A stretch of 61,654 nt of DNA, counting the filler, from Bipalium vagum (taxonomy: Eukaryota): NCBI GenBank assembly GCA_037834085.1. It is 3 parts of 3 records of this genome, joined end to end, with 100 filler letters (N's around TTAATTAATTAA, not from the genome) between each part and the next. Parts side by side here need not be neighbours in the genome. Positions count along the whole stretch, not along the records: positions 1 to 22,319 come from JBBMKC010223121.1; 2 more parts are not named here. The stretch is one strand, 5' to 3'. The position numbers were made by a program, and so were the translations under genes. Of the stretch, positions 1-61,654 are shown piece after piece (within the stretch, counting starts at the first letter, position 1; every line of letters starts with the position of its first letter). The notes beneath the pieces were generated by a model. The model saw nothing but the letters and a program-made list of their open reading frames with translations, did not search any database and was not told the origin of the DNA.

Positions 1-2
1 CA

Positions 3-41
3 AATGGCTATGATTGCGGACCTCTAGTTTGTGGTTATAGT
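3..41 (+). mobile_element. Ulp1/C48-type cysteine protease motif, probably the N-terminal part of NeSL-like element 1
   Basis: Reads NGYDCGPLVCGYS, matching the Ulp1 catalytic-Cys motif (Q-x-N-G-x-D-C-G). It parallels KDNGPLICGLM in element 2 and is on the same strand as the RT at 1510. Confidence 0.6.
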
Positions 42-44
42 ACT

Positions 45-600
45 TTCATTTCTTTTTTAGGCACAGAAAACGCCTTTTTTTTCAACAAAGATGAATTGGT
101 TTGCTACATCAGGAGCATAGTATCTTTATTCAACCTTCAAAATAAAAACTTTACAAATCTTGAAGGTTTCGGGAATAACTGTTCACTGAATATTGAAATT
201 CCCTTCATTCTCGAGTAATGGATCTCATCTTCCACTGTTACTGTTTTGTTGCCTCCGATTATTGACGCTGAATGTGATCTGAGTGTTGTACTTGTCAATG
301 CTTGTGTCACCAAAGACCTTCACGATTTAATTTGCTTTTTCCTTCTAGACAACCTTTGGCACATTCTCCATGTTTCTCCCTTAAGCAAAAAGTGTTATAT
401 CTTTAACACATATAACCACCTTTTGTCGGAAAGGATGGCTGCCTTTAGCAACAGATTTGCTTCATTTTGGAATTTCACTCCAAAGATTTCGTTTAGGCCT
501 ATTCATTGTGTTTTTTAAGCTAGTTCAAATGAATCCATAAACGACTTTAACAAATTTAAAATTGTCACGAATATCATCTGCAAATATCCCGTGACTTCAG
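45..600 (-). mobile_element. Degenerate hAT-like transposase C-terminal remnant, separating the protease motif from the RT of element 1
   Basis: Fragmentary minus-strand peptides LLKAAILSDKRW, VEDEIHYS and (FVE)KKAFS resemble hAT A-x-L-D-P-R and dimerisation motifs. Many stops. Confidence 0.3.
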
Positions 601-1509
601 ACGTTTTGGCCGTAGCGTATCGCAATACTTGTGTGCGGTACCAGAACACAGTCGTAGATAATGATCACTCCTCGAATTATTATGAGAGCAAAGATAACAA
701 TAATAATCTTAATTATTTTAATAATTTAAATAAAAATAATTGTAATTATATTAATAATCATAATAATGATACAAAAATCCTGGCAAATAATAAAAAAGAT
801 AAAGGTAGGGTGTCATCATATTCCATTTCGCCCGCTGTGACGAAAACGAGAAACACCAATTTTCTTTTATGCAATACCTCAATATCAAAGTCTTTTTCGA
901 ACACCTCAAACTTGGTGACAGGTAACTATATTCTTTTTGATAGCACTGCGTCCATATCAATTCTGGACGGTTGCACTGATTATATCTTGTCTTTTATTGA
1001 TCTGATTAGCATCACAAATGCCTCAGTAATTTTCATTTTATTCCGGCCTCCGTACTCTCACCAACTTATGCTTATCCTCGACTTCACAAAAGAGAGTTGC
1101 TTTATAATTAATCGAACTGGTTCTGTCAACTGCAGTACTGCCTGTTCTTTAACTGACAATTTGAAAGACTTTTTCTTCGACCTTTGAGGCAATAGGGAAA
1201 AGCTTGAGTTGAGTGATTGCCCTCTTCATGAAGGTCGTGGCTCTGGTTTATACTGGAACATCATTTTGTGTAGGATAATAGAAAATTATTCACATGGTCA
1301 GAAATTGATCGGGCTCAACCTTCATGCTATCTGCGAGACCATCCTCTCTTTCAAGACTCTTTCGAATTGTTCTACTGATATTGAACCTGCTCCTGCTGTT
1401 GCTTCCGGTTCTGAATCGAAGAGGTTAAGCTTAGCAAAAAACGTGAAAGAGCCAAAGAAATCTTATCCAAAATTATTGATTTTGACTTTGGCGTCGATGA
1501 AATTTTTGA

Positions 1510-4230
1510 CCTAATTCAGAGTTACTTTCCACTATTACCTGAAAGTATCACTCGTAAACTATATTTCGGTTCGACGTTTTTGCTAATAAGACCAACAGGA
1601 ACATGCTCAGAACCAATTTCAACAAAGATATGAAGAAGACCGTTAATAAAATCCTGAATGATGACGATGTTGACTCCAGACCATCCTTAGAAAAAATTAT
1701 TATTGAACATTTCACACACACTGTTCCGGTCAATCAGACTTGGTGGTTTGGTCTCTTTTGTAACTCGTAACTGGAAGCTGTAGTTAACACAACTCCTGGA
1801 TGTGATGGAATCACCTATAATAATTTGAAAAATATTGATCCTGACGGTCATATTCTTTCCTAGCTGTATAATAAAATAATAGAAAGTGGAAAACTGCCAT
1901 CTGCCTGGACCACTTTTAAGACCTCATTGGTTCCAAAGCCTGGAAAACATTTCCAATACCATCTCGTCTCAAATTGGAGACCCATTGCCTTGCTTTCCAC
2001 TGCATACAAGATCTTTGCAGCTATCCTTTGTCGTCGGCTCAGCTATTGGACTCTACAGAATAATTTTTTGTATTCGACTCAGAAGGGCGGTAGTGAGTAT
2101 GAAGGATGTGTCGAGTGTAATACAGTTCTGTCTGCAGCTCTGGAACACTCCAAATATTTGACTGACTATCCTATCTCGGTGGCATGATTGGATATCCAGG
2201 ATGCGTTTGGAAGCATCCCACATCAATATCTGTGGTCCCTTTTGCGACATATTGGTGTTGGTAACGGTGCTTGAGCTGTTCTACAACAACGTCAGCTTGG
2301 TTTATTCGTGTAGTCCCTTGCTAACTCCGAACCTTCCAATCCGGCGAGGTGTTAGACAAGGATGTCTACTTTCAATGTTGCTCTTTGCAATAGCTATAAA
2401 TCCAGTCATTGAATCGATCTCTTCTGCTCCTGTTCTGTCGTTTATGATTGGTAATTCACCAGTTAGAGTCTTGGCTTACGCTCATGACATTGCCATCATT
2501 GCTCGGAACTCATCTGACCTTCAAACTCTCATCGACACTGTTGTTTCCACCACTGAGTGGTCGGGCATGCACTACCGCCCTGAGAAATGTGCATTTCGCA
2601 ATTCACCGAATGATGGGATGCGTAGTGTCATCTCCATCTATAATGTTCCATCAAAAAATTATCTGAAAATGACTTTTACCAACATTTGGGCGTTCGGGGT
2701 TGACATCGATCAGTCACCATATGAGACCTTGAACAAAATTCTTATTGATCTTGAAAAAATTGCAAATTCCGAATTACACGGGTGGCAAAAATCTAAGTCA
2801 TCTAAAATCTTCCTGCCCTCCCGCCTTGTGTTCCCGTTTAGAACAAGAGAAGTTAAAATTAGTTCTCTTGAACAGTCATCCGATAATTCTGCTGAAAATG
2901 AGAATAAGAGCTTTAAGATCCGAGTATATATTAACATAATACTTAACCTTCCAAAATACGCAGAAACAAATTATTTATATTCATCTGTTGAAGACGGTGG
3001 AGCCGGATTAACAGACATACACGATGCATATTCCATCCAGTCTCTCGTTCAAGGATTCGTCTTCTCACCACTCCTTGCTATTTAACTTTTAAAATCATCT
3101 CTGCTTTGCTTTGTTTGGTTGCTTCAACAAGACTGAAATCCAAGTCCAAGGCTATTTCGACTTGTCTGGAATGGATCAATGGCAGTCACACTTTTAAAAA
3201 TAATAAATCAAAAAAATCATGGTGGTATAGCATCCGACACGCCATTTCAAACTTCAGAAAAGCACATAACATCCTTGCTTCTTTTGAATACGTGAAAGGA
3301 GAATTCCAACTCCACTGCACATCTTACACTAGAAGCACCTCAATCTGTTCTCCACAAAACCGCAAAAAGATCTCACGGATCCTTCATTTATATGTCCATA
3401 GCTCCTATGGATCCAAATGGTTAAACAGCAAACAGAGAAATCTCCTTGCTGAAACCGTGAAACTGAGCCCAATGGTAAAAAAGTTCATTTTCAGTGGGGG
3501 ACTTGGTTCCTTTGGGTTCAATTTCATTCACAAGGCACGGACCAACTTGTTACCAACGTGTTCTAGATTTCCCGATGAAGACACGAAATCCAAACTCTGC
3601 AGGCGCTACAACCAAGAGGAAGAAACAATGAAGCACGCCTTGCAATCCTGTCTCCCAAACAGAACTTTATCTAATGATAGACACAACAACTGCCTCAAAA
3701 TTATCTATGAACCCCTACAGACTCCATCTTTAATCGTTGTGATGAACAAGAGATGCGCACTGCTTCCAAACCCACTTGATCGTGTTGGCTTGATGATCAC
3801 AGATACATTGAAAAAGATCATCTTCCTGGTTGATATCAAATTCCCGATTGATATGTTACAAACATTCAAGGGGCTGATGATAGAAACCTATCAAAATATG
3901 TCAACCTACAAAAAGAACTGAAAAAACTTAAACCAGACCACAAAATCGGATCTCTAGGTACAGTTCCTCCAGAAACCATCAAACTGTTGGTGAAAATCGG
4001 ATTCCCAAAAAAGTAAGTCATCAAGACCCTGAAACAGTGCGCCATCTGCAACATCGAGTTCTCAACCAAAATATGAACTATCATACCACCCGTGTCCTTC
4101 GATTAGACTTTTAACGATATTGTCACAAATTGTAAATATTTCCGCCTATGTATATTGATATTTATCATAATAACATAACTTATTATTTTATGCATTATAA
4201 TGATTATTAAAAAAAATTTTTAAAAAAATT
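1510..4230 (+). mobile_element. Non-LTR retrotransposon with restriction-like endonuclease, NeSL/R5-like (element 1), disrupted
   Basis: RT motifs across frameshifted ORFs: TPGCDGITY, NWRPIALLSTAYKIFAAIL, QKG..GC.E, LDIQDAFGSIPH, RGVRQGCLLSMLLF, LAYAHDI. C-terminus has FIHKARTNLLP, a CRR..EETMKHALQSC knuckle, RHN and FLVDIKFP. An A-rich tail follows near 4210-4240. Confidence 0.92.
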
Positions 4231-4249
4231 AAAAATAGAAAACATCTGT

Positions 4250-4630
4250 TAATTGCACAGTCCATCATTTCAATGACCTTCTTTCTTACCAAATGAAGCA
4301 AATTAAAAGGACAATCAACTCTACGACTACTCAATTGCCGAGGACCAAAAAAAAATTAACTGCCCATCAATCTGTGATACCCTCAACGGGCGATATCTTC
4401 CTGCGATGAAAGCCGGAGCACTATCAAACAGAGTACATTCGCGCAATGCCGATCACCAGTAGAACAAGTCTAGGATCCATGCAGATCCAATATCATTCCT
4501 GTACAAAACTTATAAACTTATTTCGTGAAATAAATCTTTACAATTAAGAATTTTGATTCATTATCTCTCTAAATTTGTTGATATTCGGGTACACAGACGT
4601 TTCCACACCTAAAACGTGGAATTCTCCAAG
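4250..4630 (-). pseudogene. GPCR paralog fragment (ectodomain piece plus TM1-TM2), abutting the 3' end of element 1
   Basis: LVLLVIGIA/ANVLCLIVLR (TM1 with conserved Asn, one frameshift) and VVVELIVLLICFIW. 4545-4600 (SVYPNINKFREI) matches 19100-19160 (SDYPNVHKFREI) of GPCR copy B. Confidence 0.55.
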
Positions 4631-4663
4631 TATTATAAATTCTAAAATAAATTGTCTTTATTG

Positions 4664-4665
<2 letters not shown>

Positions 4666-4727
<62 letters not shown>
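4666..4727. repeat. (TTA)n microsatellite
   Basis: About 20 perfect TTA units. Confidence 0.98.
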
Positions 4728-4730
<3 letters not shown>

Positions 4731-5149
4731 GCTCATTAATGGCTTATTAATTGTACTTTCAGCTACGTCAGTGTCAAATGTAAGTCCCTTTTACTTTCAT
4801 CCTTCCTTATTTATCATCTCTGAAAATGTCTCACTGATATCGTCAATATATTTTTTATGGACAATGGTATAAACATTCCATTTTGTCCAACATTGGCATT
4901 CGGCATCCAGAGGGATTCTTGTATTTGTAGCACTCTCTTTGGAATCGAAGTAGTAAATAACCCATGAGGATTCCGAACGAAAAATTTTTGTTAATATTAT
5001 TAAAAAATCTTAAATTGTGATTTGATCATGTACGTTTTATACAAATAATTTAGAAATATGGTTCACCTGATGGGCTGAAATCTCACTTGCGAAGTTTTAT
5101 TGTATAAAGTAGAAATACGTATACCAAATGTTTTTATACTTACTTACAA

Positions 5150-5400
5150 ATCTCTTTCTTTCTTTCTCTTTCTTTTGCTTTTTCTCGAAATTGTAGGAGG
5201 CTTAGTTTTAAGGTTTTTTAAAATTACTTCTATCTCAGCACAATCCATACTGTTTGTGGACTGACAGCAGTGTCAAGAGATTCATTTAGCTTCTTGGCAA
5301 TGTGGTTGGCCTGGTCTATCTAGCGTTTTTTTTTATTTATTTCGAGCGATTGACCACCTTTGTGTATTGGGTGCTTTATATTTTTATGAATATTTCGAGA
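5150..5400 (-). mobile_element. Tc1-like transposase HTH fragment
   Basis: HIAKKLNESLDTAVSPQTVWIVL resembles the second Tc1 HTH. A Tc1-like TIR (TA|CAGTGCGCGTAAAACGTCTGTTCACCCCCT) starts near 5436. Confidence 0.45.
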
Positions 5401-5505
5401 AATCACTCCAATACTCATATTGCATTTTATATATACAGTGCGCGTAAAACGTCTGTTCACCCCCTATGGAAAATACTAATTTTAATTGTGTTAGTTGAAA
5501 AAAAT

Positions 5506-5526
5506 CGGAGATACCGGGATTCAAAC
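5506..5526 (-). tRNA. 3' fragment (T-loop to acceptor end) of a tRNA-Ala-like sequence
   Basis: GTTTGAATCCCGGTATCTCCG is 20/21 identical to 11892-11912 and is followed by the same TTTTCA(A)CTAACA trailer. Confidence 0.75.
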
Positions 5527-8500
5527 GAACAAAATTGTATTTTCACAACAAGTGTTTACATATAATTGAATATAAATCAATTAAACATTTCTGTGAGCCT
5601 GGTATGGTATTTTAATATTAATATTAGATTAGTTTTTCATTACAGTTAGTCAGATTTTCTCCGTCATCATTGTCTGTATGATTTTGTGATTCATCATTGG
5701 CAATATCGCCCAATTCGGATTGAGTCATCTTCTACTTTCCGACATTCCGATGAAAATTCCATTGCGTTGCGCTCCACTTGATATTCGAAGATACACAGAA
5801 TTTTCTGATTTCTGTTGATTCGCTTTTTGAGAACTGCAGATTTTTCAGAATTTCGTCGTTCCGCGTATCCCATGATCCGAGACATCCAACGGCAAAAGTA
5901 TCCAGCATGATTGTTCATTGTGACAAGACCATTTTTGTTTTGTTGAGCAGATCTTCATAATGTCGGTGATTTTTCTCATGATTCCAAAACATGTTGTTTT
6001 CGGTGTCATAAGGGCATTTGATGTCTATGAGAAGAAGACGTTTTTGATTTGTGAATTCGACTTAAAGACCCACTCATTGCGTAGAGTTTATATATTGAAT
6101 CTCTGCGTTGAGAAACACTTTAGCCGTTGTGTTTGGTTTGATCTGTTCCACGAGATAGTCTTGGATTGTATTGTGACTAATGTTCTGAAATATTTTCGAC
6201 TGATCACAGCCAACGAGAACATACGATAAAGTTTCCTCTGGTTCATCACATCTTTGGCATCCTCTGAATGATGATCCGTGTCGAGCATGGATTTGAATAG
6301 AATAGGATCTGGCGCTATGTATGAATTACCATGCAGAAATGGATATTTCACCATTGCATATAGGTCTTGTGAAGATGGATAATTGACCAATTGAAGACGC
6401 GAAACGACCAGCACTGGATTGATTATTCCAGTTGAAGTTCCATGAATGATCAATTAGATGATGAAGAATTTTGAAAATCAACTTGGCATCCTTTAGTTTC
6501 ACAAAAGCTTCATTTTTATAATCTGGGTTGAGTTGTTGGAAAACTTTGAGGCAAATTCCATTTTCGTTCAGTTAAAATTTGACAGATATCTTGTGTCTCC
6601 TTTGCAATTGATTAATTGCGAAACGAGTTTTTCCTCACCAACAATTCTTATGACATTGAATATCTCCAAGATTTAGCCATTCGAAAGCCTGTTCAACTGA
6701 AATCTTCTCTCTCACACCTGGATCAAAAGTGGCAGAGATTAGAGAAGAAACTGACATGTGTCGGATATTTTGAACAGCTGGAACACACTTGCGATCGATT
6801 GAACCAAATATTCATCAGCACCCGAAATAACACCAGCTCCACCAAATGATTTTGGCGTGTAGATATATTTTAAGGAAGACCGAATACCAAGACCAAGAAT
6901 ATTTTTCAAAAGACGACGAATATTTGGTTCTAAGTAATATAGTTATTCCGAAAAGCTAATATCACTCGAGAATGAATGAAGACTTGATGTGCATTCAATT
7001 TCTGCCAAGGATATAGATTGCTTTCAGAGATAACCTTCAACTAATGAATGATTTCTGCAAACAGTGATCTCGGTGGAGAATGGAGATTTTCACAGAAATC
7101 AACGCCCAAATATCGGTACGTTTCATCAATATTCAGTTTGCAGATTGAAGAATCACCAATTTTCAAAGAGTATGCATTTTCCACCTGCGGAATACGGAGA
7201 AAAGCACACTTTGAAGGCCGAAATTTCAAGTGTAGCCAAGATGATATCTGAACTGCGCGATCCAGAAGCTCTTGCATGTGTGGACGACTGGTAGCTAAAA
7301 GTACTAAATTATTCGCATAAGCAAGCGCACTCAACCGATATTTACGAATCAGTACACCACCGCTCAACACTCGATCAATACTATTTAATGTCGGATTCAT
7401 ACCAACATTAAATAACAACATTGAATGTGGACACCCCTGTCGAACGCCAACGTTGATTACAATAGGCTCAGTAATAACATTGCCGCACATGAAATATGAT
7501 TGACAATCACTATACAGAGCATGATCGAGAGCCCACACCCATTTGCCGGAGACAACCAGTAATGAAGAAAATATCGATACTGCCGAAAGAGTCAGCAACA
7601 GCGAGAAAAGCAATATGCAAAGGCATATTCAATTCTCGACGATATCGATCAATCAGATCGCGAAGAACGAAATTATTTTCAGAACAACCGTTGAACGACC
7701 AAGACATTTTTGCATTGGATGCAAAAGATTATTAGCATTCAGTCAGTCAGAAAGTTGTGAAGTTAAAGAAAAAGCGAATATTTTATATGCACATTCAAAA
7801 GAAGCAATTGGTCGCTAAGAGTTTATATCACCATATCTCCTCTTTTCATGGGCTTTGGAATAAGAAGTGTAGAAAAAGATTCCAGCAAGATGGAGAACAA
7901 AAATTTTCCAAAACTCTATTAAATAAAAGAACATGTATTTCCAAAAGTGGATCACAATACTTGATGTCAGAATATGTGAGCCGAATAAAAGGAGCCGAAT
8001 TCTTATATGACTTTAGAAAATCCTTCAATGTCTCACATTTAATTGCGTGAAAATGAAATGGAGTGCCTTCATTTCCTTCGAAGATTGATCAGTCACATGG
8101 AAGAGGATTTACTGATTTTTTATTATAATACTTATTAATATCATCCAATGATAGAGTAAAGTCAGCAACTGTTTTATCAACAATAATTTTAAAAGCAGTC
8201 GAATGAGTGAATCTATACATTTTTCTCAGATTTATATCAGTTGAAGATCTGTTACCGGATGATCTACAGAGAAAGAGATTTTTCTCTTTTATCTGTCGCA
8301 TTTCATAAATGTAGTTTACAACCTTGAGATCAAGTTCATCATTTGAAGAATTGTGGTCAGTACATTCAGAGACGAGATTAGCAGTCATTCATACTCTATC
8401 AACAAAGGTGCTTTGAGATGATACAAAAGAACGAACTTTTCCTAACTTTCCTGGTATCGATGAAGATTTTAAGAGCCAAATCGCATTCGATCTGATTATA

Positions 8501-8760
8501 TCACAATTGATGTTGAACAATGGACGAGAGTTAGCAATAGTCCACATCAGTCCACAAATAAGAGGTCCATTATCTTTTTTAGACTTCATTTTAACGAAAT
8601 TTAATTCAAACAGAACAATGTCATCAATTTAGCAATTGATTCAACTGATGAAAGGAGATCAGTTGTTGACATTTCCTTACACAAATCAAGGTAGTACACG
8701 TTTTTTTTTCGGAACATCACAAACAAAAAGTGTCCAATAGTTCTCATTGTGATCAAATTT
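5527..8760 (-). mobile_element. Non-LTR retrotransposon with Ulp1-like protease, RT, Zn knuckle and RLE, NeSL/R5-like (element 2), disrupted
   Basis: Protease: HNENYWTLFVCD..(V)YYLD and KDNGPLICGLM (8540-8755). RT: LHIAFLAVADSFGSI, GVRQGCPHSMLLFN, LAYANNLVL. Knuckle: CQRCDEPEETLSYVLVGC..HN. RLE: LLIDIKCPYD and AVGCLGSW. 3' UTR runs to about 5527. Confidence 0.92.
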
Positions 8761-9269
8761 TTTTTTATTTTTCTCAAATGATATTACCTTTAATTTTAAA
8801 AAAAATAATGTAATAAAGTTTTATGAATTAAAAATTTTTATTTATCAAAAAGGAAGAAATGCTTATGCGGTGACAGAAAAAGTGCTCATTTGAAGTGTAT
8901 AAATATTCGTGTTTGTGTATAAATACAATGACGTCTATATGTTTACATTCATCCTATAAAAATGCAAATAAATGTAGATTAAGAATTATATTAAAAATTT
9001 TATGAATTGTACTATTTCAATTTACTTGCATTTTCATGTCAGCTGTATAATCCATTAAAAAATATTATTAATATTGAGTTGTTTACAAGTGGTAAATTAC
9101 ATTTTTTATAAAATTCCTTTTTTAAAATTTGTAATTAATTAAAATGTATAAACTATTTTGACGTTTTCAGTAATTTAATAAATAAAAACTATAATTATAA
9201 TATTTTACTCATTGTTACCTGATATATTTTTATAGTTTTAGAAATATTTTGGTTAAAAATGACTTAGTT

Positions 9270-9900
9270 ATCGATGGATAATAGAAAACTAGTTATTGAA
9301 AGGCGGTTGATCTCAGAGAAAAATTCTAGGTAATATTTTACGGCATGCGGTACACTAAAAGTGGTCGTAATCCGGAAAAAAACTCAGACATCTGAAAGAT
9401 TACTAGTTTTTTTTCGAAGGAAATTTTAAGAATACATTACATCAATTTTAGCTTGATTCAGAATCAAGTCACATTTCTTCAGGAATTATGGCTTGTTTGA
9501 CCAGATTGAAGAACAGAAGACATACCAAGAATCGTTAAAAGTGGTGCACAATATTGCAAATTACTTCCTTTTGGAATGAGGTCATTGTCACTAACGAATG
9601 TAGGTTAGAACAGTTCTCCAGAAAAAAGGAAATAGGTTCACAGATCACAAGAATTCACACAGTCAACATTTTACCAAAAGAACTTTGAATTTCTTAGGTA
9701 AGTGTTCAATAATTTGTGTAAAAGAAGATGGCATCAGAATTCTAAAAAGGTGGCTGATCATTTGGATTCTTTTGCCTATCACGACGTATTAAAGACAAAA
9801 ATGCTACCGATATATGAGCCACAACATATATTTCAGGAAGAATTCTTTTTTTTCTTTGCTTTGGACTGTCATGGAATGATTGCCCCCTGAATTTGATACG
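9270..9900 (+). mobile_element. Tc1-like transposase remnant
   Basis: WNEVIVTNECRL (first catalytic-D region) and LDSFAYHDVLKTKMLPIYEPQHIFQ. Confidence 0.6.
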
Positions 9901-10084
9901 ATTACCTTGGCACTTTTTCTTCTCTAAGAGGAATTTCTACCAGCCAATCATCGTCGAGGATTCTTTCTCTTCTAAAATTGCTGCTGCTTCAGGTAGTTAT
10001 TATGTCAGTGAAGAAAACCTAAAAAGTTATTTTAATCTGGTATATTCTAAGCGTTTTAATGTGTTTTTTGGATTCTTTGGAAAT

Positions 10085-10235
10085 GTATTGTGTGGATCAA
10101 TCATCAAACTTAGCGAACCATTCATAGTCTGTTCTATCCGAAATAGTATCCGCTCCATAAACGGTATTAATCTTTTTAGTTATCTGTGTAGCATTTTTAC
10201 CTTTCAAGACATAAAATGTCATTACATGTTTTATC
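10085..10235 (-). mobile_element. mariner transposase N-terminal HTH fragment
   Basis: HVMTFYVLKGKNATQITKKINTVYGADTISDRTDYEWFAKF. Confidence 0.8.
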
Positions 10236-10249
10236 ACTGATATTAAAAA

Positions 10250-12140
10250 CTGATGCCAAATAAACTGAACAATTTCCTGATAAATTTGAATTCTCTTTAA
10301 TAATGTCTTTCTGTTCATGGTCATTGATGTATGAAGGTCTGTCAGGGAGTGGTACATCTTCGAGTGATTAATAACCTTTGCTAAATCTTGCACACCACTT
10401 CTAGGCTGCAATTTTTCCCTCAATCTTCATGGATTTCGTTTTGTGCACCATGTTTACTTATTCATTTTTCCAATATTACTCTTCGAATTGTTTCCTCATT
10501 CTGTTTCATTATCGACGTTAATGAAATGTAACTGATCGACTGATCTATAATAGACAGTATGTATCGTAACTCGATACATTCAGCTCTTGTTTTTTGAAAT
10601 CCATATTTTTCCTTCGACCGTTTTCACCAGACCACCTTCCAAAAAACAAAATGTAATTGTCTTTTCAATAACGTCTTTAATCTGATCGATTTTATTTTTC
10701 ATTATACACTAAGAACATGTACCGTACGTTTTTCTCAATAACTTGTCTGCATTCGTGTGCTCAATTGCTTTTCTGTATTTAAGCTCCATAACAAGACTGC
10801 TGAGATAGTTTATCAACGTCTGAAATTGTGAAGTTATTGGTTTTGTCGTCTTGAACATGCACTCTATTGCTTTGTTATCTGTTCTAACTAGAAATTTTTC
10901 CCCAGACAAGTAATGCTTAAAATTGTTACAAAAGTAATAGTTTGTTAATATATCCTTTCTTGTTATTCAATATCCTTTTTCATGAATGTTCATTGCATGT
11001 GATCCATACGCGATCACTCTTTCTTTTCTATTATTGTCTGTCTCTGATAACACTACTCCAATCGCTTCAAAACTGACATCAGTATCTAATATAAACGCAT
11101 TTATAATGTCTGGAAAAGTTAGCACTGGCGTTTTTGTTAGGGACTCTTTCATTTCTTGGAAGTCTACATTGACTGCTTCGGTCCATACTAAATTTCCATT
11201 GTTCTTCCCACACAATTGTTCTAAAACTCTAGATTTTTGTGCATACCCATCTTGAATTTTTTAAGCATTTTGGCGTGTCAAAGGTTCGGATTGCCTCAAT
11301 TGTTGCTGGGTTGGATTTAATTTCTTGTTTGTCAATTACATGTCCTACAAATGTGACTTTTATTCTTAGTAGATTGCATTTCACTGGATTCACTCTTGCT
11401 AATTTTATCCTTTTAGCACTTCATTTAATATGGCTTAATGATGAGGAGGCTAATCAGACCTGGGGAATTTTTTAATTATTTTAATTATTTATTTTAAATA
11501 TTTTAATTTTTTTGAAATATTTAAAAAGTAGGATTTAAATTTTAAAAAAAACTTGTATTAAAAATTTAATAAAAAGAAAAGAAATTACCAGGTTTGAGAT
11601 AATTTGTTTAAATATTACTTGTTATATCACTTCATAAAATATATTCAAAATGTCTTCTATTTCTGATTGCAAACCAATTGATATTAACATGTCGACTACA
11701 CCAGGACACCAACCAACGGACGAGGTCTCGGAAGTTAAAATGTAAAGGCATTGAATGAAGATAAAAGTAAAGAGACTCAGGGCGGTTAAGGGTATCGTTG
11801 TGAGGTTTAAAGGAGGGGGATGTGAGATATATTGAAAATTAGTCGGGGGAAGTAGCTCAGCGGTCATTGCATGCGCATGTAAAGGTCCCGGGTTCGAATC
11901 CCGGTATCTCCGAATAATTTTCACTAACATGGCGACCACGCCACTTTTTTATAATCATAATATCATCTAAATAGACCATCGTAGTTTTTAAATTTCCTGT
12001 AACCTTCGTCATTAGCTCTTGAAAAGTTCCCAGAGCAGCGGCTATACAAAAAGGCAGTCTTGTGAAGAAAAATTGTCCTTCTTTTGTTGAAAGCTCTGTT
12101 TTTCTTGTGAATCCGTCGTCATTTCAACTTTCATCCCATC
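10250..12140 (-). mobile_element. Ty3/gypsy pol remnant (RT-RNase H), split by an insertion at about 11442-11944
   Basis: EKTELSTKEGQFFFTRLPF...VYLDDIMI (11950-12125), continuing LNEVLKRIK..VTFVGHVI (below 11430), TPVLTFPD..FILDTDVS..IAYGS and FLVRTDNKA..HTNAD. Confidence 0.9.
11846..11912 (+). tRNA. tRNA-Ala-like pseudogene or tRNA-derived repeat
   Basis: GGGGAAG TAGCTCAG A-box, GGTTCGAATCCC B-box, perfect T-stem, and the G3:U70 alanine identity pair. The D-arm 3' strand (AGAG) is missing and the anticodon loop is 6 nt, so it is not a canonical functional tRNA. T-runs lie downstream. Confidence 0.8.
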
Positions 12141-12920
12141 TGTCATTATCTCCAGTTTACTTTTCAGCTTATAGAACAATAAATGTATAATTAATAACAG
12201 CCAAGTGACTTTTTATTAATATTTCACCATAAAAGAATTGGGAAAACGTATCTCAACCTTTGGAACTGTTAAAAGATAACGAACATTATATGACATATAA
12301 TCATAATTCAATTTTATGGAAATTGCCAAAAATTGCACAAAACCTTCATTTTCCTGTAATAAATGAGAACTTATTATGTTAAACATTAATGAACCCTATG
12401 ATTGATTATAATTAATTGATTATCTTTTCTGAAAGTGTTTTTCTTCAACCGAAATAACGTTACATTTCGTAGATTCAATTAAAAAGTTTGTTAAAATTAT
12501 TGCAGTTATGATAATTTAAAAATAGTAATAATAATAATATTATTATTATATTTTTATTTATATTATAATAAGGGAATTGAATTGATTTGCTTTCGAGTGG
12601 TATTCGTAGTTTTATCATCTCTTTTTGAAGAGTCTCAGAACGTTTGTTAATCTTTTATAATTTCATGGGGCATTAAAAACTTTAAATCACAGTTTAAATT
12701 GAGATCATTTAAGATCCCAAAGAAAGTGAATATGCAATCAATAATGATTTCTAAGATTAAGAAATTACATTTGCAAACGACCTATTTTAAAGACATTCTT
12801 TGAGGTCTTTCTATAAGTCTTTAATAGCCGGCCGTTAGGTCTTCAAACACTTTCATGAACGAATTAATGGACATTTTTCATATAAAAGAAGACAAAGCTT
12901 TGAACATGTTCAAGACATTC

Positions 12921-13331
12921 ATGGATTCAAAATTATTCCACTGCTTAGTTCTCATCATTTTGACGTTCAGCAAAGTTAGATTGATTTAATTATGTTTGCT
13001 TTTTTGTCGATTTTTCCCGCCTTAGATCTCTGAAGCTTTCGACTGTTATGCTTGCAGTCCGTGTCCGAAAGATTTCCAAAATGTTCAAATACAGAAAAAT
13101 TGTCCGTTTTGTTACTTGGAGTCTAAGACTTATAAACCCAATGAAACAGTTGTCACTAGGAGTTGTTTAAAAGAATGTCCAAAACCTAATCAATATAATA
13201 GTGTGACCTATTCTGCTCTTAGAAATGATTGTTGCAATGATAATCTTTGTAACAAAGAGTTTCATGGGTTCATGCCAATTTTTCCGATATGGAAATTTAA
13301 AAATCGACTACGACCGTCATTCCAAAAATGA
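12921..13331 (+). CDS. Ly6/uPAR (three-finger) protein, 2 exons (12921-12974, 13026-13331)
   Basis: Signal peptide MDSKLFHCLVLIILTFSK|ISEA with a phase-0 51-nt GT-AG intron. Ten Cys: FDCYACSPC..NCPFC..RSCLKEC..CCNDNLCN. Confidence 0.88.
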
Positions 13332-14129
13332 CTACGGTTAAATCCAAAGAAACCATTCCAAAACTTGCCATTTGAAATCCAATTGGGACTGGAATCGGTT
13401 CTGTCATAATAATGTGTTTCTCTTTGGTATATATTCTAAAGTTGAAATGATATTTATGCCAATCAGTTTCGTTTTTTGAACAATAATATAATTGGACTCA
13501 CTTTATATATTGAAATAAAATATTAATTCTTTTATCTTTCTCATTTTAATTTAAAATTTTCTTTGAACTGTCCCCGGATGGTATGGCTGAAAATGTAGAC
13601 CTCCTGAAGCTCAATCGGATAAGAAGTTCTTAAGGTTATGCAAGAGGTTCCCAGAATTCATTATATGGAAACATTGTCATTTTCGTTTTCTTAAGATCAG
13701 AATGACGTGATTTTATTCAGATAAAATTTCTGTTCCAAGAGGTCGTCTGCCCATCTACTTTTGCTATTTTTATAATTTTATGAATTTTATTAATACTGAG
13801 TATTTTGAAATGTGTCAAATAATAGTCCATATAATTAAACTCTGAGAACAGGATCACTAAAATATTTTTTTATTTTTCATATTTTTGTATAAGAAATAAT
13901 GTGACGAAAAAATAAGAAAAATATAAAAATTCGAATCATGTTTTTATTTGACCGACTCGATCAAAAAAGAGACTTGAGGTGATTGGCTGGTCAGAAAAGA
14001 GACTTGAGACGAATCACAAAAAATAATAAATTCAAATAATTCTCTGAAAAACAATCAAAAATATTTAAAAGTACAAAAATTAACAAAAACAAATATTTTT
14101 TTATTCACAATTTTATTTTTAAAAAATTG

Positions 14130-15770
14130 ATTTGCAATTTCTTGATCGAATATTTTGGCGCCATATTCATTCATTTAGATATAATTCCAAGAGATCACCA
14201 ATTACGCTCATCATTGACACGACTTTAATCCTCCGTTCAAAAATATGTTTTCAACCATACGAAAAATCTAAAGTTCATGATCACGAGCACGTTCTTGGAG
14301 CACGAATTTTGGCAGCCCTTTTTTATTGGATTTTTCAAGAAACAAATCTTACATTTCTTCCTCATTTCTGTATAGAAATTAATAACGACAGATTTTAAAC
14401 CGCCGTCTTTTCAGTAACTGACCTTTTCGATATGACCAGGACCCATAAATTACATAAATGGACACATTTAATTAGAATTATTTTGAATTTTTCAAAAAAA
14501 AGTTTTTCCTAATAGAAAAATATCTATTAGAATTTATGCAAGTTTCCGTATAGTATTGCCTGAAACAAAACCAGTGCATTCCTTGAAAATCGTTCCTCAA
14601 ACATCGCATTTGTTAATATTAATATTACCATAAATTACCTAATATGAATAATGGGCGGTTTTCTGTTAATTAATTAATTAATTAATTAATTAATTAATCT
14701 TAATTACTTCAAATGGAACACCCATCACTCTGGTGTTTATTAATTTATTATTCGAATAAATATAATGGTTTTGAATAATATTTTACAGAGTAAAAAAACG
14801 TATTTATTTATTTTTTTTTTAACTTGAACACCCCTTCGATATGAAACGACAACGATTCAATTCTACATGAGTTCAATATCATTGATTGAAATCTTGTTTT
14901 GATTACGACGGAGATAAATGGAAGAACGTCTTCGAGACCCGAGGACTGACGAGCGATACTACTGTGATTTTAATAAAGATTACGTATGGCAACTCAGAAC
15001 TACCTGAAAATCTACAGGAATCAAAAGTTGAGGAACGATGTTGGTTGTATGGTTGAAGGAGCGATTTTACGCTTAACTGGGTCAGTGTCGAATATGAATA
15101 GAATGATTGCGGCTGGATATCGAGCATAGGCCGTTGTGTTCCCCTTAAAATATCGCCTAATTTCCAACATGAGAATAGTTAAAATCTTCATCTTGAGCAT
15201 ATCCTTGGTTCCCGCGTTCCTATTTTTTTTGGTACTAACACCCTTGTTTAAAACATTGTAGATCCAATTCAAGGGCTCTGTTCTGAGAAATCACCATACT
15301 TTCTGACGACTGTAATCATGTATTTGCTACTTTTTCTTATCCCAATAATCATCTGATGTGATTGTCATATCTGATGTGAATAAGCGAAACAATACCCTTA
15401 AGAGAGCCAGGGGTACTTTAGGTTTAGCTTTGACCATGTTGATTTACGTTATTTGTATTACAGCATTTCATATCGTTTATAATCCTAAGGATCATAAAAA
15501 GAATTTGTGGAAGGACATATATGTACAATTTACGCTTAGGGTGTTCTTGGGCATAGCACCGGTGATTGAATTGTTAGAATATATATTTATGAAACTGTCT
15601 TTTCAGTTGTTCTACATAACCCTCGACAAAAAAATTCTGAAGAGTTCCAAAGACTTCATCAAAAATTCAAAGAATCGTTTGAACAAAAAAGCTTTGGACT
15701 ACCTTCTCCAGCTCCTGTCATTTATCATTTTTGGAAATTTTTCAATCGCAAAAAATTAGAATTTTTCATT
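14130..15770 (+). pseudogene. Rhodopsin-like GPCR copy A, disrupted
   Basis: TM3 NDVGCMVEG...AGYRA*AVVFPLKY (TAG at 15127-15129), TM6-TM7 in ORF 15358-15759, and a 45-nt intron at 15562-15606 (GIAP|LFYI). 14130-14640 is only tentatively ectodomain. Confidence 0.8.
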
Positions 15771-16339
15771 AGAATTATCGATTTTTCATAAACTGAACTG
15801 GAAACTATGGCAACCTTTTCGGAACTGAAATATTGATTATTTCAGAGGGGTTTCGAATTCGGTCTTTTTGTGAACATATTGTTGATAAATTTGTTTTGTT
15901 TTTTTCGATTGGCATTAATTGATCGTTAATTAATGAGGAATAAATCATAAATAAATAATAAAATATCATTAAATAGTAAATTAAATCTGTCCGTAGAGAA
16001 ATATTCTGTAAGGATCTCTGATACTAAAAAGAGTATAGAACCAGCTTTATATTGATTAGACTCATTTAAACAAACAATACTATTTGTATTTTACTGGTTG
16101 GTAGTACAATCGGTGGATCAAGGCTAAATTTCTTTAAAATCGTTATTATTTGATTTTTTATTTATCCGAACTTAATTATTGACTGGTACAATTATTTCGA
16201 CTTGTGTGATAAGTTCAATATACATTTTATACTTAGATGTTCTTTGACCTTTGAAGGGTTATTTTAGTTAACTGACAAGCCAAAAGGATTTTGAAGTCCA
16301 GCCATTAATTCTGAATAGAAATCAAAATGTAAAGATATA

Positions 16340-17160
16340 CAAATTTTTAAAAGGGCTCATGATAGACAGTGGTGCTTCGGTTACGGTGTTGAGAGAAGAA
16401 TATTGAAAGAAGATAGGAAACCCGGAATTAATTCGAGGAAACAGTTGCAAAGAATCAGGTTAGTACAGCGAGCCGATGTTTCTATTGTGGATATGATAGC
16501 GTGGTTGTCAGACAGGAGTTGTTCAGGATAGCTCGAAGAATACATTCTTGAAAACTTTTATTATCTGTAAAGATGTAAAATAGACCAGACCCGCACAAAA
16601 GAGATTGTGATTCAAAAAATTTCACATTTAATCGAACTGATTGTAATTGATATGGACTATATGGATAAGGCTGTGGCGTATTATAATTTCTTAATTGTAA
16701 TTATCGACCATTTCAGTAGACAAGGGAGTTCGAATACATTGATGAAGCTGAATGAGATGTCCATATTCAATATCGTTATGAATCTGCATCCACAAATGTT
16801 GTAGACGAAAAAGTATTCTGATAAGTAGACTGAGAAATTTTGGAAGTTCTTGGAAACAGGAAGAAAAGAAGGAGCTGAAATTAAACACGAGTTCAGTTTA
16901 CTCTATCGTCATCAATCATATAGATAAGGACTATTCAGGACACGATCACTCATCGTTAAACGGAAGATGTGAAGAAACAAAATAGAACAAATTATTACAA
17001 AAAATCGAATTCATTAAAGTTCCAAAAAAATTTTCATCTTTACTTCTCGTGTAGAGGGTCGCAGAATACTGAAATTGTCAGGCAAACCAGAGAGAAATTC
17101 AAGATGGTAGCAAAGAAAACGAGTGAGTTCTAGAAGTCTATAAAAGTTCATCTTAAATTG
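16340..17160 (+). mobile_element. Ty3/gypsy remnant (protease and integrase pieces)
   Basis: LMIDSGASVTVL (aspartic protease) and ELIVIDMDYM..NFLIVIIDHFSR (integrase core). Confidence 0.75.
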
Positions 17161-17849
17161 GAGACATATTAGTTAGAAAAGAATCCTTTCTTATTAATTA
17201 AAATAATATTAATTAATATGATAAATTTGACTTAAGTAAGTAATCATTCATTTAACATTAATAATATTAACAACATGGAATTATGTTTTACGTAAATTCT
17301 GAGATTCATTAAAACTCAGTTGTGAAACCATCAAATTATGTTAAGCAGATTAGAATTCTGATGAATAACTTTAGAATAATAAAAAGTGAAGGAGAAGAAT
17401 TTTAAATTTTAAACCAAAATATATCTTTGACCAATTTGTATCATTAGAAAAAAAACTTAAAACCAAATTTTTAACTTCATTTTGTTTGCAATAATTATAA
17501 GAAGACATTTTATTGAATAATTAAATAACATCAATAATCTTAATTTTCAAACAAATTTTATCCTACCATATTATTTTAATGTAATTAAATTTTAAAAATA
17601 CTTTTACATTTACAATATTTTTATAACATACATAATAAATATATTATTTTAAGTGATACTGTAAGGTAAATGTTAAAATAATTATTTTTCTTAAAAATTA
17701 TAATATTAACAAAGCAGTACATTATAGAAATAAATAAGATTTTAAACTGAAATTTCCTATGATCTGGTCGGTCTCCTTTTGCAAATATTTTTGGAAATGA
17801 CAAACATTTATAGAAATAATTAAAATATTATGAGAAATTATAAATGGTT

Positions 17850-19522
17850 GCGGATGAAAGTGCGATTGATCTCGCAAATGTCAGTTGAAGATAGTCAGAC
17901 TTTCCGAAAGATTTCTGTTCAAACTTTAAATTGAATTTTTTTTATCTAGGGATATGTAAAACAACTGAAAAGAAAATTTCATTACATTACATTGAATAAG
18001 AAACTTACTTACCGGTGCTATGCCATAGGCTGCTGTGGTAGTAAACTTAAGTAACAAGGTGTCACTAAAATTCTTTCTATCACCTTTTGAATTACTGACC
18101 ACCAAGTAAAGTATAATACAGACACAGTAAAGCAACATACTAAGCCCTATGCCCAAAGTACCCCTGGATCTTTTTATTGTACTCTTTCTTATATTAAAAT
18201 CGGATCTTACCATCACAAATTTGATGATATTGGACACATGATAAAAAACTTACGATTAACGAAATGAAATATAGAATCAAATTAAAAAAAATTTCACCAT
18301 AAAAAGGGGTGATCTAAGAGAACAATCACCTAAAATTGGATGAATGGTGTACCAGATCAGAGTGTTAACACCACAGACGAAAATAGTGACCTTGGTGCAA
18401 AATATATGCTTAATATCAAGATAGTAACTATTCTCATGTTAGAAACTAAGTAATATTTTGAGGGAAACACAACGCCCCATGCTCGATATCCAGCTTCTAC
18501 CATCTTATTCATATTCGAAATAAACACAGACACGCTATAAATTGTCCCTTCAACCGTGCATCCAACGTCGTTCCCCATCGACTAATTCATGTGAATTTTC
18601 AAGTAGTTTTGTGTGGCTTCGAATGGGATGCAAATCGCGTTAGTTATGAGATCAGGAATAATTATTCCAAGGATTATTCTATAAAAGATAAATTTCCATA
18701 AGGATTTTGATACAATTATTATGACTCCACACCACAAATTTCCAAAAACTCTTAAGAAGCAAAGCACAATGCTTAACGATACCAAGTGAGAATCTTCGAA
18801 AACTTTATCTGCTGACATACTAAATGAGAGAGAAAGTATCATTTTTATAAGAGCACTCTTTAGTGACGACAATGATTGGCTTGTAGAAATCCTACTTCTT
18901 CTTCCAAAGGAAAAGATGTCAAAGATATTTTGTATTGATAAAGTTCAGAGAATTGCAGAGGATATCCAATTTTGTTAACTTAATTATTTAATTTTTGTCT
19001 TCTTTAAGTCTGGAAATCTTCTTCGATTTTTCATTAGATATTATAGGGTACTTTAAAAAGTAACAGGGTTCGATGTTTCACTTTTGTTATAAAATGGATT
19101 AAAAATTTTAGTTCGTTATCTCTCTAAATTTGTGTACATTAGGGTAATCAGACGCTTTATTTTCAATTTCTTTCCTCTTTTTTTCTCAGTTGATTCTTTG
19201 GATATTCCTCTGTAGTTGTCATTACCTGAAGTTCCGGACAACTATCATCAAAATCTACTTGTGATGATTCTTAACCATTTGTAATTCTTCGCTTCTCTCT
19301 CAACCTCACGTCTTTCTTCTAAAGTCTTCATGTTGTTTTTTATATTTAAATCGGTCTCTATTTCTTCTATCCAATCATGGCGTTCTTCGTCTAGGAATTC
19401 AATTATGAGATCAGCTGATTCAGCTGAAATTTGAAAATAGAGTATGGTAAAAGCCAGTTACTAAAAGTACTTATTAGTAGGTAGATGGTCAGAATAATAT
19501 GAAGATGCCCACCGACTAACAT
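17850..19522 (-). pseudogene. Rhodopsin-like GPCR copy B with signal peptide and long ectodomain, disrupted
   Basis: Exon 1 at 19522-19462 (MLVGGHLHIILTIYLLISTF), 38-nt intron 19461-19424, then ectodomain. TM1 LRVFGN, TM2 IIIPDL, N*SMGNDVGC, GYRAWGVVFPSKY, ECL2 LGDC, TM6-TM7 with a 48-nt intron (18012-17965) at the same site as copy A. Confidence 0.82.
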
Positions 19523-19611
19523 ATGGACCTAGAGGTTGACCAATTTTTTTAAAAAGATATTGTCTTTAATGTTTTAAACACAAAAAGCTTTGATGAGTGC
19601 TATTAAAATAT

Positions 19612-20072
19612 CAACGATAGTAAAATAACTGCGCACTTTCATTGCACATTTGTGAAGTAAATGTGGTACGCATGTTGACTTCTTGTTGAGGCTGGGAAGA
19701 ACTTTGTCAATTTGCTTCTCAATATAATGGCTCTGCCTGTCGTAATGCGAGTTTGGACTGGTCGATTGTCATATCGATAAAGTATCAAGTTCTGACGTCG
19801 ACTCGGAGGGTTGTGACCTTTTTCATTTTGCCTGCCAAGTACAAAGTCGACGAGAAAGGAACCAGGATGTACTTGTTCTCATTCTCTGGCACGTAAGACT
19901 TGAGAGTGTCTATGGCTTTTTGGAAGTGGTTCTGGAGGTGCTTTAATTGATGAATCGATTTTGAAATAAAATTTATCTCTTCTTCCATCTGTTCGTTCAG
20001 CTTTCTCAATTACGGAGCAGGCAGGTCGTCGATCTTAATGACCTCGGACTTCTTTGCTGCGCTGTTGATCAT
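19612..20072 (-). pseudogene. PFDN5: Prefoldin subunit 5 (alpha-type) intronless pseudogene
   Basis: IDDLPAP*LRKLNEQMEEEINFI...ILVPFSSTLYLAGK..LRVDVRT*YFIDM../YIEKQIDKVLPSL matches PFDN5 (LVPLTSSMYVPG..VLIDVGTGYY). Two stops, frameshifts, no introns. Confidence 0.85.
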
Positions 20073-20084
20073 TTTCCTCTTATC

Positions 20085-20325
20085 CCGAGGACTTCTATAT
20101 CTTCGCATTGCTCTTTATTTTTAAGTCAGTCTCTATTTCTTGTGTCCATTCATGACAGTTTTGTTTGAGGAATTCAATTATAAGATCTGCTGATTCAGCT
20201 GAAAATGGGTAAATAGAGTAAAGTAATAACAAGAGTTATTAAAGTCTTTATTACCCAACCGATTACATAACAGGAAAGAAAATGGAGAATAATTTCAAAC
20301 AATATTGATGAAACATTTTTTATTT
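20085..20325 (-). pseudogene. 5' fragment of another GPCR paralog (direct repeat of about 19310-19480)
   Basis: ESADLIIEFLKQNCHEWTQEIETDLKIK versus ESADLIIEFLDEERHDWIEEIETDLNIK, with the same tttcag acceptor. Confidence 0.75.
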
Positions 20326-20529
20326 CATAGAAAAGTAATCCATAATTGTCGTCTGTTTGCCTTTTAAAATGACCTATTTAATGAATTTTTAAAAATACAC
20401 CATCATCAACTTGTAATATTATCCAAACGTATCAAGTACAATTCTAATTTATGTAAATAATTCAATGGTACTTAGAAAAAATGGTACTTGCAGTAAAATT
20501 ATTCTTGTCAATAATACTAATGTAGTCAA

Positions 20530-20990
20530 AAAGTAAAGGGGGTTATAAATAAGAAGCTCAAACAAATGTTTTAGTCCAAAAGAACTGTTATTTCTATATC
20601 AGCACAACATTCACCTATTGTTTATTTACTTCGTTTATTTGACCTTTTTTGATTTTTTTTAAAATGTTTAAAACAGTGCAAAGACGTTACATTAAATTTC
20701 AAAAAATTAAACCAAAATTAAATTAAGCTACGAAAACTGTTCAAATTATGCAGACATATTAGGTAATTAATGCTCATCCAGTTATATTCAAGTGGTTTCA
20801 ATGGTTTGGAGAAGGTCGTGATTTCATAGTAGATGAAAGATGAAGCACATCACATTGATAACCAAAGTAAATGTTCAAGCAATTCAGAACAAAGTTATGA
20901 CAAAAATCCAGCAAAGAACTTGTAGATGATGTGGACATATCCATAGCTTCAGTTTATGCAATTTTCAATGTCACCTATTTTCATTGGAAA
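20530..20990 (+). mobile_element. mariner N-terminal remnant
   Basis: QRRYIKF..ATKTVQIMQ..IFKWFQWFGEGRDFIVDER. Confidence 0.7.
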
Positions 20991-21829
20991 GATTATATTT
21001 GTTAAATTTAATTCATTTATATGTTTTTCATAAATACTAATACGATCGCATTAATTTCCTTCTGGATGTAATTGTGTTGATATACTATAAATAAAAAATT
21101 TAATATCATGAAATTTTTACTTTTTTATTTATTAATTATCGTAATTTAAAAAGTATTTGATATATGAAGAATTTACTAAGTTTTGGTATTTTAGAAAATC
21201 TAATTGTAATCATATTATCGTCTGGAATTTCTACCCAGATTCTCGTTATTATCTTTCTTATTTTTTACTTTGATTTTCAAATTTTATTAAAAATGTATTA
21301 TATCTTTGAACTTCTTTTATTATTTTTTCTGTTTTTCAATAAAATTGATTTATTATTATTTCATTTTATTTTTTGTAAATTAATTTTGAATGTATGCATA
21401 AGTTTACATTTTCAATGTGATCATTTATTGAAATATTTGATTGTGTGATTGAAGATATTTTTATTGACAATTCAATTTGATTATTTGAAACATTTTATTT
21501 GTTACTTTGTAAATAAAGTGTTGCTCGTAGTTATCTTGATTCATTCATTTGCCTACACGTTTTGAGAAAAGTGAAGGGGTCAGTAAAATTTACGACCTAA
21601 GTGTAACGACATCGTTCATAGTGATAGAATAGCCTTAGACAATTTAGTTTTAAAAGATAAAATAATTCATAAAATTTTTAAAATGTGAAGAAATCTCAAA
21701 ATGCTGCTTATTGGGTGTTGGTCTGCACACTATATTTCCACAATACTAAATTATGATACTTTTCCATGCCATATGACTTTTTTTAGTACCAGATGACGTT
21801 TTGAGAAAGAACCAACCATGTTTTTAGAC

Positions 21830-22030
21830 GCCAGATCTCATGATTGATGGAATGAAAAAAAGAAGCAAATCTTTTAAAATAATCACTATAAAACAGTCAC
21901 CTAAAATTGGAAGAATGAATACCAGTTGTAAGTGTTTGCACTACAAACGAAAAAAGACAAGAGATATGCCTAGGATTAAGACAGTAACTATATGTCTATT
22001 TTTGTTAACTAATTTGATGTCTTATTTTAT
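21830..22030 (-). pseudogene. GPCR paralog fragment (TM4-ECL2-TM5)
   Basis: Nucleotide similarity to 18320-18450 (tcacctaaaattgga...agtaactat). Peptide IVTVLILGISLV..LPILGDC. Confidence 0.7.
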
Positions 22031-22319
22031 AGGAGTACAATAAATAATGCTGATTTATTTAAAAAAGATTTACTGAGATATCAAAATATAATTGTAAATT
22101 GAAATAAAAATCAATTTATGTAAATAATATTTAATAAAATAGGGTAATCATTTAAATTTTTATAATATATTTGTTAATAATTTCAAAAGTTTTAGATCTA
22201 ATTATGCCAACATTATTACCATATATTTCATAACCGATATATATATATATATATATATATTTTATTTTTTAAATAAACGCCATTTAACGAATTTTTACGA
22301 AAACACAATATAAGATCGG

Positions 22320-22419
22320 NNNNNNNNNNNNNNNNNNNNNNNNNNNNNNNNNNNNNNNNNNNNTTAATTAATTAANNNNNNNNNNNNNNNNNNNNNNNNN
22401 NNNNNNNNNNNNNNNNNNN
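22320..22419. other. 100-bp scaffold gap with synthetic TTAATTAATTAA linker
   Basis: N44-TTAATTAATTAA (22364-22375)-N44, with an identical structure at 45281-45380. Confidence 0.95.
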
Positions 22420-22425
22420 CGATCT

Positions 22426-22469
<44 letters not shown>
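22426..22469. repeat. (TAC)n microsatellite
   Basis: About 14 perfect units at a contig start. Confidence 0.95.
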
Positions 22470-22479
22470 ATTTATTTCT

Positions 22480-23717
22480 GACCCTCTTGCGGTCGTAATA
22501 ATTAAACCTTCAAACAACCTTTCTATCCAAGAGGTTTGGAGTGTTGACATATGAATATGTATCATGAGGGTGACTGAGGGTCAAAGTCCTTTACAAATCT
22601 CTCCATTCCTTTGCGCTCTGCCAGTTTATTTAACAAGACCTTGTTACAACTGCTTAAGAACGTGACGTGCGTGAAAGGGAGGCTGTGGAAATACTAAAAT
22701 AAGAAGTGAATCGCCCTCAAGTTCGAAGTATCTCCGGAGAAAGCCGACAACTTTTGATTTAATGATTTCTCCCCTTTATACCGCACAATCAAATCTGCAA
22801 GTCACCGTTCCACAGAGTAAAAATAATTGACTGTAAAATTCGATCGAAGTAAAATTCTACTCCAAATGTCTTTTTAAAATCAATCTACTGCCACCGTTGA
22901 CGGAATATGTGGACTGCCTTTTGAGTTTCAGCACTGTAACTAACAATTCTCGGTTGCTTTTCTCTATCGAACGAATTTCATTGATGAAACGGGATATTTC
23001 GACTGGACGATGTCCGTTTTTTGAAATAAACATCAGAACCAATTCATGGGACGAGGACAGAAAAGTAAATATACTTTGTCTCGATGATGGCGAAGATTGA
23101 TTATGACGATGTCTCTCTGGATCTAGCTTAATCCTAATTGTGGCAACCAATTCAAAAACATAACGAGGCAATTCGACGGATTCGACAAGGCCCGCTTGGT
23201 CTACGACAACCGAGGTTTGAAGGACAACGACACCATCATCAGGATGGAACTGAGACTGGACGAGACCAGCAAGGAGAAGTGTCGCGATGATGACGAGCCT
23301 TCCTTGCCACGGTCGACTGTTCCGATTCGGCCAAAGAATACTCGGTCATTGCATAAGGATGATTTTGATAAGAATTTAGTCCTGATTATTTTTTCATTGG
23401 GTATCGTTGATTTTGTTTGGATTTGTTCTTTGATCTCATTGATCTATCGATTAAGCTTCCGTACTGCAATTGGTTCTGTTGCTCTTTATGGGAAAATATT
23501 TAATGAAAAAGAAAATGATGTGGAAGAGAAAGGGAAAATTGGAGAACACAGAGGAACGTCAGCGATTTTTATGGATTACTATTCTAAGTGTTCTTTTTCA
23601 GAAGGCGAAAGAAACTTTTCTGTCAACCCTGTTTCCATTGAAATGAAGGACGTACACAAAACTTTGAGAACAACGATGGATTCTTTGGAAATATTTGATG
23701 AAAAAGAAAAGGGTTAG
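22480..23717 (+). pseudogene. Unknown single-pass membrane protein, probably disrupted
   Basis: Open frame 23127-23717 has one hydrophobic span (LVLIIFSLGIVDFVWICSLISLIY) and a charged tail. The upstream GC-richer segment has stops and a paralog at 24520-24860. Confidence 0.4.
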
Positions 23718-24340
23718 TTCCGATCTCTAATCAATTTCTATTGAATGGCGTTTATAATCCTTTTAATTTTTTAATCCTTGGAAAGCCAAGGGACCACCAT
23801 CGACCAGATGCGACGGCCAAATTCCACTAATACGAAGATCATGCTAGATGATTTTCCCCGTTTCCGTCTCGCCATCATTCCACCCTTCATAACACAAAAT
23901 CAATGGATTCTTTCATCTTCATTATTTTTATTTTGTGATCTTTTTTAAAAAAAATTTTCAATGATCTTTTTTAGTTTATATTTTCAAAAATCTCAAACAT
24001 AAAAAAGAGACACAGAAGGTGAAAGAGAGAAAAAAAAGAAAAAGAGAATGTAAACTGAGATCAGGCAGAACAACTTCCATTGGACATTCAATCAAAGCGA
24101 AGATCATCTGACAATAATCAACATCTTTCCGTTTTGGATAAATTGAAAAGAGGACAAGCATTCTTCCAATCACAATTGATTGTCTGACAATTGATTGATG
24201 GCAAGGATATGTTGAATGTGGTGGCGGTTCTCTTGAGAAGAGGCACTCACACGATCACTTATGATGACCTCGTGTAACCTTATTCAAGGATTTCTGGTGT
24301 TGTATAATATTTTATCTAATGAATGCTCTGCGAACAGAAC

Positions 24341-24490
24341 NNNNNNNNNNNNNNNNNNNNNNNNNNNNNNNNNNNNNNNNNNNNNNNNNNNNNNNNNNNN
24401 NNNNNNNNNNNNNNNNNNNNNNNNNNNNNNNNNNNNNNNNNNNNNNNNNNNNNNNNNNNNNNNNNNNNNNNNNNNNNNNNNNNNNNNNNN
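24341..24490. other. 150-bp assembly gap
   Basis: N run. Confidence 0.99.
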
Positions 24491-25859
24491 ATTTACCAAT
24501 TCTATTTTTATTGGTAATTGATAGATATTGGTTATCTCAAAGAACCCTTCAACTCATAAAATTTGGAGTGTTGACATATGCATGTGTATCATGAGGACGG
24601 CCACGAATCAAAATCCTTTGGACCGGAACTAATTTTATTAAAAAGCGGTTTATAATTTTATAAACTTAGCTTCAGAATTATAATAATAATTAAGAATAAT
24701 AATAATTAACTATTCCCCCTGCAACAGGTCTTCAACGATTTATAATATCACTTTCCAAAGAAAGTACCAGTGCTACTCGCCATCTGTCAATCAGCCGCCT
24801 ATTCGGTCGTTGTCCGGGGTCATTTGTGCGAGAAATCCTTCGAATGGTCAGGACAAGTAAGGAATTGGTAAAGAAAGAAAAAGAAGTGTAAAGGAGCACG
24901 AAAGGGAAAATCGCAATTTAACCGAAATTTAAATTTTTATGTCGATTTATCCCACCAAAGAAATCACAAAAACAATTTTGAGAGTCAAAAGTCGCTCCTT
25001 TATGCTTTTTAAGAATTTTCTGCTGTTTGTCAGCGAATCGTTGATGAACCGAAAACGTGGAACGGAAGACGTCCGATAATTATTGACTGAATCAACAGGA
25101 ATGACAGTGTGCACTTAACCTTCAGTGGATTTCAAAATAATGGAATAGTGTTTTGTTTAGTGACGAATCTACATTTACTAGTGAAAATGCGTTCGTTTTC
25201 CTAATGAGGAATTTTCACAGAAGTGTATTTTGACGATAACTGGATCAAACTATATTAAAATATGATATCAAGTATTTTAACTTAACTTACCTTAACTTTT
25301 AGACCTCAAACTTTTAAACAATGCTTTCTACAGTAAAACATTATAAAATTTGAGAATTAGACAAACCGTTCTTTTATGCAGATTTATCCAAATTATCACA
25401 TTATAAACTATTTAAAATTGAATCTCTTAATCCTTATTCAAAATATAGGTTGAAGTATAAGCTCGCCCTAGTTGCTACTTTATCAGGTTTGCTTATGAGG
25501 TTGAGTTTATCAATTTCCATTTCCAATTTCATTTATTTTCTAAATCTCATTTTGTGATTCTTTTGCTTTTTGAACAGCTGTTGAATTTCCTCCTATATAA
25601 ATCAATAACTGTTAGAATTATTTTATAAGATTTTTCTCCTGATACAAATGTTAGTCTGCTGACCAAATATCATTTTTATTAAAAACTTTAACTTTAAGAT
25701 ACTGTTTAGGGGTTTTTAAGTTCTTTTGAAGTTCATTTGTGAATTTTTTCGTTCTCATGGTAAACACTCAGTAAATAAAACCTTACCTTTCAACGGCATA
25801 GCCACATCTAGAGCAACCTTGTACTTCATAATTAATTCTTAACCTTTTTTAAAGACAAA

Positions 25860-26130
25860 GTTTTTATTTTCAAGACCACAATGCTCCATGCTACAGGAGA
25901 ATTGTTTAGAATGAGTATTCAGAGATTGGACTGGCCCGCCTAGTCACCCGCTCTTAATCCTATCGAAAATCTGTTGCAAAGTGCTGGGAATAATATTTCT
26001 AAAAGGAAACCAAAGAATAAAAAAGATTTAAGTGAAGAATTATGTAATGCTTGGTAACATAGAACCGGAACTGAAAAAATTAAGTAGATTCAATGCAGAA
26101 ACGATGTAAATTAGTAAATATTAAAATATG
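25860..26130 (+). mobile_element. Tc1 transposase C-terminal remnant
   Basis: FQDHNAPC..LDWPA*SPALNPIENL..RKPKNKKDLSEELCNAW. Confidence 0.8.
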
Positions 26131-26298
26131 TTATTAAAATATGTTATTTTTCTATATTATTGTGAAAATCATTTTCAAAAACGAAATTTGTGTTTGTCCT
26201 GCATGTTATAAATAAAGCATATATTGAAGATATTGTGTTCCTATTATTTTAGCAAACTTTATCCGGGTACAAATTGTTATTATTTTTTTCCTTTATTA

Positions 26299-26450
26299 CA
26301 GTAGATGTCGTTTATAGAGAACCTGGTGTAAGAGAACAAAATCGGGTATAGAGAACCTGCTTAAAGAGAACAAAATCGGGTATAGAGAACTTTTTGGTTC
26401 AAAAATGGCATTTTCCCCAAATTTTCAGTGTAAAAGTTCTCTTTATGTAT
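26299..26450 (+). mobile_element. pogo/Tigger-type terminus with a 32-bp subterminal tandem repeat
   Basis: TA|CAGTAGATGTCGTTTATAGAGAAC followed by two copies of AGAGAACAAAATCGGGTATAGAGAAC. Confidence 0.55.
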
Positions 26451-26459
26451 AGTATGTGA

Positions 26460-27570
26460 AGGGTGCCTTGTAAAGTTTTCTACAATATTGTCCCAAAAAT
26501 TGTTCTAATGTTAAAATTTTTATTTTTCTTGTAGTGATCCAAGACTTTTTACCACCACTGTAAACCTATTCCCTGATATTGTTTTCGGCAACGGCCACAC
26601 GACGTCCATCGCTACCATTTCCATCGGTACTGCAGGTGTTGTAATTGGCTTAAGTGGGACTTTGGTTTTAACTCCTGTTCCTCTGTGTGTTTGACAAATC
26701 TTACAAGGCTAACACCAATTACTGATATCTTACTCCATTTTTGGGCTAAAAATATTTCCGTGATATTCTCGATAATGTTTTCTAGCTGACAAATTGCCTT
26801 CTAATGCTCCATAGTGGTCCTACATCATTATTTTCTGTTCTCAATGGGTACTACAAAAAATGTCTCCTGATCTATCTAAAATATAATATGCCTCTCTTTA
26901 TTTTAAATTTGTCCTTTACCTTTTCCAAATTCTTTTTCCAATCCTCTGAAATATTTCCTTCAATGCACTTCTTGATTAGTTCTATTTCCTCATCCGCCTT
27001 TTCATCACTTTCTCTTTTTTTCACCATATTCACTCTTCTGATTGTAGCTGACAACGTATCCTCTTCTTCACCGAATTGAGTATCTTCACCTGGATAATTC
27101 CCCTTGTCTCATCTTGGATAAAGTATCGGCGTTTGCATTGGCATTCCCTTTTCGATACAGGATTTCTATATCATATTCCTGTAATATTAAGGCCCGTCGG
27201 AGAAGTCTAGCGCCGTATCTCTATTTTTCAATAGCCAAAAATAGTGTCTGAGATTTTTCACTGCAAATACTACCTTCCAGCATAAAAATAGTGGCCGATG
27301 CTACATATCGCTCCTCATTTTCCCAGATAACTGATAGCTCATTTGTGCATTCTTCAGCTCTCCTTCACTAGACGTGTACTACTGCACATTTATAGTTGTA
27401 TATAACTTCCCCCATCATTCTGGCAAACACCCCTTGGTCTGGTAAAAGCGTAGGCGCTACTAGCTATGGATTGCTGATTATCATAACAATCCTCGTCCTC
27501 AATAACTCCCGATTTATCTTACAATCATTACCTACCACCTCGTGACACATTTCCTTCATCGACTGATGTT
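26460..27570 (-). mobile_element. Ty3/gypsy RNase H-integrase remnant
   Basis: KFKIKRGILYF and LEPITTPAVPMEMVAMDVVWPLPKTISGNRF. Confidence 0.8.
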
Positions 27571-30500
27571 AATTAGATTTGCCCATTGTAATTTCCAGGT
27601 TGCTTATTTGGTCCACGTGTCTTACAGATATCCTTTTTTACATATCTGCATAAACTAATTGATGGGTTTCTTGTTATTTTCATAATTTTCCGTACATTTT
27701 GAGCGAAACGTAATCCAACTTCCTTTGCAGCTTGAGTTTTTTCCGCCAAACTTTTCATTTAATTGCTAAAATTTAAAACCACACATGTCATGCACAAATA
27801 ACAAATAATTACATAACGTTTATTAAAATATTGGGAAATGCTCAATAATAATGGACTGTTTGGAAAATATGCTTTTATTTAAAATGTGGACTTTTAGACA
27901 ATCCTTATTTATATTATTTAAACAATTAATATTTCTGATATAAAGAGAGATGTATTACTTTGACGTAATGTACAATACCCAAAGAAAATCAAAAAAGTTT
28001 GGGGTCTATTCTCAAGGACTGACAATATCTACTACGGACAGTGTCGAAACTTTAATCAAACATCGCTTCTTCTTCACAACCTTACACTCTTTTCAGAATA
28101 TTTCTTCACATCTCTTTAACATTTTATCCTTCATACCTAAATTATCAAAATATTACCAAAAGGTTTTAGAGTTCCTTGTTCATCTGGAAACTGAAACGAA
28201 ACAGGTATTCCCTTTTATCGCTAGAATGAAAATATCGTTTCAAATGTCTTCTTAAATGGAAATTCTTTCGTTATTAAAAATCAATATCCTCGAAGTAATC
28301 AATAATTCACACACTGGAACATGTCACTTTCAGAAAGAATAAATAAAAAAAGAATATCAAAAACTCTCTTTGAAAATGAAGCAAATTTTATTTCTTTATT
28401 TATCTTTGCGCTGAGATCAAAGCCCTCACAAATATATCCAATATTCGCTGGACAAGCTTTACCTGTTTTTGAAGGTCCGATTAATATATACAATTTCTTC
28501 CCAAATGGTCCAATTGAATTTGATATTTATAATTATTTTCATTGGCTGAAATTTGGAAGGTCGCCGATAATAAAAAGAGCTGAAAGAAATTTAATTTAAG
28601 GAAACTATGAAAATAAAAGGGCTTATGAAGGAACTTTTATTACTACTTTTGGGAGATCAGCTTTGACGATCTGACGCGGACGTAAATATTTTGTGATGAA
28701 GAATGGTTCATGATATATTCCAAAAGAAAAAGAATATTCAATAGAGTTGACAACAAACGGATCCCGTTCCGAGTTCTATCAGGAAGTAAGATCAAACAAC
28801 TAAGTCATCTAATAAATAATATAAATAAAATACATTTTGATTTTGATTTTTCTGATCAAAATGATTAGGTATAAATGTGTCCAGATAACAGTATAAATAG
28901 GGAGCTGAAAGTCACAATTTGGTCTTTACAAAACTGAGACTTGGCTTATTATAACTAATTAGCTTGAGCAATATTCTTATCGATTTTATTGATCTCGTGT
29001 CAATAATTGAAAGAAAGTGTTTAGTAAAAAACGAGTTCATCGCAACTCTCACAAAAATGGTCAGTGAATTATTTTATTCTCACGTTTTAATCAATTTAAT
29101 TACGCAGAACGCGAATATAATTTCCCCTTTCTACTTTTATTTAATCACTTCCAGTTTCCTCTTTTTCTTTTGATTTCTCGTAATTACGGTCTGGTTAATT
29201 AGTTCTATTTTCGTATCTTCAGGGATTCTGCATTCATCCTAGTGCAGATTGATTGAGCACTTATTGAGAGAGCACTTCTTCAAGCCACAACTGGCACAAT
29301 TCTTTAAGAAAGGTATCCATTCATTATGTGTGTTACCTTTTGTGAGAGTGAGGATGTGTACAACTTATCCTAATCTGACTCCTTAAGGTAGTGTACCGAT
29401 CACAAATAGGGCAAACAAAACGATTTTTAAAACTTTTACTTTTAATACACTTTTTACAAATTTTTAAAAGGTTTTTCTTTTACTAAAATCAAAATGAAAA
29501 TATATTTTTATTTAAAGAAGATATTCAATCTAAACCAGGAAATGTGTAGATGCCCTGAAGTAAAATAAGGAATCTGATAACTTGTTTACCAAATCGTAAT
29601 TGCTAGAATAAAACAGAAAAAGAAGAATCCAGAAATTTAAATTGAACAAAAACAGAAACGTGAAATTATATTCGCGTTCTGTAAAGTTAATTAATTAAAG
29701 TGAATATAATAATTCACTTACACTTTAATTAGTATATTTCTTCCTGTCCAAAATGAGTTATGATAAACTCTATATAGTTATAATAAACTATTACTACATT
29801 TCAATTTTTATTTCTTAGTTATAATAAACTTAAAATTTTTGAAGGTGAATTTTTATGATCTTCCTTTCGGTATTTATACTAATTTTTATTATGTGTGCCA
29901 GGATTCCTACAATTATCATTGGTTTATTTTCAAATGATTTCATTTGTCCCCTTTTTCTCATTTGACGTCATCACGCATACCGCTGTAACCCTCCCCCCAA
30001 AATCATCTCTGACGTCATTTCCTATTTTTTTAAAAAAAATTTGTGTTATTATCATTTTTATTATTCCTACTATCAAATTCTATTATTATTATTACCATTC
30101 TTTATTTTATTTAACATGTATTATTATTATTTTTACCATTCTTATTATCAAATTCTATTAAATTTTATTATTATTATTAGTATTATTATTAGTATTATTA
30201 TTATCATTATTTTTTTATTTCATTTTTTATATGTAATATATTTATTTATTTATTTTTATTTTTTTTTTATTTTATCTTTATATATTATTACTCAATTAAT
30301 AATAATAATAACAATAATAAAAAAACTATAATAATTACAAACTCAAATAATATAATATTCATAATAATAATCACAGTCATAATAACTACAACAATCATTA
30401 TCCATCAATTCATGCTCCCATATCATATTTATCATATCATATCACCGCGCTCTCACTACTGATTTTCATTTTTTCGTTTTCACGCCTTTCTCATTCAAGT

Positions 30501-31699
30501 ATTTTATTTCATTTTATTATTATTATTAGTTAATTTAGTATTAAGTCTCAGACCCCACTCGACACTCCGACTCCGCCACCAACCCGATCCTGCTGCACGG
30601 CTCTGTGGATATGTTTATAGATTAGATATTCTTTTTATTATTATAATGATGAATATATTGTCGGTTGCTGTGTCATTTATCAGTTTTGATATTTTTTTTA
30701 AAACTCTATACGGATCTGACGATCAAATTTACTTTTTACTGATTTATTGATAGTGAAATTCATACTTAAAAATTTGAAGTTCCAAAAATATTGAAGAGAG
30801 AAATTATTATTGTTATCGATTAGTTTTTATTACCATTGTTCATTATTGTCCATCACTATTATTAATCTATATTATTTTATTTATTTAAAAAAAATTAATA
30901 TTAAATAAAATTTACTAATACAAATTCATAATACAATCAAAATAAAGAAAAGTCGTAAAATGTTCACTAATTAAATAAAATAAAAGTCATAACAATGTTT
31001 GATGAAACTGCAAGCCTTCCCCATAGATCCTCATCTTTTCCTCTTCTTAGTTGATGATTCTCACAATTCCATTGATTTTGGAGTAGCTGTCTGAATTTTT
31101 CAAATAGTCTTTGTCTTCACAGTTACACAGGTAATCTTTGAGCTCTCTTCGCTTATATTCTGCAATATTTTGTTTTGAGAATTTTTAAATTTATCTGAAT
31201 ATGGAAATTTAATAATGTTCTTATACAGTAAAATATCGTTACTATGCCACCCGTCGGGACCGTGCAAAAGTGGCATAGTAGCAAGGGTTTGTAAAAAAAG
31301 ACTTTATTTTTTGATTTCTTCAAAGGAATTAGAATTTTAATAAATTGATTGTAATTGAGGTTATCATATTATAAAAATTAGATTAGCTAAACCAAAAAAA
31401 TTTTTATTTGAAAAAACTTTCGATTATCTCTTTAAATTACCGAGCTTTGATAAGATGGTGATTAGATGGTTTCGTCAGTTGAGTTTAGATTTTAAAAGGT
31501 TGACAGGTTTTCAATTAGACCTTGGCAATCACTTTGCTTTGTCCTGATGTAAGATCACATTTTTTTTGTTTTACATTAAAATAATCGTGATATTTTGACC
31601 CATTCTCTCTAATGTTTGAGAAGAGAGTTTAACATTTATAGTTCAGATATTTTCAAACAGTTCAAAATAACCAGTGCCATGGACATCGCACCAAACAGA

Positions 31700-32843
31700 T
31701 TTTAATTCGTGGTCTGAAAAGTTTTGAAAATAGAATGATTAAAATAGAAATTATTGTTCAAAATTCACATTCTTTTTCCACAAAATTAATTTCAGCTCAA
31801 CATATTTAGTCCAACGAATTTCTCGCAATTGGCTACCTTAGTTGTAATGGGTTTCACCAAGAATTGTAAAATAACTAACTATGGCATCAGTTGCTTTTTG
31901 ATTGTCACAATAAAGCTTTCCAAATAGAATTTTTTTCCAGGTTCGGAAAAAGAGAGAAATCTGATGAAGCTTGATTGAGTGCTAAGGATGGGTGGTCAAT
32001 TAAGTCGTATTTCATTAAATTTTGTCATCGTCAAAAAGTTTTTTTTGTGAGAGCTACATTATTTCTTCGTGTTCACGAATTTTATCATCAAATTGATCTA
32101 AAATAGCTTACAAATTACTGAGATTTGATTGGTTTTTTCTTTCTCAAGGTAATTTATTAACAAAATTTCCTTTGCATCCTAAAGTACAAGTTCCATAACC
32201 TTCCTTGTTGAAAAAGTAGCCTGGCATTTTTGAGTACTTGAATTAGCTTCCATCCACTTTTAGATTGTGTTTTTGTCTCTTGGTCTGTAGTGGTGGATAC
32301 AGGTTTTATCTATAGTAACTAGACAGAGGATTAAACCAATTTTATTTTGCGTTTTTTTATCGATTTTTAGCATATGCGGTACCCATCTGCCACAAAGCTT
32401 TTTAACTTGAAATCTTCATGCAAAATAAGACAAACTCGTAACAATTAGAATATTTGTGACAGGTCCTATTTCTCTAATTTTTATCCGTCGATCATCCAAC
32501 ACCATATCGTGGTTTTCCTGAATTATTTGTGGATCTGTTACAGTTTTTGGAAGTCCACTATGTAGATCTTTTTCAGTTTTTATCTGATCACGTTGAAAGA
32601 GTTTTTTATTTAGTTTTAACACGTTCTAAGGATGATATATTTATGAAGAGTTTTATAATTTTTCAAATTTTTTTCAGATTAGAGCCCATATTCAAGAGAA
32701 ATAAATGTTAATCAGAATCACCTTAGGTCGAACATGGTAAATCAGAAGGTAGATAAAAATCTAAATTTTCTTCATTGTATAATGATGAGTTATTTTTTCT
32801 GTTTCTGTTTTAAACCTGATGCATTAATTTTGAACCCTTCTTA
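31700..32843 (-). mobile_element. mariner element remnant
   Basis: SGLPKTVT..VLDDRRIKIREI, KKLCGRWVPHML, VTIDKTCIHHYRPETKTQSKKW, SDFSLFPNL. TIR-like TAAGAAGGGTTCAAAATTAATGC at the 32843 end. Confidence 0.85.
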
Positions 32844-35800
32844 GACGGACAATAGCAGGTCTAAGTAAATTTTTATTTCTTTTATTAATGTCATTTAAAA
32901 CAATTTTCGATCAAAGCAAAAATTTGGACTAAATCAATACAAAGTTTTTCGTTTCGATATCCCATTAACACTTTACAAATAGAAATAAAATGAAAATATT
33001 TTCGTTGTATATAAAGTATTATATAATTTAATACGAAATTTTACGTAAAATAAAAATTTTTTATGAACCTCTATAAAATTTCACTATACTTATTAGCTTC
33101 ATATCGATTAAATCTTGAAAGAAAATATAAAGAAAAAAGAAATATAAAAACTGATTCAATTTTATTAAGCGAACCATCAGGAGAAATTTTTCATTGAATG
33201 GAAGATTAAAGCGAATACTTAATGGTTCTCTAAATAGAGACAAAATCCAAAACGAATCAATAACTCCATTGTATAAATTAGACAAAATGTTGAATTAAAT
33301 ACAATATACTTTTTAAAAATTAAATTTATAAAAATAATTTTAAAGATAAAAATAATACTTATATGAAAATGTTTTAAATACGAATTAGAATCAAAAGTTA
33401 ATGTGAAAATGTTGAAAAATAAAAAAAAATAATTTATAATATTTATCAATAATTTTTTCGAGGATCTCAATGAAACAAATATAATTTTTTATATAATTTT
33501 GCTAATGATCTAAATGAATTTTATCTAATACATAATTAAATAAATAAAATAACAATAATAAAATTATTTATCGATTTAAAATAATAAAATTGTGAGAAAC
33601 AATATTGATATTTTCTGGATTTCTCTGTCAAAAATTTCAAAAGTTAATATTCAAAATTATTTTAATTATATTTTAGTATTATTATATAACTGAGTTCTGC
33701 TTCAATCTAGAAATTGAAAAATATAAATAAAAATGATAAGTATTAAAACAAATCTTATTAATAGATAAAAAATTCAGCGAAAGTGTTATAGAAATCTGAG
33801 TAATTATGCTAAGGAAAGAGAAGAATTTATAAAACAAAAATAATACTTCATAGTCATATGCATTTGAGTAAATGAAGCTGAATTAAATAATTTAGACAAT
33901 CTTTTTTTCATTAATAAGTAGTATTCACGAGAATCAAGGTATTATGATATACTAAATTTTATTATTTTTTTTAATAATATAATTTTAAATTAATTATTAA
34001 AGAAATTAAATTTCTGCATTTAAATGTATATTTATAATTATATTAAATTATATTTTGGTATTTAAATCAAACATAAGGGCAATAAAAGAATATATTATGC
34101 TGATACGTAAATCCCATGGCGATCTTTAATCATCATGGAATAACTGGTTCCATTCCCTAACAGGAGGCGAGCAGATTAGTATCTCCGTAGAACTATAAAT
34201 TTTTAGTTTTAAATAAATGGTTCTTAATAAAAAATTAATTTTTTTATTAAAACATTATTAATTATTACTTTTTTGAATGATTCCTATCCTTTATTAATAC
34301 TAGGACTACTCGCGTTAAGAAAAATATTTTTAAAAATTCAAAGTTTGAGGTCATCAGTTATGGGAGGTCATTTTGTACTGTTACTTTAATATAGTGTAAC
34401 TTCCTGCTTTATACTTTTACTGACCCCTCAAATATAATTATTAACCTGTTCTTATACTCATGAATCAAAAAAACCACAATAAACTTTACTGTAAGAATTA
34501 AAACCACAATAATAACCGTTACCGCCAAAATAATCACACTAAACCTTCCTTTCAAAGCGAATCACAATAGCAATCACAATAAAATAATGTCTTTCAAAAA
34601 TTACAATAAAACAATTATTATAAGGTTTTGATTTTCAACCGAGGTTCCGCGAGGGCAAGCTAAGAGTTCCGCCAAAAGCAACGAAATTTCAGAATTGGTT
34701 GAAAAAAATCCTGAATAGTGATTTTATGGTGATATAAGTCATTCTTTAATCAGTTAAAATACATTATATTGTAAAATAAGCTCATTTTTATTCAATGTGG
34801 TTATATATATAGTTGGATCATACTGTTAATGGCAAAGAAAGACAAGAAAAAAACATACCAATAAAAATGAAATTAGTGTAGTAAGAACAGTTTTTTGATT
34901 ATGGTAATGTGACTTCTGAAAATTATTCAATTTGTAATAAATATAAAATATAAATTATAAATTACCCAGTTTCTCCATCTATTAAGTCGTTTCTCATTTG
35001 ATAAAATTAGTGTTGTTTATGTAAATGTTAAAATAAATTTATTTGAAAATTAAAAATAAAAAGGTGGTTCATAGAATTTAATTATTAACATTCAATAATT
35101 TTAAGATTTGCTAATTTGTTCAAATATCGCAGTACATTGCGATAAAATCCATTACGTCACAAATAAAATACTAATTCGATCTTTTAACTGATTCTGGTTT
35201 GTGCACTCATATTGTAGAAGAACTTTTACACTTTGCGAAAAAAATTCTGAATCTGATTTAAGAAAGACCATTAGGGTAGCAAGTACTAAGCACAACATGC
35301 TTCAAATTTCTATAATGATGAATACGTGTACAATCCATAATGTTGAGGTTTATACAGCCTCAACTTGCTTGTTAAAGTAAATTGAGGCTCACCAGCTTCT
35401 CTGAAGGAAGTGTATATAATAGGAGGGTGTAAGAAACTAAAATAACACTTTCTTTTTCTATTAATTATCGATATTTATTAATTAAATTATTCATTAATTT
35501 TTATTTTTACTATTTATCATTTATTTTTAATTCGTCTTTCGTACTTAAATTATTTTGCTACCTACCTTGGATAGTTTTATTTCTTTTTGTCTGATTTTAT
35601 GACTGAAAACAAGGGTTTATATAGTTTTGTTTTCAGTCTCTAACGATTTTAATTGGGTTATTTTACCAAAATCCTACTAATATTGTTAGCGATTATTTAT
35701 TTTAAGTAATGCCTAATTAGTTTTTATTTATTTTAAGTAAATTTATCTTTTTTACCTATTAATATTTTATGAATTTAATTAATTTATTAAAGAAACGTAA

Positions 35801-38800
35801 AAAAAGAATTTATTGTTTATTTTTTATTATTTTCATGCATATAATTCACCAAAGATAAAACAAAGCACAAATGTTATTGTTTTCAATTCAAAAATGATAA
35901 AAAATATCACATTAAAATACCAATGTTATATAATTGTTTTTTAAGACAAAGGATAATCTATGTGAAATCTATTGTGGTTGCGACCGTTGGCTTGGTTGTT
36001 AGGTTTGTCAATGCGGGTTTGGGAATGTTTTTTAGCAGATTAGGTGTATTCCATCAAGAATTAATTTAAATATTAATCTTGTTTCATTTGTCTTTTGACT
36101 CAGATAAACTTCAAAATATTCTCCATTAGCTGCACCATCATGTACCTTATGATATCATCATGATACCGTTCATAACTACTACAACATCATTTTTTTCTGC
36201 TTCTGGTTGTGCAATTGATGCAGTTTCACGAGCAGTCGATAGTACTCTTCCATCTTTTGGTTGTGCGCATACTTTTAGTTCAATTACATATAAAGACAGT
36301 AAGGATTCAGTTTTAGCAGTTTATTGAAAAGAATCTTGCAAAAAAAATTTATCGGAATAAAAGAACAAACCGAACATTTTTAATCTTTTAATGGAAATCA
36401 CGAAGACATGTCAACTATTGAAGTGGAAGCAGAAATTAAAAATTTTTTTGAACAGGTAAAGCTAAATCATTGAGAGTTTGTAGACAATTTTCATTTGTCC
36501 AATGTCTTTTATTTCCGAAGTCTACTTTTCTTCGTTATTTGGTTTTCTTGGCCTTGTACCTATAATAATTACATTTGTTCTTTTATAGCCCAAGAATGGT
36601 AGTGATTTCATCATTTCCAATAAAATTCTGAATTATTTTCTTCTGAACATTGCTCTTTCATAGGCAGTTAAAATCTCGAGAATAGCCAGAAGTTAAAATA
36701 GTTGAGTAAAGAATAAAGATAATAAAGCATATCAATAATTTTTCACGCTAAAAATACACGAAATAATTTCATTTATGTATAGGTACATTGTAATGTTACA
36801 ACGATCAAGATCTTTGATCATGATATTCGGGATGAGATTTTTGAGTTCCTTTTCATAGGTTCAACAACAGAGCAATGCATTTATTTTTATAAATCTCATT
36901 ATGTGAAAAAAACCCTTTATGGATGTTATTTTTGAAATAGGAAGCGGTTACCGATGTATTGATTCGACTCAATCAAGAATCTTTTTTTAATTTTTAACTA
37001 AATAAATATTGTCATTCAATACATTCTTAGGTCAAAAATATTATTAAACACATGTAATATTTTGTTAGAACTTCTATTGAAGTTAAAACAAAAGTTAAAT
37101 TGATCGTTGTTCTATTGAATTTTTTTAGTAATCTAAATTAAATATTGTCATTAGAAATATCATAAAGAACAAAGAGGGCACATTAACACCTAGAAAATTT
37201 TAATGACAATAACTCGATATTAAGCACACAAAATGAAATTATTTATTAAGAGATGTCACCACCGTCAAAAACTTTTCTGAATTAATATTTGTGCAAATTG
37301 TTTTCAATACAATCAATTCATATACCTACAAATCAACAAAACTGTATAAACTCCTCATCTTTATACTAATTTTCCTAACGCTGAACTCTCATTATTATGC
37401 TTGATAACACCCATAAAGCTTAAATAACCAATTCAGTCTTGAACCAGAAGCTCAGAAGGAAAATTTTCTCCCTGTCATCTTCAGGAAAAGAAGAATAAAA
37501 CATTCATTTATTGTTAAAATATATTTGCACTTTCGAAGAGTAAGTTTAACGTAAAGGGCAAGAGGAACATCTTTCTGAATGATAATACTATATTGGGTAA
37601 TTGTGAATATTTATAGTGAATATTGATCATTAAATGTTCTCAAGCTTTTTGAATAATAAGGTTCTTTAAAAAAATTAGTTTTGAATTCGTCTTAATAACA
37701 TAACATAATTAATGTCAAAATAACAATGGTGAAAACTTGTTCATGATTGATTTATAATAATCAATACATTTTTAAAACATAAAACTTAAATAAAAACCAA
37801 AATTAAAAAAATCATTTTAATTTATTAATTTTTGTTACAATATTTTAATTGTCAAAAAAAATTCATCTAAACAGAAAATTCTTTTTATATCTTAAAAAAA
37901 TACTTGATAAAAATTTTCTTTACACATTCCACAACGATATCTATAATAAAACAGTCGTCAAATTTTCCCCCCTTTTTATTGATACAATTAAACGTAATAA
38001 AATTTTAATTAATATATTTTAAAATCAAATTTTAATTAAAATGTTAAATTGACATCAACAAAGAAACTTACTATCTAGAGGAAAAATCTCTGGGTATATT
38101 AAGCATCAGAAGCTGGTTAAACAAGATTGTCATAGATGTCACTTCCAGTTAATTGCTTATAAAACAAGAAGTTAATTTGTTTTCGTCTTTTCATTTGATA
38201 AAACGGTTAGTTGAGATTTTCCTCAACGACAATAGGTTCTGGTTCGATTTAATCAAATGCTTCGTTCTGCACGAAAAGGTGCGGGGGTACCAAAATTGAT
38301 TAGATTTATCCCAACTGTAAATTCAGAATTTATTTTGTTCAATAATTTGATCAAAGTTTTCATAAAATCGACTTTATCGCGTTTTATTAAATATAAGGTA
38401 TTAACAACAAAATTTTTTTACATCGTTCATTTACATTTTTGCTTATTTACATTAATAAACAATTTTTTGTTTAAATTCGACTGTCATATTTTCTTATTCT
38501 TTAAAACAATCAAGAATTTTTTTTCGTTAATAAATGTTGACTGTTTAACTATACAATGATTTTATTATTTTATAACATTTAATTAAATTTGACACGAATT
38601 ATTTTTCATCTTTAATAAGCAATGAAAATTCTGCGAAATTTAAAACAGTCTCTAAGACTATTAAGCACAAATTCAGGAAAAATAAATTCTACAAAACCTC
38701 AGATAATTTTTTGAAGTAATTTAAAGCAATTAAAACAGTTTATAGTTTTCTCTTAAGGAAAATTAATCTAGAGAAACAAATGTCATCACTTTAATTATTT

Positions 38801-39418
38801 AAAAAATAAAACAAATAATAAATAATAATATAATAAATATTAAGCAAATACGTTCACATTTTCAATCAATAAAACGGAAACGTAAGAAATTGAAATAACT
38901 TTTGAAATATTAAATTAATTTTGTAAAATATCTTTATTAAATTGTAATAAAATGAAATAATTTTTGACGAATTAAAATAAGAAATAAATAAACTTTATTT
39001 GCATCTCCTCTCATTAAAACAAACAATAATGAAAAATAAATTTAATATTTTATGATAAAAAGTTTATTTTTGAAAAATTACTGTGGTCATTGTTCTGAGG
39101 ACTTTGACTTCTCAGAACCGAATTTCATAAACCACACATAAAAGGCTTTAATGTCAGAAGTAATAAGGAGATTAGATGTGAGAGAAAAGTAAAAATATCA
39201 AAGGATAATGTAACTATAAAGAGATCATTAATAATATAACAATGAAAGTATTACTATGGAAGATCTTACTTTTATTATCGTAGTTGATAAAAATCCTGAT
39301 GTATTTTGATATTCATTAAATGATTTAAAGTCAAAACAATAATAGTCGTGTTGCAGATCTATTTTAAAAGGGTTAAAAATAATAATAACACGTTATTATA
39401 CTATAATTACCCTAGGTA

Positions 39419-41107
39419 CAGTGAAACCTGTCTAATGTGATCACCCCATTGCAAAGTGAAATTCGGTCACATTAGCAGGCTGTCACATTATAAAAGATTT
39501 TTCAAAATTAAGCATAGCATAACATATTACATAATAACAATAAATAAAAGAACATTAATCAATAAAAACTTTATTCTAATAAAAAAGTCATTCAATGTAA
39601 TTGTCTGGATTTATTTTTTTATTGCAAATTTCGTTCTCATTTTTATGCCTAGCCTGTGATATTGGTATTACGATCTCCGGAAAACTATTGCTGCAAACTC
39701 GCTAATTTCATTCAGCATTGCAAGAACATTATTAAAAGTCAGATTCTTAGTGGTAATATTTGGGATCAAATCATCACAACTAGAAGTAATGCTTTTATGA
39801 CCAGCTTTGTCTGCTTGGTAGTCATTGAAAACATTTTAAAGAAAATCTTCAGTAAATGCTTCATAACAACTGGTATTTTCATCGCATTCAATGTAATCGA
39901 CATTACTTCCAAATTCTGAGACGATGGTACCATCAGCATGGAATAATATTGTATTTTCCATTATCTTCAGTTGATTTGAAAATGAATCCTGCATTAAAAA
40001 ACATTTGGATATCGTTGTCACTTTTATCGATTTCAATGCATCAAAAATCCATAATACTACTTGCAAATCATTAAGTAATTCAGAACAATCAGATGTCGTT
40101 CGATTTTCACCACAATTAGATATTATACTTGAAAGAAGCAACTTGCGATAATTGGTTTTAAAACTTTTTATGACACCTTGATCCATTGGTTGGAGCTCCG
40201 CAGTAGTATTACCGGGGGAGAAATTTTATATTGACATTAAGAAGATTGGCGATTTTTGGATAGCAATTATCTACTATCATTAAAATTCGCCTAATTTGTT
40301 TATTCATTTCCTTGTCAATATTTTGTATCCATTCTACAAACAATTTTGATGCCATCCAGGAATTTTTATTTGCTGGCCATATGACACCCAATTTGTGCGG
40401 CGATATTTTCCCGAAACATAGAGGTTTATTATAAATCTGATGTGGTTGATATTTTTCAAAACTTTTTAAATTGAATTATACCAGTACGAAAATTTCACAC
40501 CTTTTACGTTAAAACTTTCACCGGATAATTAACGTTATTTGATATTGTGTCTTGCTTTAAATTTCTCAAGCCATCCAGCTGATGATATAATATCCAAGAT
40601 CTTGTTATCATTTGGTTATATCTTATTTGCTTAGATAAGTAAAATTTTATCAAAATAAAACCCACCAAGTTTTTTTATTAAATTAATAAATTCTAGAACT
40701 ATTAAAAAATTATTGGATATTTAAGAGAGCGATGTGTTGATAATTGAATTATTTCTTGAACAGGAGTCAAATATTTCATCTTTAGAACCTAAAATTTTTT
40801 AAATAGATCTACTGATATTTTTCTGTAAAATTTTAAGAAATTTTGCAAAGCTTATCTTTAGAGTTCTATTTAGATAATCAATTACTTCTTTTACCTCTTT
40901 ACAGCAAGGTATTTAGTTGGTCTTATAGACATCTTCATATAAAATATAAGTTATTTTGGATATTTAAACAAAACGTTTTTGTAATAATATTGTACAATAC
41001 ATAAATTTCTGTTGGAAAACTTTGAAAATGGCAATCTTTGGAGAGTCTATAATACAAAAACAAAAACTGGCTTATTTTGAAGGTTGTGAACTAGAAAGGA
41101 TTCACTG
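39419..41107 (-). mobile_element. pogo/Tigger (TIGD4/6-like) DNA transposon, near full length, disrupted
   Basis: TIRs CAGTGAAACCTGTCTA and CAGTGAATCCTTTCTA. Motifs SAGWLEKFKARHNI, NKNSWM..ILMIVDNC, LQPMDQGVIKSFKTNYRK. Confidence 0.9.
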
Positions 41108-41115
41108 CATATATA

Positions 41116-42465
41116 CACAGCTGGACAAAAAAATGAAGCTTACACAAAATAAAACATTTTTATAAAAATGTTTAAATTGGTTAGCATTTATTACATTTTT
41201 AATATTTAAGCTATTGCACGTAATATGTATGTAATTTGGTATTTTTGTTCTGTTTGTTTTAATAATTCAAGTTATAAATAAAATGACTACGACACATTTA
41301 AATGTCGAAAAAAAAAGGATATGTGGTCTTTGTTACACAAAACTGTCATATCCTGAAATGCAGAGTATTTTGAAGAAACATGGTATTCAAATTCCATTAT
41401 CCAAAATACAAAGAATTGGCTACAAGTTCAAGACAAGAGGTTCTGTAAAAGGAGATAGACTGAAATTTGAGGTCATTAAAGATCGTAAGAAAACTATTAC
41501 AAAATTAGCTGAAAAATTCAAAAATTGAAATTATGAAACAGTTTCTCGAAAACAATTGCAAGACGAGTCAAAGAATTGGGGTTTGCATCTATGCAAGGAA
41601 ACCATTTTATTCAAAAAAGAATATTAAAGACAGATGAAATTTTTATAATCTTTACGATATGTATGATTCTCAATGATTCCAATGTGTCCTGGAGTGATGA
41701 ATGTCGATTTGAACTTCACAGTGATGCCCCTGAACACTGTCTTCGAAGATCAACTGAAAATATGTAATGGAATGTATTTCCACCTAAAAAAAACATGTTG
41801 CTGGGGGAATTATGGTTTGGGGAATATTCTCAGCATCTGGAGTTTGTGAGCTTATACGATGTACTGGGTCAATTAATGCCAAAGAGTACCAAATGATATT
41901 AGATATTTGATTGCTTCCAAGCATCGAGAAGTTATGCACGGAAATTGAAAGACAATATGTTATTTTCCAACAGGACAATGCACCGGCGCACACAGCAAAA
42001 ACATGGTTGAAGAAAAAAAGTGTACCGGTTATGTTTTGGCCTGGACAATCGCCAGATCTTATTCCCATTGAGAATATATGGGCATACATAAAGGCAAAAC
42101 TAGCCGGGAAAAATTTCAATACTCCTGACTAACTGTGGAAAGCAGTCGAAAAAGAATAGAAAATCATTAATACAGAACATTTTCAGAGACTATCATATAG
42201 TCTACCCAAACGACTCAAGTTGCTTAAATTGGCCAAATGGAAATAGATCCCTTATTAATATGAATGTGAACAAGGAAGAGTTTTGTGCCCTAGTAGAGCA
42301 GCAGCCCAAGGTTGTCCGAGGTACTCAAGCATTCTCAAAGCGTCATCGTTCGTCATCTGCATAACATGGATTTTGTAAGTAAAACTTTTGACTCAACCTG
42401 ATATATAATATTATTATAAATTTTAGAAAAATAATGTATTAAAATAAATTATTTCGTTGTGTAAG
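41116..42465 (+). mobile_element. Tc1-family transposon, near-complete disrupted transposase
   Basis: Starts TA|CACAGCTGGACAAAAAAATG. Motifs WSDECRFEL, GGIMVWGIFS, FQQDNAPAHTAK, WPGQSPDLIPIENIW. Partial right TIR near 42450-42465. A mariner fragment (VRHLHNMDFVSK) is inserted at about 42265-42395. Confidence 0.92.
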
Positions 42466-44349
42466 GTATGTTGGCGGTAAAATTTCTAACAATGAGCAAA
42501 GAAATGAGAGGATAAACAACACATCATATAATATTAAAAGAATAAAAAATAAGTATATATAGCAAATATAAAAAGATAAGTAAGCCTGCTTTTGGTTAAT
42601 TAATAAGTTAGTTGTTAAAAATTAATAGAAGAACTTCCTTCTTAATATAAGAAATATTTCCGTTTCTTTCAAATAAAATAATATGTTACTTAACTAAAAC
42701 TATTCTGTTTCTCCTTTCTATTACTGTAGATTTGTATAAAATCTCGCAAATTCTTCAGCATACTCCTAATGAATTCTACAAACTTAAATATTTGTTTTAT
42801 TTCGACTAAAATGATTTGATAAGTCGAGAGAATTTATTATATTATTTTTATGCCTCGGTATTCAATATATATATAATAATTTATTCTCGTCGTACAGTTT
42901 GTTTTTCCTTGTTCAAGCTCAGCAATTTAATATTTTCTCATTCATTGCATTTATCAGTCGTATTAAGTAACTTTCTTTTATTCGTTCTTATATTTCATTT
43001 ATTATTTTCCTCTTATCAGGATATTTTTGTTTTAAATAATCGTGTCTGTTTGCATTCATGTAACAGTTGTCACGAAAGGAAAAACTTTATATTTTAAACT
43101 CGATTTCTAATAATTAAAACTAATGAAAAAAAAACTAATAAGAAAATAAAGAGGTTACTGGGTGTAAAAGTCAAAAGTTATGGTTTTTCAAAGGGGTTCA
43201 TGCCTGATAAAGATCTTAATTAATAACGGTAATATTTTAGGGTAACTGTAAAATTCAATATCTAATATTCATTAAAATTGATTAAAAAGTCTATTGTTTT
43301 ACGAGTACATTTCCTATCGTTTGATGCAATATCCTTTGCGGGAAGCATGGTTTCGTTGCAATATAATAAAGGTTTTGTAAAGACTGATGAAAGTAAAAGT
43401 CCAAGATAAAATATACAGAAAGATCAAAGAAGTTTATGAAAGATAGTGTCATATATTAACGATGTCAGACGCTTTGGGTCAAAAATGATCTAAAATGATA
43501 AAATATTAAAAACCTGCTCGCAATACTTATAATTTCGATGTTAATCTTTTAAACATTATTATAAATTTATTCTTGAATAAAAGACATTGAAAAGTTTAGA
43601 AATCAAAATGCTAGAGTATTTATTTCAATAATAATATCAAAAATAATTGAAGAACTCATTTGAAAAATGAAAAAAAATTGAGTACAATATAATAAATATT
43701 TGAAATGTAAAATGGATGAAAATAAGGACTCTTTGAGGATAGATTTCAAGTTAGATTAACGAACAGAATATAAAAGTTTTCATAAGATTCATTATATTTC
43801 TGTAGCTCTCTTTTAAGTTATTCCATTCATCTACTCATCGCAAAATCTTCAATCTAGTCATTTCTCAAACCCCACAAAACATTTGCATTGTTTAGGGTAT
43901 ACTGTCAGAAATAACAGATAACTACAATATCTTACGTGGATGCTTCACCATTAAAAAAATGAAACTGCCAAAATAGGTCTTAATGAGATATCCTTCACAA
44001 TTCATCATTTTATAATTTTCCTCAACTATTCTTCGTTGATCTCACCTAGGTAAATCATTAATTCAATTTACAATTTAAATCAATATACTGTGTTGGCCAT
44101 CATTCATAGAGCATTTAGAAACTATTATTCGGCAGCGGATCACTGGAATTACATTCGCAAGAAGCGACCATGTCAACCAAAGAATAAAATGATCTAGCGA
44201 CTCTCAGTGTAAAATTTATGCGGCTTAGGTGTTTCTATGTCAATTTATTTTACTTGTTAAATAAATTAACAATATATTTTAGAAAATTTTTAAAAATTAG
44301 GAAAAATTAAAAATTTTCTATAAATCTTTTATTCGGTAATTAAGATTAC

Positions 44350-45160
44350 ATTAAAAGCTGGATGTTATAGAAAATTGGATGTAATACACTATTTCTTGAA
44401 GTTCCTCTCCCATTACATCTACTTTACTAATGGAATAACCAGGATATAAGATACAAGTATAAGAGGGAACTTATCAATTCTTTATTGAAAAGATGCTTTC
44501 GAATAAGACAAGAAAAATGATGTCAACTGCAGACAAAATCAAGTTGTTGGATATAGCAAATGACAAAACCAAGAAAATAACTGATATTTTAAGTCATTTC
44601 TCAATAGTTCTTTCCACATGTCTTAAAAATAAAACCCCAAAAATTTCTTTCTGTAGAGCATTTGATGCAATTAAATTTTAAAGCTTAAGTCAGCACTTAC
44701 GGAGAATTAAACAAAGCAATTTCACTTTGGTTTCATCAGATGCGTTCCAAAATACAATTGTCAATAATCCTATTATTAAGGAAAAATCATAGCACATGGC
44801 ACAGTCAATGAGGATTGACTTTAAGTCATCTAATGGGTGGCTTCAGCTATGGAAGCAGAATGAAAATATAGCTTTTCAATCGGGTTATCGTGAAAAGTTA
44901 GTGGCTGCTGCTGACCAATGGATTCAGGATGTACTTCCTACTATAATTTCGGGATATGATTCAAGAAACATACAATGCTGATGAGACTGGTATCTTATAT
45001 AAAACCCTTCCTAAAGAAACATTTACTATGTATCGATCAGCAAACTGCAGTGAAGTTATAGAAAGATCGTCTGACAGCCCTTAATTTTCAATAAAGATGG
45101 TTCTGACAAGTAGTTATTTATCATAGGTAAGGTTTTATCTCCCCGGCATGTTTAAGCGTT
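44350..45160 (+). mobile_element. pogo/Tigger transposase 5' remnant
   Basis: CENP-B-type HTH (RKMMSTADKIKLL), FKSSNGWLQLWK, NADETG, KDRLT, GSDK. Confidence 0.85.
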
Positions 45161-45280
45161 CATCATAAGCGTTCAATGCGCAAAATGGCCTCGGAAATTG
45201 GATTTTCAGCGACTAGCATGCGGAATATAGCAAAAAAGGAACTTAAACTCAAGTCCCTTAAGCTGCAAAAATATCAACAC

Positions 45281-45380
45281 NNNNNNNNNNNNNNNNNNNN
45301 NNNNNNNNNNNNNNNNNNNNNNNNTTAATTAATTAANNNNNNNNNNNNNNNNNNNNNNNNNNNNNNNNNNNNNNNNNNNN
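45281..45380. other. 100-bp scaffold gap with synthetic TTAATTAATTAA linker
   Basis: Linker at 45325-45336. Confidence 0.95.
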
Positions 45381-45779
45381 CTAAGAGCGAGAGGATTTTT
45401 ATAAATAATAACCCTAATTAATAAAATCAGTTTAAATCGGTCAGAATTGTTATCACTTATTGTAATTATAATAATAATTTTGATATTAAGTTTAAATAAA
45501 AGTATTAAACTAAAAATCGTTTTCTTAGTTTGTCTAATTAACCGAAAACAACCTAAAGCAACCTTCAACCGTTGAGACCTAAGATACGCTCCAACATTTA
45601 ACATCTTTTTGTCCATCAACTTAGGATCTTAACAATATAATGAAAGTATTGTAATTGTTTTAACAAATCAATTTAAAATTTATTTTTAGGTCAGATATTT
45701 AAATGGCAAATAGTTTCGAAAATAATAAAGCAAAAACTTCAAAATTTCTTTCAAGAAATGTTCAGGTAAGATATGAGAA

Positions 45780-46530
45780 CAGGTAAGATATTCAGCAATT
45801 TATCTTATATTAATTTCAAAAATGTTACAAAAGCCTATGAGTCAATTTGTTCAGTCCTTGGCAAAGAAGTAGCAATGCCTAATGTGTGCGCCTTTTGATT
45901 CAAATGCTTCAAAGATAATTTAAGTCTCATTGACTGACCTGACCACACCCTGGAGTTTCTTAGAAAATTGTTTCCAATCATTTACATGAGATGGGCAAAA
46001 TCCAAAGATCCCACATAATCTTAGCCATCCAAAAAAATCAACGTTTGGCATCGTGTCTTTCACTTCTCAATAGAAACCGTAAAAAGACGTTTTTGTGGAA
46101 AATCGTTACAGAAGACAAGAAATGGATCCATTAGAAAAAACCGAAACGTAGAGAGCTATGGGTATAATCTAGAGGAGCATCAAAGTCGGTCGTAAAGTCC
46201 AATCGTCTTAGACATAAGATAATAATGCTATGTATCATGTGAGATATATAGAAAGTGTTAAGAGCTGTTGGAACCTGGTGAAACAGTTACTGCCGATCGC
46301 TATCAAGATCATTATTAAAATTGAATCAAAATCTTGAGTTGAAACGTCCTTATTCTGAAAAAAGAAATGTCCTGTTAAATTGTTACATGACAACACTAGG
46401 TCGCATATTGCTTCGAAAACCAAGGACAACATAACGAAGCTTGGCTGGAAAATTGTGGAACACTCGGTCTATTCACCAGACATTGTCCCAACAGATTTTC
46501 ATTTATTCCAATTAATGCAGAACACCTTAT
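45780..46530 (+). mobile_element. mariner (D34D) transposase remnant
   Basis: LLHDNTRSHIA..LGWKIVEHSVYSPDIVPTDFHLF, with 34 residues between the last two Asp. Confidence 0.88.
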
Positions 46531-46959
46531 AATTTAATATGAAGTAATAAAAAATAAGAACCACAAATTATGACACGTACTGTAACCATCATAATATATT
46601 AATTAATGAATACAATAATGCAAAAACTGAGAGTAGCTACAGGTCAGTGAAAAATTCTTTAAAAAAACTCTAGAAGGGGCATGTAAAAATTCATTTACAT
46701 TAAAAGGAAATCATACAGATTACAGAAATAGTAGAATGAATAATAAAATGATTAGAACCAGCTTTCTCATTAAAATCCCTTCTAACTATAATATATTCTT
46801 TATATTAATATAATCTTTAAGGACATTAAAATAATAGGAAAAAATCGAATAATATTTTATTAATATGTTAAACATTATTTAAATTATAACTTAAAAATTA
46901 TTAAGGAACATATAATTTTATAAATAAAAGAAATTGAAGACTGAAAAATTCCTTCAATT

Positions 46960-47940
46960 TATGCAGTGGATAGCATGTGTTACGATGAAGATACATTGAG
47001 TTTTTATTCGAAAAGAAATTTTTCAAATTTCAAGACAGTCCCAAATCTGATGGAATCATGCAACTACAAGGAACAAATGCAATATTTACAGATGCAATAT
47101 TTACAGATGCAATATTGTAGATATGGTTAAGGAGATTGTCGTAAATCAGTATCAGTAAAAAAGATTCAATTTTTAAGAATTTAAAAATGGAATACTCCAA
47201 AAAATTTTATATTGAATATTTATGGTTGACTAAGACTCCAGTCACAACCGCAATCAATTAAAATAGATATAGTTAACACAATATTTGTAAAAACTTTAAG
47301 ATTTTACGGCAAATAACTGGTATGTCAATCAATCCAATTAAAGAAGTTATTGATGGGCAATATATAATCGTGGAAATAGATAAGACGAAACTTGGGAAGC
47401 AGAAATACAATTGGAGAAAAACTTTTGATGGAATTTAGGTAACTGGTGGCGTTGAAAGAACATTCGCAAGGAAGATATTGCCATCGAATAAAGATCTAGT
47501 AGTGATACATTATTAAATGTTATCAGAAAATGTGTATTCAGGATCTATTATATATAACTTGAAAAACTATGTCAGACTATCAGAAGACGGTATAGTGAGC
47601 TATTCTAAATTTTACGGGTGTACATACTAACACATTCGAAGGAACTTGGTTTGCTTATATTTAATATGAACATTTTAAAAATTAACTATTCAAGTCTAAA
47701 TTAAAATAGTCAATCAAACCAAAAAGCAGAAAACAATTATCATAATTTTTGAATTTATTTGATGAAGATTAAATTCTAAGATTTTGACTGCATATGTCAA
47801 TGTAATAAGATATTTTCAATAAATCCATTAATTGTATATACTATTATTATGATCGAAAATAAAAATTTATTTATTTTAAATAGAAATTAAATGTTTATTA
47901 TTAAGCATTTAATAAAAATTTTATGAGCACCAATATTACC
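46960..47940 (+). mobile_element. Merlin (IS1595/IS1016-like) transposase remnant
   Basis: IVEIDKTKLGKQKYN..VTGGVER, TLLNVI, TGVHTNTFEGTW. Possible right TIR GAGCACCAATATTACC at 47925-47940. Confidence 0.8.
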
Positions 47941-50900
47941 ATTTCATTTATGTTATATTTTAAATACTAACTTAGTTACAGTTAGACTAAATCTGTTCTA
48001 ATATTTAATAAATAGTTTTTGAAATCCAAGTTTTATATTATCAGAAATCTATTAAAAGAAGATTTAACTGTCGACCACGCCGAAAATGTTAATGTCATCA
48101 CTAAACAACATACATGTAAAGAAGATGCTATTAAATGCTTTGCCAAAGAAGGCACAAGAATTTTTTCTCCAAATCCGCAAGTTTTATTGGCGAGGCACTC
48201 AAGAGGATGAGAAATGACTGAAGGAAATCGAAGGGTGGTTGCACATCAATGATTTTTTTTTATTGGTGTTTTTGACCTGCTACTGACGGATGAAGCCGCT
48301 GTATAAATCTTTCACCCATCTCATTATGGAGTTTGCAGGGGTAAAACAGAAAAAACAGGAGATTCGCAACCTTCGAGATTAGAATACAAGAACTACTGAA
48401 CAATGTTTACGACTCGGGTTTCATAGGAGACGAAAAGATTAATGATCTCTTAACAACTCTTTCTTCTTCAACTCCATGCTGGAAAAGGTCCCTAAGTCAA
48501 CTGCCAATATTAATATGGATAACAAAAAAAAGTTAAGCAAGTCAAGGATATCTTAGGATATTCTGAATTAACAAAACTAAAAAATTATTTATCAATGAAA
48601 ATCCATGGTTAATACCTTAGGTTGTAATTTACCCAGGAATTCAGAATAATAATAATAAATTCCTTTTGTGGGAATGAAATATTTTCACACATATCTCGGA
48701 AAAATAAAGAAATGGGAAAATGAAGTAATTTTAAAAGATTTCGAATTCCCTAATACCGTATATTGGTTAGTTGGCTGCATATAAAAGGATTTCCCTAGTT
48801 TTTAAATGAACACAGATATTTGGTTTAAAAGTGTATCTTAAGATTTACGATTTAAATTTTGTTTGTATGAGTTATAATTATTAATGTCAAAATAAAAATT
48901 ATATTTGCGTCGGAAGAAATGTATCCAAATCAATAGTGTCACGAAGAACCAAATTGTACTCGGGTCTTCGAGTGAACCGATGTTATTGTATAAAAATAAA
49001 CTATTATAGAATCTTTTGGTTAGTTTTGTAACATTAACTATAAGTGAAAGGTAGCCAGATAAGAACACTAAATACCTAGTTATCCAACATAAGTTATAAT
49101 TATTATGATATTATTAATCATACATGGACATTTATTACTAAAAAAATTGACTAAATTGAACAGATAAAAACCTAAATAGCATCCAGATTTGACAATATTC
49201 AATGTATAACACATGAAAAACGAGTCACACGACTTTTATAAAAGGCTGAATATTTGATTTCTAGACAGTTGTAAAGAGATTAATGATAATCATACTCAAT
49301 ATAATTGATTAAAAGATAGGAGACCATAATTTAGGGTACTTGTGATTTAATTGTCTAATTTAATCATTATTTTAAAATATTTGTTACAGTAATTATTTGA
49401 TAATTTAATACGAACATTATTAATATTTCATTAATTTTAGAGATGATTAATAATTTTTATATGATTATGAAAAAGCTTTTTAATTTATCAGATAAAACCA
49501 AAGTTATATAAATGTATCCTAATTGTAAGTCTTTTTCAAGTGAAATGCGATTAGAAAAAACCTCAGATCAATGCACGTAGCGACGCAAAGAAAGATCTTG
49601 CTTTCTATTATTTACAATTTTTAAAGATAGCCATACATGTAAATTCTAACTTACCTTTACATAAATGTTTTCAAATCCATTCAAATCTCATTGCATGATA
49701 TGCTCTCAAAAAGATATACATGATATATTGCATTATAATTGTATTGTATTATAAATAAAAAAATAGGCTGTCAGTAAACTACTTTATGGCATCTATTGAA
49801 TCCATAAATTTTTAACAATTTTATTTAGAAATTGTTAGAAATTGGTGTTATAATAAATTGATGAAAAAAGTCTTATCTCGAGTCGACATAGACGAGGTAG
49901 AATAGTAGAATAGTTAAAAACAAATATTTGATCATAAGAGCCATAGAAATAACTACAATAAAAATCTTTGCAATCAAGCCGTAATCGTCATATTTCATGC
50001 ATTTTTATTAGAAAATATAGACAAATCACCCCATATAATGACCGGTGGTTTGGATATACACATTCGACAGTTAATTATCATGAGTTCGTTATATATGATA
50101 ATCCTGTTGTCAACACTGAAAAATTGCAAGATTGTGCATGCCTTTAAAAGAAAACTTATCAAATTCTTTCATTGACATTTGTTTAGTTTTCACCCGATAA
50201 TAATCAAAATAATAGTAATTATTATTAATTAAATTAACAAATAATTTTTTATATTTAACTACATCATAATTGAAGTTTACACTTTTGAGACGTTTGGCAA
50301 ATTTCAAATTAAAAAAAATGCTAAAAGAAGAGGATTTGTCTTATCCAAGAGTTGAGTTCTATTTGGAAACAAGTAAACAAAGTAAATGCACAATCCTTAT
50401 TTGCTTAGTATTTATTAATTTATACAAAGGTATAATTTACCTAGATTGAATCCCTACTAGCCGCAAGATCGAAAAAGGCTTACCGATGTCAACAAGCAAA
50501 ATCGACTTACTAATTACAGGGCGATTTTATTTTGTTTGCCTTACTTAAAAGCATATTATTAAAAAAAACTAAATATTTGTTGTGAAACATTATCCACCCT
50601 AACACATATATCAGTTGCTTAAATATTCACTATATTTAAGAGCTATTTACAATATGATAAGGAACGAAAAAAAAATTAATGACCTTTTATAACGATGGCA
50701 TCAATGATCTACGTCGTCGTTGGACGTATTTGCTCCAACATTATTGTAATTATATTAATTATTGATATATTACTTTATTCTACATTGATACATTTTATTT
50801 GGCTTTATTTGTCATTGTATTTTGTTATCAATAAAAATTGTACGATTAATTTGGTTCCACACCAAAATAATAATAACAATATAAATAGTAAAGCTCATAC

Positions 50901-51699
50901 TTATCTCATTTTATTTTCTGCCAGAATAGATTTTATTTTTATTTTCCATTTGGTTCTAATGAACTTTAATCTCAGGCTTTGCTTACCTAAGAAATCTTGT
51001 TAATAAGCAGCTACTGATGCCTGAAGTAATTAATTAATTTTGCTGTGTGCGTAAGTAGCAGTTTCCGCCTATGAATTGATTGAAGGTTGCTATGCGTGCT
51101 CCTATGTCACTGACGATCATAAATAGAGATTTCTCAGAGATGCATATCAGTGAAAAGAAAACCTAATTGTCGATGATTTTATTAAAAAAAAACTAATTAT
51201 TGTTAAAAATTGACTTGAGGTTTAATTCTCAAAGTCAATTTAATCATATGGGTAATTGTGGATTTGTATTTGTTGTTTACATTTCATTATTTTATTTTTT
51301 ATGATTTTATTATAATTATTACCTTTAATTGTACCATGTTTTCTTTACTATTTTACTTTTATCGATAATAGTAATAAAGAATAATTGGTTTAGTTTAATA
51401 ATCATTTATTATTTTTTCATTATATTTCGTATTTTATTGAAAGATTTTTTAATGTTAGTATATTTATGAATGTTATCAGAATTGAAAGATATTGGACTTA
51501 TCAAAATTAAATATTTATAAGATTTTTTTCTGCTTTGAGTGTTACATTACATTTTGTAATATATTTTAAATTTAAGTTTAGAAAATATTGATAACTACAA
51601 TGTGACGAAAATAAAAACAAGGTAGTAAAATATTTTTTATACAATGAGAAACATCGAATTGTAAGGTATATATAAATATATATTAAATTTTTGATTCGT

Positions 51700-51960
51700 C
51701 AAAATAACTTCTTTTTTATTACAGCGCCACAGATCTTTAGCATATGAGTAATTAATTTACTCAATGTTTCAGGATGTATTACATTCCATTCTACTTGCAA
51801 TAAGTGCCAAAGATTTTCTAAACAAGATGACTACACTTCTCGCACATTTCCGTCAAGTTCTTCCCATAGCAACTCGATCGAATTGAGATCTGATGACTGT
51901 GGTGACCATTCCATTATTTCTAGTATTTGTTGACTTTGAAGATCTTCTAAATAGAGTTTG
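51700..51960 (-). mobile_element. Tc1 C-terminal remnant
   Basis: WSPQSSDLNSIELLWEELD..LQVEWNVIHPETLSKLITHM..CGAVIK. Confidence 0.8.
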
Positions 51961-53339
51961 CAAATTTTGCTGGTATTTTCATATTTTGTTTTCAGCCCCG
52001 AGGGATTTTTTATTTTCAGATATTGAGTTCAATTTTAAGCTTTCCCTATCTGCATGTTTTAAATGCTTCTTCTCATTTCTTTCCGATCATAATTTTCCAT
52101 CTGATCTTGATTTTATTGTTATTTTTATTATCTTTTATTTTATTGACCATCTCTAATACATAGTTGTTTTTATTATTATGCTCAGACATCTTCATACATC
52201 CGAAATATTAATATAAAACGTGGGGAAAGTGGTGACGCATTTTCCCAACAAATGGAAATAGTTTATTTTAAGAATTCTTATTTATTTGCACTTATTTTAT
52301 ACTACTAATTATCAGCGCAATTAAATTTATTGATTGGTAAAAATTTTGTTATGATTTGTTTTAATTTTCAGACTTCACAATAATTTGAAATGGAAGATGA
52401 AAATAGTATTTTTGATATGCTTTACAATTTTATTGTCGAAAAAGGAAAACACACATCATGTTTTTGAAAAGTATAGTGATAATAGTTTAAAACAATTTTA
52501 ATATCAGGAAAGTTGTGTTCCATCATTACAATGCTTGGCCACACTCAAGTTTGATGACCTGTTAAAATAGATTGCAGTTAGGATGGATCTTGTTGCCATA
52601 TTAGTAATACTCAAATGACCTTGCGCATCAGACTTCATTTATTTTTCTCTCTTCAAAATTCTTAGTGGTTCAATCTAGATGAGGCTTTATAAAATTACAT
52701 TGTTCATATTTTTTGACAACAAAGATAAGTCCTTTTATGAACGAGTAATTTTAAAACTCAGTAAAAATGGGAAAAGGTTATCGAACAAAATGAGACCCAC
52801 AACTGACTGATTTTTGATTTTTACATAGATAAATAAACTTTTAACTTACGTTATGATGAAAAGTGACAATACCCACGCGACAATTATAGTTGGATAAGAT
52901 CTTTTAACCGATAAATAATATTAACATCCGGTTATATTTAAGTTAACGAAATTTATGAAAGCTTTATTAATTATAATTGATTTGTTATTAACTAGTGACT
53001 GACTAAAAAATAATAATTACTAAAATCTAAAAAATAATAAATATTTACAGATTCTCAACAAGTTACTTTCATCTAAAAATCTAAATCTTTGATCAAATTT
53101 TATAATTGATTCTTAACATTTTTTGTAGGACGCCCATAATTCTAGTGAAAAAATGACCCGTACATATTTCTTTAACCCTTGCGAAAAAATTATGTAGTTG
53201 GATACCTGATTCCTTTAGAATTATTGGTCTGCATTAAGCTTCTGCTTACAAGTATTTGGTCATATTTTTTCTTTTCATAATGCCCAATTCATTCGAAAAT
53301 TAATGAATCAATGATTTTATGTTTAGTACATTTTTGTTA

Positions 53340-55470
53340 AGTTAGCAGATTAATGCCGGAGACAATCTGAAAAATTCATTGAGACAGTGAGATTTTTTGA
53401 CGCATCTAAAATGGACAAAAACATGAGAGATCATGATTAAAGCCTTATTGGACAGAGATCTCATTGAAATTTACGAAAAAACTGAAAAAGAATTCATTTG
53501 AATCAAGGATAGTTTCCGTAAAGCATTTTGGAAGCCCGTCATTAATACAAGAAATAGAAGCTCTGCTATGCAAGAAAAGCTCACAAGATGCTGACACAAT
53601 CAGAAAAGAGTGAAAGGATGGTCAAAAGAATTCTAACACACCATTTGAGCGAGGAAGCCATGAGGAAAGAATTCTTGTTACATAGTGCAGAGTACGTGAA
53701 ATTAAAAAGAGAGGTTAAAATGAAAAAAATAGAAGACATCCATGAGGAAAAAGTTGTCTGATTTTTGAAAAAGAAAACTCCTGTTAAAAAGAAAGAAGAG
53801 CATGATTCAGATCAAAGGCTGATGACGATCGAAGAATACCAACATGAAGGAATATCGTTTGATAAAATGCAAGACAGACTAAGTTTGATATTGATAATAC
53901 AGGATAAAAATATTTAATACGTGCTTGACACTGGAGCAAGAGTAAAGGTTGTGAGAATGAAGACATTGGAAGAACTGAAAAGAATAACTCTAGCCAGATG
54001 TAATGAAAATTTACGGTGTGTGAATGATAGCGAAATGAAGGTGAAAAAACGATAGAAATAGAAGTACAATTGGGGAATATTAGCAGAATGATAATTTTTT
54101 AGTTGTGGATAAAATAACACCGAGGACATAGAACTACAGGAAAAATGTATTGAAGATAAACTAATCTTGTGTGGAGGATAACAGTTTTAACGTATGCAAT
54201 ATATCTAAGCAAAATTTGGAAGAAATGCACACAAGAAAGAGAGATTTCGAAAAGCTTTGGCATATCTAAACGTGACGGAGGGATATAGACTAGTAAAAGA
54301 ATTCAGAAAATGCGTATGCATTTATGGCAGATAAATGGGATATCGGATGCACAAGACTACTTAAAAATAGAATAGTCACAAGAGAAGATCCAATGTTAAG
54401 CCATGGAGGCAAACAATGCATCTTGAAGACAAGATTAATGAAGTAATTGATAATTTATACGAATAACATCATCAAGAAGTGTATCTTGACCTGGAACACA
54501 CCGCTGATATGTGTGTGGAAGAAAGAAAAGAAGGACATTAGATTCTGGCTAGATTTTTTACTACTAAACTGATACGAAAAGACAGGTCTTCCCCATGCCG
54601 AATATATATGAGATGTTGGACAGACTAAATGAAGCCGCTTATTTCAGCTCTATCGACCTCGGGCAGGTAGAATTGGATGAAGAATTAAAGGAGAAGACAG
54701 CATTCTCGACGAAAACAGGACAGTTCTGTTTCAATCGCATGCCGTACGGAATCGCTGCAGTCTTTGCAACTTTCATCAACGTTTCATCAAGGGTTACGTA
54801 AACAAGGCATTAGAGGAACTTTGTGGCCGAATCAGATAATAACTAATTTTGACATAATCATATAGTACAGCCTTCTTACAGATGGAAACAGTCCTTACCA
54901 ATCCGACATATATATAAAACATGATAATTACGGACAGATCACAAGGATAATTACATTAATGATAATGTTAAAAAAACCAATCACTCCACAGTTCCAAACT
55001 TGGATAAATTATTTAAACGGCTTTGATGTGAAATTAGAATACAGAAAGGGAGCAAGTCATGTACAGTGTTTCTCAAAGTTATATTTATATTTTTTCAAAG
55101 TTATATTTACATCATTTCAAAAGTAATTTTTTTGTTTAGATATATCGAATTTCATTTATTTTTTGATAAAATGTGAAAAAAAGGATATACAGAGTGAAGT
55201 TTTTGAAAAAATAAACTTGAAGAGACAGAGGAGACCCTGAAATCGAAAGAAGCCCTGGAAGAACAATGAGGAAGTATTGGTCATGATTGAAAATAAAACG
55301 AAAGACGGTGACAGATTTGAGGGCCCATTCCAGGACATAAAAAAGATACACGATCTGAGATACGAACTACGAAATCAAAAAAGAAAAATGATTCAAAGAA
55401 ATGTATAAAAGATTAAGATTAAGATTAATGGAGGGAATGTGAGGAGAATAAATAAAATCAAAAAATCAAT
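53340..55470 (+). mobile_element. Ty3/gypsy element remnant (gag-PR-RT-RH, integrase C-terminus, PPT and LTR start)
   Basis: VLDTGARVK, MPNIYEMLDRL..EKTAFSTKTGQFCFNRMPYG, RTDHK..FQTWINYL..LEYRKGASH, RFEGPF, then purine tract GGAGGGAA|TGT at about 55430-55440. Related to 10250-12140. Confidence 0.88.
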
Positions 55471-55619
55471 TTAAAATTATTTTATTGTTATAAATAATGC
55501 GATTTTCGGTAAATAATTTGTTTTTAAATACACTTTTTGAAGTCGTCTTTAATTGTTATGATTTTAGATATCAAAAGTAAAATCTGAGTATGTAACAGAA
55601 GCAATAATTAATTCATTTA

Positions 55620-56117
55620 ACCATTGTGGCATTCAAAAGGACTTATCTAAATGATGAGCAAGAGTTAAATCAGCTAACTATTGAAATAGAAATAAGTGAA
55701 AATTTATTGATTGAAGGAATATTGCTGTTTCATACAAGTAAAAAATACTTGGAAGACATTTTATTAAATCCAATTAGAGATGGCAGAAAACATAAAGATA
55801 ATGTTTCCAACTTACCTATTATTCCGTCCATCTCTGAAGATAAACAAGCATTAGAATTAGTAAAATTAAAACAGCATATTTGAACATCGAATAAATAGAT
55901 TCAAAGATATAGCCTTGGATAAATATTTTCAAAAAAAAAGAAATGACAAATTATTTATAAATTCTTTTTAGTCATGTAATTTTTTTGATTAACCTATTAC
56001 AATGAACATCTTTGTAATTTAACCTTTGTAGAATGAAAGCCTCTTGTAAATGAACACTTGTTACTTTGAGCATTTTTAGTATAAACCAAGATGTGTTCAA
56101 TGTAGCATGGTTCACTG
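55620..56117 (+). mobile_element. pogo/Tigger 3' end remnant
   Basis: Acidic C-terminal-like ORF ending in TIR ..GGTTCACTG|TA. Confidence 0.45.
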
Positions 56118-58379
56118 TAAAAACAATTTATTTAAAAGAAATTAAACAGTTACTAAAAAAACTAATTCAATTAATCCTAATAAATTTATTTACTAAAAAT
56201 AAATTACGTATACATCTTAATAATATAAATTAAAATTAGTAAAATTTTTGCAGTCTAATTTCGAAATCAAAATCTAGGTTAATGAAACAGATTTAAGACA
56301 CCACAACAAAAGTTCTCTCATAACGATAATGGAATTAGAATGCGGAATTGAACATTAGAATTTGACATTGTGTTAACAGTTCAGTACAGCATTCCGGTCA
56401 AATTTCCTAACTCAGTGATATTTAAACTGACTAAATCGATATTAGGCTTCAAATAGAATAATAAAAAAAAATCTCAAACTTAAAAGATTCTATGGAAATT
56501 GGTTCATTGTGAAATTGATATCTGTAAATTATTCAGCTACCTATCTTAATCAAAAAAATCATTTTGATTTATCAGGAGATTCGTTATTTTCTTTATATCA
56601 CTCGTTCCAAAAATGTAAGTTTATTAGTACTTATTTTCATATTTAATATCATATATCATAATATTTTCATACTTAATCTCATTAAATAATTGAAGGGCTC
56701 ACACACTTTACCACCTGAGAAACAGATCAAATTTTTGTACCTTATATACTAGCCACAGTTCTCAACACTAGATGGAAAACTATCTTTTAAGACAACCTGT
56801 ATAAAGGCTACACTAAAGAAATATTGAATATTTAGAAAGGCTTAAGTATTTTGAGTTTTGAAGCAAAATATCATATTGATTAGAAATTAGTCAAAATAAC
56901 CAATAATAAATTCTAAGTACCAAATATTTTTAATTTACATTTTATTAATTAGTTTCCAATACTAGAGGACAATAATCAGTAAAAATATAATACTAATGAT
57001 CAAAAAATCAATTTTGTAAAAGTGAAATAGTTACAAATCTATAAACATTATAACATAAAAATAAGTTCAGAAAATTACACAAAAACTAGTACCACTAGTA
57101 AATTTACAAAATGTATAAGTATAGTCACAAAAAAAGCTGTTCAAAAATAATAAAGGAATTACAATTTTCACTTTAAATTTTCAAACTACTTCACAACAAA
57201 CATACTAGACAAACTAAAAGGCAAAATCAATGAAATTAATATATATTCTTTAATTTCGAGTGTATTGTTATTAAATACTGAAATTAGTATCTGAAATTAA
57301 CATAAGTCTTTATTTTTAAATAATATCTTTCAAGTCATAAGTTCCAGAATTATGAACACTATTTGGTACCTAAAGTTTTGAATCAGGTTTTAGATGTAAA
57401 TTATAGAAATTTTAACAAAAAAACTTTAAAATAAAAAAAAATACTAAAAATAGAATTCTATTTTTGATTAAAGATAATTTGAAATTTAGGGAGAATTCTT
57501 ATTTTTAAATAATTTATAATAATTTTCATATTCCAAAATGAATTATGAAAGAGTTAAAGTTAAATATTATAGAGATAAAATAACAAATTTCATAATAATA
57601 ATACTAAATTATTTTAGATGCCAATTTTTTATAATTTATTATTATTTACTTAACAATAACATAGAAATTACATTAAATGTCACTAAAATAACAAAACATG
57701 TGAAATAACAAATGTAAAATAATAATTCGATACATACTTTTTATCCTCTGTAGAAACTGGTCTTTAGTTAACTTAATTAAATTATTAACATAATATTAAT
57801 TTTTTAAACAAACACCTGAAAATATTTAACTGTTCAAAGTAATATATAAGTAAATTTTTAATTGTATAATTAAAATTTTTCAGTTTCAAACCTTTACCAA
57901 ATGTGTGTGAAATAATTAATTATAACTATTTTCAATAAAAACTGTCCAATACTACGAATACTATTATGAAATAAAAATTATTATTCTAAATAATAAATCT
58001 TTGATTGCAATTTATTTTAAAATATGAGATTAGAAATAAAAATAGGTTTATAACCACTTATTTTAATAAATTGCATTGGATTTGGTACATGCTGTTTAAT
58101 CAATCTAATTTAATCAGATACCTATAATTTTTGTGCGCACTACTTAAAAAGGTACATAAATAATTCATGAATAATAAGTAGTCAAACATGTTTATTTTTC
58201 GTTTTTTGGGAGGCATGATTTTCAAAAAAAGTAAAAAAATACAGAAAGTAATTTTTATTAAAGTATTCAAGAGGTCACTGTAAAAACCATTCATTTATTT
58301 AATACATTAAAATCGTCTGTTATTTTTCTTTTTTCCCTAATTTTGAACATGAAATATTTATCATATTCTTTAAGAACAG

Positions 58380-58968
58380 ACTGTTTAATTGTTCGGTAGT
58401 CACATCAACACATGTTTTGAATGTTGATAATTCAAATATGAGATCATTTTCAAATATAAAACCATCTACAAATTCCACAGTTGAAGCAGCATACCCTAAA
58501 CCAAGTTGATTTATCTCAGAATCTAAAGATACATTATTGTCACTGCATTGTATGGATAGTTCAGTCTTTATATTTAGTTTAAAATCATGGTCAGCATTTT
58601 CCCAGCAAATTACGATGGTTTGTTTTGAAACTTCTTTCCAGGCCCAGCTGCAAAATTTAATACAATCTAGGATTGTGAAACTTGAAAATATTACATAATA
58701 ATATTTCTCGTATTAATTGAGAAACATTGATATGAGCCAGTGGAAATATTTCGATTTAAAACTTATTCCTTTTTCTATTGGTTGTGTGATGGATGTTGAG
58801 TTGTGTGGAAAAAAGACAATTTCGATATGCCTGGGTTCAAATTTCATTTTATGTTCTGGACAAATATCACATATTAATATAACTTTCGTTTTAAACAAAA
58901 CAATTCTACATCTAATTCCATTGTCTATTCATTAAAAATTTTTCCTATCATCCATACAGTGTTATTAT
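58380..58968 (-). mobile_element. pogo/Tigger DDE remnant, interrupted by the hAT element
   Basis: NNTVWM, VILICDICPEH, IVFFPHNSTSITQPIEKG, TILDCIKFCSWAWKEVSKQTIVICW. Confidence 0.82.
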
Positions 58969-60696
58969 TAGGGAAACCAAAAATATGCATTTATGAATTA
59001 AGAAATATTCATTTATGCCGTTAAAATATGCATTTGTAAAATTAGAAGTCAAAACAACACCTTATGTTTATATTATTAAGAATTTACGACAAACTGCTTT
59101 CGTCAGTTTCTTCTTGAAAGTCATCGAAGTTATTAAAATATAAAAACATATATGCTGCAATGCTTGAAGTGCCAAAAGTTCTATCTTTTGCAAGAAGTTT
59201 TCTAAGCATAGAAAAGCTTCGTTCAACAGTGGTAGATACTGATGGACATCCATTTAATAAGATATATAAATGGGGATTTATCGATGAGTCATTGACTTCT
59301 GCAATTTTTTTTATAAATCTGATGCAAGTAATCTTTGTCCAATATATTTCTTTTTTTCAACAGGATCATTGCCAAAATGTAATTCATTGATATATCTGTA
59401 TCTTTAATTGTCCCACATTTTGAATTGAGAATCGGAATTATCTTTGTCAAATGGGAATATTGTGAACTGATATCATATAGATCTTTTGTTAAAGATTGCT
59501 TTTGAAAGCGGCACATGCTCTTGTGGAAATTATACCCTCAGTCAAGCATTCTTCGAGTACTATTCTTTTTACATCAATTAATTTTTTAGAATAATATTCA
59601 CATGCATCTAACCACATTCTCCATCTAGTTGGAATAACAGCAGATGGTTGCCCTATTTGAGCAAATTTACTACTGATAGTTTTGCTTTTAATTGTCAATG
59701 CTTTCCCTCTGCATATTAGTTCATCAATCTCAGTGTAATATGATTTTATCCTCATAGCTACATTATGTATCATATGAGCAGTACAAGTTACATGAAAAGA
59801 TGTCTTTATGATTCTTTTAATATAGAAGCAGCTTTGACCATATATGTAGCCGCGTCGGATATTAGCAAATTAAAATCATCAACATTAATATCAATTTCAA
59901 TAATAATAACTATAATTATTCTTACAATAATTCCAGAATTATTCGAGCTTTCCAGTATAATCGTTTTATATAAAAAATGCTCAAATGGATTTTACAATAA
60001 GCCAATAATTACATTACAAAATTTAAAACCTTTTACTTCAGCTTCGTCTATTATTAAAAATATTTTCTTTGGGTAATTTTAAATTTTAAACCCGTTTTCC
60101 TAGACCAATAAATATCAATAATATATTAAGATTCGGATGAACTTGATTGCCCCAAAAACATAAATAAATCTATAATTGCGGAATTTCTCAGTTTTTTAAA
60201 GGAATATCGGCAGCTAGAAGCAATTCAGTAATTTTCATGGATAGAGATGATGTAGGAAAATTGATCTGTTGTTGAATTTTTGAGCTTTTCATATCTTCTG
60301 CCAATTTTAAATGTTTTGACGTATTTAAATGTTGCACGTCTGATGATTTTCAATCATAGGAAATATACGAAACACATATTTGACAGAATTTGTTATCAAA
60401 TGATTATTTTGAAATTCGTTTAATATAATTTTGAGTCTTTTGTACTTTGTTTTTGATATCTTAAACATTTTATTTGGGATAATAAAACAAAATTTAAATA
60501 TTTATCATTGCTAAGTTAATGATAGGCACTAAATAATAAATGATAAATAATTTAATAATAAAACTGAAAAAACTAAATATTTAAAATAATTTTACATTGG
60601 AAGTTTTAAATGAATTAAAAAATCAAAAATGCATATATAAATGCATTTTTGGTAAATTTGGAATAATATGCATTTTTATGCAAATTGGTCGCCCTA
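58969..60696 (-). mobile_element. hAT transposon (CGGBP-related type), full length, disrupted transposase
   Basis: TIRs TAGGGAAACCAA and TAGGGCGACCAA. TSD GTTATTAT / GTTAATAT (7/8). Motifs: C2H2-like CQIC..QHLNTSKH, FLAADIPLKKL, IIDE, ISDAATYM, TCTAHMIHNVA, TRW..WL, VERSFS. Confidence 0.92.
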
Positions 60697-61587
60697 GTTA
60701 ATATATATTGTAAATGAACTCATTACATTTAGTAATATAGTTGGAATAAAAAACATTTTGTTACTATTCTTCTTAATCTAAATTTTGTAACTTTAGCTCG
60801 AATTCACTGACTCCTCAAATAATTTCAGACTTCTAATTAGACATAATTAAAGGAAATTTTCTCTTGAAAAAAATGTTTATTTTTTAATTAATAAAACTGC
60901 TAATTAGAATTTTTATTATTACTTATTATTAATAATTATAATCATGCAATTATTAACAAAAAATACAATTAACGAAAATTATCATTGCCATAAAATCTTG
61001 AGCTTCCGTACGATATCGTAATGATTTCACTGACAAATCTGGTCCCAAATATTGAAAATTGAATTATCTACAAATATTTTATAATGTTAATTATTATGTT
61101 TTATTTTATGTATATCCCACATGTTGAGTCAAACCAAATAACAAAAGTAAATGATCAATATTTTATTTATGCATTAATTTATTTCTGAAATACGTTGGAT
61201 ATTTTTTTGACTGAAACTTAATATTCCAAATAGAAACTTTTTCATTTTAATAAAGATAAAGTTTAAATGATATGTTTGATTGGTTTTTACTATCTAAAAA
61301 GTATTTTCATTGATTTCCCACAAAAATCGTAATTGATTTTTGATGTTACCTTATTTATCTCAATATATATTGGTATACTCTGATCCCTCTAATATTCAAT
61401 TAATTCATTCCCGATTGTCTGTTACTAAGAAATTATTAGAGATTCAAGGAATATTTCAGATAATAAAGTTTAGTGCACAATTCTAAAACTACTTTTGTTT
61501 CACTAATTACTTTCACTTAATCGAATTCACAATTTTTCATTTTCTAAAAATATGAATTCAAGTCCAAAGGTTTTATTATTTGTTGAG

Positions 61588-61588
<1 letters not shown>

Positions 61589-61654
<66 letters not shown>
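61589..61654. repeat. (TAA)n microsatellite
   Basis: Perfect repeat running to the window end. Confidence 0.98.

Follow-up and report, generated by a model that had tools for sequence, protein, structure and literature searches.

A decayed R2/NeSL-type LINE of Bipalium vagum with a probable fixed insertion site in the LTR of a Helenus-type TRIM

LINEs that encode a restriction-like endonuclease (RLE), such as R2, NeSL, R4 and Utopia, serve as models of target-primed reverse transcription (TPRT) and are under development as programmable or safe-harbour gene-insertion tools; a new natural specificity in this group therefore adds a case of protein-DNA recognition. Ty3 and the Dictyostelium TRE elements insert beside tRNA genes via pol III factors, and not inside them at a fixed nucleotide. 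The B box is the most conserved element of the pol III promoter. Tx1L of Xenopus is reportedly a LINE aimed at another transposon, Tx1D. LINEs specific for tRNA genes have been described among the relatives of NeSL, namely NeSL-1_TV (tRNA-Pro) and the planarian elements LIN15_SM (tRNA-Arg) and LIN25_SM (tRNA-Glu) (Kojima & Jurka 2015, PMC4640811). An N-terminal Ulp1-like protease is carried by only some members of the clade, such as nematode NeSL and Utopia-1_TSP, and "transposons" figure among the listed LINE targets (PMC4640811). Dada elements are DNA transposons for which tRNA genes or sites related to pol III serve as safe havens (PMC3706591, PMC8869645). Among LTR elements, the Helenus group has a published length of 311-1263 bp and target site duplications (TSDs) of 4 bp in animals and of 5 bp in fungi and plants (Kojima 2024, PMC10886601).

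The locus analyzed here lies in a 61,654-nucleotide stretch of B. vagum DNA (hereafter, the window). It was compared with related copies throughout the genome, and its architecture is very probably best explained by a dead, 5'-truncated LINE of R2/NeSL type that was integrated by TPRT at one fixed site in the LTR of a TRIM.

Domains and decay of the LINE family

Sequence comparison with relatives delimits, on the minus strand at 5527..8750, a decayed and 5'-truncated RLE LINE copy of ~3.2 kb, which contains numerous stops and frameshifts in addition to two internal deletions of ~31 nt each. Its truncation point is at 8750, family relatives running at least 1.8 kb further 5', and mapping (contigs only) identifies the LINE as a high-copy repeat. 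All features of the copy are on the minus strand. The 3' UTR of ~97 nt (5527..5623), with terminal letters ...ACAATTTTGTTC at 5527, ends in GTTC, the same 4 nt with which the downstream target begins; its extent is based on the open frame of a related copy, L015, which stops ~95 nt upstream of the element end. Motif location and homology to L015 placed the ..IDIK.. core of the RLE, which corresponds to D-x-K in the PD-(D/E)xK signature, at 6005..6037, and upstream of the RLE lies a CCHC zinc knuckle (6206..6259) in which His has become Tyr. The reverse transcriptase (RT) domain occupies 7044..7728 (RVT_1, E 1.4e-10), its YADD decayed to YANN. At 8542..8750 the copy retains the end of another Ulp1-like segment, a degenerate second one (NYW.. 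/ ..GPLICG) with both catalytic His and Cys substituted. The preliminary description of the copy as an Ulp1-RT-RLE element thus stands for the RT and RLE, found in the window, and for the protease in longer family members, since Peptidase_C48 was identified in one of these (L071, E 5.4e-9) with His/Asp/Cys motifs present; it does not stand for a catalytic Ulp1 domain in the window copy, where that domain is missing, its place being 5' of the truncation point.

When pieces are joined, the family reaches a length of at least 5.06 kb, the 5' end of the element not being among the copies examined. From N- to C-terminus, the domain order reads as a Cys motif (CxxC..CxxC), an Ulp1 protease, a degenerate Ulp1 duplicate, RT, CCHC and the restriction-like endonuclease, and the family may accordingly be classed from its sequence as a single-ORF non-LTR retrotransposon of R2/NeSL type, the NeSL assignment being made by domain order. 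The RT had its best PDB matches in R2Bm and the RTs of other R2 elements (E 1e-11 to 1e-8; 1.2e-11 for the R2Bm structure 8gh6_A), as against ~0.1 for L1 ORF2p. The L015 open frame matched the R2 endonuclease region (9nl2_A, E 6.6e-9) in an alignment covering R2 residues 940-1114, including the Cys/His motif and D...D-x-K. No intact ORF was present among the LINE copies examined, the longest open stretch being 390 aa, and activity and cleavage specificity are therefore matters that we infer. A word-based search with a length window for proteins homologous to the 390-aa C-terminal frame gave no matches at E 1e-5 or better, and an Rfam scan of the window and of the most 5' LINE pieces, which stop short of the element's 5' end, revealed neither an HDV-like ribozyme nor any other RNA family. 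In a protein-cluster search with the LINE, only eukaryotic clusters were recovered, Arthropoda and Mollusca being the commonest. Positions along the LINE are given below on a 5,064-nt mapping scaffold made by joining L066, L062 and window pieces, which was used for BLAST mapping only and represents neither a consensus nor a repaired element.

The target repeat is a Helenus-type TRIM LTR

Junction comparison among LINE copies identified the 38 nt that follow the window copy (5489..5526, minus strand) as a target remnant, corresponding to positions 77-114 of a 114-bp LTR unit. The remnant comprises the last base of the T-stem 5' strand, the T-loop, the T-stem 3' strand, the acceptor 3' strand and an LTR trailer of 17-18 nt with last letters ..CTAACA. 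The direct joining of the LINE 3' UTR to the 3' part of a tRNA-Ala-like sequence, as noted in the preliminary description, is thereby borne out: 5526-5489 matches 11846-11929 on the plus strand, trailer included. The uninterrupted copy reported there is likewise present, and its score with the Rfam tRNA model, 28.6 bits, narrowly misses the 29-bit threshold. The target, however, is not a tRNA-Ala gene, as had been proposed, but the 114-bp LTR of a 360-bp TRIM of Helenus type ("TRIMp3"), a non-autonomous LTR retrotransposon.

The uninterrupted copy is an empty-site TRIM LTR (11821..11929, plus strand) in which the tRNA-Ala-like module spans 11846-11912 and carries a 5-nt deletion. By comparison with full TRIMs in L042 and L007, the sequence upstream of it on the same strand is a TRIM internal region (11690..11820) that begins with a mutated primer-binding-site-like (PBS-like) sequence (TGTCGAC.., 11690-11707) and ends in the polypurine tract (PPT) AAAGGAGGGGGA (11809-11820); of the 5' LTR, only AACA is left (11686-11689). 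Directly after this LTR stands a 15-nt PBS-like fragment (TGGCGACCACGCCAC, 11930..11944, plus strand), with unrelated sequence beyond. The complete element in L042 consists of an LTR of 114 bp, an internal region of 131 bp and an LTR of 115 bp, 360 bp in total, flanked by the TSD TAGTT, and this length falls inside the published Helenus range. TRIM structure is defined by TG..CA ends, 5-bp duplications, a putative PBS and a PPT, with more than 1,000 LTR copies in the genome. The internal region opens with TGGCGACCAC.. right after the ..CA of the LTR, its TGG being the complement of CCA; the PBS-like sequence thus has the expected form, and by reading its complement a tRNA-Arg-like candidate is suggested. 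In the window, as in L039, L042 and L053, the PPT stands immediately before the TG that opens the 3' LTR. Exact TSDs of at least 5 bp flank 16 of 21 solo LTR units, 4 more showing matches at 4 of 5 bases, and 5-bp TSDs also flank three full TRIMs. The 4 bp reported for animal Helenus elements are thus not what is found here, which points to a different autonomous partner rather than to exclusion from the Helenus group. The LTR sequence had no match in the supplements of the Helenus paper (PMC10886601).

The tRNA-like module within the LTR scores 43.7-48.4 bits over the whole Rfam tRNA model in the better copies (gathering score 29). ARAGORN made no tRNA call on the window copy because of its 5-nt deletion, and elsewhere returned "tRNA-??? 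anticodon (cg)", with a two-base anticodon. In the Rfam alignment the anticodon loop has 6 nt, in place of a 7-nt loop with an Ala anticodon, and on these features the module is predicted to be non-functional as a tRNA. Marks of tRNA-Ala are kept in the GGGGATGTAGCTCAG start and in G3:U70 (the acceptor 5' strand GGGGATG pairs with TATCTCC, yielding G3:T70); together with the acceptor and D arms, they support tRNA-Ala ancestry, not function. An A box (TAGCTCAGCGG) and a B box (GGTTCGAATCC) can be read within the LTR, whose first base (TGTGAG) is 25 nt upstream of the tRNA-like +1.

Junctions and the route of insertion

The LTR unit from position 77 to 114 follows 26 of the 27 readable LINE 3' ends at one identical nucleotide; in the remaining one (L014), only its first ~11 nt are present. 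All 26 full junctions include the LTR-specific trailer, and the sequences beyond the 38-nt tail diverge immediately after ..CTAACA. The same junction was observed in the diverged subfamilies L027, L029, L030 and C149199, with 3' UTRs that are 71-77% identical. Genome-wide, a 25-nt pattern with up to 2 mismatches identified 295 occupied junctions and none in the reversed control, which is far beyond chance. Empty LTR sites numbered 1,059 at up to 2 mismatches and 556+554 at up to 3 (controls 0), and roughly one fifth of LTR copies are thus occupied by the LINE, throughout in sense orientation relative to the target. Tail variant A (..CAACTAACA) was considered as a speciality of occupied units and discarded as sampling bias, given that the empty units comprise 556 of variant B and 554 of variant A.

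At the other end, the complementary part of the LTR unit lies directly upstream of 14 copies, each with a truncation point of its own in the LINE (1207-4904 on the 5,064-nt scaffold); it extends from unit position 1 to positions 58-73 and includes the LTR-specific leader in every case. These junctions show microhomology or 1-15 nt of filler and all 14 differ, while the target side is constant, its upstream part ending as a rule at unit 68-73, with a usual target loss of ~3-9 bp. The LTR unit's 5' part is lacking at ~9 of the 23 observed 5' breakpoints, the window copy included, for which more extensive loss of target, nesting of insertions or rearrangement may account; the earlier observation that the tRNA 5' half is absent at the truncated 5' end of the window copy was confirmed in its 5' flank. 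A preference for GTGAAGG at 5' junctions (12/12 scorable) was rejected, the alternative GTAAAGG being rare (41 exact copies). Two loci, L007 and L002, preserve a whole TRIM with the LINE in its 5' LTR only, the 3' LTR being intact or LINE-free, and in both the composite of TRIM and LINE is flanked by a 5-bp duplication (GTCAC and ATTAT, respectively), indicating that the LINE inserted into pre-existing TRIMs. Only one LTR of the TRIM is occupied in L009, L016, L018 and L024 as well.

The 26 3' ends and 14 5' junctions support the site-specific sense insertion at the edge of T-stem and B box proposed in the preliminary description, which was largely right in its inference and is corrected as to the identity of the target. 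The two outcomes that it had set against its own proposal, random 3' flanks in other copies and a tRNA fragment juxtaposed by deletion, were not seen, the former in view of the common junction and the latter in view of 14 independently truncated copies with the complementary part upstream. Integration very probably proceeds by TPRT, and the fixed site lies between LTR unit positions 76 and 77. In the tRNA-Ala-derived module this point falls inside the final base pair of the 5' strand of the T-stem, where the B box has its 5' edge (tRNA positions 52/53). The RLE of the LINE would nick the bottom strand at 76/77, where the RT would then prime, and cleavage of the second strand would fall a few bp upstream. 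Each insertion leaves the A and B boxes of the LTR's pol III module on opposite sides of the LINE.

An identical 38-nt end in all LINE copies, immediate divergence after it and the great abundance of the short unit are also what one would expect if the 38 nt were the LINE's own tail, shared with a tRNA-derived SINE that it mobilizes without any target specificity. This was our first reading, and the 5' junctions and tail variants rule it out to the point where we consider it very improbable: a shared tail cannot explain why 14 copies with different truncations carry unit positions 1 to ~72 just upstream. In 6/6 cases, moreover, the tail variant after the LINE agrees with the one in the TRIM's other LTR, which identifies the 38 nt as DNA of the target. 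The TSDs surround the LTR or TRIM as a whole and not the LINE with its tail, and the unit bears the hallmarks of an LTR and none of a SINE. The identity of the 3' junction in every copy could also stem from a single ancestral insertion into one LTR that was carried along as the TRIM multiplied, or was spread by segmental duplication, later deletions then giving the appearance of 5' truncation. Against this reading, which is no more probable than the shared tail, stand the different 5' junctions, with fillers and microhomologies typical of separate TPRT events, the unrelated outer flanks, a site common to subfamilies that are 25% diverged, and the six TRIMs with the LINE in one LTR only, as LTR replication would tend to copy it into both. 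The position of a short pol III-type sequence just 5' of LINE 3' parts that differ in truncation also recalls U6/L1 chimeras, in which the RT jumps from LINE RNA to a pol III transcript, here one of the unit. The upstream piece, however, begins at the first base of the LTR, 25 nt before the tRNA-like +1, and stops inside the T-stem instead of at an RNA 3' end; with the remainder of the unit on the other side of the LINE and LTR/TRIM TSDs enclosing the composite, template switching is scarcely credible.

It is somewhat less improbable, if still unlikely, that genuine tRNA-Ala genes were the ancestral target and that TRIM LTRs act as dominant decoys retaining the ~20-30 bp recognized. The cut within the most tRNA-like part of the unit (T-arm, B box), the tRNA-Ala marks kept in it and the true tRNA genes hit by related LINEs (PMC4640811) favor this possibility. 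On the other side, the LTR accounts for every one of the 26 full 3' junctions and of the 14 5' junctions, which is weak evidence to the contrary because LTRs probably outnumber tRNA-Ala genes by ~50:1. LINE 3' UTR lineage is, in addition, correlated with the variant of the LTR trailer, which is situated 30 bp downstream from the cut (12/2 vs 0/4, p = 0.005) and is itself target-derived, and this link is a hint that either recognition or history is bound up with sequence specific to the LTR. Returning to fixed-site TPRT into the LTR, one may tentatively go further and regard the LINE as a dedicated parasite of another retrotransposon and not of tRNA genes, with recognition extending into LTR-specific sequence and lineages tracking TRIM subfamilies, a possibility to which we give rather less than even weight. 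If so, the split between A and B boxes would make the LINE a natural antagonist of the TRIM.

Comparison with known systems

If the LINE is indeed a dedicated parasite of the TRIM, it would be the first RLE LINE specialized on a TRIMp3 LTR, with a protein that reads a B-box-containing site. The family is notable for a cut that borders on the B box, and for having as its multicopy "safe haven" the LTR of another retrotransposon, belonging to the recently defined TRIMp3/Helenus class, with about one LTR in five occupied. Hundreds of independent insertions with both junctions provide a data set on 5'-junction formation, encompassing microhomology, filler and small deletions. The analysis also documents a TRIM of Helenus type that has 5-bp duplications and a module derived from tRNA-Ala, and genome annotation should take into account that more than 1,000 "tRNA-Ala pseudogenes" in this genome are LTRs.

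The family resembles the NeSL-related tRNA LINEs in its RT-CCHC-RLE arrangement and in sequence-specific insertion inside a tRNA-type sequence. Those elements, however, target genuine tRNA genes of other isotypes, in the anticodon-arm region or the 5' part (PMC4640811 S6 Fig), whereas the family described here, placed in the clade by domain order, occupies the T-stem/B-box edge of a tRNA-Ala-like pseudo-tRNA in an LTR. No description of a T-stem/B-box site or of a TRIM LTR as a LINE target was found in the literature; the earlier view that the specificity had not been described thus holds for this particular site and target, and not for tRNA-gene targeting by NeSL-related LINEs, which is known (PMC4640811). 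With R2 in 28S rDNA, which provides the best structural and sequence match for both RT and CCHC-RLE, the family shares a 3' junction that is fixed and a 5' truncation that varies, and both elements leave small deletions in their target and lie in its orientation; the family differs in having Ulp1 and CxxC..CxxC where R2 has a ZF/Myb N-terminus, and in its LTR target. The target, in turn, is like Helenus/TRIMp3 elements in its short LTR pair with tRNA-like A and B boxes, its PPT before the 3' LTR, the PBS-like sequence right after the 5' LTR, its many solo LTRs and a tRNA-like part that is unlikely to be functional (PMC10886601). Dada, Ty3 and TRE are similar to this family in finding their safe havens at tRNA genes or at sites related to pol III. 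As in the case of Tx1L, a sequence-specific LINE is paired with a multicopy target that is itself mobile, but Tx1L is of APE type (Tx1/L1 group) and resides in a DNA transposon, whereas the LINE family of B. vagum is of RLE type and resides in the pol III promoter module of an LTR retrotransposon.

Structure of the LINE

Positions 5527-8750 (minus strand) hold a decayed, 5'-truncated copy of an RT-CCHC-RLE LINE, interrupted by many stops and frameshifts and broken off at 8750. Its reverse transcriptase domain matches RVT_1 (E = 1.4e-10) and finds its closest solved structures among R2 proteins (E = 1e-11, versus ~0.1 for L1), and both a CCHC knuckle (6206-6259, minus strand) and an RLE motif (6005-6037, minus strand) are recognizable. 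The C-terminal part of a better preserved copy elsewhere in the genome (L015, 390 aa open) aligns with the R2 zinc-knuckle and endonuclease region (9nl2_A, E = 6.6e-9). At least 1.8 kb of additional sequence upstream of the 8750 truncation point is common to other copies, and the family is therefore at least 5.06 kb long. This upstream part encodes a CxxC..CxxC motif and an Ulp1 protease bearing His, Asp and Cys motifs (Peptidase_C48, E = 5.4e-9), in tandem with a second Ulp1-like segment that has other residues in place of the catalytic His and Cys (NYW, DSG). The tandem pair lies 5' of the truncation point of the window copy (L071:577-1646 and L062:1278-1730, two fetched loci), its first segment being the one that matches Peptidase_C48. 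The two segments are weakly similar (32% over 69 aa, BLASTP E = 3e-4) and the second looks like a pseudo-protease duplicate, of which only the tail is left in the window (8542-8750, minus strand). No intact ORF was seen among the copies examined, the longest open frame spanning 390 aa, and hence the family may be extinct. LINE contigs 90-95% alike were found in a second, differently labelled sequencing run. Contigs of two public runs carry an extra 32 and 31 nt at window positions 6932-6934 and 8592-8593, so that, compared with other members of the family, the window copy carries a small internal deletion at each of the two points.

Element 1 (2201-4500, probably from ~1000, plus strand) belongs to another RT-CCHC-RLE LINE family, distinct from the first. 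Its open frames measure 294 and 271 aa and show YAHD and ..VDIKFP.. motifs; its 3' region has at least 191 candidate genome copies at 81-90% identity. The window further contains an (ATT)n microsatellite starting at ~4660, an inverted pair of ~650-bp segments (14989-15634, plus, and 17937-18617, minus; 66% identical, E = 8e-42) and short repeats at 77% (19316-19476/20092-20253).

The target repeat

Read on the minus strand, the LINE 3' UTR ends in ...ACAATTTTGTTC at 5527, and the 38 nt directly following (5526-5489) correspond to the T-loop, acceptor 3' strand and trailer of a tRNA-like sequence, matching an uninterrupted copy at 11846-11929 (plus strand), as the preliminary description had accurately reported. 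No tRNA was detected in the window by ARAGORN, and the 11846 copy scores 28.6 bits on the Rfam tRNA model, just below the 29-bit threshold because of a 5-nt deletion.

These 38 nt are the end of a 114-bp unit in which a tRNA-like module of 72 nt lies between a leader of 25 nt, with TGTGAG as its first bases, and a trailer of 17 nt that closes with CTAACA. An exact direct repeat of at least 5 bp brackets 16 of 21 solo units, with 4/5 positions matching in 4 more. In another arrangement, two direct copies of the unit enclose a 131-bp internal region, which starts TGGCGACCAC.. directly after the first unit, a putative primer-binding site (PBS) of the usual TGG form, and ends ..AAAGGAGGGGGA directly before the second, a polypurine tract (PPT). 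The whole element measures 360 bp and has a 5-bp duplication at its flanks (TAGTT at locus L042). Given its TG..CA ends, 5-bp duplications of the target site (TSDs), PBS and PPT, the unit-bearing element is a terminal-repeat retrotransposon in miniature (TRIM). TRIMs with a tRNA-like sequence in the LTR have been named Helenus, a 'TRIMp3' (Kojima 2024, PMC10886601), and the target repeat is the LTR of a Helenus-type TRIM and no tRNA gene. With intact A and B boxes, the module scores 44-48 bits against the Rfam tRNA model; its anticodon loop has 6 nt, ARAGORN calls it 'tRNA-???' with a two-base anticodon, and it is probably non-functional, as is likewise probable for the tRNA-like part of Helenus (PMC10886601). 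Its 5' end and a G3:U70 pair point to tRNA-Ala ancestry. In place of the tRNA-Ala target proposed in the preliminary description, the site is a 114-bp LTR whose module has a 6-nt anticodon loop. Published animal Helenus elements have a 4-bp TSD (PMC10886601), whereas that of the TRIM described here is 5 bp, and no sequence match to this LTR was found in the supplements of the same paper.

A partial TRIM at 11686-11944 (plus strand) comprises a 5' LTR reduced to its final 4 nt (AACA), PBS, internal region, PPT, LTR and 15 nt more of PBS before unrelated sequence; this PBS stub suggests an aberrant reverse-transcription/integration product or a tandem TRIM remnant. Trailer variants A and B are about equally common genome-wide. 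The full TRIM at L042 has two LTRs that are not identical: the trailer indel (..TTTTCACTAACA in the 5' LTR, ..TTTTCAACTAACA in the 3' LTR) and a few other sites distinguish them, so that the A/B variant need not be fixed inside one element. Just 3' of a solo or 3' LTR at another locus (L039) lies a mariner/Tc1-type transposase C-terminus (..HPPYSPDLAPSDYHLF..), representing another TE family in the genome.

Insertion specificity

The genome (440 Mb, 272,664 contigs) was searched and 30 LINE 3' ends were fetched. The same 38 nt came next in 26 of the 27 that were readable, the remaining one (L014) carrying the first ~11 nt; beyond ..CTAACA, flanks are unrelated at once or run into the common 131-bp sequence. 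LINE subfamilies with 3' UTRs just 71-77% identical share this junction. At the other end, 14 copies are cut off, each at a LINE position of its own (from 1207 to 4904 on a mapping scaffold of 5,064 nt), and all 14 have the first 58-73 nt of the unit directly upstream. In most of 13 cleanly readable 5' junctions the unit ends at positions 68-73, the joints showing microhomology of 1-11 nt or filler of 1-15 nt, and the target bases lost are unit 73/74-76, with more lost in some copies. The unit 5' part is absent at ~9 of 23 5' breakpoints, including that of the window copy. As in R2, the 3' junction is fixed, the 5' junctions are ragged and a few target bases are lost, a combination that marks independent target-primed insertion events at a single site. 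Genome-wide, 295 occupied junctions (25-nt pattern, up to 2 mismatches) and 1,059 empty sites (30-nt pattern, up to 2 mismatches) were counted, with 556 + 554 empty sites for longer patterns of the two trailer variants and 0 for reversed-pattern controls in all counts; occupancy is ~1 in 5. Since the unit covers only ~0.04% of the genome, the shared junction does not arise by chance. None of the 26 LINE 3' junctions sampled lies outside the LTR, a sample size at which true tRNA-Ala genes could still be used occasionally.

In the Rfam alignment the T-stem 5' strand corresponds to unit 73-77 and the T-loop to unit 78-84, which places the 3' junction, between unit 76 and 77, at tRNA positions 52/53, the two bases with which the B-box consensus begins. 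The last bases of the LINE, GTTC, equal the first four of the downstream target (GTTC-GTTC), and the LINE RNA end may pair with the nicked target through them. Insertion would put the LINE (at least 5 kb at full length) between the A box and the remainder of the B box, and the pol III module of the LTR should therefore be disabled.

An identical 38-nt sequence after 26/27 LINE ends, with unrelated flanks right after, would also be produced by a LINE/SINE pair that shares a 3' tail and has no target specificity. This reading is ruled out by the unit 5' part upstream of 14 truncated copies and by the trailers. In all 6 TRIMs whose 5' LTR contains a LINE, including both B-variant cases, the trailer after the LINE is that of the same TRIM's 3' LTR, and a second polymorphism also agrees in one case; a tail carried by LINE RNA would agree in ~50% of cases each (0.5^6 = 0.016). 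These patterns indicate that the 38-nt tail is target DNA. Two loci (L007 and L002) hold a complete TRIM within its own 5-bp duplication (GTCAC, ATTAT), with a truncated LINE in the 5' LTR only and a 3' LTR without it, indicating that the LINE entered TRIMs already resident. The same arrangement, together with the 6/6 trailer agreement, rules out a single ancestral insertion that was later amplified. Template-switch chimeras are ruled out as well, because the upstream piece begins at the first base of the LTR, which is no pol III start, and ends within the T-stem, which is no RNA end.

LINE lineages and known systems

The comparison across L001-L030 covered the final 40 nt of the LINE plus the 42 nt beyond it. 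LINEs with G in ..TTGT[G/T]AAAATAC.. of the 3' UTR precede variant A in 12/14 cases and B in 2/14, and those with T precede B in 4/4 and A in 0/4 (Fisher p = 0.0049, on a small sample). As the trailer is target-derived, the TRIM subfamilies that were hit differ between LINE lineages, reflecting either separate periods of activity or recognition extending ~30 bp downstream from the cut.

RLE LINEs that insert site-specifically are well known, as are LINEs targeting other transposons (Tx1L), and the mechanism class of this insertion is ordinary. A full-text literature search turned up no account of an RLE LINE whose target is the edge of the B box in a tRNA-Ala-like sequence, nor of one targeting a TRIM/Helenus LTR; the target appears to be new, as does the LINE-in-TRIM relationship. 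By domain order (Ulp1-RT-CCHC-RLE), the LINE resembles nematode NeSL and Utopia-1_TSP (PMC4640811). NeSL-related LINEs specific for tRNA-Pro (NeSL-1_TV), tRNA-Arg (LIN15_SM) and tRNA-Glu (LIN25_SM) have been described (Kojima and Jurka 2015, PMC4640811); these insert at other positions, within genuine tRNA genes (S6 Fig of that paper), whereas the LINE described here inserts at the B-box edge in an LTR.
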